From NCBI GenBank assembly GCA_025558095.1, contig JAIVFI010000008.1, positions 434,001-498,000 of the forward strand: a stretch of DNA of 64,000 nt, in the 5' to 3' direction. Within the stretch, counting starts at the first letter, position 1. The number at the start of each line of letters is the position of its first letter. A program made the position numbers and the translations under genes. Below are positions 1-64,000 of this stretch, piece after piece. This DNA comes from Hyaloraphidium curvatum SAG 235-1. Its lineage: Eukaryota; Fungi; Monoblepharomycota. Under the pieces are notes generated by a model, which saw only the letters and a program-made list of their open reading frames with translations, ran no database searches and had not been told where the DNA came from.

Positions 1-464
1 AGTTGATCATACTGTTCCATGGCATTAGCATCGAGGCGCCCAGGAGCAGAAACGTCACGTAGGCGAACAGCGAGAACGGCCGCACATCCGGGACGATATG
101 CTCGTCCACCGACAGTTGCAGCGAGCCCGTCCGCTCCTCCCGGGACCACTCAGGCTCAAGTCCGTCCTCAATGACGGGGTGACGCAGGGACGACACGCTC
201 GCCCGCTTCCGGGGGCTCACTGTCGCCGGCATTGTGCAGGTCCTCGGAGGTAGAAGAGTCAGACTGGTCACGGGCCACTTCGCATGTCAAGTCCGCGGCT
301 CCAGCGCCCAGGAAAGCCAGAAGTGCCCGCCTCGAGCAAAGAGCGGACGTCGTCGCAACGAATCCTTCGCTCCCTCGCGTACCGGGCTTCCCGAGGAGGT
401 GCTGGGCTGGTGCGGCGAACCGTTGCTGCTCGTTCCACGCTCCTCTCCGATCCACGATCCGACA

Positions 465-2007
465 ATGGTGACGACACGCAGCCAGGCGAGCTCTCCGGCG
501 CCCGCGACGCGGCGATCCGCGGCCGCCAACGGCACGGCGACGCCGCGCAAGGCAAACGGCGCGGCGAACGGCGAGGCGCACGCCGGCGCGAACGGTTCCG
601 CCGAGCCTAAACTGGGATCGCTCAACCCGAAGACAACCGAGTTCGAGTTCCTCGGGCCGCCCGGCGCCGCTTTCCTGCTCGTGCTGCTGCCGGCCACGGT
701 GTACGGACTCTACTTCCTGTGCGATGCTACGGGCTGCCCCAACCCCGGCGTGCTCCGCGGCGACTTTTCCTCCGTCTCGAAAGCATTCAAAGCCGCGAAT
801 CTGCTGGATCTCCAGGCCTTTGCAGCATACATCGGCTGGCTGGCATACATGGTGGCCCTGTGGTTCGTGCTGCCCGGCAAGTGGATCGAGGGCATCGAGC
901 TGCGCGACGGCTCGCGCCTCAAGTACAAGATCAACGCGTGGCCCACCTTCGTCGTCACGATGGCCCTGATTCCCGCCGTGGTCTACCTCTACGGGCTCGG
1001 CCCGCTCGTCTGGATCGCGGATCACTACGTCGGCCTGGCCACGGCCTCAGTGCTGTACAGCTTTGCGCAGGCGGCCTACCTCTACGCCTCGTCGTTCGGC
1101 GAGGGCCGCCTGCTGGCGGTCGGCGGCAACTCGGGCAACGTGTTCTACGACTACTGGATCGGGCGCGAGCTTAACCCGCGGATCGGGGACTTTGACCTCA
1201 AGGTCTTCTTCGAGCTCCGCCCGGGCCTGATCGGCTGGCTCGTCCTGGACTTTGCCTGCGCCGCCAAGCAGTACGCGACCCTCGGCTACCTGACCGACTC
1301 GATGTGGCTGGTGGTCCTGTTCCAGGGCTACTACGTCGTCGACGCGCTGTGGAACGAGGCCGCGATCCTGACCACCATGGACGTCATCATGGACGGCTTC
1401 GGTTTCATGCTCACCTTTGGCGACCTCGCCTGGGTGCCCTTCACCTACTCGCTCCAGGCCCGCTACCTGATGCTGTACCCCAAGAACCTGGGCTACCTCG
1501 CCACGGCCGCCATCGTGGGCGTGAAGCTGCTGGGCTTCGCCATGTTCCGCGGGGCCAACAACCAGAAGAACGCCTTCCGCAACGACCCCAACGACCCGGC
1601 CGTCGCACACATCAAGTACATCGAGACCGAGGCCGGGAGCCGGCTCATGACCTCGGGGTGGTGGGGCATGGCGAGGCACATCAACTACCTTGGCGACTGG
1701 CTGATGGGCTTGGCCTGGTGCCTGCCCACGGGGTTCGACACCCCGATCACTTACTTTTACGCGTGAGTGTTTCATTGATTTGTGAGGTGCCGATTTCGCC
1801 GACCGTCCGCCTGCCGCCCCGCAGTATCTACTTTGCCGTGCTTCTCCTCCACCGCGAGGGCAGGGACGAGCACAAGTGCAAGCACAAATACAAGAAGGAC
1901 TGGGACCGGTACTGCGAGGTGGGCGCGGACGGCGATGGCGGTCGCGGACCAGTCCTAACCGCCTTCTGAAGATTGTCCCGTACCGCATTATCCCGGGCGT
2001 CTACTAG
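465..2007 (+). CDS. ERG24: C-14 sterol reductase (ERG4/ERG24 family), 3 exons
   Basis: Motifs GRELNPRIG, DLKVFFELRPGLIGW, DGFGFMLTFGDLAWVPFTYSLQARYL, SGWWGMARHINYLGD; introns 1763-1824 and 1919-1971 restore IYFAVLLLHR...KYKKDWDRYCE-IVPYRIIPGVY*. Confidence 0.93.
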
Positions 2008-2063
2008 CGTTCTTGGATATAGTGTAAGGCCGAAAGGCAGGAACGGAAGTTGTATCGTGCCGC

Positions 2064-3968
2064 TCAGCCAGACCCGACCTCGTAGTCCTCCCACCCCTTC
2101 TCCTGCAGCAGCTCCACCTTGCTCATCACGTCCGCCTCCATCCGCTTAGTGTAGTCCTGCAGCTTGCGCAGGTACCTCGGGATGAAGGCGCCGAGCATGC
2201 GGATGGCGAGGAGCGCGGCGTTGGTCGAGTTGTTGATGGCGACGGTGGCGACCGGGACGCCTCGCTGCAACGTTTGCGTCAGCGCGGGAGATGGGCAAGC
2301 GATCGCGAGCAACCAACCGGCATCTGCACGATGCTGTGCAGCGAGTCGACACCGTCCAGCACCTTGAGCGCCACCGGCACGCCGATCACGGGCAGCGGCG
2401 TCATGCTGGCCACCATCCCCGGCAGATGGGCCGCGCCTCCCGCGGCGGCGATGATCACCTTGAGCCCGCGCAGGTGCGCCGACCTCGCGTAGTCCATCAT
2501 GCGCGCCGGGGTGCGGTGCGCCGAGACGATGGTGACCTCGAAGGGGACGCCGAAATCGGTGAGGATGGAGCAGGCGGGCTTGAGCGTCGGGAGGTCTGAG
2601 TCGGAGCCCATGATGATGCCCACGAGCGGGGAGAGGGAGTAGGCCTGGCCCGCGGGGGTGACGGAGCCCGGGTGGGCGCCGCCCTGGCCGACGGCGTCGA
2701 GCGCCTCGAGCTCGGCAAACACCTCGGCCATCGAGTCGGCGCACACGGTGATGTGGCCCATCTTGCGGCCCCGGCGGCATTCCCGCTTGCCGTAGAGGTG
2801 CACCGACGCGCCGGGCATGGGCAGCGCCGCGCCCACGCTCCGGAACAGGTCCGCCATGCCCTCCTCGCCGTTGGCGCGGCCGAGGAGGTTGATCATGCCC
2901 GAGGCCTGGACGCGCAGGGCGGTCGAGCCGAGCGGGAGGCCGAGGATGGCGCGGAGGTGGTTCTCGAACTGCGAGGTGTGGCAGGCCTCGATCGTGTAGT
3001 GCCCGGAGTTGTGCGGCCGCGGCGCAATCTCGTTGACCAGGATGTCGCCTGAAGGACGGTGGGGATGAGCTGGGAGTCGGGAAACAAGCATGAAGACGCC
3101 TACCGTTCTCTAGGAGAAACATCTCGACCCCGTACACGCCCGCACCCTCGGGCAGGCACTGCACCGCGCGCTCGGCGACCTTGCGCGCGCGCCGCTGGAC
3201 CAGGCCGTCCACCTGGGCGGGGGCAAACACGGTGTGGCAGATCGAGTCGCGGTGTACGGTCTCGACGCAGGGGTACGACAGCAGGTGGTTGTCCGGCGTG
3301 CGCACCACCATGACGGCCAGCTCCTTGGTGAAGGGCACCCACTTCTCGACGTACAGCGGCTGCGGCGCGGCCGGGGAGAGCGCCTTGAGCGCGGCGTCGA
3401 TGTCCTTTTCCGAGCGCACCACGGCGTTGCCCCGCCCGTCGTACGCGTTGAGCTTCGTCTTGAGCATCATGGGGAAGCCGAAGGCCTCCCTGATGGCCAC
3501 GTCCGACACCTCCTCGTGGGAGTTTAGCAGCAGCTCGCGCGTCTCGGTGACGGGCACGTCCGCGGCGGCCAGATGCTGCTTCTGGCGGAACTTGTCCTGG
3601 ATGATTGCCACGCAGGCGGGCGACGGGTGCACGCGCAGGCCCGGGTGTGCGTCCCGCGCGCGCTCCAGCGCGGCCACGTCGACGTGCTCGATCTCGACGG
3701 TGAGCACGTCGCAGCGCGCGGCCAGCTCTGCGACCTTCGCGGGGTCCGCGAACGAGCCGTCGACGTGCAGGGCGCCGAGGTGCGACGTCTGCTTTGCGGG
3801 CGTGTCTGCGCCGACGTCGAGGAACAGCAGCCGCACGCCGAGGCGGTGCGCGGGGTCGGCCATCATGCGGCCGAGCTGCCCGCCGCCGAGCACGCCGACT
3901 GTCGGGTGCCGCGCGTGCGCCGCAGGCTGCCCCGCGGGCGGCTGCCCCTCGGCCGCCGGCGAGCTCAT
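2064..3968 (-). CDS. ADE2: Phosphoribosylaminoimidazole carboxylase (PurK-PurE fusion)
   Basis: [80 protein letters not shown]; intron 3049-3103 and a second near 2.27-2.32 kb explain the frame changes. Confidence 0.96.
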
Positions 3969-4025
3969 CGCGAGTCTCGCCGTTGTTGTTGTTGAATTGA
4001 TTGGGGCCGCCGTCACTTGAATTGA

Positions 4026-5247
4026 ATGCCGTTCAGAGCCCTCGCCAGGCTCGCCCGCACACCTCCGTCGCGCATGCTGTCCGCCATGCCGCGCGGAAAA
4101 AAGGCCGCTGCCGCTGCAGACGCGTCGCCGGGGTCGGTGGACGCGTCGGCGGAACCCCCGGCACCGAAGCGCAAGCGGGCCGCCAAGCAGCCCGCGGACA
4201 GCGAGGGCAGCGACGACGCCACTGCCAAGGCCGCAAAGCCCGCAAAGGGCAAAAAGGCAAAGGCACCCCCCGCTACCGAGGCGGGCGACGGCTTCCCGCG
4301 CAACACGACCATGCCCGACACCTACTCGCTCAACGCGCCCCCGCCGACCTCGATCAAGATCGTGAGCTGGAACGTCTCGTCGCTCAAGGCGGCAGCAAAG
4401 AAGGGCCTGCCCGCCTACGTCGCCGCCGAGAACGCAGATCTCCTGCTGCTGCAAGAGACAAAGCTGCAGGATGCGGCGGGCCTCGACGTGCTCTCGCGCA
4501 AGGACTACCCGCACCAGTTCTGGCTCGCGAGCGAGGACAAGAAGGGCTACTCGGGCAGCGCTGTGCTGTCCAAGATCGAGCCGATCTCGCACCGCTACGG
4601 TATCGGTGTCGCGGAGCACGACAAGGAAGGACGGACCATCACGCTCGAGCTGCCAAAGTTCTTCCTCGTGGCGTGCTACATTCCGAATGCGGGGCAGAAG
4701 CTCGAACGGCTGGCGTACAAGGGCGAATACATGACGGCGATGGAGACGTACCTGAAGGGCCTGGCTGCCAAGAAGCCCATCATCTGGGCCGGCGATCTGA
4801 ACGTCGCACACCAGGAGGTGGACCTAGCCCGGCCAAAGGAGAACAGGAACAAGTGGGCTCATTCGCATCCGCCCGCAATACATAACTGACGCAGCTGTGT
4901 TCTACTAACAAGATCCGCCGGCTTCACCGATCAGGAGCGCGGCGACTTTTCCCGTATCCTCGATACCCTCGGCCTCGTTGACACGTACCGGCACTTCCAT
5001 CCCGACACCCGTGACTTCAGCTACTACAGCTATCGGTGGGCTTGCTCTTTGCTCTCCCGTGCGACCTGCGGCCGATGCCCCGAACGCCAGCTTCCAATGC
5101 AGGTCCAAGCACCTCGGCTGGCGGCTCGACTACTTCGTCGCGTCCAAGAGCCTCGTCGACGAGGGCAAGATATCCGAATCCGGGATCCGCTCCGAGGTGT
5201 ACGGGGCGAGCGACCACGTGCCCGTGTACCTCTTTGTCGAAAAGTGA
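4026..5247 (+). CDS. AP endonuclease, APE1/ExoIII (Xth) family
   Basis: KIVSWNV, LLLQETK, GYSGSA, EGRTIT, YIPNAG, GDLNVAH, GWRLDYF, SDHVPV; two short introns (~4.85-4.91 kb, ~5.04-5.10 kb); no C-terminal zf-GRF as in Apn2. Confidence 0.92.
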
Positions 5248-5269
5248 AAAGCGCTTTGGTTCGATGAGA

Positions 5270-6043
5270 TCACTCGACGCCCTCGATGGCGTCCTCATGC
5301 TCGTCCTCGTGGCTTTCCAGCTGCTCCAGCGATCCCATCTCGACGTCCGCGGCCGCAGGCGGTGCATGCCCTTTCGGCGCAGGAAGGGGATCCGTGGGCA
5401 GCGCGCCGACGACGAGCACCTCAAAGTCTGCGTAGATGTCGTGCAGTTCACGCCCGTCGAACCCGATCGAGCAGCCGTCCTGGGCGACCTCGCCCATCTC
5501 CTTCTCCGAGTAGATGAAGCCGATGTGCTTGGAATTGCCGACCACCCTACGACCGCAGAAGACCCTCTCCCCGCCCGCGAGCTTGCAGCCCCCGCAAAAC
5601 ACCCCCGCGAGGTTCTTGAGCGGACCGGCGGGCACCTTGACCCATCGGAGGCGTTTCTGCACATCCGGATGCGCCGTCAAGACCTCATACTGGAACAGCA
5701 TGTGCTCCCTGTTGTGCCAGCCGAACGCGGCGCCCGCGAGCATCGACCCGGCCTTGCCAAAGATCACGTTCCCGTCCACGCGGCCCCTGGCGACGAAAAG
5801 GCTCCGCCCCTTGTCGTCCCAGCCCCCGCGCACGGCCGTCGGATGGCGATCGGGGAACGTGCCGCGGTACGGCTCCCATTTGATGCCGAGTGAGATGAGG
5901 TCCGACTCTTCGACGGGCACCTTGAAAGGAGTCGATGGCCAGTGGACTTTCGGCGCCGCGGGTTTGGCCGGCTCGTCGCTGAAGTCAAAAAGGTCGTGCT
6001 TCACGCGAGCGGCAACAGCATCTGCGGTCTGCTTCAGCGACAT
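5270..6043 (-). CDS. DM9-repeat (DUF3421)-like protein
   Basis: Two repeats: AVRGGWDDKGRSLFVARGRVDGNVIFGKA...QYEVL and VFCGGCKLAGGERVFCGRR...HIGFI...DFEVL match the DM9 pattern. Confidence 0.7.
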   Translation of the reverse strand: MSLKQTADAVAARVKHDLFDFSDEPAKPAAPKVHWPSTPFKVPVEESDLISLGIKWEPYRGTFPDRHPTAVRGGWDDKGRSLFVARGRVDGNVIFGKAGSMLAGAAFGWHNREHMLFQYEVLTAHPDVQKRLRWVKVPAGPLKNLAGVFCGGCKLAGGERVFCGRRVVGNSKHIGFIYSEKEMGEVAQDGCSIGFDGRELHDIYADFEVLVVGALPTDPLPAPKGHAPPAAADVEMGSLEQLESHEDEHEDAIEGVE

Positions 6044-6135
6044 CGTATTGGACGAGGTCCCTGATCGAGAGGCAAACTGATCGGTGCGAAGAATCTGCGG
6101 GGCCAAACTACGAACAGCTTTCCCGAGACATCGAC

Positions 6136-7152
6136 ATGGGAAAGAACAAGCACAAGACCAAAGGGCCTCGTGGCCCCGCGCCGCCGGGAAACTCGTTCAG
6201 CGAGGGGGCCGGGTCTCGCCAAAAGACCCCCGGCAACTTCTCGACGGCGGAGCTGCTCGCTTTGACCTACGGCAACAGGCCGGCAGCGCCCCAGACGTCG
6301 GGACTGCTGGCCGATTACGTCGGAGACACCCTTCTGCTCGTGGGCGAGGGCGACTTCTCCTTTGCCGCGGCGGTCCTCCAGGCGTTCTCCTCTCCGACGT
6401 TCCGGCCCCCTGGTCGGGCTGCCCCGCGGCTCATTGCCACCACGCTGGACTCTCTGGCCGAGGCGACCGCCAAGTACGGCGGTGGAGTGACAAAGAGGGT
6501 CTCTGCGCTTCAGAAGGCCGGGCATGTCGTGATTTGCGAATGCGATGCCACGGAGCTTTCCTCGCGGCCTGAGCTGGAGGCGGTCTCGGGGTCGATGGCA
6601 ATCGTCTTCAATTTCCCCCACGTGTCGGGCGCGAGCTCCCAGACGGAAGATATCCGGCACAACAGGGAGCTCCTCCGCGCATTCTTCCGCGAAGCCCGAG
6701 CCCTCCTCGGGAAGGACGGCCGCGAGACGGGGAGGGTGGTGGTCGCCCTTCGGAACACGCCCTTCTACGAAAGCTGGGACCTCGTCGGCCTCGCGAACCG
6801 TGCGAAGCTGGTGCTCGCCAAGCCCCGCGAACAATTCCAGGGCGACTCGTGGCTGACCCTGGGCTATTCTCCTGTGCGGACAAATCCGGCGGTGCGTGAG
6901 GCACCGTCGCTCCAAGACGCCCACAACTACGTCTTCCGGCTGGCGCGCGAGGGCGAGCTCCCGGAGTCCGAAGACAGCGCTGAGAGTGAGGATTCAGAAG
7001 ATGACGCGGCACCGCCGGTTGGGACGAAAGAGCCAATGAAGAAGGGAAAGGGACCGAAAGCCCCTAATTTGGGCATTCGTTCGAAGCCTTCGTGGAAAAA
7101 GGCGGAGAAACGACGCAAAGGCTCATCGCCGCGAACAAAGGGGCGATCTTAG
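6136..7152 (+). CDS. 25S rRNA (uridine-N3)-methyltransferase BMT5-like (DUF2431) protein
   Basis: LLLVGEGDFSFA, LIATTLDS, CDATEL, IVFNFPHV, NRELLRAFF; basic termini. Confidence 0.85.
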   Translation: MGKNKHKTKGPRGPAPPGNSFSEGAGSRQKTPGNFSTAELLALTYGNRPAAPQTSGLLADYVGDTLLLVGEGDFSFAAAVLQAFSSPTFRPPGRAAPRLIATTLDSLAEATAKYGGGVTKRVSALQKAGHVVICECDATELSSRPELEAVSGSMAIVFNFPHVSGASSQTEDIRHNRELLRAFFREARALLGKDGRETGRVVVALRNTPFYESWDLVGLANRAKLVLAKPREQFQGDSWLTLGYSPVRTNPAVREAPSLQDAHNYVFRLAREGELPESEDSAESEDSEDDAAPPVGTKEPMKKGKGPKAPNLGIRSKPSWKKAEKRRKGSSPRTKGRS

Positions 7153-7295
7153 AGCAATTAGGTACTGTAGTATCCAAGAGACTGTACAGGGCGCCTTTTC
7201 GCGGTGCTACATTCCCGTCGAGTGAGAGAGAGTCTGTGAAAGAGAGAGATATCGTTTGGAACCGTGCTTCGAGCATGCGTCCGAGCAACTTTCAA

Positions 7296-10200
7296 CTAGG
7301 TCGCCTTGGCGACTCGCGGCGGCTTGCTCGCTTTCGGTTTCTGCAACAGCAAGTCAGACGGACGGGAACGCGCCCCAAAACATTGAAGTCTCACCGTCGG
7401 TGATAGAGGCTTCACGCCGTCCGTCGGTTCCACCGGCGAACGAGGCGCCTTTGCCCGAGCCTGATTAACGGCTTGTTGCGTGAACACATTAAGCCAGGTG
7501 AAAGCCTCTTGCGACCGCTCGTCCTTCTCGCCGAATTTGGCGGTAAAGATGCGGTAGGCGATCTTCTGCTCCGTCATCGCTTTCTTGAAATCATTGAGGA
7601 GGAGATAGTTGATGGCCAGGTTGTGGTGAGCGTGGGCGGTGAAGGGGTGGTCCGCGCCGAAGCAGATCTCGCTCATCCGGCGAGCACGTTCAAGGAAGGT
7701 GTTGGCTAATTGCAGGTCCTTGATGGCCTGGTGTTGAAGCGCAGAGCCGATCTTGCTCTGAGAAGCGGAAGAGGATCAGTTGAAGATCACGCGCGGAGAA
7801 ACCGAGGCCGATCTCACGTAAAGGGAATAGAGCTCGGGGTGAGGCTGAGAGCAAACCAGCATCTCCATCAGTTCCACCGCGTGCCGCAGATAATTGAGGC
7901 CCGACATGTGATCCCCGATCTCCAAGAAGCGGCCGCCGAGTTGGACATATGCGCTGACGGTCTCGTGGTTCTCCAATCCCAGCGTGCGCTCGAAAATGGT
8001 GGCCACCTTGAGCTGATTCTGCGCCGAAAGCTCCTGCTCGGCCTTCTCATTCGACTGAGACTGCAACGCAGACAGCAGGGCAAAAGGCCGTGCAATGTCC
8101 GGGTGCACCGTGCCATACGTCTGCTCGTACGCAGATGCCGCCTCCTGGAGTAGTTCCAGGGAGTACTTGTACTGCCCCTGCCCGACCGCCATCTTCGCCG
8201 CCTCGAACAAGTCCTCGGCAAACGTCGCCTTTGCAGGGGGCGATTTTGCCACGGGGTACATGTTCAGGATGTCCTCCGCCGCAAAGATCTGCCCACTGGA
8301 AACGTTCCAATCGTACTCGCGGGCGGCGATCTGCAGTCCAAGACGTTTGCAGATCGAACGGAGGACGGGCAGGCGCCTTGTGAGAACAAAGTCCGATTCG
8401 AGCTGGTGCCGGAAGCGGGCCCTGATCTCGGACCGGATGTCCGCCCAAAGGCCAGCAACACTGTACTTGCAGTATGCCGAATTGCTCTTGATCGACGGGC
8501 GCAGGTAAACCTAGAGGGAGACATCAGAACGGAGCTAACAGTGTGCAAAGGATAGAATCTTCACCTCTGGAGCGGCCGGCACCTGCGGGTGCACGTCGGC
8601 AGGTCCAAACAGACAGTTGAGGAGGTGCGCAATGCACTGGACGGCCTGGAGGGGAGACGAAGATCCCATGGCCCTGAAAACCACGCGCTTGAAGGCGCGA
8701 ATGACCATCTCGTGGAGCAGGAGCTCCTCGAGGTACTTGGTCTGATCGTTGCCTCCGAGCTCCCGGAGCAAGTGCAGCACGGTTCCCAAGAAGCGCATGT
8801 TGATTCCCCGGGTGTGCATGGTGTTCCGCAGCTGTTCTTCGTCCAGGAGGGCCGAGTTCAAGCTCGTGCTGGGGTTGACGGCTTCCTGGCACTAAAGCGA
8901 ACGATTGGCATCGTCAGTGATGGCAACGTGCCGAGACTGGTCAAGACCCACAAACTCCGGGATAATCTGGTTGTGCAGGAAGCTGGAAAGCTCCCGCAGC
9001 TTCTCCTCCGCTTCGCCCCTTTCCTCCTCATCACGGCCCGACACGTGCTGAGGGTTGAAGGCGTCGGGGTCGAAGTTGACCTCGAATGAGGCGAGGAACT
9101 CCTCGTCCTCTTCGCCCCCAATGTCGATGACGTTCTCGTCCTCCGTGATCTGCTTGTTCTCCTTGGTGCCGTTGGCCTTGGGTTCGCCGTTTGCTTCGCC
9201 AGCCTTCTCGCGCTTGGGCACTACGGTAAGGAGACCGAAGCAAGGCAAGCCAGGAGACCGTTACCTCCTTCCGCCTCTCAGCCAGCTGCTTCCGTGCTTG
9301 GTTGAAGTAGTACTGCTCAGTCACCTCGTGGCGGATCAAGCACAGCTTGTGGGGGTAGGGGTTCGTGGATTCCTCCTTCTCCACGGCTTCGAGGAAAAGA
9401 ACGTCCACGGGCTGGAGGCGATAAAGGTCCAGGATATAATTCCTGGAGTCGGAGCCGCGAATACCCTGGAGAAGGGTCTGAGAATCGGCCACGTAACTCT
9501 CGAAGCCTCCCAGCTCACCTTCGTCTCGACAGACGTCCTGAAGTCGTGCTCCTTCCCTTCCGCGTCCACGACGACGTGTTTGGCGAGATGCAGCCTCCTC
9601 CCCACTTCATCAAACAAGGACGCCATCTGCTCGTCCGTCACGACCCTCTTCTCCTCGTCAATGTACCCGTGGACCACGGGTGGCACCTTTTCTTTGGTCA
9701 GGAAGCCCGGGATCAACGTCTGTGCGACGAATCGGCGGCCCTTGTACTCGACGACGGCGGTGCCCATCGTGAAGAGGTCCTTGACGTCGAGGTCGTTGAT
9801 CACCTTGGTGCCCTGTACCTCCTTGGACATGATCACGTGCCACGCCTCGGCGCCACCGATCTTGTCGAACGTGTCCTTGTTGTCGGGCCCCTGCGAGAAG
9901 ATCATGCTGTTGTGCACGGTCACGCGCCGGTCCTCGGGCATGCTGGGGTCGAGGGGGAGGATGTTGCCTTCGACGATGTTGACAACCCTGGTCGATAGGA
10001 GGAACGGATCAATCGATCGCGGCAAACACAACGGATCCGGAAACGCACGATTTGGCAGCAGCTTCGGTAAAGTCCGTCATAACCCTGTGGAACTGGCCGT
10101 CGCGACCCATCCGGTCCTGCGCCGTGGCTTTCGGCAACTCCCGAGAGGCCTGGAGCTCCTCGTGGTAGTCCCGCATGACGTTGTTCTCCGTGTTCTCAAG

Positions 10201-11616
10201 TCCTTGGATGTAGAGATCCAGCAGCCGGCCCGTGTCCTCGCTCGGTGCCGCAGCGGGCAGCGCAAACGCGATCGCCTCGGGGTGCACGGGGTGCGATTCG
10301 AGCAGGGGCCTCTGCGCGCACTCCCCGATTTGCTGCGCAAAGTTGGCCTTGAATATCGGGCTCAGCTTGGAGAGCAGGCCGGGCAGGGTGTGGTGGTAGG
10401 CGCCCGATGGCGCCTTGCGGGGGTCGAACGACTCGTCGGTGCTCTTGTTGACGTGGAAGCCAGAGACCGACGCGGTGATGTGGTACACCTTTCCCTCGTA
10501 CGTCTTGGCAAGGAGGTAGAGGAAGTCGCCTGGAAGACACGACGGTCGTCAGAAATGCCAAACACGGCGATCAACTTGACGTGATCCCGACCTGCCAACT
10601 TTCGCTGCCGGGTCGGCGGGTTCCACGGCGAGAGCTTGATGTACTCCAGGCACTCCACGTTCGGCTTTCCGACCGAGCTGGGGATGTACGTGGACAAGTT
10701 GAAGGGCACGTCGACGTCGTAGGAGGTGAAGGCGTGGCGCTCGACGCCGTCACTTCCCGTGGGCGAGCCGCGCCTCCCAGGGCTCCGCTTCGGCGACGCA
10801 CGCGGCGACGACGGGCTATCCGGCGGCCGGTACATCAGGCCGCGGCCCACGTGGGAGATGATCGAGATTCCGGGCTGCAGCACCTGGCTGAGGGGCAGGC
10901 TGCGGGAACCCTCCAGGATCTCGCGGAACCGGACCAGGTGGAAGTGGATTCCGTGTTCGCTGTAAAGTTCTGGAGCGACGTGAGGCATGGCTCGGACGGA
11001 CTACTCGGTGAGGCAACCCACCTTCCTTCATCACCAGGGTCGAGCCGTTCTCGAGCCCCTCGATCTGGGTCAGTTCCAGGCTATCCGCGAGGTCCACGCC
11101 GTCCAAAGTTAGCGAGAAGCTGGTGCAGAGGCGGCTGGCGAGCTCCTCCGTGAACAGTTCGCGCAGGGCGGCGACGGTGGCCTTGGCGTTGACCTGTCAC
11201 GCGCGACGAGGAATCAGACCCGCTGTCGGCCGCCTGAGCGCCGAATCGGCGAGAATCCCAGCTCACCGTGACCTCGTAAACCTCGCCGTCGGGTGGCCGG
11301 ACCTTCAGGGTGAGAGGCGGCACTGTGCGCCGGGGAGGAGGATCAGGCATCGGCGCCACATCGGCCCCGCGGGGTGGGCCGTTGCTCGGGGCATGCCGTG
11401 CTCACCATCCGGCTCCTCGGCCTGCATGGCGTCGGCGCCCGCGCCATCGCTCCCGGCCGCGTCGGGGTCTTCGGGCGCCACGTCCCCCGCGGCAGCCGCG
11501 GGAGCGTCATGGCCCGCGCGCGTCCGCGACTTGGCGGTGCCGTGCGCGGCCGCGCCGTTGATGGGAGACGACGCGTCCGGCCCCGACGACGGCGATTGCG
11601 CCGTCTCGACCGCCAT
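7296..11616 (-). CDS. CLU1: Clustered mitochondria protein (CLU1/TIF31), multi-exon
   Basis: LSPWNPPTRQRKLAG, YHITASVSGFHVNKST, RDYHEELQASRELP, GTAVVEYKGRRFVAQTLIPG, GIRGSDSRNYILDLYR, MHTRGINMRFLG, C-terminal TPR helices. Confidence 0.92.
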
Positions 11617-12352
11617 CGGCGCGTCACGGAGGGGAGCTTTGTGGAGAACAACAAATGGCCTCTGCTGACTTGGCGTCTGGTGTATTTCCGCTCCGGCCGG
11701 TTCCGGTCCCCCGAAACCCCAGCGGACTGTATCAATTCATCTCCATCAGATTATTCGGTCAATTGTCGGAAACAGCCCCATTGGTTGCTGATGGTGAGGG
11801 CCAAGCTTGAGGCTCCCTGCCAGTTGATCACTGATGAAAAGCGGGGGACTTCAAAGGGCGGCGGATGGAATCAGAAGTAGATGCTGTGGTGCTTCCCGTT
11901 TGCTATCCGACCTCTGATTTGTGGTGATGCAGAGTGCAGTGCTGCCGCTGGGGTGAGTCGGATCGAGCCTTTTGCCGCTGCGATCAAGCTGGCTGGCGGC
12001 AAGTGGTGCATTTCAAATCGGAGCCCAGCGCGGCCGAACCGCTAGCCACCCATCTCCCGGGCCTTCGGAACCCTCGGCAGACGCTGCGACCTTTCCGGCG
12101 TCCCTGCCAGTGAGGCCCGCGGCCGCGCGACCCCTCTCCCCGCGCGCCTGGGCTTGCCGCAGCCCGCCGATCCGCGGTCGGAGTCTCGCCACACCCCGCG
12201 GAGCACCGGCCCCGCACCGCTCTCCCTGCTCAAACGGCGCCGTCGCCGGTTCCGCACCGAGCGGCGTGCGCGCGCCAGTTGCGAGCCCCGTCTATCGGTG
12301 CACCGCCGCACCGTCTCCCTTCGGCTCCGTCTGGACATCTCCATCGCCGGCC

Positions 12353-13737
12353 ATGAAGGTCCTCGTTACGGGCGGCGCGGGCTTCATCGGTTCCCACACG
12401 GCCGAGGCCCTCCTCCGCCGCGGGGACGACGTCGTTATCGTCGACGAGGTCAACGACTACTATGATGTCTCGGTCAAACGGGAGAACTTGAACATAGCCT
12501 ACGATGTCGCCACGGAACAGGGCCGGAAGCTCTCGTTCTACAAAGCTGACATCTCCGACATGGCCGCCATGGATAGGATCTTTGACAAGGAGCGACCGGA
12601 CCTAATCTGCCACCTGGCGGCCCGCGCGGGCGTGCGGCCGTCCATCAAGGACCCGGAGCTGTACATCAAGGCCAACATCAACGGCACGCTGGTGATGCTG
12701 GAGATGGCCAAGAAGTACAACGTCTCCAACACCGTTTACGCCTCGTCCTCGTCGGTCTACGGCAAGAACGCCAAGGTGCCATTCGCCGAAGACGACAAGA
12801 CGGACGATCCCGTTTCGCCCTACGCCGCGACGAAGAAGGCCTGCGAGCTGCTCGCCACGACGTACAGCAACCTGTACGGCCTCAACGTCGCTGGGCTCAG
12901 GTTCTTTACCGTCTACGGCCCCCGCGGGCGTCCCGACATGGGTAGGTCTGACGTTTCTGTTTCTCATTGGCACATCTGACGTGCGGTATTCCAGCCCCGT
13001 ACATGTTCGTCGACCGGATCGCGCGCGGGATCCCGATCGACAAGTTCGGCGACGGCAGCTCGTGCCGGGACTATACCTACATCGACGACATCGTCGCGGG
13101 CATCCTCGCGGCGCTGGACAACCCGCGCAAGGCCGAGGTGTACAACCTGGGCAACAACCGCGTCGTTAGCCTAAACGAGTTCATCGCCACGATCGAGAAG
13201 GCGGTCGGCCGCAAGGCCATCATCAACCAGAAGGGGGACCAGCCGGGCGACGTGCCCATCACCTACGCGGACCTGACCAAGTCGGGCGCGATGCTCGGCT
13301 ACAACCCGAAGCACACCATCGAGGAGGGCATGGCCAAGTTCGTGGCCTGGTACTTCACCCGGGACGACCCTCGGCGGAGCGTGCAGCCCTCGCCGCCGCT
13401 CACGCCCTCGATGGCCGGCTACGACAGCGAGGACGAGGTTTCGGACTTTACCGAGGACGAAATGGACGACGGTTCGGCCATGTCGGACGTCTCGGAGGAC
13501 TATGCGGCGTCGTCTGCCAGCGAGGCGCTCAAGGGGCGCTCGGACGCGAGGTCGACCGTGTCCAACGGGTCCTACGCGACGCTGATCGCCGGGACGCCGC
13601 CTCCGGGGGCGCTGGGGCGGCATGGGGGCGCCGGTGGGCTGACTGCCGCGGACAATCTGGCGTTTGCGAAGCTGCGGGCCGCCAAACCGCAGGCGGTCAC
13701 GGTGGTGGGCGCGGCGGATGCCGCGGACGCGCAGTAG
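12353..13737 (+). CDS. UDP-glucuronate 4-epimerase-like SDR with acidic C-terminal extension, 2 exons
   Basis: VTGGAGFIGSH, HLAARAGVRPS, YASSSSVYG, SPYAATKKACE, LRFFTVYGPRGRPDM-APY, RDYTYIDDIV, QPGDV; one intron ~12942-12994. Confidence 0.85.
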
Positions 13738-13910
13738 CTGATGGTCGTGCTGGGTGTTGTATCTGAACCCGTGTGGAATTGCATCTGTGTGGCACTACAT
13801 CGGGGGCGAGCGACGACCGGTTTTGGGTTTTGGCGGCCGCCGAAGCGCCTCGTGGTCCAGAACCCGGAACGCCGCATCCCCTGCCCCAACGGACTCCAAC
13901 CCCCAAGCAG

Positions 13911-14107
13911 CCAAGGAGCGGCTGTTTGGGAAGGGCTGCCGCCATAGCCCGTGACCGGTGGCGATTCGCAGGCTTCCTGCGCATTCCGGACGGCGGCTGG
14001 GAAGAAGAGGACCGGGCCGCCGAATCAATCACCTAGGAGTCGCTCCGCAACCAGGGGCGGCCGGCGGCTCCATGGCCAGCGCACGGATCAGTGCCCGCTC
14101 ACACAGG
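13911..14107 (+). repeat. 197-bp direct repeat, copy 1 (upstream of cyclin gene)
   Basis: Matches 16295-16491 with three substitutions seen by eye. Confidence 0.95.
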
Positions 14108-14309
14108 TAGCTATCGGAGTCGTCGGCAAGCCAGCACGCCGAGTTGCGGGCCGCTCCGATCGGCCGGGAGCGCGATGCATGCGTTGATCCATCCATTTTG
14201 GCTTCCTGGGCCCACCCACGCAATTGAATTTGACTTCGGGCGACGACGCCTTGCACTCATCGCCTCTTTCGCCAACTTCCTTCCGTCCCGGCCGCACCGA
14301 GCAGCGGCC

Positions 14310-15486
14310 ATGGACATCGACCCGCCCGCCAAGCGGAAGCGCGAGCCGGACGAGCCGGCCGCGGGGGCGGACGCCGCCGACGCCGCGCGCGGTGGCCGGC
14401 CGCCGGGGGCGCGCGGCGGCCTGCTGCGCGCGGCCGGGCTGCCGGTGTCGCCGCCCGTCGACGGCGCGAACCTCGACCTCGCAGAGGGCCTGATAGGTGG
14501 GGAGGCGCCCCCGCCGTGCCATCCCCGCTGACCCGTCCGCAGACGTGGCGTGCGACCTGCTGCACGTGCTGTTCCCAAACACCTCCGCCTTAAATGCAGC
14601 GCCCGCCGGCATCGGCGGCACCGTGGCCGACGGCCCCGCGCAGCACGCGCCGTTCCCGCTGCGCATGTTTGTGCAGGAGATGATCCGGCGCTCCTGCTCG
14701 TCGTTCGCGACATTCGAGCTCGCGCTGTTCTACCTCGTGCGCTCGGAGCCGAACATCCCCGCCGCTGTCGGCCAGCTGCAGCGCTTTGCGCCCCTGGTCG
14801 GCGACCACCTGGGCCCGCCGTCGCCGCCGGACGAGATCGACGCCGACCCCGGCGCGGAGCCGGCACGCTACCTGGCGTCGCCGCCCCTGACGCCCTCCTT
14901 CGCACTGCCGTCGCCCGGGCTCGTCGCCGCCGGCCGCCAGCCGCTCGACCGCGCCGCCGCCGTGCCGTTCGGCTCAATGACCCCCCGCCTCCGGACCGTC
15001 TCGGGCCCCGCGACGCTGTCGCAGGACCCCACCAACCTCAAACCCCTGACGCATCCGTCGCACTGTGCCCGGCGCATGCTGCTCGCCTCGCTCGTCGTCA
15101 GCTGGAAGATCCTGCATGACAAGACCTTTTCCTCGCGCGCATGGAGCAAGATCACCGGGCTGACCGCATCGGAGATCTCCAACAACGAGATGATCTTCCT
15201 CCGCGACCTGCTGCGCTGGGACATGTTCGTGGACCGCAACCTCTTCTGGAACTGGTCTTCGGAGCTGGAAAAGGCCGCGTGGGGCGCCGCGCAGATGCGC
15301 GAGGTCCGCAAGGAGAAGCGCGAGTGCCGCCCCGCGGAGCAGGCGGGGATCGTGCACCGCGCCGATGCGGACATGGACTCGATGCTCGCGCAGATCGACG
15401 ACGGCTCGGTGCGCAACTACTCGGCCTCGAACCTCGTCTACTTCCTCCCCGCTTACCGCATGACTCGGGCCGCGTCGGTCCACTAG
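14310..15486 (+). CDS. Pho85-type cyclin (Pcl5/Clg1/Pas1-like), 2 exons
   Basis: LRMFVQEMIRRS...LALFYL and CARRMLLASLVVSWKILHDKTFSSRAWSKITGL...EISNNEMIFL...W; intron 14497-14542. Confidence 0.85.
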
Positions 15487-15767
15487 CCACGCGGGAACCC
15501 CCTCGGACTCTTGCATGTGTGCGGCCCGGGTTTCCGGCCGCTGCACCTTGGAACTGCAATGGAACTGTGGAACTGGCAGCAGCATTAGTGGCACTCCTCG
15601 GATACTGTCTCCACCCCAGCATCGTCTGTACATAGCTTAGAGACTTAGATGTACCTTTGTGATGCGCCTCAATGGAGGCATTCTGCCATGATCTGTGTTT
15701 GATGCGGGTTGCCGTCAAGCCGTGTGTGATGGACGCCGGCGGTCACTCTATTGCGAACGGTGTACAG

Positions 15768-16283
15768 GCAGCACAGACCCATGACGGCCTCGCGGGCACT
15801 GTCGCTACTTGTGCCTTCGCACTGGCGGGACCGGCCGCCGCGCCGTCATGTGGGCGCGTTGCGGCGCGGGCGACCGCGGTAGCGGGGCGCTTTTCGTGGT
15901 CTCCCACGCCCGCTCCCCGAACAAAGCTCGCGCCGTGCGCTTTCCTCGACGTTGTTATCGTCGTCGACGCGTTTTGCACGCGTATGCTGGGACCGCGCCG
16001 TGGAGGCGCGACCACCGGCTGACGTTCACGCGCGGTGTCCTCTGGATCAATTCTCCCACGAAATCCCGCACTGGGCCTGCGGCTCCATGAACCCGCACTG
16101 AGAGTTCATTGGCTTGGCGCCCAGAATGCTGGACGTACGCGGTGGCCTGCGGTCGCGCACATGGGTCGCTTTCGGGTCAACGGCGAACCAGGGGCAGCCC
16201 ACATCTACCCCTCCCCAACGACGGAACCAAGCGGATCGCGGGCCAGCGAGCCAGCCAGGGGACCGCTGACGGAGCACTTTCAT
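15768..16283 (+). pseudogene. Degenerate unprocessed 5' duplicate of the downstream L-type lectin gene
   Basis: Collinear similarity to ~16698-17400 including intron 1, e.g. cacgaaatcccgcactgg vs cacgagatcccccactgg and aacgacggaaccaagcggatcgcgggccagcg vs aacgacggttccaagcggattgcgggccagcg; indels, a stop codon and an internal deletion. Confidence 0.8.
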
Positions 16284-16294
16284 CCCTAGAAATC

Positions 16295-16491
16295 CCAAGG
16301 AGCGGCTGTTTGGGAAGGGCTGCCGCCATCGCCCGTGACCGGTGGCGATTCGCAGGCTTCCTGCGCATTCCGGACGGCGGCTGGGAAGAAGAGGACCGGG
16401 CCGCCGAATCAATCACCTAGGAGTCGTTCCGCAACCAGGGGCGGCCGGCGGCTCCATGGCCAGCGCACGGATCAGTGCCCGCTCGCACAGG
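16295..16491 (+). repeat. 197-bp direct repeat, copy 2 (upstream of lectin gene)
   Basis: Near-identical to 13911-14107 (offset 2384). Confidence 0.95.
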
Positions 16492-16715
16492 CATCTATTG
16501 GATGTTCATAAACGGCCCACGGGCCGTAGTATCGCACACCTGCTGAGCTTCCGTGAAGCTTCCAGCACTAAAATGAATAGAATCCGTCTAGATTCCCGCA
16601 TCATTTTCTATAGCATAGAAACCTATTGTCTTTTGTGGTGCGCCTCAGGAGGAGTTGGGGACGCCTTCTATCCACCGTGATCGCGCGCGAAACGACTCCA
16701 GCAGCACAGACCGCG

Positions 16716-18523
16716 ATGGCGGCCCTCGCGGCCCTCGGGGCCCTTGCCGCCACGTGGGCCTTGGCGCTGGCGGGCTCGGTCGCTGCTCAGCCGTATGCGG
16801 GCGCCTCGGCGCGGGCCAGGATGGCTCAGGGGTATTCCAACGACCCGTGGTGCGTGGCCCGGCCCCCGTTCACCGAACCGAGCTGACGCCGACCGCTTCC
16901 ACGACGCCATCATCGTTGCGACGCGTTTTGACGCGTCTGCAGGGACAACGTGCCACGGAAGCACGACTACAAGCTGACGTTCAAGCGCCCCTTCTTCCTC
17001 TACAACCACTCACACGAGATCCCCCACTGGGAGGCCTACGGCTCCGTGATCCCGCACTCGGAGTTCATTCGGCTCACGCCGAGCGTGCCGAACCTGCGTG
17101 GCGGCCTGTGGTCGCGCCTGCCGAACCCGCACAAGCAGTGGCAGGTCGAGCTCGCGTTCCGCGTGGACGGCCGATCCTACATGGGCGGGGACGGGTTCGC
17201 GCTGTGGTACACGAAGGAGCGGGTGGAGGTCGGCCCGGTGTATGGAAACCGCGACGCCTGGCACGGACTGGGGGTCATCTTCGACACTTCGGACCCCACC
17301 GAGAACCGCGCGACTCCGTACATCTACGCGGTCTACAACGACGGTTCCAAGCGGATTGCGGGCCAGCGGGCGACCCAGGGATCCGTCAACGGCGCCTGTT
17401 TTCGGGACTACCGGAACCTTGGTGTCAAGACGTGGGCGCGGCTCACCTACGCGAACTCCACCTTGAGGCTGGACATCGACATGAAGGGCGGCGGGAAGCA
17501 CTACGTCGAGTGCTTTACGTCCCCCAGTTTTCCGGATCTGCCGACCAACTTCTACTTTGGGTTGACGGCGCAGACGACCGCACGCGCCGCTGATGATCAC
17601 GATATATTCGCATTTGAAACCTACGAGGCGTACCCTCCGGGATTGGATCCGAGCAAGGTTCGTCCATTTTGCCGCTTTACGAAGGAGTTGGCCTCATGGT
17701 TGTCAAATAACAGCTGCCGAAGCGGCCTTTCGAGGAGGACCACGAGAAGAAGGGCCAGGCGTTCAAGATGGATCCTGACGTGGAGAAGAGGCTGCAGGAC
17801 ATCGAGGTCCAGGACGACGAAGGAGACGGTTGGAGCGGCGACGAGGAGCCCGAGGCGCTCACGCCGCAGCTCGCCAAGACGATCCAGGAGACCCAGCTGA
17901 AGATCATCGAGAGCCTCGTGGGTTAGCGCGAATCGTTGGTGGCATTCACTGCAGCTGACACACGGTCCCAGAACGCCCTGCACAGCTTCGTCGCCGGTGC
18001 GCCGCACCTCGCGACCCGCGGGGCGCCGGCCGGCGAGGGCGGGGCCAGCGGCGGGGCGCCCAACATCAACACCGCCATCCTGGAGCACAAGATCGACGAG
18101 CTCAGCGGCAAGCTCGCGCAGACGGAGAACGAGCTGCGGCAGGTCCGCGAGCTCGTGGGTGGCAACGCGCGGAAGCTGGACGGGATCGCGTCGCGGCCCG
18201 GCGGTGGCGGGCCGCCGGCGGGCGCTGGCAACATGGCGGAGTGCCAGAGGATGCTGTCGGAGATCCAGGGCACGCTGAGGAGCATTGGGGTAGGTGCCGG
18301 CCAGCATTGGTCGGGTCACGGCGCTAACAATTGGTCCGTGCAGTCGCAGGCGAGCTCGGCGACGTCGAGGATGGACGAGCGGCACCAGCAGCTGGCGGAA
18401 AAGACTTCTTCGCTGACGTGGTACGCCACCGTGTTGGGTGTCGTGCTGTTCCAGTTCGCCCTGTCGTGGGCCTGGAGCGTCGTCAGGGGATCGAGGGCCG
18501 AGCGCGAGAAGAAGTTCATCTAG
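16716..18523 (+). CDS. L-type lectin cargo receptor (ERGIC-53/EMP47/VIP36 family), multi-exon
   Basis: Signal peptide; IRLTPSVPNLRGGLWS, GGDGFALWYT, GLGVIFDT, YFGLTAQT...DDHDI; coiled coil, TM helix, C-terminal KKFI* (KKFF-like). Confidence 0.88.
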
Positions 18524-18585
18524 CGACAAGGCTGACTGTATCTTGGAAAGAACAGATACCCCTACAAGAGCCCCTGCGGTTCGCG

Positions 18586-19422
18586 TCACACGATCTTGTG
18601 CTTGTCCCACAGCTTCGAGAAGGCTAGCCGCGAAGACCGTCAGGAGGAGGGCGTTTTGCGGTCGGGAGCGTACCCACCGAGCACACCGCTGATGAGCGCG
18701 CTCCATGCTTGAACTCGGTCCCCAAATCCGTCAGCATACAGAGCCGCATTAGGCCACACGTCCACCGAGCAAAACGCTGCGTCCGCAAGCAGTTTGTAGA
18801 GCGAGAGGTCCAGCCAGAAGCGCTTCCGCGCCAGGTCCTCCAACGCGGCGGCGCGCGACGACGACGAGTCGCCGTTCTTGCCGATGCGCGCGCTCTCGGT
18901 GGCGAGGCGCCGATCGACGGCGCGATAGTCCGCCCGGTTGCCGTTTATGTCTATCAGGATGCACGAGAACCAGAGGCGCGCCGAGATGGGCGAGAAGGTC
19001 CTGTCCCACCACTTGTCGAGGAAGCCAATCTTGGACAGGCAGCAGAAATCGTCCGAAATGTCGTTAAAGATGCACAGCACCGAGTTGAGGAAGGCGAGCC
19101 GCGCCAGCGTCCGCGGCTCGCCCTCGCCGTCCATGAGCGGGGCGGGGTCCTTGACGAAGCCCCAGAACGCCTCGAAGGACTCGACGTAGTGGCCCAGCCG
19201 CAGCACCTTGCGCGTGATCGAGAACTGCGAGATCAGCGCCTGCATGCGCGGCAGCAGCGCAGCGTTCTTTTCGCGGGCGGCGGTCGAGGCACCGAGGACC
19301 TCCAGGATTGCGACGCGCATCGCGTACTGGATCTGTTTGAGCACCTTGTCCCGGCCATCGGTGATCAGAATGATCCGTTTCAGGGACAGCAGGGCCTTTG
19401 CGGCCCGCTCCGCCGAGTCCAT
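18586..19422 (-). CDS. PEX11: Peroxisomal membrane protein PEX11 family, 2 exons
   Basis: DGRDKVLKQIQY, FSITRKVLRLG, NDISDDFCCLSKIG, SARLWF, KLLADAAF; last exon AFSKLWDKHKIV*. Confidence 0.82.
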
Positions 19423-19527
19423 CGCCGGGAAAGCGGTCGGAGTTCAGGGCTGTTGATCGCGTCGGACGCGGGCCATCACACCGCTATCTGCGCGCCTGAT
19501 CCGGCCGGCCCCGTTCAACGCGTTGCA

Positions 19528-21853
19528 ATGTCGCACTCGCGGTTCTTCGACCTGCGTGCGGCCGAGTACCCGATCGCCACGCCGACGCCGTCGCCGGGGC
19601 CGCCGTCCCCGTCGTCGGCCGATGGCGCCAGCGCGCCCCGCCCGCACTCGACGGGTCCGGTCTCCGTTTCCGGCCACAGAACCCATCCTCAAGCTGCCTA
19701 TCGCACAATGCTCGCGCACCCGTCGGACCGCGCCGCCACCCCGTCGCTGCCGTCGCCGCCCACGCGCCCGGACTCGTCGGGCTCGGACTCGCCCGCCGAG
19801 CGCGACAACAAGCGCATCGCACGCGACCTGCTCGAGAAGCGCAACGAGGTCGGCCCGAAGCTCGTGATCTTCATGGTCGGCTTGCCGGCTCGCGGCAAGT
19901 CATGTGCGTACCCGATCGCCGGAGGGCCGACCAGATCGCGCTGACGCGTTCCCCCCAGACATCTGCCAGAAGCTCAAGCGCTACCTGTCGTGGATGGGCT
20001 TTCGGACAAAGGTCTTCAATGTCGGCAGCCGCCGCAGGCAGGTCGCGAAGGAGGAGATCGCGACCGCCGAGATCCTGGAGCAGGTGGAGGAGGTGCTCAA
20101 GGAGCAGGACGAGCGCAGAAGCGTCGCCAACGGCGAGCCCGCGGCCGGCCTGCCCCCACCCGCCGACCCTGCTTATGCGACCGTGGACGAGCCTGAGTCG
20201 GAGATTTCCTTCGAGCCCCTGAACCTGGACGGCGGCCGGCGCCCGTCGGCCGCGGACTCGCACCGCAGCTCGGGCCCCATCTCCCCCGGCTCGCGTCGCG
20301 CGTCGGTGGCCACCTCCGAAGGTGCCGTTTCCTCAAAGAGCGGCAAGACGCCCGTGCGCTCGCGCACAAAGTCGGGCGCCAGCATCGCCGTCCGCCACGG
20401 GACGGACAACTCGGCGCACCTCACCGCCCACCACGACGCGTCCTTCTTCGACCCCAAGAACCAGGAGGCCAACCGGAAGCGGGAGGAGATCGCCATGGAG
20501 ACCCTGGAGGAGATCCTGGAGTGGCTCAACAACGGCAACGGCAAGGTTGCCATCCACGACGCCACCAACACCACTCTCAGCCGGAGGTCAGCCGCTCATC
20601 CCTACTTGTTCCCCCTTCCAGCACTGACGCAAGGGCCCGTTCCTTAGACGCGCGCTCGTCGAGCGCGTGCGGCAGGAGGCCAACGTGCGCTACATGTTCG
20701 TCGAGTCCGTGTGCTCGGACCCCGAGATACTGGCGCAGAACGTCAAGATGAAGCTGCAGTCGCCCGATTACGTCGGGATGCCCGAGGATCAGGCCATTGC
20801 CGACTTTACCGCCCGCATGGCCAACTACGAAAAGGCGTACGAGGCGATCGGGGAGAGGGAGGAGAAGGAAGGCATCAGCTACATCAAGATCGAGAACGTC
20901 GGCAAGAAGGTGACGTCCTTCAACGTCAGCGGCTACCTTGCCGCGCAGTGCGTCCTCTACCTCATCGTGGGTGGTCTCCCGCTGCCTCGCTCCGCAGCGC
21001 TGACCCGCTGCCAAACAGAACATGCACATCAAGTCCCGCTTCATCTACCTGACCCGCCACGGCGAATCCCAGTTCAACGTCGAGGGCCGCGTCGGCGGCG
21101 ACCCGCCCCTGACCGCCGCAGGGCGACAGTACGCCGCCGCGCTGTCGCGCTTCTTCCTCAAGAACCACCCCCCGCGGGACGTCCCCATCCACGACGAGCT
21201 GCCGGGCGACGAGGGCGCCAACGTCGTGCACATCTGGACGAGCAGACTCAAGCGGACCATGGAGACGGCCGAGTTCCTGGACGACGGATACGACGTGACG
21301 CCCATGCGGCTGCTCAACGAGATCTACTCTGGGATCTGCGAGGGGATGACCTACGTGGGTGGTTGACCGCGTTCGGCGCGCGCGCGCGCTGACCCCGCGG
21401 CCGCAGGACGAGATCCAGAAGGTCTACCCGAGCGAGTTCAAGCTCCGGCAATCCAACAAGCTCATCGGCCGCTTCCCCGGGGGCGAATCCTACCTGGACG
21501 TGATCGAGCGGCTACGGCCCATCATCGTCGAGCTGGAGCGCATGAGCCAGAGCGTGCTCATCATCACGCACAACGTGATCATGCGGACGCTACTTGCCTA
21601 CTTTACGGGAATGGTGGGATAGAAATCTGTGTCCTTTGGGTGATGGTGCTGATTGCCCGTGCAGGATCTCGTGGAGATGACGAATCTGGATGTTCCTCTC
21701 CACACCCTCTACCGCCTGGAGCCCAAGCCGTACGGCGTGGTGCTGCAGAAGTTCCGATACGATCCTACGGTGGACGAATTGGTGCCGGAGGATTCCGGTC
21801 CCAGCGTGGTGTCGAACCGGCCCGCCGGGTACGAGGCCGCCAAGGTTCCCTAG
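19528..21853 (+). CDS. 6-phosphofructo-2-kinase/fructose-2,6-bisphosphatase, multi-exon
   Basis: MVGLPARGKS, KVFNVGSRRR, AIHDATNTT, KLQSPDY, IYLTRHGESQFN, GGESYLDVIERLRPIIVELER, PLHTLY. Confidence 0.93.
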
Positions 21854-21961
21854 GCCCAGAACAGACGGGAAAAGTGGAATCTATGCCGCAGAATCATCGT
21901 ACAGGGAATCAGCCCCAAGCAAACGGGGGGGGTTTCATTATGGGGAATCAGCCTCGCCGCA

Positions 21962-23156
21962 TCACCAATCTCCGTGATCTCCTTTGCGCTCCCTCCTCGA
22001 CTCCTCGTACCGCCTCAACAGCGTGTTGATGTGGGCGTATTGCATGGCGATAGAGTTTGGGTCCTCCTGCAGAGCGTGCCCCTCCGCGATCCCTCCTTCC
22101 CCAGCGCCGCCTTCCGTGTGCGGGTGGTGTCGGATGTGCAGCTCGCCGAGTAACGAGTTCACGCCGGCGTAAGGCGAGGCAGGCGGGGTTTTGGGGCCCG
22201 CTGCCGGCCGGGTGGGAGTGGCACCGGGGGTCCGCAAGCTGATCTTGAAGCGTCCGGGGATCGGCGGTGACATGGGAACGGCAGAGTGGTAGCTTTGATC
22301 TTCTGAGCCTTCGCCAGCCGAGCCATGCGTATCTCTGTAGTTCGAAGCGGCGCTGATCGACTCGTACAGCGGCGCGGTGAGATGCGAAGCGTGCGCGCTG
22401 TGGTCCGAACTCGAGGTCGAGACCGATCCCGGTTGTTCTCTGGCTGCAAACTGACCCAGAGGCCTAATTGTGGGGTCAATGAGACTTTGGTAACGTGCGA
22501 CGAGCACCAACGTCCACTCACGCCTCGGGCCCGTCGTCCATCCGTACTCGCTTGAACCGCCCCAGCATCCCGCCTTCCCCAGGTCCCGGGTTTCGATTCG
22601 ACGGTCCCGGTGCTACATACGCAGATCCCGTGTCCGGCGCATGCTGCCTGCCGACGAGCGAACCGTGATCTTGCGCAAACGAACCCGCAGCGTAGAACGG
22701 CGGCGAAAGATCGTCCTCCATCATCGCATCGTCGGAAGCATGCACTCCCTGGCCACCGTGATCCATGTCTTCGTCGTCCTCCCACCCCCGTTTCCTCGCA
22801 TTCTTGGTTGCCGTGGGCTGAGGCGCCGAGTAGCTTCCGTTGCTCGCCGGAGGTTTCCACCCGGTCCACGCGTGCACGCCTCCGACTTCAGATCCGTTCG
22901 AGAAAGCAGATGGAGCGGTCTGCGACCCTGGCTGGCCCCCCAAAGAACCGTCCGGTCGGAGTGGGTGGTGCTGGGACGCAAGAATCCCAGATCTGTCGAG
23001 GGTTGACCCATCGGGCGCCCGCAAGCTGGGATCCGCAAAAGACTGTCCAACGCCCGAGAAGGTACGCTGTCCCGTTGCGGCTCCGGCCTCCTCATCCCGA
23101 AAGAACACGCGCGGGAGCGAGGGGTTGCTGCCCTCCCTCTCCTCCATGCTGAGCAT
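21962..23156 (-). CDS. Disordered hypothetical protein with NLS-like motifs and two C-terminal Y-x-x-[IV]N-x-LL helices
   Basis: Two ORFs joined by an intron (gtgagt donor at 22521, acceptor ~22440); RKRGW and FKRVR motifs. Confidence 0.6.
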
Positions 23157-23357
23157 CGCGCCCCCTCTACCGACGACGTCCGAGACAAAGCGGCACAGTC
23201 ATGGGGCGGGTCCGATTGCTCGTTGCCTGTCCGATTTCGTCCGGGCGTTTCGATGTCCGCGCGAGAGAGGTGCGGAGGGACGCTCGCGAGCGCGGACTTC
23301 AACCAGCAGGCAGAGTCGCGATCAAAGCTGCACGCCTTCTCCCACTTCCGATTCCCG

Positions 23358-23747
23358 ATGGCGAGCTTTCCCTACCATCTGTATGTCTTTCCCTGCTACG
23401 CATGTACCGATATGCTCTGACCGTCCGCTGGTGTTGGCGCGTCACGGCTTCCCACCCACGAAGCACTTTGGAGGTGCCCTATCCCTCCGCACGCGACGCG
23501 GAGGCCGCGTACGCGGCCCTGAATGTCGATCGCGAACACAAAGAGGACCTGCTCACGCGCAGAATGGAAGTCACCGGGCACGTGCTCAGGATGTGAGACC
23601 CTCGGGACGCGTCTCGTCTCCCGCGCCCTGACGAGCCTGCCCGTCAGCTCGTTCGCCTCGACAGACGCCAGGGTGCTACGGACATCGCTCAATTTCTTCA
23701 TGGAGCTCCTCATACTCGTCACCAAAACATTGGATACATTCGGCTGA
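23358..23747 (+). CDS. PCC1: EKC/KEOPS complex subunit Pcc1/LAGE3, 3 exons
   Basis: Spliced product MASFPYHLTLEVPYPSARDAEAAYAALNVDRE...LTRRMEVTGHVLRISFASTDARVLRTSLNFFMELLILVTKTLDTFG*. Confidence 0.88.
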
Positions 23748-24400
23748 CCGTGTCCGAAGTGGGGTATCTTTTGGCTCTTCGATTCGACTTGCCACGCTCG
23801 CCCAGCCTGGTTCCTGCATGCCACGGGCGCGAAGGTCAAGACGGCGCGGCATCTTCGCGGATCTGGAGGCCATGGGCGGAATACGGCTGTCAATGGGGCG
23901 AAAGGTTCCCGGGGCGCATCTGCCGACCTTCCATATCGACTTGGAAGGCCGCTCGGTGGTCATTTTCCGCTGCTTCATGGCCTCCCGCTCCGCCATTCGT
24001 TTCTGCCGGCCTCGTCAGGATGGCGACCGACGGTATTGGAGGCACGACCATACTTCAGCTTCGGCCTGCGACAACGGCTTCAGGGACATGCAGAAGGAGA
24101 ACTCCTCGCGTGCAGCGGAGCAGTCTTTGCGGGAACCGTAGCGGTAGAAGTGCCTGACTTGCGGCAAGATCGCTGGAACCACGCGTTACCGAGGAGCCGA
24201 CGGGAGGACGCTCGATGTACCGTAGCACAGTTGCATGCGATCGAATGCCTGAGCCCGGCTCATCAGCTCCGTCTCGAAGATGCGACAGAGTGCCCACCTC
24301 CCACGCCGAACAGAGATCGACCTTGTCGGTGCCCTGGGACGCGTCCGTCATTTGTGTTGGTTTCCCGGCGTCGCTAGCGTCCGTCTCCGCCCCCTCATCA

Positions 24401-25377
24401 ATGGTGGTCAGCTTTCATTCCCACAGCGGGCAGTTCTGCCGGCATGCCAAAGGAACTCTGGAGGAAGTGGTCCGCGAGGCCGTGGCGCGGGGATTCCGGG
24501 CGTATGGCCTCACGGAGCACATGCCGAGAGACCGGACCGAGGATCTGTACCCTGAGGAGGCGGACCTGACACCCGCGGACCTGGAACGGACATTTGGAGA
24601 CTTTGTTTCGGAAGCCCGGCGGCTGCAGAAGGAGTTTGGCGACAGAATCGAGCTCCTGGTCGGGATGGAGACCGAGTACATCAACGAGACCTCGTTGGAG
24701 CGCTCCCTCGAGCTCGTGGAAAAGCATTCCCTCGACTACATCGTGGGATCGGTGCACCACATCCTCGAGATCCCCATCGACTTTGACGAGGCGACCCTGG
24801 CGAGGGCGGAGGCCGCGTGTCTGGAGGCGGCCGGTCCCGCGGCCGGCACCGGGACCGAGGCGGCGTTCCGCGTGTACTTCGACGCGCAGTACCGCATGCT
24901 CCAGGTCCTCAAGCCGGCGGTGGTTGCCCACTTTGACCTTATCCGGCTGTTCCGGCCGGATCACCCGCTGAGCGACGAGGTCTGGGCGCGGATCCGCCGC
25001 AACGTCGAGTTTATCGTCCAGTATGGCGGCGTGTTCGAGATCAACACAAGCGGCTGGAGAAAGGGCCTCGCGTACGCGTACCCGCAACGCGACATCCTCG
25101 AGGTACGGTCACCGCGTCCGAGCCTCGAGATGCTCTCCTGACGTCTCGTCGCCGGCAGCACATCGTGGCCAGCAAGGGGCAACTGACGCTCAGCGACGAC
25201 AGCCACGGCCCGCTGCAGGTCGGCACGAACTACCACCGGCTCGCGCGGTACCTGGAGGAGGTGGGGGCGGCGGAGGTGCGCGCATCGCCGACGCGTCCGG
25301 GCACCATCGCGCGGCAGGAGATTGCCGCGTGGATCCAGTCTGCCGCGGGCGCGCCCGATGCCGATGGGGCCAAATAG
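24401..25377 (+). CDS. HIS2: Histidinol-phosphatase, PHP family, 2 exons
   Basis: SFHSHSGQFCRHA, GLTEHMPR, LVGMETEY, DYIVGSVHH, VAHFDLIRLF, EINTSG, LSDDSHG; intron 25103-25158. Confidence 0.92.
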
Positions 25378-25687
25378 AAGCGCGCGTCCTTTGGCACTCA
25401 GGTCGCGCCGGTGCCGCGCGGAGGTTCCCGCCGGTGCGCCCGCGAGCGGTCGGCGCTCCACGTCGGGACGGCCACCGACAGCACCGCGAAGAGGGCCACT
25501 GATACCATGACGGCAACAAACAGCCGCGACTGGTCCTGCTTGCGCATCGCGTTTGGCGGTGTCGGGGGGTGCCGACCAGACGAGGCGGATCGATGTGACG
25601 GGACGCGGCCCGCCGGCAGACACCGTCCTCCACCCGCCCTCGAAGGACCGCCGACCGCCGCCGCCGCCGCCCTCCGCCCACTCAGCA

Positions 25688-26611
25688 ATGTCGGGTTCCG
25701 AGCAGGCGTCGCTGCTGCTGAAGCGCCAGCTGAAGGGTCGGTCGGCCGCCTCCGCACACATGACCGCCCGCCTGACCCGCACGCCCCGCCCCGCGCCAGA
25801 GCTGCAAAAGGGGGGCTCGGAGGGCTTCTCGGCCGGCCTGGTCGACGACAACATCTTCGAGTGGGAGGTGCTCATTATCGGGCCTCCGGGTGCGGATCTC
25901 CCACCGCGGTTCCCCCCGGGCTGGGATTCATTGCCGGCCTACCGCCTGCCAGACACGCTCTACGAGGGCGGCTTCTTCCGTGCGCGCCTCAGCTTCCCGA
26001 AGGACTACCCCCTGAACCCGCCCAAGGTGAGCCGGCCCCGCCCAGCTCGCCTGGGACCTCGACGGTAACCGTGGCCCCGTGCAGATGAAGTTCGTGTCGG
26101 AGATCTGGCACCCGAACGTTTAGTGGGTCTCCGATGCCGGGCTTCGGAGGGTCGCGTTCTGATGGCCCATTCGCCGCTGCAGCCCGGACGGCGAGGTCTG
26201 CATCAGCATTCTCCACCCGCCCGGGGACGATCGCTACGGCTACGAAACGGCTGCAGAACGTTGGCTTCCGATCCACACCAGTGCGCCACGGCCGTGTCCT
26301 TTCTCTTATTCGGTTGCTCACGGTTTCTCTCCAGTCTCCTCCATCCTCCTTTCCGTTATCTCCATGCTCTCCTCCCCGAACGGTGACTCGCCAGCCAACA
26401 TCGAGGCTGCGGTACGTCTTTGCTCAGCTCGTTTTCCTTCGGCGGCGTCTCACCTCGCCGTCGGATTCGCAGAAAGAGTGGCGCGAGAGCCCCGCAGCTT
26501 TCAAGAAGCGGGTGCAGAGGATCGTTCGACGGAGCAGTGAGTTGTGCCGGTCAAACGCTTGACCGAAGCTGCAGCTGACGTTGCAATCCCTGTGCAGTCG
26601 AGAACTGCTGA
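25688..26611 (+). CDS. Ubiquitin-conjugating enzyme E2, UBE2G1/Ubc7/Cdc34-like, many small exons
   Basis: [79 protein letters not shown]; ends RRSIENC*. Confidence 0.92.
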
Positions 26612-26706
26612 CGAGCTGCGGAGGTATCCCGCGACGTCGTTCGCCATCCTGTACACCGACACGATCTGCGTCATCATTCCGTGGACAATACAAATGAATC
26701 AAGCAA

Positions 26707-29609
26707 TCAGCTAAGCAGAATCTGTTCGTCCTGGCGCCGGCGTGTCTTTATGGTCCCGGGCTTCGCCTGCGCCGCTTCGTGCTGGGCGAGCTCGCGCGGC
26801 ACCGTGGAGAGCGGGGACTTCGCGATCATTTGCTTGAGGTCGAACATGACGTCGGCGTCTGAAACCGGGTCGAGGAAAGTGATGGCCACGCTGTTGGGAT
26901 GGTTCATCGTCATGAGGGAGAGCGGGACACCTCGCAGCGCAATCCAGCTTACCCAGATTTGCCGGCACGACCCGTGCGCCCGATGCGGTGCGTGTAGTCC
27001 TCGATGTTCTTGGCCATGTCGTAGTTGATGACCAACGAGACGTTCTTGACGTCGATACCACGCCCGGCGACGTCGGTCGCCACCAGCACGTCCTTTTGCC
27101 CGGTCTTGATTTGCGCCAGCGACGCCTCGCGCTGGTCCTGGCTCTTGCCACCGTGCAGGGTTGCGACTCCATACTGTAAAAAGATGCGCGAGGCTCAATG
27201 AGCCGACTTCCACGGAAAGTAATCGACGGCTCGCTCACCCCAAGTCTCTCCAAGGCCTTGGCGAGGATATCGACGCCCTTCTTCTGGTTGACAAACACGA
27301 TGATGGGTGCCTCGTAGGCTTCGAGAAGCTCCAGAAGTCGGTTCCTGGGAATGGCAAACGGTCAGCGCGCGGCTTAGGCAACGCCAAACTGCCACTAACT
27401 TCTTCTTCTCCTCGCTCGCAATGAACTCCACGCGTTGCTCAACCGTGTCGACGGCCTTGCCTGCAGTGCCGATGGTGACCACGGCCGGGCGGCGCAGGTA
27501 CTTCCTGGCCAGCCTTTCGACGGCAGGCGGAAAGGTGGCGGAGAACATGAACGTTTGCCGATACTTCGACTTGATGCCGATCGTGCTCAGGAACGCCTCC
27601 TTCTCCTTCTGTTCGATATCCCCCTCCTCTTCGTCCGGCTTCATGTTGGAGACGGGGAGCTTGTCGAGGATAAAGTTGACGTCCGGCTCGAACCCGAGGT
27701 CGATCATGCGATCAGCCTCGTCCATCACCACGTAGGTGCACTGGCTCAACACGAGGATGCGCCGGTCCAAGCAGTCCTTCAACCGACCGGGGGTCGCGAT
27801 GACGATGTGCGCCCCGTTGCGCAGATTGAAGGCCTGCTCTTCCAGGGTGTGGCCACCGACCAGGGAAACGCAGGTGAAACCCATGGGCGCGGCGAACTTG
27901 ACGGTTTCCTGCTCGATCTGCTGTGCCAACTCGCGGGTCGGCGCGAGAACGAGAGCATAGGGACCTTGGGTCATGTTCTCCTCTGTGATGGGCGGCAGCT
28001 CGTTGATGTACACCAGCATTGGGATGACAAATGCCGCAGTCTTGCCCGAACCTGAGATCACCAGGCATCAGAGACGCTGTGCCACCCTAGCGGCGCTGCG
28101 CTTACCAGTCTCTGCGATCCCGATCATGTCGCGATTCTGGAGCCCGATGGGTATGGCCTGCCGCTGGATCGGGGACGGCTCCTTGTAGCCAATCTTGTCG
28201 ATGACGTCCAGGATCTTGGTCGGGATCGGCGATTCTCGCCAGAACCGCAACGGGATCGGGATGTTGCCGCCCTTTGTTGAGATGGAGAAGTCCTCCTTGA
28301 AGATCCGCCAGTCCCTCTCGGTCATCTGCTCCAGCGACTTTTCCGACCAGTGCCTGTCGTCGAACGCGACCTGCTTCTCCTTCCGCTTCTCCGTTTCCAC
28401 CAGATCCCTAAGGTGGGAACAGTTAGGCCCGGCCGGAACCAGCAAATTGAGGGCTCACTTCGCTCGAGACTTCTCCTCCTCACTCCGGCGCTTCTCCAAG
28501 AGTTCGTCGTAAAAGGCAGACCGCTGGCGCTTCTGCTCCTTCACATCGATTCCCGCGATGACCCCCCTGCCAAAGAGGAGAGCCTCATGGCGGTTGGCGT
28601 AAATGGGGTCGTAGTCCTTCGAGGTGTCCTCGTTGGCATCCCAGTCAAAAACAAACTTCCGCTCGTTCATCTTTCGGATCTTGCGCTTCTTGTGGTCGTT
28701 CCCCATATAGCGATCCTGTCGCAGCGAACTCACATCAGCTATGGCTGGCATCAAAGATTGCAGTTTGCCACCCACGCGAATGGCCTGCAGCTCGAGCTCC
28801 TTCGGGTCTGGGGCGGGTGCTTTGGCCGCTGCCGCTTCTCGTTCTCGCGGCGGCGGCGGTCGTCCGCGGTCGTACCGACCGCCGAACGAGTCGTTACGCC
28901 CTCCCTGGGGCCGTTGGTTTCGTTGCCCTGAAGCCAAGAACCAGGGTCGTAACTCGATGACGCGTTTCAGCAAGGGCCCGGACTCACGGCGCTCCTCCTC
29001 CGCCTTCCTGAGGAACTCGTCCCTCTGGGTGCGTTCCTCCTCCTGCTGCCGCCGCTGCTCCTCGACCTCCTTCTGACGCTTTTCGAGAGCAATCTTTGCC
29101 CGCTCCTCCTTTGTCAGGAATTTGGGCTGGGCAAGCGCCATGAGAAGGGAGGCAAGGGCGCGTTCCGCGGGAATCGTTCCAACCTTATCGGCATTTCGGT
29201 CCTCAGCCTGCTTCTTCAGAAGCTCGTCCAGCGAGAGCGGCACTCTAGGCCCAGTGCTCGAAGGGGTTCCCTCGCGAGCGCCGTTCGCAGAGCTGCCGTT
29301 GAGATCGTCGCGATTCTCAGGCTGCGCAGTTCCGTTGCTGGTCGGCCGGAGGCCGTCCGCCTTGGAATCGCGCTCCCGCGGCCCATCATCGCGCTCAAAG
29401 TCCTCCCTAGATCGCTTGCCCGTCGAACCGGGCCTCTCGAAAGACCGATCGCCATAATCGCGGCTGTTGCGACGCGGTGGGCTGTCCCAGCCTCCCCTCG
29501 GGCCCCCGTAGCCCCCGGAGCGGCCATCGTACGGCCGCCCATAGCCTCGGTCATCGTCGTATCCTCGGGAATCCCCGTATCTCCGTCCCGGCTCGTCGTA
29601 GCGGGACAT
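26707..29609 (-). CDS. PRP28: Pre-mRNA splicing DEAD-box helicase Prp28/DDX23
   Basis: [78 protein letters not shown]. Confidence 0.96.
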
Positions 29610-29730
29610 GTTGGCCACGTTTGGTTGCAGCGTACGCGTGAGCGTCCCGATCACCTCGGCACATCTGATCTTCCTCCAACTCTGTCCCCCAGCTTTCTTT
29701 CGACCTCCCTGCGCATCCAGCGACTGCACA

Positions 29731-31798
29731 ATGAGCGGAAAAGGACGCAAAGTCTACATCGTCGGCGTCGGAATGACGAAGTTCGAGAGTGGGATGCCTG
29801 CAGGACGGCCGACGGCCGGAGCGTTCTGACCGAACCCCGTCGCAGAACCCGGACGCCGCCAGGGTTGGGTTCACCTTGATGCTAGTCTCTAATCGATGCT
29901 AACTCGCGGTGGGAGGTTGGGACTATTTCGACTTCGCACTGGTATGTGGAAGGAGTATCCTGCGATTCGCCGGCCAGCAGCACGGTGCGAGCCGCTGCAA
30001 CGGACCCCTGTCTGACAGTGGCTCGCCTTACGCAGGAAGCGGGAACCAAGGCTCTTATTGACGCTAACCTGACCTACGACGAGGTTAGGTGAAGGCTGGG
30101 CGCCGTTCAACTGGTCTGACACGCCCCGAAGGTCGAGTTCGGTGCTGTAGGCTATGTTTACGGCGACAGCACGTGCGGACAGAGGGCGATCTACCAACTC
30201 GGAATGTCACAGATCCCCGTCGTGGTGAGCAGTGGTTTCTGCGTCGCGTTGGGTCGTTTTCTGACTGTTGAGTGTGCAGAACGTCAACAACGTGGGTCGC
30301 CCCTTCAACCCCCACCCGCACACCTAACCTAATCTGCTGCTATTCTTCTGCAGAACTGCAGCACTGGCAGCACTGCCATCTACCTCGCGAGGCAGGCGAT
30401 CGAGGGCGGGCTCTACGACTGCGCTATGGCTCTTGGTTTTGAGAAGATGTTCACCGGCTCGCTGCGCGGCTTCTTCACCGACCGCACCAACCCCGGCGAC
30501 TGGAGCGGCAAGATCATGGCCGAGACCCGCGGCGTGACCAAGGCTCCCGGTGCCGCGCAGATTTTCGGAAACGCAGGGATCGAGTACTGCGAGAAATATC
30601 CTGACACCAAGCCCGTTCACATGGCCATGATCGGGGCCAAGAATCATACGCACAGTGTTCTCAACCCTGTGAGCGTGGATCGAACCTGGGCTTCTGTTCA
30701 TATGCCAACGCACCATCCTCCCCGCCAGTACTCGCAGTTTAGGGACCCCGCCACGACGGAGGAGGTCGTCAAGTCCCGCACCGTGTTCGGCCCCCTCACG
30801 CTCCTTCAGGTGAGTCATCAGCCTTGCCCGCTTTACCTCTATTGACGTAACACACGTGCAAGTGCTGCCCCACGTCGGACGGTGCCGGAGCCGTCATCCT
30901 GGCCTCGGAGGAGTTTGTGCGCAAGCACCACCTCGAGCCCCAGGCGATCGAGATCGTCGCCCAGGTCATGGCGACCGACAGCATCAAGCCCATTTCGACC
31001 CGCAGCGCCATGGAGAACGCTGGGGCTGACATGACCCGCCGTGCTGCCGCGGACGCCTACAAGATCGCTGGCATCACCACCAAGGACGTCGGCGTCTGCG
31101 AGCTCCACGACTGCTTCTCGGCCAACGAACTCATCACCTGTGCGTTCAAACGCTGCGCCACGGCTTGGAAAGAGCTGATTCCGTGCCATAGACGACGCCC
31201 TGCAGCTGTGCCCCGAGGGCAAGGCCGGCGAGTTCATCGAGAGCGGTGCCAACACCTTCGCCAAGCCCGGCGCCAAGGAGCCTTCGATGCACAGGATTGT
31301 CGTGAACCCCAGCGGTGGGCTGATCTCCAAGGGTCACCCTCTCGGCGCCACTGGCATGGCTCAGGTAACTCGGTGTCTACTTTGGGAGTGGATGGCAGCT
31401 GAAGCACCGCCTTGTAGGCCACCGAGCTGACCTGGCAGCTCCGCGGCTGGTGCGGTGAGCGCCAGATTCCCAACCTCAAGTACGCCCTGCAGCACAACGT
31501 GGGCCTCGGAGGTGCCGTCGTGGTCACCATCCTCAAGAAGGCCGAGTTTGGCGGCGCGGAGAAGAATACCAAGGGCTGGCAGGACCCTCGCGAGCGCTTC
31601 GGGTACAACCCCGCCACGGATGCTAGGCTGGTGAGTGCAACCGCATCAGTGTTCGGGTCTGAAAGCAATGCAGAAGTTCTGATTCACTCTCCCCAAAAGG
31701 TCACCAAGGAGGATATCGCGAAGGTCCAGGCCAAGCAGGGGGCCCTGCCTTTCAACGAGGCGCTCTTCCCGTCTGCCGGAGGTGCCGCCAAGCTCTAA
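29731..31798 (+). CDS. SCP-x-type (SCP2) thiolase without SCP2 domain, many exons
   Basis: [90 protein letters not shown]. Confidence 0.93.
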
Positions 31799-31915
31799 TC
31801 AAGATGGCCGCCAGTGGTGGGAGGGCGTGGAGGACCGTGTGACAAACCGTTGTAGTGAGGGCCTCGGTGCCAAAGATATGAGAGCCCGTCGTGTTATCCG
31901 CACATCAATACACGT

Positions 31916-32401
31916 CTACTGCAAGTAAAGCGCACGCGTTCGGGCCGGTAGGAAGCTTAATCGGTTGTCCAACACGTCGTACGTTCTGGCGGCGCGTCCG
32001 AAATCAGCATCCACATCGTGCGGCCCACCGCACTACCCACTTTCGCGCCAGCTCAATCTCCAGCAGTATGGGTTTCAACGGCGTCGCCAGCATGACGACG
32101 CCGGCTACGGAGATCGCCATGCCCACCAAACACTCGGTGACGATCTGAAACGGCACGTCAGCCCCGAATCGCCCCCGAACGAGACAACGAGAGTGACACC
32201 AACATCTCCAGGCAGCACAGACTCAAAACGTTCCGTCGCTTTTAAGAACGCGATGTCTGCAGACGTGGGCGGAACGCGACGCGTTGGTGACCACCGCCAA
32301 GCTGGCTTCGGCCCGCGTGACAACACACGTTCTATCGCAGAGTATCCAGAATGGAGCAAGAGCAGGAGACCGAGGATCGTGAGGCCCCGCGCGACCAGCA
32401 T
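31916..32401 (-). CDS. EMC5: ER membrane complex subunit 5 / MMGT1 family, 4 exons
   Basis: GLLLLLHSGYSAIEH, LPGDIVTECLVG, LKPI, DNRLSF. Confidence 0.8.
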
Positions 32402-32477
32402 CTTCGCAGCGATGCCGATTCGGACTGAGATGTTTCAGTCATGCAGGCGGTCGACGATCGCACAAGCGTCGACGTAC

Positions 32478-34423
32478 ATGTCCCGGAAGAAGGTGCCCTG
32501 CCCGTCGTGCGGGTCGACGAAGTACACGCGGGATGCCCAGGGGTTCCTTGTCTGCCAGTATGGCCACCAGTTCCAGGTCCGGTGCCTAGGACGCGTGTCC
32601 TGTCTCCCGGTAACCGTCCCGTGCAGGACTTCCGGATCGAGGAAGCGGACGACTTTGACCCGCAGCGGGGACAACCGGGGAGGATCCGTCTTCAGAGACG
32701 ACCGGGCAAGCGGAGGGCAAAGAGCCAGGAGCGCGAGTCGTACCGGGACGGTCAGCTTCCTCGATCGGCTTCACCGTACTCCGCTCACTGAGTTTTCCAG
32801 TCGTGTCTTCGTCTGCGTGGGCTTTCCTTCACTATGAGGCGCTCCAAATCGTACTACACAAGCAGGTGACGGCTCTGGTAGAGGACATGGGGCTGCCCAC
32901 GGATCTGGAGGTGCTTTGCGATTCGAGCTTCAGGGGGTCGTTCGCTGATACGGGCCGATCGCGCTCCCCAGCTCCTTGTCCGCGACATTTGGCTCCTCTG
33001 TGTTACGAGCAAGAACGTGGACGCACCAGCAGCATCTGGTTACGCCGAAAATGACGACGTCGACCAGGGGGACGAAGCGGACGCCTTGGCAAAGGACGCT
33101 GTGGAGCTATCGGCGCTTGATACCGGATCTGAGGACTCGGACGAGGAGCGAAGCGGGGGCTCCTTATCCCGGCCCAAAGCATCCCACTCTAGTCGTCGAT
33201 CCATTCCGATTGAATGGACAGCGGCGACGCTCTACATTGCGTGCCGATGGCTCGGGCTCCCTATCATGATGGCCGACATTCATACGTATGTCCTGCATTG
33301 ATCCACGATTGCTGGCCGCTGATGATCGCTCAAGCCGGATATGCGATGGGAGATTGCCCTTTCTGAACGCCGAGCGTTGTCTTCCGGCGCAGATCGCCAA
33401 TCGGCTGTACGCCAAACGCCGAAGGACCTTCCACGTCGCAGTACGTGTTGGCTTGGATAGCACCTAGCCAGCACCTTGCTTATGGCCGCCTCCAGTCAGT
33501 TCCGTCTGTAACTGAGCTCCATGGCGCCGTGCGCGACATCGAACAGCTGCTGGCACCACACATGGCGCAAGCCCATGTGCCGGACATTCGGCCCCAGCTT
33601 GTCGCACGACTATGCCTTGAGTTAACGCTACCAGGTGAGAGTCATGCTGCCATGTCAGCCCTCGTTGCTTCTCACTTGTTTCGCAGTCGAGGCTTTCGCG
33701 CTTGCACGTTATGTAACCGAGCTCCTCGGCGGCGTCGTTCGGAATCCTGGCTCACGTCAGGTTCTGTGCGGTCGGCCTTGCTTGGATGCAGCTGGCTTAA
33801 TTCTTGTTGCGTTGAAGCTGTTGTTTGGTCTGGACGGCCGCCAAAGGTGAACATCCGTAAAGTGCCCGCAATCTGCCTGAGCTGAGGCCCCTATAAGAAT
33901 CGACGACACTCGAAAGCTTCTCCAACCTCCGCTCCCGTCGTCTTATGCTGTCGCCGCCTCATTGGGGAGCTCAAGCACCACTGCAGCAGGTCCCGCTGCT
34001 TTCCTCGCAATGGCCCGTGTTCAGCTAGGGGAGCGGCACCGGACAAAGAACGGTATGTGCAGTGTAGTCATCTCTCACCTTCACTTGCCGATCACCTCTC
34101 GTTGTCTGGCAGTGGAGGAGTTTGCATCTGTCAGAGGATCCACGGGATTGCACGCATCTGCTGACGCCTCGACACGCGTGCAGGACACGGGGGGTGTCAA
34201 TGTCGAGATTCCTCAAAGGCCCGGATCACCCATCAGTCTCACCAGAGGGGAAGGATACGTTGTTTTCGGCGCCTCAGACAGGACGGGGGACGTGCCAGCG
34301 CAATACGGGGCTGTCGTTGGCGGCCTGGCAGCAACCATACGATCCTCCGAGTTGGAACTGCATGACGCAGTTGGAGAATGGGACCGGCATCTTAGTTTGC
34401 TTGGCGAAGCATTCGAGCCGTGA
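32478..34423 (+). CDS. RRN7: RNA polymerase I initiation factor Rrn7/TAF1B-like, multi-exon
   Basis: N-terminal zinc ribbon CPSCGS...GFLVCQYGHQ; EALQIVLHKQVTALVEDMGLP; TLYIACRWLGLPIMMADI; 3' exon boundaries approximate. Confidence 0.72.
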
Positions 34424-34577
34424 ACCAGTGCTTTTTGAAGCAGCAAGAGCGGAGCGGGCCGAAAGCTGGTCGCGGAGCTTGAGGCTGCCCTGCCCTCATT
34501 CGTGCACTTCTATCCGGATCATGCGATGCACATCACTGCGGCCTCGCCTGTTCCTTTTACATGGTTTGCTAGAGTGA

Positions 34578-37080
<2,503 letters not shown>

Positions 37081-37195
37081 TTAGCGGTAAGCTGTTCTTC
37101 GTGACGGACGAGAATGAAGTTCGCGAATCGAGGACCCCGACGACGTCCCTGACGCATCACGGAAATGGAGCCCTCCCTCTCTTTCGCCACGCCAG

Positions 37196-38378
37196 CTAGC
37201 TAGCCAACTCCTTGGATTGCCGCGCAAACTCCTCCAGCACCTTGAGCGCAGCTCCGCCCTCTATGGATCTCCGCGCCAGGTCGACGGCCTCGGGCAACGA
37301 GGGCGCCTTGCCCGACACAAACAGCAACGCCGCCGAGTTCATCAGCACAAAGTCCCTGATCGGCCCCTCCAGCTTGTTCGAAAGCAGAGCACGCATGGTT
37401 TCGGCGTTCTCGGCCGGGCTCCCGCCCGAGACGGAGGCCAGCGGATGGGAGGACAGGCCAAAGTCCGCGGGAGATAGCGTCATCTCCTTGATCTTGCCGT
37501 CCTCCATGAGCCACACCAGCGTGTCCCGCTCTGGGCTGATCTGAGATTGGCAAGCGTCGTCAGCTTTCAATCCCATTGTGCGATCGCGCACAGCCCACCT
37601 CATCCAGCCCCTCGGTGCCGTGGACCACCATACCGCGCTCCACGCCGAGCAGCAGGAGCGATTCCGCCATCAGCGGCCCCAGAGCTTTCGAGTGGACGCC
37701 GACCACGACGCGCCGCGGCTTCGCGGGGTTTGTCAGCGGTCCGAGGAGGTTGAAGATGGTCGGGATGCCGATCTCCCTCCGGATCGGCGCGACGTGCTTC
37801 ATGGCCGGGTGGTACGTCTGCGCAAACAGGAACGCGAAACGACACCGGCGCAGAATCGCGGGAACATTGTCCGGCAGGATGTTGGTCAGCTGGCAGCCCA
37901 AGGATTCGAGCACGTCGGCGGAGCCCGAGGAGGACGAGGCGGCACGGTTGCCGTGCTGTCAACCGCGATCGGGGGGCAGATGGGCGTCAGCGAGGGGAAA
38001 TCGCGCTGCTGCGATGACGCAGCGCACCTTGGCGACCACGCAGCCAGCTCCCGCGGCCACCAGGCTGGACGCGGTCGAGACATTGAATGTGTTGTGGCCG
38101 TCTCCCCCGGTGCCGACGATGTCGACCAGCGAGTCCAGGATGTCGGCGTCCGCGGCGGCATCGAACGGGATCTGCAGCGCGTGGTCGCGCATGACCGTCG
38201 CGCACGCGGCGACGACGCGCGGGTCGTGGTCGCGGCCGTGCAGCTTCAGGCCGACCAGGAAGGCGGCCGCCTGCGCGGGCGTCGCGGTGTTGTCCAGGAT
38301 GTGCCGGAACGCCGTGCGCGCCGCATCGGTGAAGTCCCCGCCGGACGCCGCCGTCAGCTGCTTCAGCACGGCCTGCAT
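37196..38378 (-). CDS. TRP4: Anthranilate phosphoribosyltransferase, 3 exons
   Basis: DIVGTGGDGHNTFNVST, HGNRAASSSSGSADVLE, YHPAMK, PTIFNLLGPLTNP, VVHGTEGLDE. Confidence 0.95.
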
Positions 38379-38501
38379 CGCGGGTCGGAGAGGTGGGGAT
38401 GGTGGAAAGCAGGAAGCCCTTTGTTTCGCGCCAGGGTTTGGCGTTAATTCTAGGGTGACGCATCTCCCACCTCACCAACTCTCCGAACCACATTCCACAC
38501 G

Positions 38502-39693
38502 ATGGCGGACGCCGGAGGTCCGTTGGCTGGCATGGGAATCGCGCGGCGGCTGCTGACGGGTCCGATGCAGGCCGTGGCAGCTTTGGACGCGGGCGTGGGC
38601 GCGGGGACAGGGGCCGCGGCGACCGCGGGCGCGGGGACCGTGGCCGTGGCCGCGGGCGCGGCAGGGGGAAGGACGAGGAGAAGAAGGAATGGTGAAGGCC
38701 ATGCTGCGTTGTGGGGCCGGGCAGCGTCTGAAGAGCGGCCGGTTGCAGGATGCCCGTCACCAAGATTGGCCGGCTCGTCAAGGAGGGCAAGGTGGGGTCG
38801 GGCGACCCTGCCGGGCCCTGGCTCCTCTTACGCGTCGGTCGTCGCTGCAGATCAAGTCCATGGAGGAGCTCTACCTGTTCTCGCTGCCCATCAAGGAGTA
38901 CCAGATTGTCGACTTCTTCCTGCCCAAGCTGAAGGACGAGGTCATGAAGATTATGCCCGTCCAGAAGCAGACCCGCGCCGGTCAGCGCACCAGGTTCAAG
39001 GTGGGCAGCACCGGGCGTCGGGCTGCCGGCGTGTCGCTCACGGACGCCCCTCGTCTGCGCGAATCGCCGCTTCGGACCCGCTGTGTCGCCCATCCCCTGC
39101 CAGGCCTTTGTCGTCATCGGTGACTACAACGGCCACGTCGGTCTCGGTGTCAAGTGCGCGAAGGAGGTCGCCACCGCCATCCGCGGTGCCATCATCCTCG
39201 CCAAGCTCTCGGTCGTCCCCGTTCGCCGCGGTTACTGGGGTACCATCCTCGGTGACCCCCACACCGTGCCCGGCAAGGTCCGAGGTCGCCTGCAGGCCCG
39301 ACACGATGCATCTCCTGACTTTCGCGCCCCCGCAGATCACGGGCAAGTGCGGTTCGTCGATCGTGCGTCTCGTCCCTGCCCCCCGCGGCACGGGCATCGT
39401 CGCCGCGCCCGTCCCGAAAAAGCTGCTCCAGCTGGCGGGTATCGGGGACGTGTACACGCAGTCCCGTGGTTCGACCAGGACCCTTGGCAACTTCGTCAAG
39501 GCCACTTTTGCCGCCATCGCCAGCACGTACGGTTTCCTCACCCCGGACCTGTGGGCCGAGACCGTCTTCTCGAAGCCGCCGGCGCAGGCGCACACCGATT
39601 GTGAGTGCCGCGTCTCGCACTGCAGGCCGTAACCGACGATTCTGACCGCCCCGGCACGCAGTCCTGAGCCGCAAGGAGAAGCGCTACGCGTAG
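38502..39693 (+). CDS. RPS2: 40S ribosomal protein S2 (uS5), multi-exon
   Basis: RG-rich N-terminus, [53 protein letters not shown]. Confidence 0.97.
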
Positions 39694-39745
39694 GGGCGTT
39701 GATGTTTCATTGCCTTGTGAATGATACAGCGCATTGCCACGACGC

Positions 39746-40840
39746 TCAATCGCGCTTCAAGGGGTATACCTCCTTCTGGATCCCGTCCTTCCGCACGATC
39801 CAGATCTCCACGCTGTCGCCCGTGTAAATGTCCCGCTCCGCCGCGGACGTGAAGGCGTCCTTCACGATCTTCAGCACCCGGTCCAGCGGGAGCGGCGCCG
39901 GTACCACGCCGTCCTGGTTCTTGAAGTTGACCTGTGCGGGCGGACGTCGCGTCAGCAACGCCGGATTGTGCGGGGAGCGGGGAAGGGGCACCTGGTTGTC
40001 CAGCAACGGCTGGATGAGGGAGCCCGCAGAGCCGCCTGCCCTGCACATCTCCCGCTCGTACGAGCCCACGGGGTCGAAGCTGTACACGCAGCCCTTGCCT
40101 GCGCGCGAGGGTGAGACGCGATCGGGTGCAGCCCCGGGCGGCGGCGCCCCCCACCATCCTCGTCCACGCCGCCCAGCAGGTTGAAGGTGTAGTAGGGGAA
40201 GAAGCGCTTGGAGTAGAGGATCGTGGAGAGCATCTGCGCGATCGCGGGGGTGCCCATGCGCTTCTCGTGGTTGTGGTAGTACCACTGTCGCGCGAGGCCC
40301 CGTCAGCGCAGATCCAGGCAGCCGGCATCCGCGCGGTGTCCACCTCCAGCCGTTGCTCTATCCGCTTGACCAGGGCCACGCCGTCCGCGTACATGCCGCT
40401 CGTGGCCAGCACCGCGCAGTCCGTCCTGCGATGCGGGTCAGCGCCGCCGGGACGACCACGCGCGACGCCAGCGAAGCCCACAGCTTGTACGCCTTTGGTG
40501 CGTTGCGCGAGTTGATGCTGTAACCCTCGCTCTGGCGCGTGTCGCCAGCGATGACGCAGAAGTCCTCGCCGGCGATGGCCACGGTCGTGCCGCCATTGTC
40601 CTGCGGGGGCCAGCGGGTCAGCGGGAGGTTCGCAATGCGGTGCGACGCGTCCCACGGTGTACGGCGACCACCTTGGCGGGGTGCGGGGGCGTGCGGGGGG
40701 GAGCGGGTGCGGGTGGCAGCGGGGCGGGTCCGGGTGAGCGGGGCCGGGCGCGGCGGGTGTGCGGCCCACTGCGCGTGCTGCGTGCCCGCGGGCGCGTATG
40801 CCGGGGCCTGCTCGCGAAGAAGGTCGACGAGCGCGACCAT
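39746..40840 (-). CDS. PRE7: 20S proteasome subunit beta6 (Pre7/PSMB1)
   Basis: [66 protein letters not shown]. Confidence 0.95.
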
Positions 40841-40926
40841 GGCGGGGTGGTCTGGGGTGCTCTGACTGCCGCGGTGATCTCGTTGCGCGTGTCCTCCACT
40901 CCCTGCCCCACAGTCGGCCCCCCCCG

Positions 40927-42097
<1,171 letters not shown>

Positions 42098-42120
42098 AAG
42101 CCTCTGTGCCGAGATACCCG

Positions 42121-42926
42121 TCACTCCTCCCCGCTGCTTCCCGATTCGTCGTCGTCGCCGTAGGCGCCCAAAAGCTGCTTCAGCGCGTGGCCACCGTCGC
42201 CGCCGTTGGCTGTCCCGGCCTTGGCAGGCACCGCGCTGCCCGATGGCGGCTTCTCGCCAGTCTGGTCCTTCGCGGCCGCCGAGGCGTTCCCCTTCGAGGC
42301 AGATACTTCCGCCACGTCGTCATCCGTCTTTCTCTTCTTCTTGACCTGGACAAGACTGCTCAAGAGGTCCTTTTGGTGGTCGGTTGGACGCGCTGTTCGC
42401 GCCGGGGCGATCGCCGCCGCCACGTCGGGAGCCTTGGTGGCGGTCTGCAACTGCCGGCTGGCCCCAGCCTCGCGAAACTCGGCTGAGCGCAGCGTTTGCT
42501 CAGCTGAATCGAACATAAGAAGGCTTTGTCACCTACCCAATGCCCGCTTCGTCTCCTCCTCAATCTCCTTTTGCCGTTTCCGTTCCGCATCGTTCACAGA
42601 CTACGAGGCAATCATCAGGAAGAGATGGAAGCCTTCGGAGGCTAGAACGCACTGCAAGGAACGCGACGTCGTCCTCCTCCATGACCTGGCGAATCGATCG
42701 TCAGCCCGAGCGCGTCGTCCAGCTGTCACGAATCGCGGACCTTTATCTGGTTCGAGAACTTCATCCGCTCGTCCTCCTCCTCCTCCGCTTTCCTCTTGTT
42801 CTCGGCCAGCTTCTCCCACAGTGGCCGAGCGTCGTATTTTTCATCCGGGCGGTCGCGTTCCTCGTCCACCGTGTTCTCCTCCCCGGGGAGCATGACGCTC
42901 TTGGAAACGAAGGATATTCCCGACAT
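42121..42926 (-). CDS. FAM192A/PIP30/Fyv6 N-terminal domain protein
   Basis: [19 protein letters not shown]...[10 protein letters not shown]...EEDDVAFL; C-terminal [16 protein letters not shown] and [11 protein letters not shown]. Confidence 0.8.
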
Positions 42927-43225
42927 CCTTGCGGTCGTGGAGCTTGGAAGGGGGTGGGTTTGATTGGTTGATCGGGGTTGGCTCGATCGCGCTTCTGGGC
43001 AGGAGAGGAGTGGAGTGAATGGACGGGCGGCACGCTGGGGACCATATGCTGCGGAACCCAGCCTCTGCGACTCGTGCGGAGCTGCTATAGCTTGCACGGT
43101 CCTCGGCGTGGACCGAGCAGGCGCCAACGACGCGATTCGCCGCGTGCCCGCGACTTCAGGAATACTCCCTCGCGAGCCTCGCCTGTTGGAACCATTCCGA
43201 CCCTGGGGCCTGAAATCCGCCGGCA

Positions 43226-44749
43226 ATGCGACGATTAAGGGTCTCGTCGCTCGACCTCTTCCGGAAAACGGACACCAACTACCAGCAGAGGAGCGCGTCG
43301 GGCGGACTCGCGTCGCTGTTCGTCTACCTGGTCCTGGCGTGGCTCGTGTGGTCGGAGGGACGCGACTGGTGGCACACTAAGCAAAGATACACGTTCCTGG
43401 TGGACAAGGTTGGACTGCCACAGTGGCCGGCCGGACCCGGCGGTGGTCTGACCGTCGCGTTCGCGCCAAGGACATATCCCACGATATCACCGTGAACCTC
43501 GACATCACGGTCCTTACAAAGTGTTCGTACCTCACCGTAGACGTTGTCGACGTGGTACGTTGTTCTTTTCCTCCGCGTGCCGCCGTACCTGAGTTCCGTT
43601 GGCCGGCAATCTGGATAGTCTGGAACCTCTCTCCACTTGAAGGTTGGTTGGCTTGTTTCTTGCAACCGAGTTTGCGATTGCTGAACGAGCTGGAATCGAT
43701 AGCATCAGATCCGTCTGATGGGCGTGGACGCTCCGGTGCTCAAGATCCAAGAGGGAGACGGGGCTTTTGGGCGGGACGATCCTCTGGCGTTGGGCATCGA
43801 CCAGCTGGTCATGGACGCGAAGAGCGACTACTCGTCACCTGCGGATAGAAGCGGCGGCGAAGGCTCCGCATGTCGGGTAGCAGGGACAATCAAGGTCAAC
43901 AAGGTGGCAGGCAACCTGCACATCACAGCCCTCGGCCACGGCTACGGGGGCCAGCACGTTGACCACGAGGGTATGAGGCTCACTGTGAGGAGCTGCACAC
44001 TGCCAACTTCTGAAGTTGCTCTCGTACCGCAGCCATGAACTTTAGCCACGTGTTTCGGGAGCTGTCATTCGGGCGTTATTACCCTGGCCTTGCCAATCCG
44101 TTGGATGGCGTGGCCGAATACGCAGAAAAGCGTGAGTTCTGTCGGGAATGGGGGCGGTCTGCCAGTGACTGACAAACAGAACGGAAGCGTTCACAATGTT
44201 CCAGTACTTTGTCTCGCTGGTAGGAAACGCGAAGCGCTAATCTTTGGCCGCTCTCATGTGACTGCTTTTCAGGTGCCTACCACTTACACGGACAGTCTGA
44301 GCGGATCCTCGCTCAAGACCTACCAGTACTACGTGACGGATCACCGACGGAGCCTTCAGCATGACGCAAACGGCGGAATCCCCGGTACGTGACCTCGCAG
44401 TTGCTAAAGGCTGCCGGTGACATCTTTCCCCACGATCTTCAGGCATCTTCATTAAGGTGGGCACCATGCTTTCCCACCATGCTTTCGATGAGAGATTCCC
44501 GTCCTAATGTCGTCGACCGCAGTACGATCTGGAGGCTGTCAGCGTCGACGTTGCCGAGGTCCGGAGCGCCAGCTTTGTCCATTTTCTAGTGCGACTCTGC
44601 GGCATCATTGGAGGTCGGTTGGAGCCAGGCTCGGCTGTGCCGCGTGCTGATTCGTGGTGTTTCCTAAAGGCGTATTCGTGACTGTTGGACTGGCGCATTC
44701 GACACTCGTCGGCATTTTCGGACTGTTTGCTCCGGGGACGCGGCGATAG
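43226..44749 (+). CDS. ER-derived vesicle protein Erv41/ERGIC2 family, multi-exon
   Basis: LDLFRKT...SASGG + TM, CRVAGTIKVNKVAGNLHITALGHGY, NFSH, LSFG.YYP, MFQYF, VPTTY, PGIFIKYDLE, LVRLCGIIGG. Confidence 0.9.
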
Positions 44750-45923
44750 CGACAAATTGTGAGAGCTGTATCATGGTTGCAGTCAGTGCCTCGATAGAGG
44801 GCCGAGTCTGGTTCACTGATTCCAGGTCGCGCGGCGAATTGCTCCGATTCCAGGTTGGCTGGCTGCCGGCTTCAGGGGGTCGCTCCCCCCGCCGCTACTT
44901 CCCTTGCTAGCTTCGCGCGGAGCGCGGCCGCGGAGCGGCTTGGCGAGCGCCAGCGAGCTTCGGGTGGCTGGGGAGGGGCGGAGCCCCGACCGAGAGGGTA
45001 GCAGGCGCAAATGACTTTTCGCGCCCAGATCATTCCCGGGTGGACGGCCGCCGGCGGCGCGCGGGAATCGGTCGTTGAGATGCAGAAGCATGCTATTCAT
45101 GCAATAAAGCCCGTTGGAAATTGCATGGGTAGTGAGATCCCCTTGCGGGGGGCTTCCGGGCCGGTGGTGGCCGGACCCCGGGTGGAGCGCGCGCCAACAA
45201 CCCCTCCCAAAACCGAGGCTCCCGACCTCCTCGGCGGCTCCCGGAGGCGGCGGGCACGACCACGATGACGGCGAGTGCGTTCCGGCGGCGGCGGCGGCGC
45301 GGCGCGGCACCGGGAGAGGGCGTGGTTCGGACCGCCCGGCGCGCACCCCCGTCGGACCTCCCTCACGCCTTGCCCCCCCCCCCCTGGCGCCCCTCCCGCG
45401 CAGGCACGGTCGATTGCGGTGGACTTGAACATGGCGGACGTGGAGGCGGACGGCGGCGGGAGGGCTCCGGAGGAGTGGGAGCACGGCGGGTCATGCCGGG
45501 ACCGAGGTACCTTCTCACGCGCGACGCTCCCCGCGACAGGGTCGACGTGCGGGAGGCATTTGCCGACAAGGAGCGCGAGGAGGACGTGTACGACGAACTG
45601 CCCCCGCTCGAGTACATCTCGGAGGAGGACAAGCAGGAGCGGGAGGAGGACGAGAACCCCGCCGCCACCCTCTGGTTCCCGGGTGCAGAGACTGCATCCT
45701 TGAGCAGGCTAGACCACAGACACCGCGATAAAACTAGTCCACGGAGTGATTTTAGGGGTGCGGTTTCTGTTTATGTGCGCCCCGTGGACGGGAAGAGGCG
45801 GATGTGGGCGCCACGGCGGGGAAACTCCTCGTAATTTAGCGACACCACGCCGCCGAAAAGCCTATGCCCTTACACATTTCCCGCGTCCGAATATGGGTTT
45901 GCAGCATAAAAGTTACTTTCGTT

Positions 45924-48237
45924 TCACTTCTCGGCCACTTCGGTAACCACGTCCGCAGCGACGGTCTGCGCGGGGATGGTGTCCACCTTGACTGGCGTAA
46001 CTTCGCTCTGCGCGACAGCCAAGGCGGGAGCCTCGGACGCCTTCAGGGCCTCCTGGGAGGGCATGGGCATGCCGCTTGCCAGCGTGGCCGTTCGCTGCTT
46101 CCTCTCGAGCGTGGCAACCTTGGACGCTTCCCAGGTGCTTGCCGCCGTGTTCTCGGTAGCGACAACGGGGGCGGGGCCGTAGTAGTTGGTCAAGGTGGCG
46201 GTGCGCTGCGCGGTCTTGAGCTGGTCGCCTTCCGCAGAGGGCTTGGAGCTGACGAGGTCCACATCGGGCAGTTCGACGATGAACAGGGCGAGGACGGCCG
46301 CGACGGCGAAGCAGCAGCCGGCCATGAAGAGGGCCCACGGGATGCCGACATAGTCGCCAAGCGAGGCCCTGAGGCCGGTTATGCCGAAGGTGATGATCAG
46401 CTGCGGGGTAGTAATGAACAAGTTCCTGATGGAGGTGAGGAGAGGGGGGAGAGGGAAGGGAATTGTGTGAGCAATCAGCGGGGGACGGTCGGAGACCAGC
46501 AGAGCAGACTTACATGATACCGAATTGGGTGCCGACATCCATGCCGCCGCCCTCGGCATTATAGCGACCGACGATGGCAAAGGGGAACGAGTTGATGCAG
46601 CTGATGGGAATGGACACGCCGACGGCGACAGCCCAGGCGTACCCAGGAGCGGTGATGAACTGAAAGCGGCAACCGTCAGCAAGCGTAGAGCTCACCCGTG
46701 CGACTTTGAGCTTCACCTTCGACAAAATCATTATGAGCGCCCCCACAGCCAAGCTGATGGAGTAGACAAACTTGACGCGACGCAGGTAGCCGTAGGAGAC
46801 ACCGCCAGCAAGGATCAGCGAGTAGATGATCTGGACCGCGGTGGCAACCATGCCAGTGTAGCCTGCAGCGGACGTCAGCGTCCGGCCATCGTGCGCGTGA
46901 TCGTCGGCCACCCACCGTACTGCTGGTTGCCTGCAGCCGCGTTCTCGGCACCCTGAGAGCCAGCCGGGCAGCCTTCCGTTCCGACAATGCATCCGTCGTA
47001 GACGATCAGCTGGGGATCGGACGGGGTCAGACTTGTCCGAGGCTGACGAAGCGTACAGAGATTCTCACGGCAAACCAAGTCGAACCGACCGGCCACCACG
47101 TGAATAGCGCAGCCCAGGAGAAGAACTGCACCGCACACACGGTCGCGAGCTTGCGATCCATCCTGACGATGTTCTTCATGGCATTCAGGAACGGCGCAAA
47201 GGGCCCGCTCAGCTTGTCCTCCGGATCACGCTGGTGCTGGTTCTCGTGGACCATGAACACGTGCACGCCGGTGAAGAGGATGTTGATGGCGAGCATAGCG
47301 CTGAGAAGCGGGGGCATCGAGGACGGGTTGCCGTCCCAGAGGGCAGACATGAGACCGTATCCAATCATGGCTCCGACACCTTGGAACGAAGCCGCCAGCA
47401 GCTGGATGATGCCCTGCTGCGTGTCGGGGGTCATGTCTGAGCCAATGGCTCGAAGAGGGGTTTGCTGATTGAATTGTCATCAGCGCACGATCCTGCCGAT
47501 CTCAACCCAAAGCACCCACAAGGATGTTGATCGAGAAGTCCAGCAGCACCTCTGACAAAGAAGCGTCGTTAGTGAGGAAGAGGAGACCTGTTGGGGACGG
47601 AACCGACCGGAAACGAAGCCGACAGCCAAGGCCGCGCCGCCGTACAGGTAAGAGAACATGAACACGACCGTGGTGATGATGATCGCAGCGAGGCCGCCAA
47701 GGATGTAGGGCCTGCGCCTTCCGTACTTGCTCTCGGACCGGTCGGAGAGACTGCCGATGATGGGGGCTATGGACCAACGTCAGTCTGGCACGGACACGAG
47801 GCAAGGTGCCACATACCCATGATGAAGCCCGCGATGGGTCCAAAGATCCACACCATGGAGGCCAGCGCACCAGACAGGCCATAGGCTTGCAAGACTTGCC
47901 TGCAGGCAGGGCGGACAGTGTCAGCATACTGTCACCATCCTTCCTTGGCGGGAACTGCACGAGATAATTCCGAACTCGACCTGCCAGATTGACTGGACGC
48001 CAACCCATGGGAGGGCCTGGAATGGTGCGGCCAACCCTTGTCAGCAACGGTCCTCCCTCCACGTGGTCCACCATACCAGGAGCATGAGCTGGAAGGGGTC
48101 TGGACAAGGAGGACGGGCGTGTGAGCTCCTAGCATCGTGGACACGGAGGGGGACCCACTGAGCTTGACACGGCTCCCGCCCATCGCCTCCTCGGGCTGGG
48201 CAACGCCTGCCATGATGGCAGCTTTCGCGTTGTCCAT
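45924..48237 (-). CDS. Sucrose/maltose:H+ symporter-like MFS transporter (SUT/SLC45, GPH family), ~9 exons
   Basis: Spliced: ALPWVGVQSIWQVEFG, VWIFGPIAGFIMAPIIGSLSDRSESKYGRRRPYILGG, LLDFSINILQTPLRAIGSDM, CAVQFFSWAALF, GIMNLFITTPQLI. Confidence 0.88.
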
Positions 48238-48640
48238 TGCTTCGCCCTGGCAGTCGCTTCTGCGGTGTGTGAGGTGCGAAGATTTGTCGCGAATGTTCAC
48301 GGTGCCCCGAACCCCCGGAGGAGTCAGTGAGAGGTCCCCTGAGGTCCCCTGAGTGGCGCAGCCAGGGTGACCGTACCTGTCATCAACGAATCAATCCCGC
48401 CCGACCAGGGTCAGGAGGCCAAAACATTACGTGGGAAACAAAAGAATCCATCTCCAGCTGGTGTTTCGGGTGATTTCTGTCCACGTGCGGGGCTTTGGTT
48501 TGTCAGGTGTGTCCCCCTGTCCCCCAGCTCAGGGTCTCGCGGAGCCTCGCTGAGCAGTCGTTCCTGCGTACCCAGGTGCTGGCCTGTGCCTCAGCGACCC
48601 TCTGCGCGCAGGCGGGACTCTCCACTGCTGCGATACACCC

Positions 48641-51600
48641 ATGCCGGACGCCGCTGTGGGGCCGCAGGGGCCGGCGCGTAGCGTCGAGTTTGTCCTCCCG
48701 TATCGCACGACCTTTGGCGAATCCGTGTGCCTCCTTCGCGCTCCTGAGCCGGTTCCCTTGACCGAGGAAGAGGCAATTTCGGGTAGTGGCGGCCTGGAGG
48801 TTCTGCGCATCTCGGCAACGGGCAATGGAGACGATCAAGGCCTTACGGTCTCGTCGTTGTCTGGATTAGTTCGCTACAAGTACGGACTGTTGAACGATCA
48901 GACTGGCAAGGTGGGGTGATGCGTAGACCTGGGCTGCCGGGTGCAGACGTCCTGATGTTCCTGCTTCCGCAGGTTGTGGCCGTCGAGTTCGGCGATCCCC
49001 GCACCGTCGATCTGGATGCCTTGTCCGCCAGCGGCGCGGTGGCCATCAAGGACTTTTGGCGCCCCATGGGCCGCGACGACAACGCACTCTACAGCTCCTT
49101 CTTTGTCGATGGATGCCTCAGACCGGACCCTTCTACCCAGACGCCCCCGAAAGCTGCCACAGCCAACTCGAGCACCAGGGCGGCGGTGTTCCGCATCCGA
49201 TGCCCGCGCATCGAAACGGGCGATCGCGTTGCGGTCTTTGGCTCGGCGGCCGAATTGGGCAGCTGGGACGCAGCCAAGGCCGTCCCGATGTTCAACCCCG
49301 ATCATCCGCTGTGGCAAACCGCGCCCGTCGCCGTTCCCGAGGGCATCGACCGGATCGAGTACAAGTACCTCGTGCAGAAAGCCGACGGTCAGGTCATCAT
49401 TGAGGATGGAAGCAACCGCGTCCTCTACCTGGCACCGCACACCACCGTGGTGACGGACGAGGGCTTCAGGTTCACGACCAACTGGAGGGGCGCCGGCGTC
49501 GCCATCCCGGTCTTCTCGCTCCGCACCAAGAACTCGTTCGGCGTCGGCGAGTTCATGGACCTCATTCCCATGGTCGATTGGGCCAAAGAGGTCGGCCTCA
49601 AGGTCGTGCAGATCCTGCCAATCAACGACACTGTGGCTACGCACCGCTGGATGGACAGCTACCCATGTATGCCGACTGGGACCGGATGCGGCTGCCGCGC
49701 CTGATGTTCCGTTGTGCAGATGCGGGCATATCTGTGTTTGCGCTGCATCCGCAGTACCTCAACCTGCACGCCATTGGCAACTTGTCGGCCTCGACAACGC
49801 AGCTCATCATCGATTCCAAGGGCAGCTCTTTGAACGAGCTGGAAGAGATCGATTACGAGGAGATGATGAAGCTGAAGAGCAGGTTCTATAAGGTGGGTGA
49901 GCCCCCCCAATCATCGGCGGTTCAACGCTAACGATGGAATGTGGAATGTGTTACGCAGCTGATCTATGATGAAACCAAATCGACATTCCTTTCGGACCCC
50001 GAGTACGTCAAGTGGTTCGCAAGCAACAAAGAATGGCTCCTTCCATGTGAATAGCGCACAATGATGCCCGGTGGGCCGCCTTGACTTACGTGTGCGCTCT
50101 GTCAGATGCGGTGTTTTCCTATCTGAGGGATCTCTACCTGACTCCTGACTTTACGAAGTGGGACAAGTACTCCAAGCCGACGATGGCCGAGATCGAAGAC
50201 CTTGCATCGCCGGAGCGCAATCACTTTGATGACGTCGCAGTTCACTTCTTCATTCAGTACCACCTGCATCGGCAACTCTTGACGGCCGTCAAGTACGCCA
50301 AGAAGAACGGTGTCTGCCTGAAGGGCGACATCCCGAGTTGGTGCAACGCGGACAATCGAGACAAGCCTAGCTAACCATTGCATCCGCAGTCGGCATCTTC
50401 AGGCATTCGGTCGACGCTTGGGTTACGCCACACCTGTTTAACATGGATATGCAGGCTGGCGCCCCGCCGGGTGAGCAAGGCCCAAGTTTGGCTTCGCTAT
50501 CCCCTGGAGCTGACGCGAGTCTTCGACAGATGATTTTGCCACTGATGGACAGAACTGGGGCTTCCCCACGTACAACTGGTGCGTCTCGCGTGTGATCGCT
50601 TTTGCATTCATGCTTACCTCTCGTGGATTCACGCAGGGATGAGATGGCGAAGGACGGATTCCTGTGGTGGCGGCGCCGTCTCTACAAGATGGCCGAGTAC
50701 TTTGATGCGTTCCGCATCGATCACATCCTCGGGTTCTTCAGGATATGGTGCGCGTTGCTCCGTGAAAGCCACTTCGTTCCGCTCACCGCACCCCCAGGCA
50801 AATCCCGACGGATTCCGTGACGGGCCTGATGGGTCGGTTTAATGTCATCTCCTCGTCCCGCTAAAGCGAACTAATCGAAACTACGCGAAAGGTTACTTCA
50901 ATCCGGCGACCCCAATCCACGTTGACGAGATCAAGGGCCGCGGAATTGCCTTCGACTACGACCGCTTCTGCACCCCTTACATCAGGGAATACGTGCTGCG
51001 TGAGCGCTTTGCCCCTGATGTTCTAGGCGACGTAAAGGCGCTCTATCTCGACTACATTGGGGGAGACGGTGATGGCGCCGTGTACAAGCTGAAGGAAGCT
51101 GTGGACACGCAGCGCAAGGCAGCCAATCTCTTGGCCACAACCGAAGACATGAGCATCGAGAAACGGAGCTACAACAACGCTATCAAGAGAGGCCTCTGGT
51201 CGTTGCACTCTGAAGTCCTGTGAGTCCGGATTTGGACCTCTATTGCGCGGCAGGCATGCTGAGGAACGCATGCAGATTCTTCCCTGTGGCAGGCTCCAAC
51301 AACACTCTCTTCCACCCTAGACACTCCCTGCACAAGAGCGCTTCGTTCCAAGGCCTCGATGATCACTCCAAGGGAGCCTTGATGGCGCTGTACAACGATT
51401 ACTGTGCGTCATTACGTCACCCATCTGGCCGTTAGAAGCTCATTGCCGATTTGCAGTCTTCAACCGTCAAGAGGTTCTGTGGAGGGAGAAGGCCATGGTG
51501 AAACTCCCTGCCATCAAGAGCGCCACTCAGATGCTCATCTGTGCTGAAGGTTTGCGTCGGGGAGCCTGTACTATGATTGCCTCAACTGATCCACGTCCTG

Positions 51601-52182
51601 TGGCAGACCTGGGCATGGTGCCGGCATGTGTACCCGGAGTTCTCCAGGAGCTTTCCATCCTCCGTCTTGCCATCCAACGCATGCCGCCAGATCCGAGCAA
51701 GACATTCTGGGATCCCATGGAGACTCCCTATCTATGCGTTGCGTCACCGTCCAGCCATGACATGAGTGGTCTCCGTGGGTGGTGGGAGGAGGACCGTGCA
51801 GTGACGGAGCGCTTCTGGCACGAGATTTTGCGCCGCTTTGATGATGTCCCGTACTACTGCGAGCCGTGGGTTGTGAGGGACATCATTGCAAGCCACCTTT
51901 GGGCACCATGCATGCTTGCCATCTTCCCCATCCAAGATCTGGTTGCTATGGATGGGCGTATCCGGAGGGAAGATCCCCGCGAGGAGCAGATCAATGTGCC
52001 AGCCAATCCCACTCATTACTGGTAAGCTAGCAACCTTACTTGGCGGAACGTAGTGATGACGGATTGATTACGCCAGGCGGTACCGGTTCCACATCAATCT
52101 TGAGGACTTGGTCAAAGACAAGGAGTTCTGCTCCATGGTTGGTGATATGGTGCTCAAGAGCGGTCGCGGACATGCCTACTAG
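48641..52182 (+). CDS. DPE2: 4-alpha-glucanotransferase DPE2-type (two N-terminal CBM20 + GH77), many exons
   Basis: CBM20-like VEFVLPYRTTFGESVCL and VFRIRCP...GDRVAVFGSAAELGSWD...W...IEYKY; GH77 WRGAGVAIPVFSLRT, QILPINDT, LKGDIP, GAPPDDF, GQNWGFP, RIDHILGFFRIW, CAEDLG, SSHDMS, INVPANPTHYWRYR; ends SGRGHAY*. Confidence 0.93.
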
Positions 52183-52339
52183 TCGCTGTTAGGAGAAGAG
52201 GCTGGCATTTATGTTGATAACAGAACACAACTGTTCGCCAGTAAAGGCTTTACTTACCACCCCTAACTTGGCCGCTGTTACCCCATCAGTTTGCTGCTAG
52301 TTTGAAGTTTGTCGTCGTGCATCTTTTTCATTTTCCCCG

Positions 52340-53100
52340 TTTTCTGTCCTTCATGGACAGCTGGCAATGGAGTTGAGGGCATTCTCCTTCTGCCGCCTCA
52401 CTTTGATCGTGGGCTCGAACTCCTTGATGCTAAGAGCCCAGAGCCAGCCAGGTCTCCATGTTCCACTCGCGGCCCAGTGCTTCCAGTCTGGTCTGCAGCT
52501 TCTGGCGCCGCTCTGCATTTGCTCATCAACAGTGGAACAGAAGATGTTGTTCGTCTCCAATATGCTCAGGGTCATGTTTGCACATCCTCTGCTGCACCTC
52601 TTCAAGTCCTTGGTGGTGCCTGCCTGTCTCCACCTCCAGGTCGTTGGTAGAGCAGAGCAGCTTCTGGACGTCCCTCCGGTGCTTCCCACCCGGATAGCCG
52701 GATTAGGGACCGTGCAATGTGCCCTTAGGTCATGTCACACATCCTCCAGAAGTGCAGTTTGTCATTGTTCTTGAGCTTCTGGGCATTGATCTCCTTGAAC
52801 TTGCCCTTCACAAGATTCTCCACAGTCTACTTGGCCCATGAAAAAGTGTCCTTCTCCCACATCTTCCTCCCCTCCTCTCCACCATAGTATACAAGTAGTT
52901 CCCTCAGGAAGACAGCCCAGTTCCAGCACCCCTTCAGTGCCTCGATCTTGAGCTCCTTGTAGAGCAGGTACAATGCAGGGTCAGCTGTTTTGATGCTCGC
53001 ATGAGGAACTTGAGAGCCGACTCATGGTCATGAACTGCAAGAGGGCACTGGCCAGTGATCGCATTCAGACAAGCCAGGGAGGTAGATTTGGGCTGATGAG
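52340..53100 (-). mobile_element. Degenerate 3' part of a non-LTR (LINE) retrotransposon ORF2
   Basis: Interrupted frames read MCKHDPEHIGDEQHLLFHC...GREWNMETW, paralogous to the 58.1-58.8 kb LINE tail. Confidence 0.65.
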
Positions 53101-53149
53101 TGACAGCGCGAAGGGCCATGCATGTCTTTTTGTCCCGGGCTTTCCCCGA

Positions 53150-53580
53150 CAAGGTACTCCTCCTTCGGCATCTCCACAATGAAGAAGGCCCCCAACGGCA
53201 AGGCAAAGGACGAGGATGGGATCCGGCTCGAGTTCGTCAAGTACGGGACTGCAGTACTGAAGCAAGCTGTTGTCAACCTCCTCAACGACGTGCTCAATGG
53301 CGTCAAGATGGATGACTGGGGCCAGACACTGCTGGTGATGCTGCACAAGAAGGGGCCCAAGAACGTGGCTGGCAACTACCGAGGCATCAGCATAGAGAGG
53401 ACGCTGGAGAAGGTCTTCTCCCTGGTCTGGAACGCTCGGCTAGCTCCCTGGGCTGAGTGCAACAAGCTGCTGGAAGGCTCGCAGTTCGGATTCCGTGCAC
53501 GGAGATCAACCCTTCATACAGTGTTCCTTGCCGAGGCACTCTTCTCCTTGGCCAAGGCACGCAAGGAGAAGCTGATCATT
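53150..53580 (+). mobile_element. LINE reverse transcriptase fragment (N-terminal part)
   Basis: KAKDEDGI, LHKKG...NYRGISI...KVF, QFGFRARRST. Confidence 0.85.
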
Positions 53581-53834
53581 ACAGCGGCCCAGCCAGGGGC
53601 AGGTCCGGGTCACCAATACTATTCTATAATGAACGGGTTCCCATATTGGCCCACCGCCTTGCCCTTCGTGTTGTAGAGCTTGAGCTGGAGGTCAGGTTCA
53701 TCCCAGGCTGCTCCCTGATGTCGCGGAGTCAGACCATATGCAGCGTTCATGTTAGCCTGCCTGCCATGCACTGTTGAAACCTATGCATTGCTACGTTGTT
53801 GGGATGGATCATGCACTGGAGGGAATCTTGCAAC

Positions 53835-54036
53835 GAGGGGGAGTGTTGGAATGGATCGCTGCTACGATTCTGTCTCAATAGGGAGTCTTTGGCGTGTGGG
53901 GATACTTGGGTACGACCGGAGGGGTCATCTAGGGACTTGTCATCACAAGGGAATGGACAACGGGTCGATGTGAAACTGTCCCTCTCCCCATCCCGTACAT
54001 CTGAGTTCAGACCCAGTTCAGACCACTGGGGCTACG
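53835..54036 (+). mobile_element. Polypurine tract plus LTR-like segment, copy 1
   Basis: GAGGGGGAG followed by TGTTGG at 53844; 193 bp repeated at 59266-59459. Confidence 0.6.
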
Positions 54037-54039
54037 TCT

Positions 54040-54290
54040 TCCCCACGCCCCATAGCCACTCCAACATGCACATGGTCCTTGCTCCGCCCAGTTGCTGACG
54101 TGAGCTGGTACCCCAGAAGCTTGAAGCTGTCGACCCTCTTCAGCTCCTGGCCCCTATACAGGAGCTTCACACGGTGGGGTATCCTCCTGGCCATCCACTC
54201 TGTCTTGCTGACGTTGATCTCCAGCCCATTGGCACTGGCATATGCACACAAAAGATCCAGCTGCATCTTGGCATGCAGACACCTGCTGTA
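54040..54290 (-). mobile_element. LINE reverse transcriptase fragment (post-catalytic thumb region)
   Basis: QLDLLCAYASANGLEINVSKTEWM...VDSFKLLG. Confidence 0.75.
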
Positions 54291-54569
54291 ACAACCCTCG
54301 TGCGACCAGCTGCGAAGGAGAACAAGCCGCACTGCAAGCCCGTGCCGTGCGACTTCCACTTCCTCGCAATAATGCGAAACCTCTACGACAAGCCCTGGGT
54401 CAAGGAGGCAATGCAAGAGTACGAGCAACTTCAAGCTGGATCCGACAAGTGCAACCGGCTCATCCAGATCATGGCAGCGGTGAACAAGGTCGCGAAGAAC
54501 AAGCTTTGTTCCCCTGGTCGCAGGCGCCCAGAGACAGGTGCGGATGAGGCAGGTGGCGTTCCTAGTGTT

Positions 54570-56135
54570 TGTTGTGTTATTTCCTTCTCCCTAGAGCCGC
54601 CCTCCTAGGTTATTGTCTAGCCAAGATCCACCCATCCATCCAAGTCCAACATCCAACTCCAGGACCAACTCCAACTCCTCCAAACACATCCATCCATCCC
54701 CAGCAACACTCCCCCATTTGGAGGCGAGTGGATCGAGTGGAGTCCCCCACCGCGTGCTCCTCCACGCCCCGGGATTGAGTTCCTCGGGCTGCCTAGGCCA
54801 GGCTCCCTGATGTCATCACATCGCACGTCACACCTCCCCCCAAGCCCGGGCGATCCAATCGCCGTACAAGACTCCCCCAGAGACCATACATGCAAAGAAA
54901 GTACAAGACACAATCCAGATTTACACGTAGAGAAACTCCCCCAGAAACCAAGGAACGGCTGCCCACTAGCCTCAGGCTCATCACGGGCAGAGATTCCCGG
55001 CAGGGTCCGGCTCGCAGAGAACGCTGGCCTCAGGCCCATCACGTACTGGAAGCCGAACCCGAAGCAAGATTCACCACACCAATGCGCGCACGGAAAAGTT
55101 CAAAAGGGGCCGGAGATAAAGGCTTGGTAAAGCCGTCCCCAAGGTTGTTGCCTGACACCACCCGCGCAGTCTCAATGGTTCCATTTTGCACGGTGTCGCG
55201 AACGAGGTGGTACTTGATATCGATGTGCTTCGTTCGCTCATGGAACTTAGGATCACGAGCGAGCTGTTCAGCAGACTTGTTGTCCTCGAAAAGTCGCGTA
55301 GGTGTCGTCCGCGCAAAGCCGAGTTCCTGCAGGATGGAGCGCAGCCAGAGAATGTTGCGAACTGCATGCGCCATAGCAACATACTCGGCTTCCGTAGTAG
55401 ACTGTGCAACGATGGATTGCCGTTTGGTCAGCCAGGCAATGCTGGAGGCACCCATGAGGATGACAAGACCGGTTGTCGACTTGCGGGTCATCACACAGCC
55501 AGCAAAATCGGCATCCGCATATGCGCAGAGATCCAAGCGATCACCAGACGCAGGACGACGACCAAGAACAAGTCCATAGGTGCGGGTGCGGCGCAGGTAG
55601 CGCAAAACATCGCGAAGCGCCTTGATGTGAAGAGGCCCAAAGCTGTTGGCAAAGCGAGAAAGAAAGATAACCGCAAAAGCAATGTCTGGTCGCGTTGTGA
55701 TGGCAATCCAAAGTAGAGAGCCAATCAGGCCCTTGTAGTTGAAACTTTTGACGTCGTCTTGGATCTTCGTTGGCAGGCTGTCAAACACCGCGGGGTCGAA
55801 TGGGCGCAGCCCCTGGAGGGCATCCGGTCGCATTGGCGTGAGAGCAGACTTTGTCTCCTTGCTGGGAACATCACGCGTGAATGCAAATTCGCGGAGGACG
55901 CGGTCGATGTACGCCGTCTGCGACAACGAGATTGTACCGGTGCCGGTGTCGCGACGGATGTGCACGCCCAAGCAGTAAGTGACAGCCCCCAGCGAGTTGA
56001 TGTTGAAATGCTGCTTGAGGCTGGCAAACAACTCATCGATCTCCAGTTGTGAGGTGGCAGCAACCAGCAAGTCGTCCACGTAGACAAAGACGATCATAAT
56101 GCGGCCGGCCGCGAAGCGCACGTAGGCAAGGAAGC
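54570..56135 (-). mobile_element. 3' part of a Ty1/Copia LTR retrotransposon (RT C-terminus, RNase H, PPT, putative 3' LTR ~54570-54832)
   Basis: VYVDDLL, LSQTAYI, IGSLLWIA..TRPDIAFAV, YADADFA, STTEAEYVA, EDNKSA, RTKHIDIKYH; minus-strand GGGGGGAGG followed by TG at 54832. Confidence 0.9.
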
Positions 56136-56139
56136 TTTG

Positions 56140-58060
56140 TGATTGTACCTGGGGACAACAATGGCGTGGCAAAGAAGCTGCCCCATGCATTGGAAGACCT
56201 TGCCGGGGAAATTGTCGTTGTTCTTCTGGGAAGTGGTAAAGCCCGTGATGATCCATCATTTGTACGCACCATGCGCATCAGGAAGCACAAAGTGCTCGCA
56301 TTTTGCGTTGGTTAAAGAAACACAACCCAGATTACGAGGACATTGAGATTGATGAGGCATGCAACCTTCCAGATGATGGGGTGCCTGAGAATCTTCCTGT
56401 ATGCGTTGTTGAGGACCCTGACATTCGTGAAAGCGTAGAGAAGCGGGTTGCCAGTGTAGGAGGTGATGGCAATCTCCATGGCTTCGCAGGCTTTTACGGT
56501 GAAGCAGGCATTGACATGTTGAACATGCTTGGGATCCTGCCGGTCGGTGCTGCAGCAGCAAAAACCCAGACGGAACTCGTTGCAGGCCTTGCTGGCCAGC
56601 CAAGCAGGCCGCATGCATCACCCTCTGGTGGGGAGGAAAGCATCGACAGGCCCAGCAAGGATGCAACAGATGCATCCGGTTCTCCCCTCACCTACGTCAC
56701 ACACAAAGGTTGCTTGGCAATGCGGACAGGCGATGTCCCTTTGAGTGACTATGATGATCGGGCCAAGCTCTTCCGCATGGCATTCCCCTGGATTTTCCCG
56801 TACGGCCGGGGAGCGCCGGATCTGCGCAGTTTGGGTCGCAGAACTCCAATCACGTTTAGGGAAGCTTCTTGGACCTTGATCATGCGCTTTGACCACAGCA
56901 TTGAGGCAGACAGGGCGTTTGGCCTGCTCTGTCTTGCCATGGTGCGCAAGGATGAAGTCATGTTGCAGTCAAAGGTCGAGATGAAGAACTCTTCGCAGGA
57001 AGAATGGGTGCACATGAACAGCCTGTCGGCAGAAGACCTTCGCACCCTGGCAGCATGCGAGGAGAAAATGATGCAGCTGCAGAAGGAGGGCAAGACGGCT
57101 GAAATGGCCTCCGTGTACTCTGGGGTTGCTCCGCATGTGGTGGCCCTCGGCAAAAAGATCAAGGGGCACATCAGGGCTATCCAGCCACGGGTTAGCGGAA
57201 GCAACGCGGCCAGGAAAGGCTTGGAACGCAACATGCGTGCATACATCCATTTCCTGGGCCTCCCGGCATTTTTTGGCACTGTCAACCCATCAGAGATCTA
57301 CAACTCCATGATGGATCTTATGGCCGGATTTGAAGTCAGATGGGGGGACCATTCAACATTTAAATCCAGCTCAGATCGGGCATTCATGGCCGCACGATGG
57401 CCTGCTACAACGGCACGATTCTTCCATTACCTTGTAAACACCTTCATCGACACTAGGGAAGCTTCTTGGACCTTGATCATGCGCTTTGACCACAGCATTA
57501 AGGCAGACAGGGTGTTTCGAAACTGCATCAAAAAAGGTGCAGGTGAAGATGCCGGGGAACAGGAAGAAGGACATCGGAGTGACCAGGAAGCAGATCAAGC
57601 TCACTCCATGCGATGCCATGACTGTGCACTTTTCCCAGGGACAAACACTGACGGGCGCGGTGCTGGACTTGAAGATTGATCCGGGAGCAAGGGGATCGCA
57701 GATCCAGCGCATGTACACCGCGCTTTCGCGATTCACCACGTTGGATGACTTTGTTTTGACAGCACCCATGGATGCCACCACCATCAAGGCGCTACGCAGC
57801 CCCTTTCCGGAGTACGTGGTGGACGAAACGGCTCGATTGGAGGAGATTTGGACCCACACTGAGGCATGGCACCGAGAGTTCTTCGAGGAGTTGATGGCTT
57901 TGTAGTTTGCATTGCATTGGCTTTGTAGTGAATGCATCAAGGGAACGAAACCTCTGGCTCCACATGCAATTCTGCTTCCTCCAAGCTTTGCCTGGTCCCA
58001 TGCACACTCAACAACTCCGAAGGTCAAAAGGCACTGTGCAGCAAGAAGCTTGCTTCTTGC
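56140..58060 (+). mobile_element. Internally deleted Helitron (N-terminal region + Pif1 helicase C-terminus, 3' hairpin)
   Basis: LRWLKKHNPDY, AFPWIFPYGRG, GLPAFFGTVNP; RKQIKLTPCDAMTVHFSQGQTL...MYTALSR; hairpin GCAAGAAGC-TT-GCTTCTTGC at 58041-58060. Confidence 0.82.
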
Positions 58061-58130
58061 CCTATGCACTCATTTTAATGTGCAACTCAAGCCCTGCTAT
58101 ACAAGCTTGGCTCTTATACGATGTGTATCA

Positions 58131-58825
58131 TTAGTAGATTGCTATCGCATCGATGTTGTCCTCAGTAACGTCTCTCTGTTCATCCATCCCTCTCAAAGCA
58201 GGCATTGCACGTCTTGCCTTGAATGCCTTATGAATAAATGTGCCGGCGGCCTCCAAGATCCGTCTCCTCCGCCAGAAGGTCTCCTTCTCCTCGCAGAATT
58301 TCACCTCTTCGTCGTTCCTCAACATCCATCTGACCGTCTCCAGGTTCCAGCGTCGCCCAAGCTCTCTGGTCCGGGCTTGAAGAATCTCCCGCTCGTCGTC
58401 GTACGCAGAGCAGTGAAACAGAAGGTGCATCTCGTCCTCGATCTGATCCAAATGGTGGGGGAAAGTCCGCACACAGAGTCTGATGCCTTGTTGTCGCTGC
58501 GTTTCCACGTTGAGCCCGTGGGTGCTGGTGAGCAGTCGGTTCAAAGAGGTGCGCAGGTCAATGTGATCCATGAGCAGGGTCTCGCACAGTCCAAAGCCCA
58601 TCCCCGCAATCCTCCAGAACCGTACTTTCCCCGTTATCCACCACCTGTGTAGCGCAGATCTCCCGGAATCGTCTCTTGATCGCGGTCTCGATGTCCTCGG
58701 TTGACCAGAACGACTTCCCCTCATCCCATGCTCGCGTTCCCTCCTTGAAGTAGAACTCGAGTAAGCTGCAGATGCTATCCGTCCAGGCGCTGTGAACAGG
58801 AGCAGCGCGAGTCCCCGGTCGTCCT
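58131..58825 (-). mobile_element. Frameshifted 3' end of a LINE ORF2 with Cys/His domain
   Basis: RLLTSTHGLNVET...RLC...IEDEMHLLFHCSAY. Confidence 0.75.
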
Positions 58826-58827
58826 GT

Positions 58828-58983
58828 CACATCCGTGGGTTCCTTGGATTCAGATCGGCAGGATCGTGCGCTGATGACAATTCAATCATGTTTGAAATCA
58901 GCAAACCCCTCTTCAAGCCATTGGCTCAGACATGACTCCTGACACGCAGCAGGACATCATCCAGCTGCTGGTGGCGTCGTCCA
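58828..58983 (+). pseudogene. Intron-containing fragment of the SUT-like transporter gene
   Basis: Reverse complement of ~47382-47527 (gagatcggcaggatcgtgcgctgatgacaattcaatc...ccattggctcagacatgac...catcatccagctgctgg). Confidence 0.88.
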
Positions 58984-59265
58984 TGGTGTTTGTAGATTTC
59001 ACAAAGGCTTTTGACACGGTGGAGCGCCCCAGGTTATGGCAGAAGCTGGAGGAGATGGGAGTACCCAAACTGGTTGTTGACATGTTCGAGATGGCGTTCG
59101 GGCGCGTGTGGGGACGGCTCCGGGATGAAGACGGGACCAAGTCAGACTTCATAAAGTTCCTGACCGGAGTGAAGCAGGGGGACCCTCTCTCGTTGCTGTT
59201 CTTCATCTTGTTCATCAACGACATCACTGCTTTCATGGAGGCCAATGGTGCAAAGGGGATGGATC
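58983..59265 (+). mobile_element. LINE reverse transcriptase fragment (central part)
   Basis: VFVDFTKAFDTV, GVKQGDPLSLLFFILFIND. Confidence 0.88.
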
Positions 59266-59459
59266 TGTTGGAATGGATTGTTGCTACGATTCTGTATCAA
59301 TAGGGAGTCTATTGGCGTGTGGGGATACTTGGGCACGACCGGAGGGGTCATCTAGGGACTTGTCATCACAAGGGAATGGACGACGGGTCAACGTGAAACT
59401 GTCCCTCTCCCCATCCCGTCCATCTGAGTTCAGACCCGGTTCAGACCACTGGGGCTACG
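59266..59459 (+). repeat. LTR-like segment, copy 2
   Basis: Starts TGTTGG; closely matches 53844-54036. Confidence 0.8.
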
Positions 59460-59665
59460 AAAAAGGGACTCCGCGCGCGGTTTGCGATTCACGGCGCATA
59501 GGTGCGCCAACCGGGGCTGACGGGCGCATAGTTTGGCGGCATTGCGCGCAGAGTTTGAGCTGGCCGGCGCATAGAGCCTGACCACCAAGCGCGAACACTG
59601 GAACCAGAACACCGGACCACAGAGTCACCGAGAATTTCCGAGGAAATTGGGGAGATTGGTTCTCT

Positions 59666-62600
59666 TCAAACTTTGCGACAAAAGAACAGCAGTTCCGCTC
59701 TACCGCGACCGCCCATCTTGAAGCGCTCTTCCGCGGTCAGACCCTCCCAAACCGCCGGCTCGTTGGTAGCAGCGTCCAAGAAAGGGTATATCTGGCTCCC
59801 GTTCCACTGCCACACCTTTCCGTCCGGTCCGATCCATCGCGCCGCTCCTCGCTTGTTGTTGCCGTAGAGAGTTGCAACCCAGTGCCACTCGGTGCCGCCG
59901 ATGTTGATGGTGGAAGGGATGTCCAGGGCGGCTTCGATGGCAAAGACGAGCAGCGGCACAGGAATGTTGCCCAAGAGACTGAAGTCTCCTTCACCGCAGC
60001 TCCCGCGGCAGGCACCCCGTCGAGGCGGAAGTCTGTGCCAAGCCGCCCGCATGGCCCCCTTCCAAAGGCTCCATTCACCGGCGGCGATGTCCAGCACCGG
60101 CAAATTGCGCATCGATAGTTTGGTCGGCGATGAATCCGTCTCGTGATTGCACTGAGCCCTCACGCCGAAACTCCGTCCAACATACGCGAACAGAACGCCG
60201 GCTGCCGCCTTGAACGTCGTCGTCGTGCTGCGATCGCGGAGGCTCTCCGCCACCTCGTAAGCGAGCATGTCTCTTGCGCGGTTGAGGTCCGGCGAGGGCG
60301 GAAACTCCCCGTTTTGGGCGTAGTTCAAAAAGGCGCCGGCCACGTCCGAATCCTTTGCAATGAGCGGGCCAAGAAGAGACGGTGGGTCGTCGGGGTAGAT
60401 GGCTCGGTACACGGCGGGCAGGATGGCGGCGATCGCATCGGCCCAAGCGTAAACCGATGGATGGAGCTCCGGATCCTTGCTGTACGAAGCAGGCCGTTTC
60501 GCCTTGATCGGAGAAGACATGGGAGTCGAGGGAAGGGCAAACGTCGTCGCGGGTGTGTTGGGTGTGTTGGGTGTTGAACTCGCAGGTGTCTCCTGTGTCT
60601 TTGGGTTTCGACTTCGTGACGGGTTGGCTGGCGCGTTGGCCTCGAGGCTTCGGGTGGCGCTGTTGTCCGAGCGGCGAGCCTTCTTGGGAGCCGTCGTGTC
60701 GTCGTCGGAACTGCGACCCGAGTTCGTGGGCCCGGGGTTCTTGCGCCCTTTTTGCAGCGCTTTGGGCTTGTTTGAAGGCCGGCCTGGATTTTGCCGCGAA
60801 TTCGTCGACTCGATGTTCGTGGCCTCCTCGTCCTCCCCGCCTTCTTCTCCTCCCCCATCGTCTTCCACTGCGCCGAGAGATGGTGAAAATCCTCCCTCCT
60901 CCCCGTGTGCCGGTTCGAACTCTGCCTCCGGGCCCTTGTTCACAGGGGCATTGTTAAAAAGGTCTTCCTCCATGGGCTGATCCACAGAAGCATCCTCCAC
61001 AGGGGCTTCCTCCACAGAAGCATCCTCCACAGGGGCTTCCTCCACAGAAGCATCCTCCACAGGGGCTTCCTCCACAGAGTCTTCCTCCATAGCGTCTCCG
61101 CCTTCCGAAGTGTGCTGCGGTTCAGGGTCGGCGTCTCCACCCTCGTCCGCCTCGTCTTCACCTTCTTCCACCTCGTCGGCGTCGAATTGTAGGTCTGTCT
61201 GCGGTTTCCGGGCCTCCTCTTCCCAGGTAGAAAAGGGGCCGCTGTGCTGGAACAAGTCGGCAGCAAACCAGTGCTTGCACCGATGCGGGTTGGAACCGAG
61301 GCGACAGCTCGACACGCTGCACGGCCGACGAAGTTCCGACATGTCGACGACGGCAACACTGCCATCGGACCTGCGCACCTCGAAAACACCGTCTTGCTGT
61401 GTTGATTTCACGTGCCCCCTCTCCCACAGCCGTGTGCCCTCTTCGGACGCCTCCGCGACCTTGGGGTGCACATGACCGCGGTGATCCGTGAGCAGGCTGT
61501 AGGCCCAGAATCGGTCCAGCTTGACGATGGCCGTGGCAATATGGAAGTTGCCGCGCAAAATCACGCCGTCGATGACCTTCCAAACGATTTCGACGTGGTT
61601 GTTGGTGAAGCAATCGCCGAGGTCGACATCGTCCGGGAGCAAATAATCGGCCACCAGGGGCGCCCAGGTGTCGTTGAACCAGTCCTTTTCCACGTAGATC
61701 GATTGGCTGGCCACAATCTGCTTCTTCACCTCCACGGTGCGATCCGATGCCGCCTTTTCCACGAGGTCCGGCACCGTCCGCTCCAAAAAGGTCTTCTTGC
61801 CCGACGCCCAAGCATCCTCGTCCTTGGCTTCCGCGCAGAGCTGCCTGAACTTTTCAGCGGTGGCCGTCCGTACGTTTCTGGGAATGATCGAGTCCGGAAT
61901 CGCATCCTCTTCGTCCACGGCGGCGATGGGTTGCTTCTTCTTGCCTTCCCTGCTTTTACCGGCGCGCCGTTGGAAGGCCTGCTTGATGTGGAAGTAGCAG
62001 AGTCGGTAGAATGTTCCTTGACCCACACCAAACACGTCCTGGAGGGCACCGAGTTCGGCATACGACTTGTCCAGGGTCATGCAACGGGGCCGCCAATCCA
62101 TAGCCGCCGCCTCCACCTGGGGCCGCCTTCCTCGGAGGAGGGCCGGCCACGTCGATTCGTCCTGGTGTTCCAAGAGCCCGCGCGCAAACGATATGACGCG
62201 TGCGAGAAACCACTCCAGGAACCTCTTCAGCGTGGGCCGCCGGATATTGGTGGAAAACAGGAACGCGAGGGGTTTGGCACGCCGACCGACCACGTCGAAA
62301 GCCACCAGTCCAGTAATGGGCAGCTTCTGGATGTTCTTGCGCCGCCAGGATGAATCGATCCCGACAATGCTCCCGTAGACGATGGCAAACACGAGTCCGA
62401 CCGTATCGGTGAAGGCGTAGGAAAAAGAGGCTCCGATGGATTCCGACCCCTCCTCCAGGCCGACCAGATACACGTTTTGAGGCCTTTCCGCGGCGAGCTT
62501 CCTCAACACGCTGAGCGAGGCAGGTCCGAACATGGCACGTCGCGCCTGTCTGGCGATGCTCTTAAGGGTGCCGTCCGGAATGCCACCCCATTTGGTCACG

Positions 62601-63378
62601 GCGGCCTCGTTGTCCAGGAGAAACAGCGCCGGCGTCGAGCCCGACCGGAGAAAGTAGTCGAAGGCAAGAGATCGGAGGAGCCCAGACGATCGCCTCTTCT
62701 CGTTGTCGGGAGCGTCGTGAAAGTCCTTGGCATAGATGACCGCTCGACCGGGGTCGTTCGCAAAGACGTAGATGCTTCAATCATCGCGTCAGTTTTACCA
62801 GATTACAAGAGGAGGAGGCACACGTACCCTATCATCATAGGACATTTGGCATCTTCTTGGTTCGGGCATGCCCCGGTTCCTACACATTCCATGAGGTACT
62901 TGTAGACAGGTCGCCGTTTGCGAATGGCACGGTCAATGTCTCTGTTGGAGGCTTCCGGGTTCCTTTCGATGAGGAGCGTCCATTTTCGCGGGTCCAGCTT
63001 CCCCGACGGCCCTTCCGACGTCACGAGAAACTGGGGGACTTTGGCCGAGCCCAGCTGCGACCCTCTCAAGGCCCTAAAGTCCTGACCGAGCGCGAAAATG
63101 TACTCGGAAAGATCACGGAGGGCGACACGGTTCAGAAGCTCCGTGAACGGTTTCGGGATCGCGCTGGAGTCGTCGTCGCTGTCCTCGGCTTCCGGCGGAG
63201 GGATCTGGTGTCTGGCCTGGTTCCAAGCTTCCCTCGCCGCTTGGTGAATCGACTTTGGAAGGGGGCCCGGCTCCGTCGACCATCGGCGTGGTTGAGCGCT
63301 TCCGGGGGTGCTAGCCCGCCCGGACGTATCGCTACCCGAGTCGCGACGTCGCCCCTTGGTTTGAGCTGGAGTCTGCAT
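59666..63378 (-). mobile_element. Mutator-like (MULE) transposase gene with SWIM finger, 2 exons, apparently intact
   Basis: GIDSSW...PLAFLFST...MTLDKSYAE...RLCYFHIKQ...TNNHVE (D-D-CxxH-E), SWIM-like CSVSSC...RCKH; an intron near 62.78-62.83 kb joins the 62803-63378 ORF in frame. Confidence 0.75.
60981..61080. repeat. 30-bp tandem repeat (~3 copies) encoding EEAPVEDASV in the MULE linker
   Basis: tccacagaagcatcctccacaggggcttcc repeated head-to-tail. Confidence 0.92.
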
Positions 63379-63493
63379 GTTGAGTCCGCAGTCTCTGCGA
63401 GTTGAGGCAGCAGTCTAGGCAGCAGTTTTGCGCGATGAGACCGTGGTCCCGGCGTGGCGAGTCGATGTCCTTGCGTGGCCCGACCCATTGCCC

Positions 63494-63501
63494 TTTATAT
63501 A
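63494..63501 (-). promoter_or_regulatory. TATA-box-like TATATAAA upstream of the MULE gene
   Basis: About 115 bp upstream of ATG 63378 in GC-rich context. Confidence 0.45.
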
Positions 63502-63797
63502 CCGGGCCGGAACCCGTGAGTCGTGTCATCATGACACATGATCTGCTGACAAAGCCGGTGCGAAATTTTCGCAAGCGGGTGGTGGCGACGGTGGTTGTTG
63601 TTGTTGCGGATCGGAGGTGGCGGTCTCAAGTTCGCGCAATTCATCCAGCAACTCGCGGAATCTCTCTTCGTTCGCGATGAAAATGGGGATTTTCAACATT
63701 TCAAAGATCTCGTGCTCGAGCCACTTTTGTCTCTCCGATTTCTCCATTCCACATCCATTACATCAAAAAACTACCGGTTTCTTGACGCGCGATCCTT

Positions 63798-64000
63798 TCA
63801 CAGGCCTGCACAACGGCCTTTGAACGATGCCTTGGACTTGCGCAGTTCAGAGTCCTCTTCCTCCGTGCTCCACGCAGACCAAATCTTGCCGGGAACATCG
63901 GCGAGCTTCACCGCGTCGACACTCTGCAGCTGGGCCGAATCAACGGCATCGGTCTTGCTGAAATCCGATGCGGAAAAGAACGAATTGACCGAATACGTGT
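63798..64000 (-). CDS. 3' end of an unidentified ORF running off the window (possibly a second gene of the element)
   Basis: Open frame TYSVNSFFSASDFSKTDAVD...KASFKGRCAGL* from the window edge; no recognisable motif. Confidence 0.3.
   Translation of the reverse strand, partial: TYSVNSFFSASDFSKTDAVDSAQLQSVDAVKLADVPGKIWSAWSTEEEDSELRKSKASFKGRCAGL

Follow-up and report, generated by a model that had tools for sequence, protein, structure and literature searches.

Does the divergent gene pair formed in Hyaloraphidium curvatum by a sucrose transporter (SUT)-like permease and a DPE2-type 4-alpha-glucanotransferase constitute a maltose-uptake unit, as an earlier note on this DNA had proposed, or do the two genes merely lie side by side? 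In the window, i.e., the whole 64,000-nucleotide stretch that was analyzed, the SUT-like MFS_2/GPH transporter gene occupies positions 45924..48237 on the minus strand and encodes 571 amino acids identical to NCBI protein P0033, while the DPE2 gene lies at 48641..52182 on the plus strand, with a spliced model of 933 amino acids. Spliced models confirmed both gene identities as well as the start codons previously assigned to them (ATG 48237, minus; ATG 48641, plus), and the divergent intergenic region, put at about 400 bp in the earlier note, measures 403 bp between the start codons (48238-48640). This spacer contains a tandem 10-mer (GAGGTCCCCT x2 at 48331-48350). In the RNA contigs of one small run (X1), a spliced contig reaching position 48312 indicated that the transporter 5'UTR covers at least 48238-48312 of the spacer, and a second contig, of ambiguous strand, spans 48387-48537. 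Six transporter introns were removed exactly as in our model and DPE2 introns 49667-49719 and 50337-50389 were also seen spliced, indicating that both genes are transcribed. Transposon remnants were found in the right flank, the pair borders a transposon-rich stretch, and a domain search of the flanking ORFs revealed no regulator domain.

The transporter gene has 11 exons on the minus strand (48237-48159, 48099-48077, 48016-47961, 47899-47817, 47766-47608, 47551-47520, 47464-47069, 47009-46916, 46862-46717, 46659-46514, and 46425-45924) and 10 introns, its stop codon ending at 45924. The boundary of exon 9 was set by an RNA joint (intron 46660-46716), with which the spliced translation equals P0033. 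Pfam searches with individual exons gave no match and a PDB search with exon 7 returned nothing useful; the family was assigned via full-length relatives retrieved in a representative search. Precomputed Pfam annotations place both PF13347 (MFS_2) and PF07690 on P0033, and a second H. curvatum copy (P0001, 83% identical), located on contig C10, passed the MFS_2 gathering score (41.7 bits, cut-off 27). A full-length alignment was obtained with a Pyrus SUT (25% identity, E 9e-26), and the closest solved structures were AtSUC1 (8bb6, E 3e-19) and SLC45A4. On the GPH_sucrose profile TIGR01301 (cut-off 511), P0033 and P0001 reached 83.6 and 88.4 bits, respectively, both below the cut-off, compared with 771 bits for a plant SUT used as a control and 101 bits for a bacterial "maltose transporter". 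In our tree, which contained neither S. pombe Sut1 nor SLC45 sequences, the clade of the transporter comprised zoosporic fungi and a few protists only, and the eukaryotic clade was split from the bacterial one with an SH-aLRT of 100. Bacteroidota MFS proteins annotated as "maltose/maltooligosaccharide transporter" are homologs (25-30% identity). Gain of a bacterial-type maltose transporter by transfer was considered and rejected, since the clade groups with eukaryotic sequences. The assignment to the SUT/SLC45 family made in the earlier note was thus upheld as distant kinship and not as a canonical SUT (84 bits against 511; separate clade): the predicted protein is a distant SUT/SLC45 relative in a clade of its own.

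What such a protein might carry was approached through residues of AtSUC1, whose numbering we transferred by motif via the Pyrus SUT. Each of the 11 eukaryotic clade members retains the M4 aspartate (Asp152), as do the bacterial relatives ("LLDFSIN" here, "ILDVANN" in plants), and the GRRRP motif is also conserved. This buried residue is the proton donor/acceptor and is strictly conserved in SUCs (PMC10281868), and its retention makes the transporter a probable proton symporter. Its M1 partner Gln50 is replaced by Glu ("IWQVE" vs. "GWALQ" in plants), as in nine of the ten other aligned eukaryotic clade members, Sphaeroforma being gapped there, and the Asn155 equivalent is Ile throughout the clade. 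The binding site therefore differs from that of SUC1. The long C-terminal tail is not conserved. These substitutions fit another reading, namely that the substrate is a different alpha-glucoside (sucrose, trehalose) or not a sugar, with an indirect link to DPE2. The nearest characterized relatives do carry sucrose (AtSUC1), and a role in polyamine transport has recently been reported for SLC45A4 (PMC12507699). Against it, the equivalents of the SUC1 glucosyl-contacting residues Trp47, Gly75, Asp152, and Asn156 are retained, and both the enzyme across the spacer and the gene neighbors of the clade, described below, point to maltose.

The DPE2 gene comprises 14 exons on the plus strand (48641-48910, 48973-49666, 49720-49892, 49959-50046, 50106-50336, 50390-50470, 50530-50578, 50637-50747, 50798-50832, 50892-51219, 51276-51403, 51457-51549, 51607-52021, and 52077-52182) and 13 introns of 50-66 nt, all GT..AG, with the stop codon ending at 52182. 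Exon 1 (48641..48910) encodes, without a signal peptide, a degenerate N-terminal module at the place of the first CBM20 of DPE2; it was unrecognized by Pfam even at E<=1, and in a local tblastn against L032 its residues from 12 onward matched the N-terminal end of a bacterial CBM20-GH77 protein. An intron separates this module from the second starch-binding module, a CBM20 within exon 2 (49180..49443; PF00686, 57.6 bits, cut-off 23.3, residues 92-176 of ORF 48916-49704). The whole-genome scan placed a CBM20 of 60 bits at C8:483189-483443. Glyco_hydro_77 (PF02446) was matched exon by exon (profile positions 1-42, 128-207, 252-289, and 327-456), and the protein contains FRIDH (554), AEDLG (759), and SSHD (809), which we take to be the GH77 nucleophile, acid/base, and transition-state motifs. 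Exons 9-12 (584 nt, ~195 aa) fall between profile positions 289 and 327 and create an insertion of ~155 aa, which the second GH77 gene of H. curvatum, on C33, lacks, its profile coverage being contiguous. With at least one recognizable starch-binding module, the DPE2 insertion, intact catalytic motifs, and lack of a signal peptide, the predicted enzyme would be a cytosolic DPE2. By definition, DPE2 combines two N-terminal CBM20 modules with a GH77 domain that is split by ~150 aa (PMC3429525); it is the cytosolic maltose-metabolizing enzyme of plants and many protists and is maltose-specific among GH77 enzymes (bioRxiv 10.64898/2026.09.25.754361), a specificity that also argues against a substrate other than maltose for the adjoining transporter.

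In fungi, GH77 was found in only one of 103 proteomes (PMC3652786) and DPE2 is described as "absent from most fungi" (bioRxiv 10.64898/2026.09.25.754361). No relative emerged when metagenomes were scanned with DPE2 exon 2, and the 262-aa DPE2 ORF, used in a word-based search whose matches could not exceed 458 aa, returned fragments mostly of Bacteroidota CBM20-GH77 proteins; the two that were checked were bacterial contigs. Upstream of the one eukaryotic DPE2 relative reached (L029, 67% identity) lies an HMGL-like gene, and its contig, as read, carried no transporter.

Conserved adjacency of the SUT-like and DPE2 genes had been set beforehand as a check on the proposal, and it was absent in every relative reached, with a GH77 gene beside the transporter in none of the five other fungal genomes examined. 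In four of these five annotated zoosporic-fungal genomes, members of the transporter clade flank, or are fused to, other alpha-glucan enzymes. The transporter stands head to head with a GH14+CBM20 protein (beta-amylase) in Gorgonomyces, where a second GH14+CBM20 gene adjoins, and in Gaertneriomyces, where the enzyme has a clear signal-peptide-like N-terminus. In Blastocladiella and Allomyces, it is head to head with a GH15-like protein without a signal peptide. A second Gorgonomyces copy shares a single open reading frame with the ortholog of this GH15-like enzyme, the junction containing neither a stop codon nor a Met; this fusion and the two beta-amylases lie within ~8 kb. In H. curvatum, DPE2 takes the head-to-head position held elsewhere by the GH14 or GH15-like enzyme. 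As far as gene order indicates, the conserved trait is linkage to an alpha-glucan enzyme of one kind or another, not to DPE2. The partner appears interchangeable among lineages, with a beta-amylase predicted outside the cell and a GH15-like enzyme or DPE2 inside. Because trehalases belong among the GH15 members, a GH15-like partner alone does not specify maltose. Maltose is the sole product of beta-amylase, the head-to-head partner in two genomes, and the Gorgonomyces cluster groups both enzyme types. Given these neighbors, we regard a non-maltose substrate as quite improbable.

The same comparison bears on chance. The two genes might be unrelated neighbors, in which case DPE2 would be confined to maltose or maltodextrin derived from endogenous glycogen, within an ancestral eukaryotic pathway that was retained, and the transporter would carry some solute independently. 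Head-to-head pairs are common in the compact H. curvatum genome, gene order may be reshuffled at the edge of a transposon-rich stretch, DPE2 is beside a transporter in no relative, and no recognizable glucan enzyme was seen in the neighborhood of the C10 paralog. Moreover, DPE2 belongs to cytosolic glycogen/starch catabolism in protists (bioRxiv 10.64898/2026.09.25.754361). The upstream regions of the two H. curvatum paralogs had no similarity to each other, and hence we propose no common promoter element. A lone head-to-head pair cannot by itself exclude chance. However, with ~15-20 alpha-glucan-active loci among ~10^4 genes, the rough odds are ~0.3-0.4% per given flank, and the clade was seen joined to different enzyme families at least three separate times. 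Links in four of five genomes, including an in-frame fusion, make chance unlikely for the family as a whole; that the only maltose-specific enzyme of the H. curvatum genome should also have come to lie there by accident is improbable. In addition, H. curvatum has no detectable GH14 gene, and beta-amylase is what normally supplies DPE2 with endogenous maltose. On balance, we consider a fortuitous pairing unlikely here.

This gap in the enzyme set also bears on where the transporter would work. Since no beta-amylase was detected in the H. curvatum genome, no maltose-forming secreted enzyme was identified; an ortholog of the GH15-like transporter partner was not found in this genome either. The same two proteins could operate at a vacuolar or lysosome-like membrane, the transporter exporting maltose released by luminal amylolysis (e.g., glycogen autophagy) to cytosolic DPE2, in analogy to the MEX1-DPE2 relay of plants, in which a maltose exporter and cytosolic DPE2 are established (bioRxiv 10.64898/2026.09.25.754361). 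The SUT/SLC45 families include vacuolar SUT4-type and melanosomal SLC45A2 members (PMC6935173 and PMC7927184). The signal-peptide-like N-termini (clear in Gaertneriomyces) and starch-binding modules of the partner beta-amylases in Gaertneriomyces and Gorgonomyces fit extracellular starch and speak against this placement, which we judge very improbable. A signal peptide on a beta-amylase is compatible with vacuolar targeting too. As for the fate of maltose in the cytosol, the statement that DPE2 serves instead of a maltase proved too strong: a cytosolic-looking GH13 alpha-glucosidase-like protein is encoded at C6:685586-687310 and offers maltose a possible route other than DPE2.

Taken together, the divergent pair is best read as a unit for the assimilation of an alpha-1,4-glucoside, with maltose or short maltodextrins as the likeliest candidates, a reading to which we give a probability of roughly 55%. 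The alpha-glucan neighbors of the clade support an alpha-glucoside (most likely maltose) importer that would feed a cytosolic enzyme, here DPE2, and the SUT-like/DPE2 pair is probably a real, if unconventional, maltose-uptake unit. In this unit, the transporter would bring the sugar into the cytosol, probably as a proton symporter; DPE2 would then pass one of the two glucosyl units of maltose on to a glucan, presumably glycogen, and free the other as glucose, and the two genes may share their regulation. To the route proposed in the earlier note, from maltose import to GH77, the orthologs beside beta-amylases and GH15-like enzymes lend independent support, but the DPE2 pairing itself is not conserved. 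We also counted against this reading the C10 paralog without a glucan neighbor, the lack of a beta-amylase, the GH13 alternative, the role of DPE2 in endogenous glycogen/starch turnover in other eukaryotes (bioRxiv 10.64898/2026.09.25.754361), and the dispensability of S. pombe Sut1 for growth on maltose (PMC3818258). More tentatively, the pair could represent an ancient and so far undescribed alpha-glucoside module of zoosporic fungi built around the SUT-like clade, in which the enzyme has been swapped by lineage (a secreted beta-amylase, an intracellular GH15-like enzyme once fused to the cytosolic N-terminus of the transporter, or DPE2); Hyaloraphidium would direct imported maltose to glycogen through a DPE2 route like that of plants or amoebae, one lost in Dikarya.

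The textbook case of fungal maltose use is the MAL design of yeast, and early-diverging fungi may use other parts, i.e., a SUT-like permease with a beta-amylase, a GH15-like enzyme, or DPE2. If this is true, fungi put together sugar-utilization gene pairs on more than one occasion, and the pair would offer a first functional handle on an uncharacterized transporter clade and on a rare fungal DPE2, an enzyme presumed lost from most fungi. Coupled transport and hydrolysis could be studied directly in the natural enzyme-transporter fusion of Gorgonomyces.

Yeast MAL loci combine a sugar-porter permease (PF00083), a GH13 maltase, and a Zn-cluster activator. They resemble the H. curvatum locus in having a divergent transporter-enzyme pair for a disaccharide, with import followed by intracellular processing. 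Their composition is not that of the locus described here, where the permease is MFS_2, the enzyme is GH77, and no regulator domain was found in the flanks; a GH13 hydrolase acts there, whereas a GH77 transferase would here send half of the glucose to glucan. Bacterial systems that combine MalQ with a maltose transporter are alike in that a GH77 transferase handles imported maltose or maltodextrin and that the MFS transporters are homologous. They differ in that the enzyme here is DPE2-type rather than MalQ-type, the genes form a divergent pair rather than an operon, and the transporter falls in a separate clade. With plant SUC/SUT proteins and S. pombe Sut1, which transports maltose heterologously (Reinders and Ward 2001, cited in PMC3818258), the H. 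curvatum transporter shares the MFS_2/GPH fold, full-length alignment, GRRRP, and the M4 Asp. Unlike plant SUC/SUT, it scores far below the TIGR01301 cut-off, belongs to a separate clade, has Glu and Ile at the Gln50 and Asn155 positions, and carries a non-conserved C-terminal tail. The enzyme matches plant and protist DPE2 in its starch-binding N-terminus, ~155-aa GH77 interruption, motifs, lack of a signal peptide, and inter-module intron; it departs from them in a first module that Pfam does not recognize as CBM20 and in its host, a fungus, a group in which GH77 is rare. Finally, plant DPE2 works with the plastid exporter MEX1, and the DPE2 gene of H. curvatum adjoins a permease gene.

The earlier note placed a SUT-type transporter gene on the minus strand head-to-head with a DPE2 gene on the plus strand, and its coordinates and strands proved exact for both genes, since both exon models and start codons lying 403 bp apart agree with them. 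The H. curvatum genome comprises 31.9 Mb in 55 contigs, with a G+C content near 0.62 and short GT..AG introns; the window covers 434001-498000 of contig C8. The transporter gene (minus) starts at the ATG at 48237, its stop codon ends at 45924, and its 11 exons encode 571 aa; the spliced translation equals the 571-aa NCBI protein P0033 at every residue. The DPE2 gene (plus) starts at the ATG at 48641, its stop codon ends at 52182, and its 14 exons encode 933 aa. Both genes are transcribed: six transporter introns are spliced out in contigs from the one public run that contains this DNA, a small RNA run (X1), which also set the exon boundary at intron 46660-46716, and two DPE2 introns are supported by spliced contigs; such contigs speak to the presence and splicing of transcripts and not to expression level or regulation. 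The divergent spacer contains two tandem copies of the 10-mer GAGGTCCCCT (48331-48350), which sit in the gap between RNA-derived contigs 48159-48312 and 48387-48537. This repeat may be a regulatory element, or may simply have caused the contig break.

DPE2 has been defined by two CBM20 modules at the N-terminus and by a GH77 domain broken by about 150 aa (PMC3429525). Judged from its sequence, the enzyme matches this definition, aside from a first N-terminal module that Pfam did not recognise. Searched exon by exon, the gene matched Pfam CBM_20 (57.6 bits) and, in four blocks, Glyco_hydro_77; about 195 residues lie between profile positions 289 and 327, so that about 155 aa are inserted there. 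The protein carries the motifs FRIDH, AEDLG and SSHD and opens straight with its first module, without a signal peptide. The proposed identity as a DPE2-type 4-alpha-glucanotransferase was borne out at the sequence level. GH77 is rare among fungi, with one case, a chytrid, among 103 proteomes (PMC3652786), and both DPE2 and beta-amylase are reported missing from most fungi (bioRxiv 10.64898/2026.09.25.754361). The H. curvatum genome has a second GH77 gene (contig C33, 231089-232755, minus), which lacks the DPE2 insertion and is classed by its sequence as DPE1/MalQ-like, while the only other CBM20 (contig C35, 302523-302738) lies in an ORF without other recognised domain. Searches with DPE2 also returned many CBM20-GH77 matches from Bacteroidota, which fit the reported transfer of DPE2 from eukaryotes to Bacteroidetes (PMC3429525). 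DPE2 stands where a housekeeping block gives way, on its right, to a stretch of lower G+C content with many mobile-element remnants (52200-62600), including RVT_1 (53122-53676), RVT_2 (55039-56259), Helitron_like_N (56303-57679) and a weak MULE match (59666-62599).

The transporter (PF13347, MFS_2, and PF07690) is a relative of SUT proteins, as the earlier note had it, but not a canonical SUT. Among solved structures it comes closest to SUC1, a sucrose symporter of Arabidopsis (8bb6, E 3e-19, residues 34-462), and to human SLC45A4, and it aligns end-to-end with a SUT from Pyrus (25% identity). Against TIGR01301, it scored only 84 bits versus a cut-off of 511, comparable to bacterial "maltose/maltooligosaccharide transporters" (101 bits); a plant SUT control reached 771 bits. 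A tree of 48 sequences, from a quick IQ-TREE search with SH-aLRT support only and without S. pombe Sut1 and SLC45 sequences, placed both Hyaloraphidium copies in a 12-member zoosporic-fungal clade (SH-aLRT 98) with Gaertneriomyces, Borealophlyctis, Blastocladiella, Allomyces, Gorgonomyces, Boothiomyces and metagenome sequences. Its sister was a protist clade including Sphaeroforma and Mucochytrium, and together they were closer to plant SUT than to the bacterial clade, which split off with SH-aLRT 100. The M4 aspartate that serves SUC1 as its proton site (PMC10281868) is kept, as are the equivalents of Trp47, Gly75 and Asn156; that of Asn155 is Ile, and that of Gln50, the partner of the aspartate, is Glu in all aligned clade members, Sphaeroforma being gapped there. 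We read these features as those of a putative proton-coupled glucoside carrier from a distinct SUT-related clade.

With transporter exon 7 as query, a representative search returned 27 matches, the best being P0001 (86% identity), which maps to contig C10 of the same genome at 95-99% identity and is a paralogue 83% identical to P0033. Downstream of this second copy (67069-69352, minus) lies an ankyrin-repeat gene; within about 15 kb no recognisable glucan enzyme was found, and its promoter showed no similarity to that of the window copy. The transposon-rich stretch of the window also contains a transporter gene fragment (58899-58982, plus) of 28 residues from the start of exon 7, 79% identical to P0001 and nearer to the window copy ("AIGSDM"). 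Its upstream sequence resembles the end of intron 6, and a reverse-transcriptase-like motif (FVDFTKAFDTV) follows directly.

Among the relatives looked at, none had GH77 beside the transporter, and the only eukaryotic DPE2 relative reached (67% identity, HMGL-like gene upstream) had no transporter on the contig part read. SUT-DPE2 adjacency was not found in these relatives, although the transporter's neighbours are far from random. In Gorgonomyces haynaldii, a gene for a GH14 beta-amylase with CBM20 lies head-to-head with one copy, 287 bp away, and is followed by a second GH14+CBM20 gene. The other copy shares a single open frame with a GH15-like enzyme that precedes it, joined to it by a short linker containing neither stop nor Met (P0028; L011:1551-4317, minus), an apparent natural enzyme-transporter fusion. 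The two beta-amylase genes and the unfused transporter copy lie within about 8 kb of this locus. In Gaertneriomyces semiglobifer, the transporter is head-to-head with GH14+CBM20, whose N-terminus looks signal-peptide-like by eye. In Blastocladiella emersonii and Allomyces javanicus, it is head-to-head with a GH15-like protein without signal peptide, an orthologue of the enzyme fused in Gorgonomyces (49% identity, E 5e-158). Boothiomyces, Sphaeroforma, the metagenomic and ENA contigs and the C10 paralogue had no alpha-glucan enzyme neighbour. Head-to-head pairing could arise by chance, and we roughly estimated an alpha-glucan gene at any given flank at about 0.3-0.4%, assuming about 15-20 such loci among roughly 10^4 genes (estimated from gene density). 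Chance can hardly account for three or more separate cases that involve different enzyme families, one of them a fusion.

Maltose is the sole product of beta-amylase. Since the transporter is placed with beta-amylase or DPE2 in different lineages, it would most simply be a maltose/short-maltodextrin proton symporter supplying a cytosolic processing enzyme; we infer its substrate, membrane and direction from this context. In Hyaloraphidium, this role would fall to DPE2, the maltose-consuming GH77 (bioRxiv 10.64898/2026.09.25.754361), which would move one glucosyl unit to a glucan acceptor, presumably glycogen, and leave the other as free glucose. The two genes may be co-regulated. No GH14 gene or secreted maltose-forming enzyme was identified in the H. 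curvatum genome, and the Blastocladiella protein as query recovered no GH15-like partner. A GH15 match on contig C14 (59776-61205) is broken by several in-frame TGA stops and may be a pseudogene or exons in different frames. DPE2 need not be the sole maltose route, because contig C6 (685586-687310; L033:1086-2810) holds a 575-aa ORF without introns, though the genome is intron-rich, encoding a full-length GH13 alpha-glucosidase/oligo-1,6-glucosidase-like protein (PF00128, 442 bits) without signal peptide. This cytosolic-looking protein is a possible conventional maltase, and its gene may have been acquired by transfer.

The maltose-module interpretation is partly supported: it draws support from the alpha-glucan enzyme neighbours in other zoosporic fungi, but not from SUT-DPE2 adjacency in the relatives looked at. 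It is also weakened by the role of DPE2 elsewhere in endogenous glycogen/starch turnover (bioRxiv 10.64898/2026.09.25.754361) and by S. pombe Sut1, which is not needed for growth on maltose (PMC3818258). We found no description of such a coupling in the literature on chytrids, beta-amylase, maltose, GH77 and SLC45. The transporter-DPE2 pair is probably functional as an unconventional unit of maltose uptake, and probably one case of a more widespread coupling, apparently not described before, that links a clade of SUT-like transporters with alpha-glucan enzymes among zoosporic fungi.
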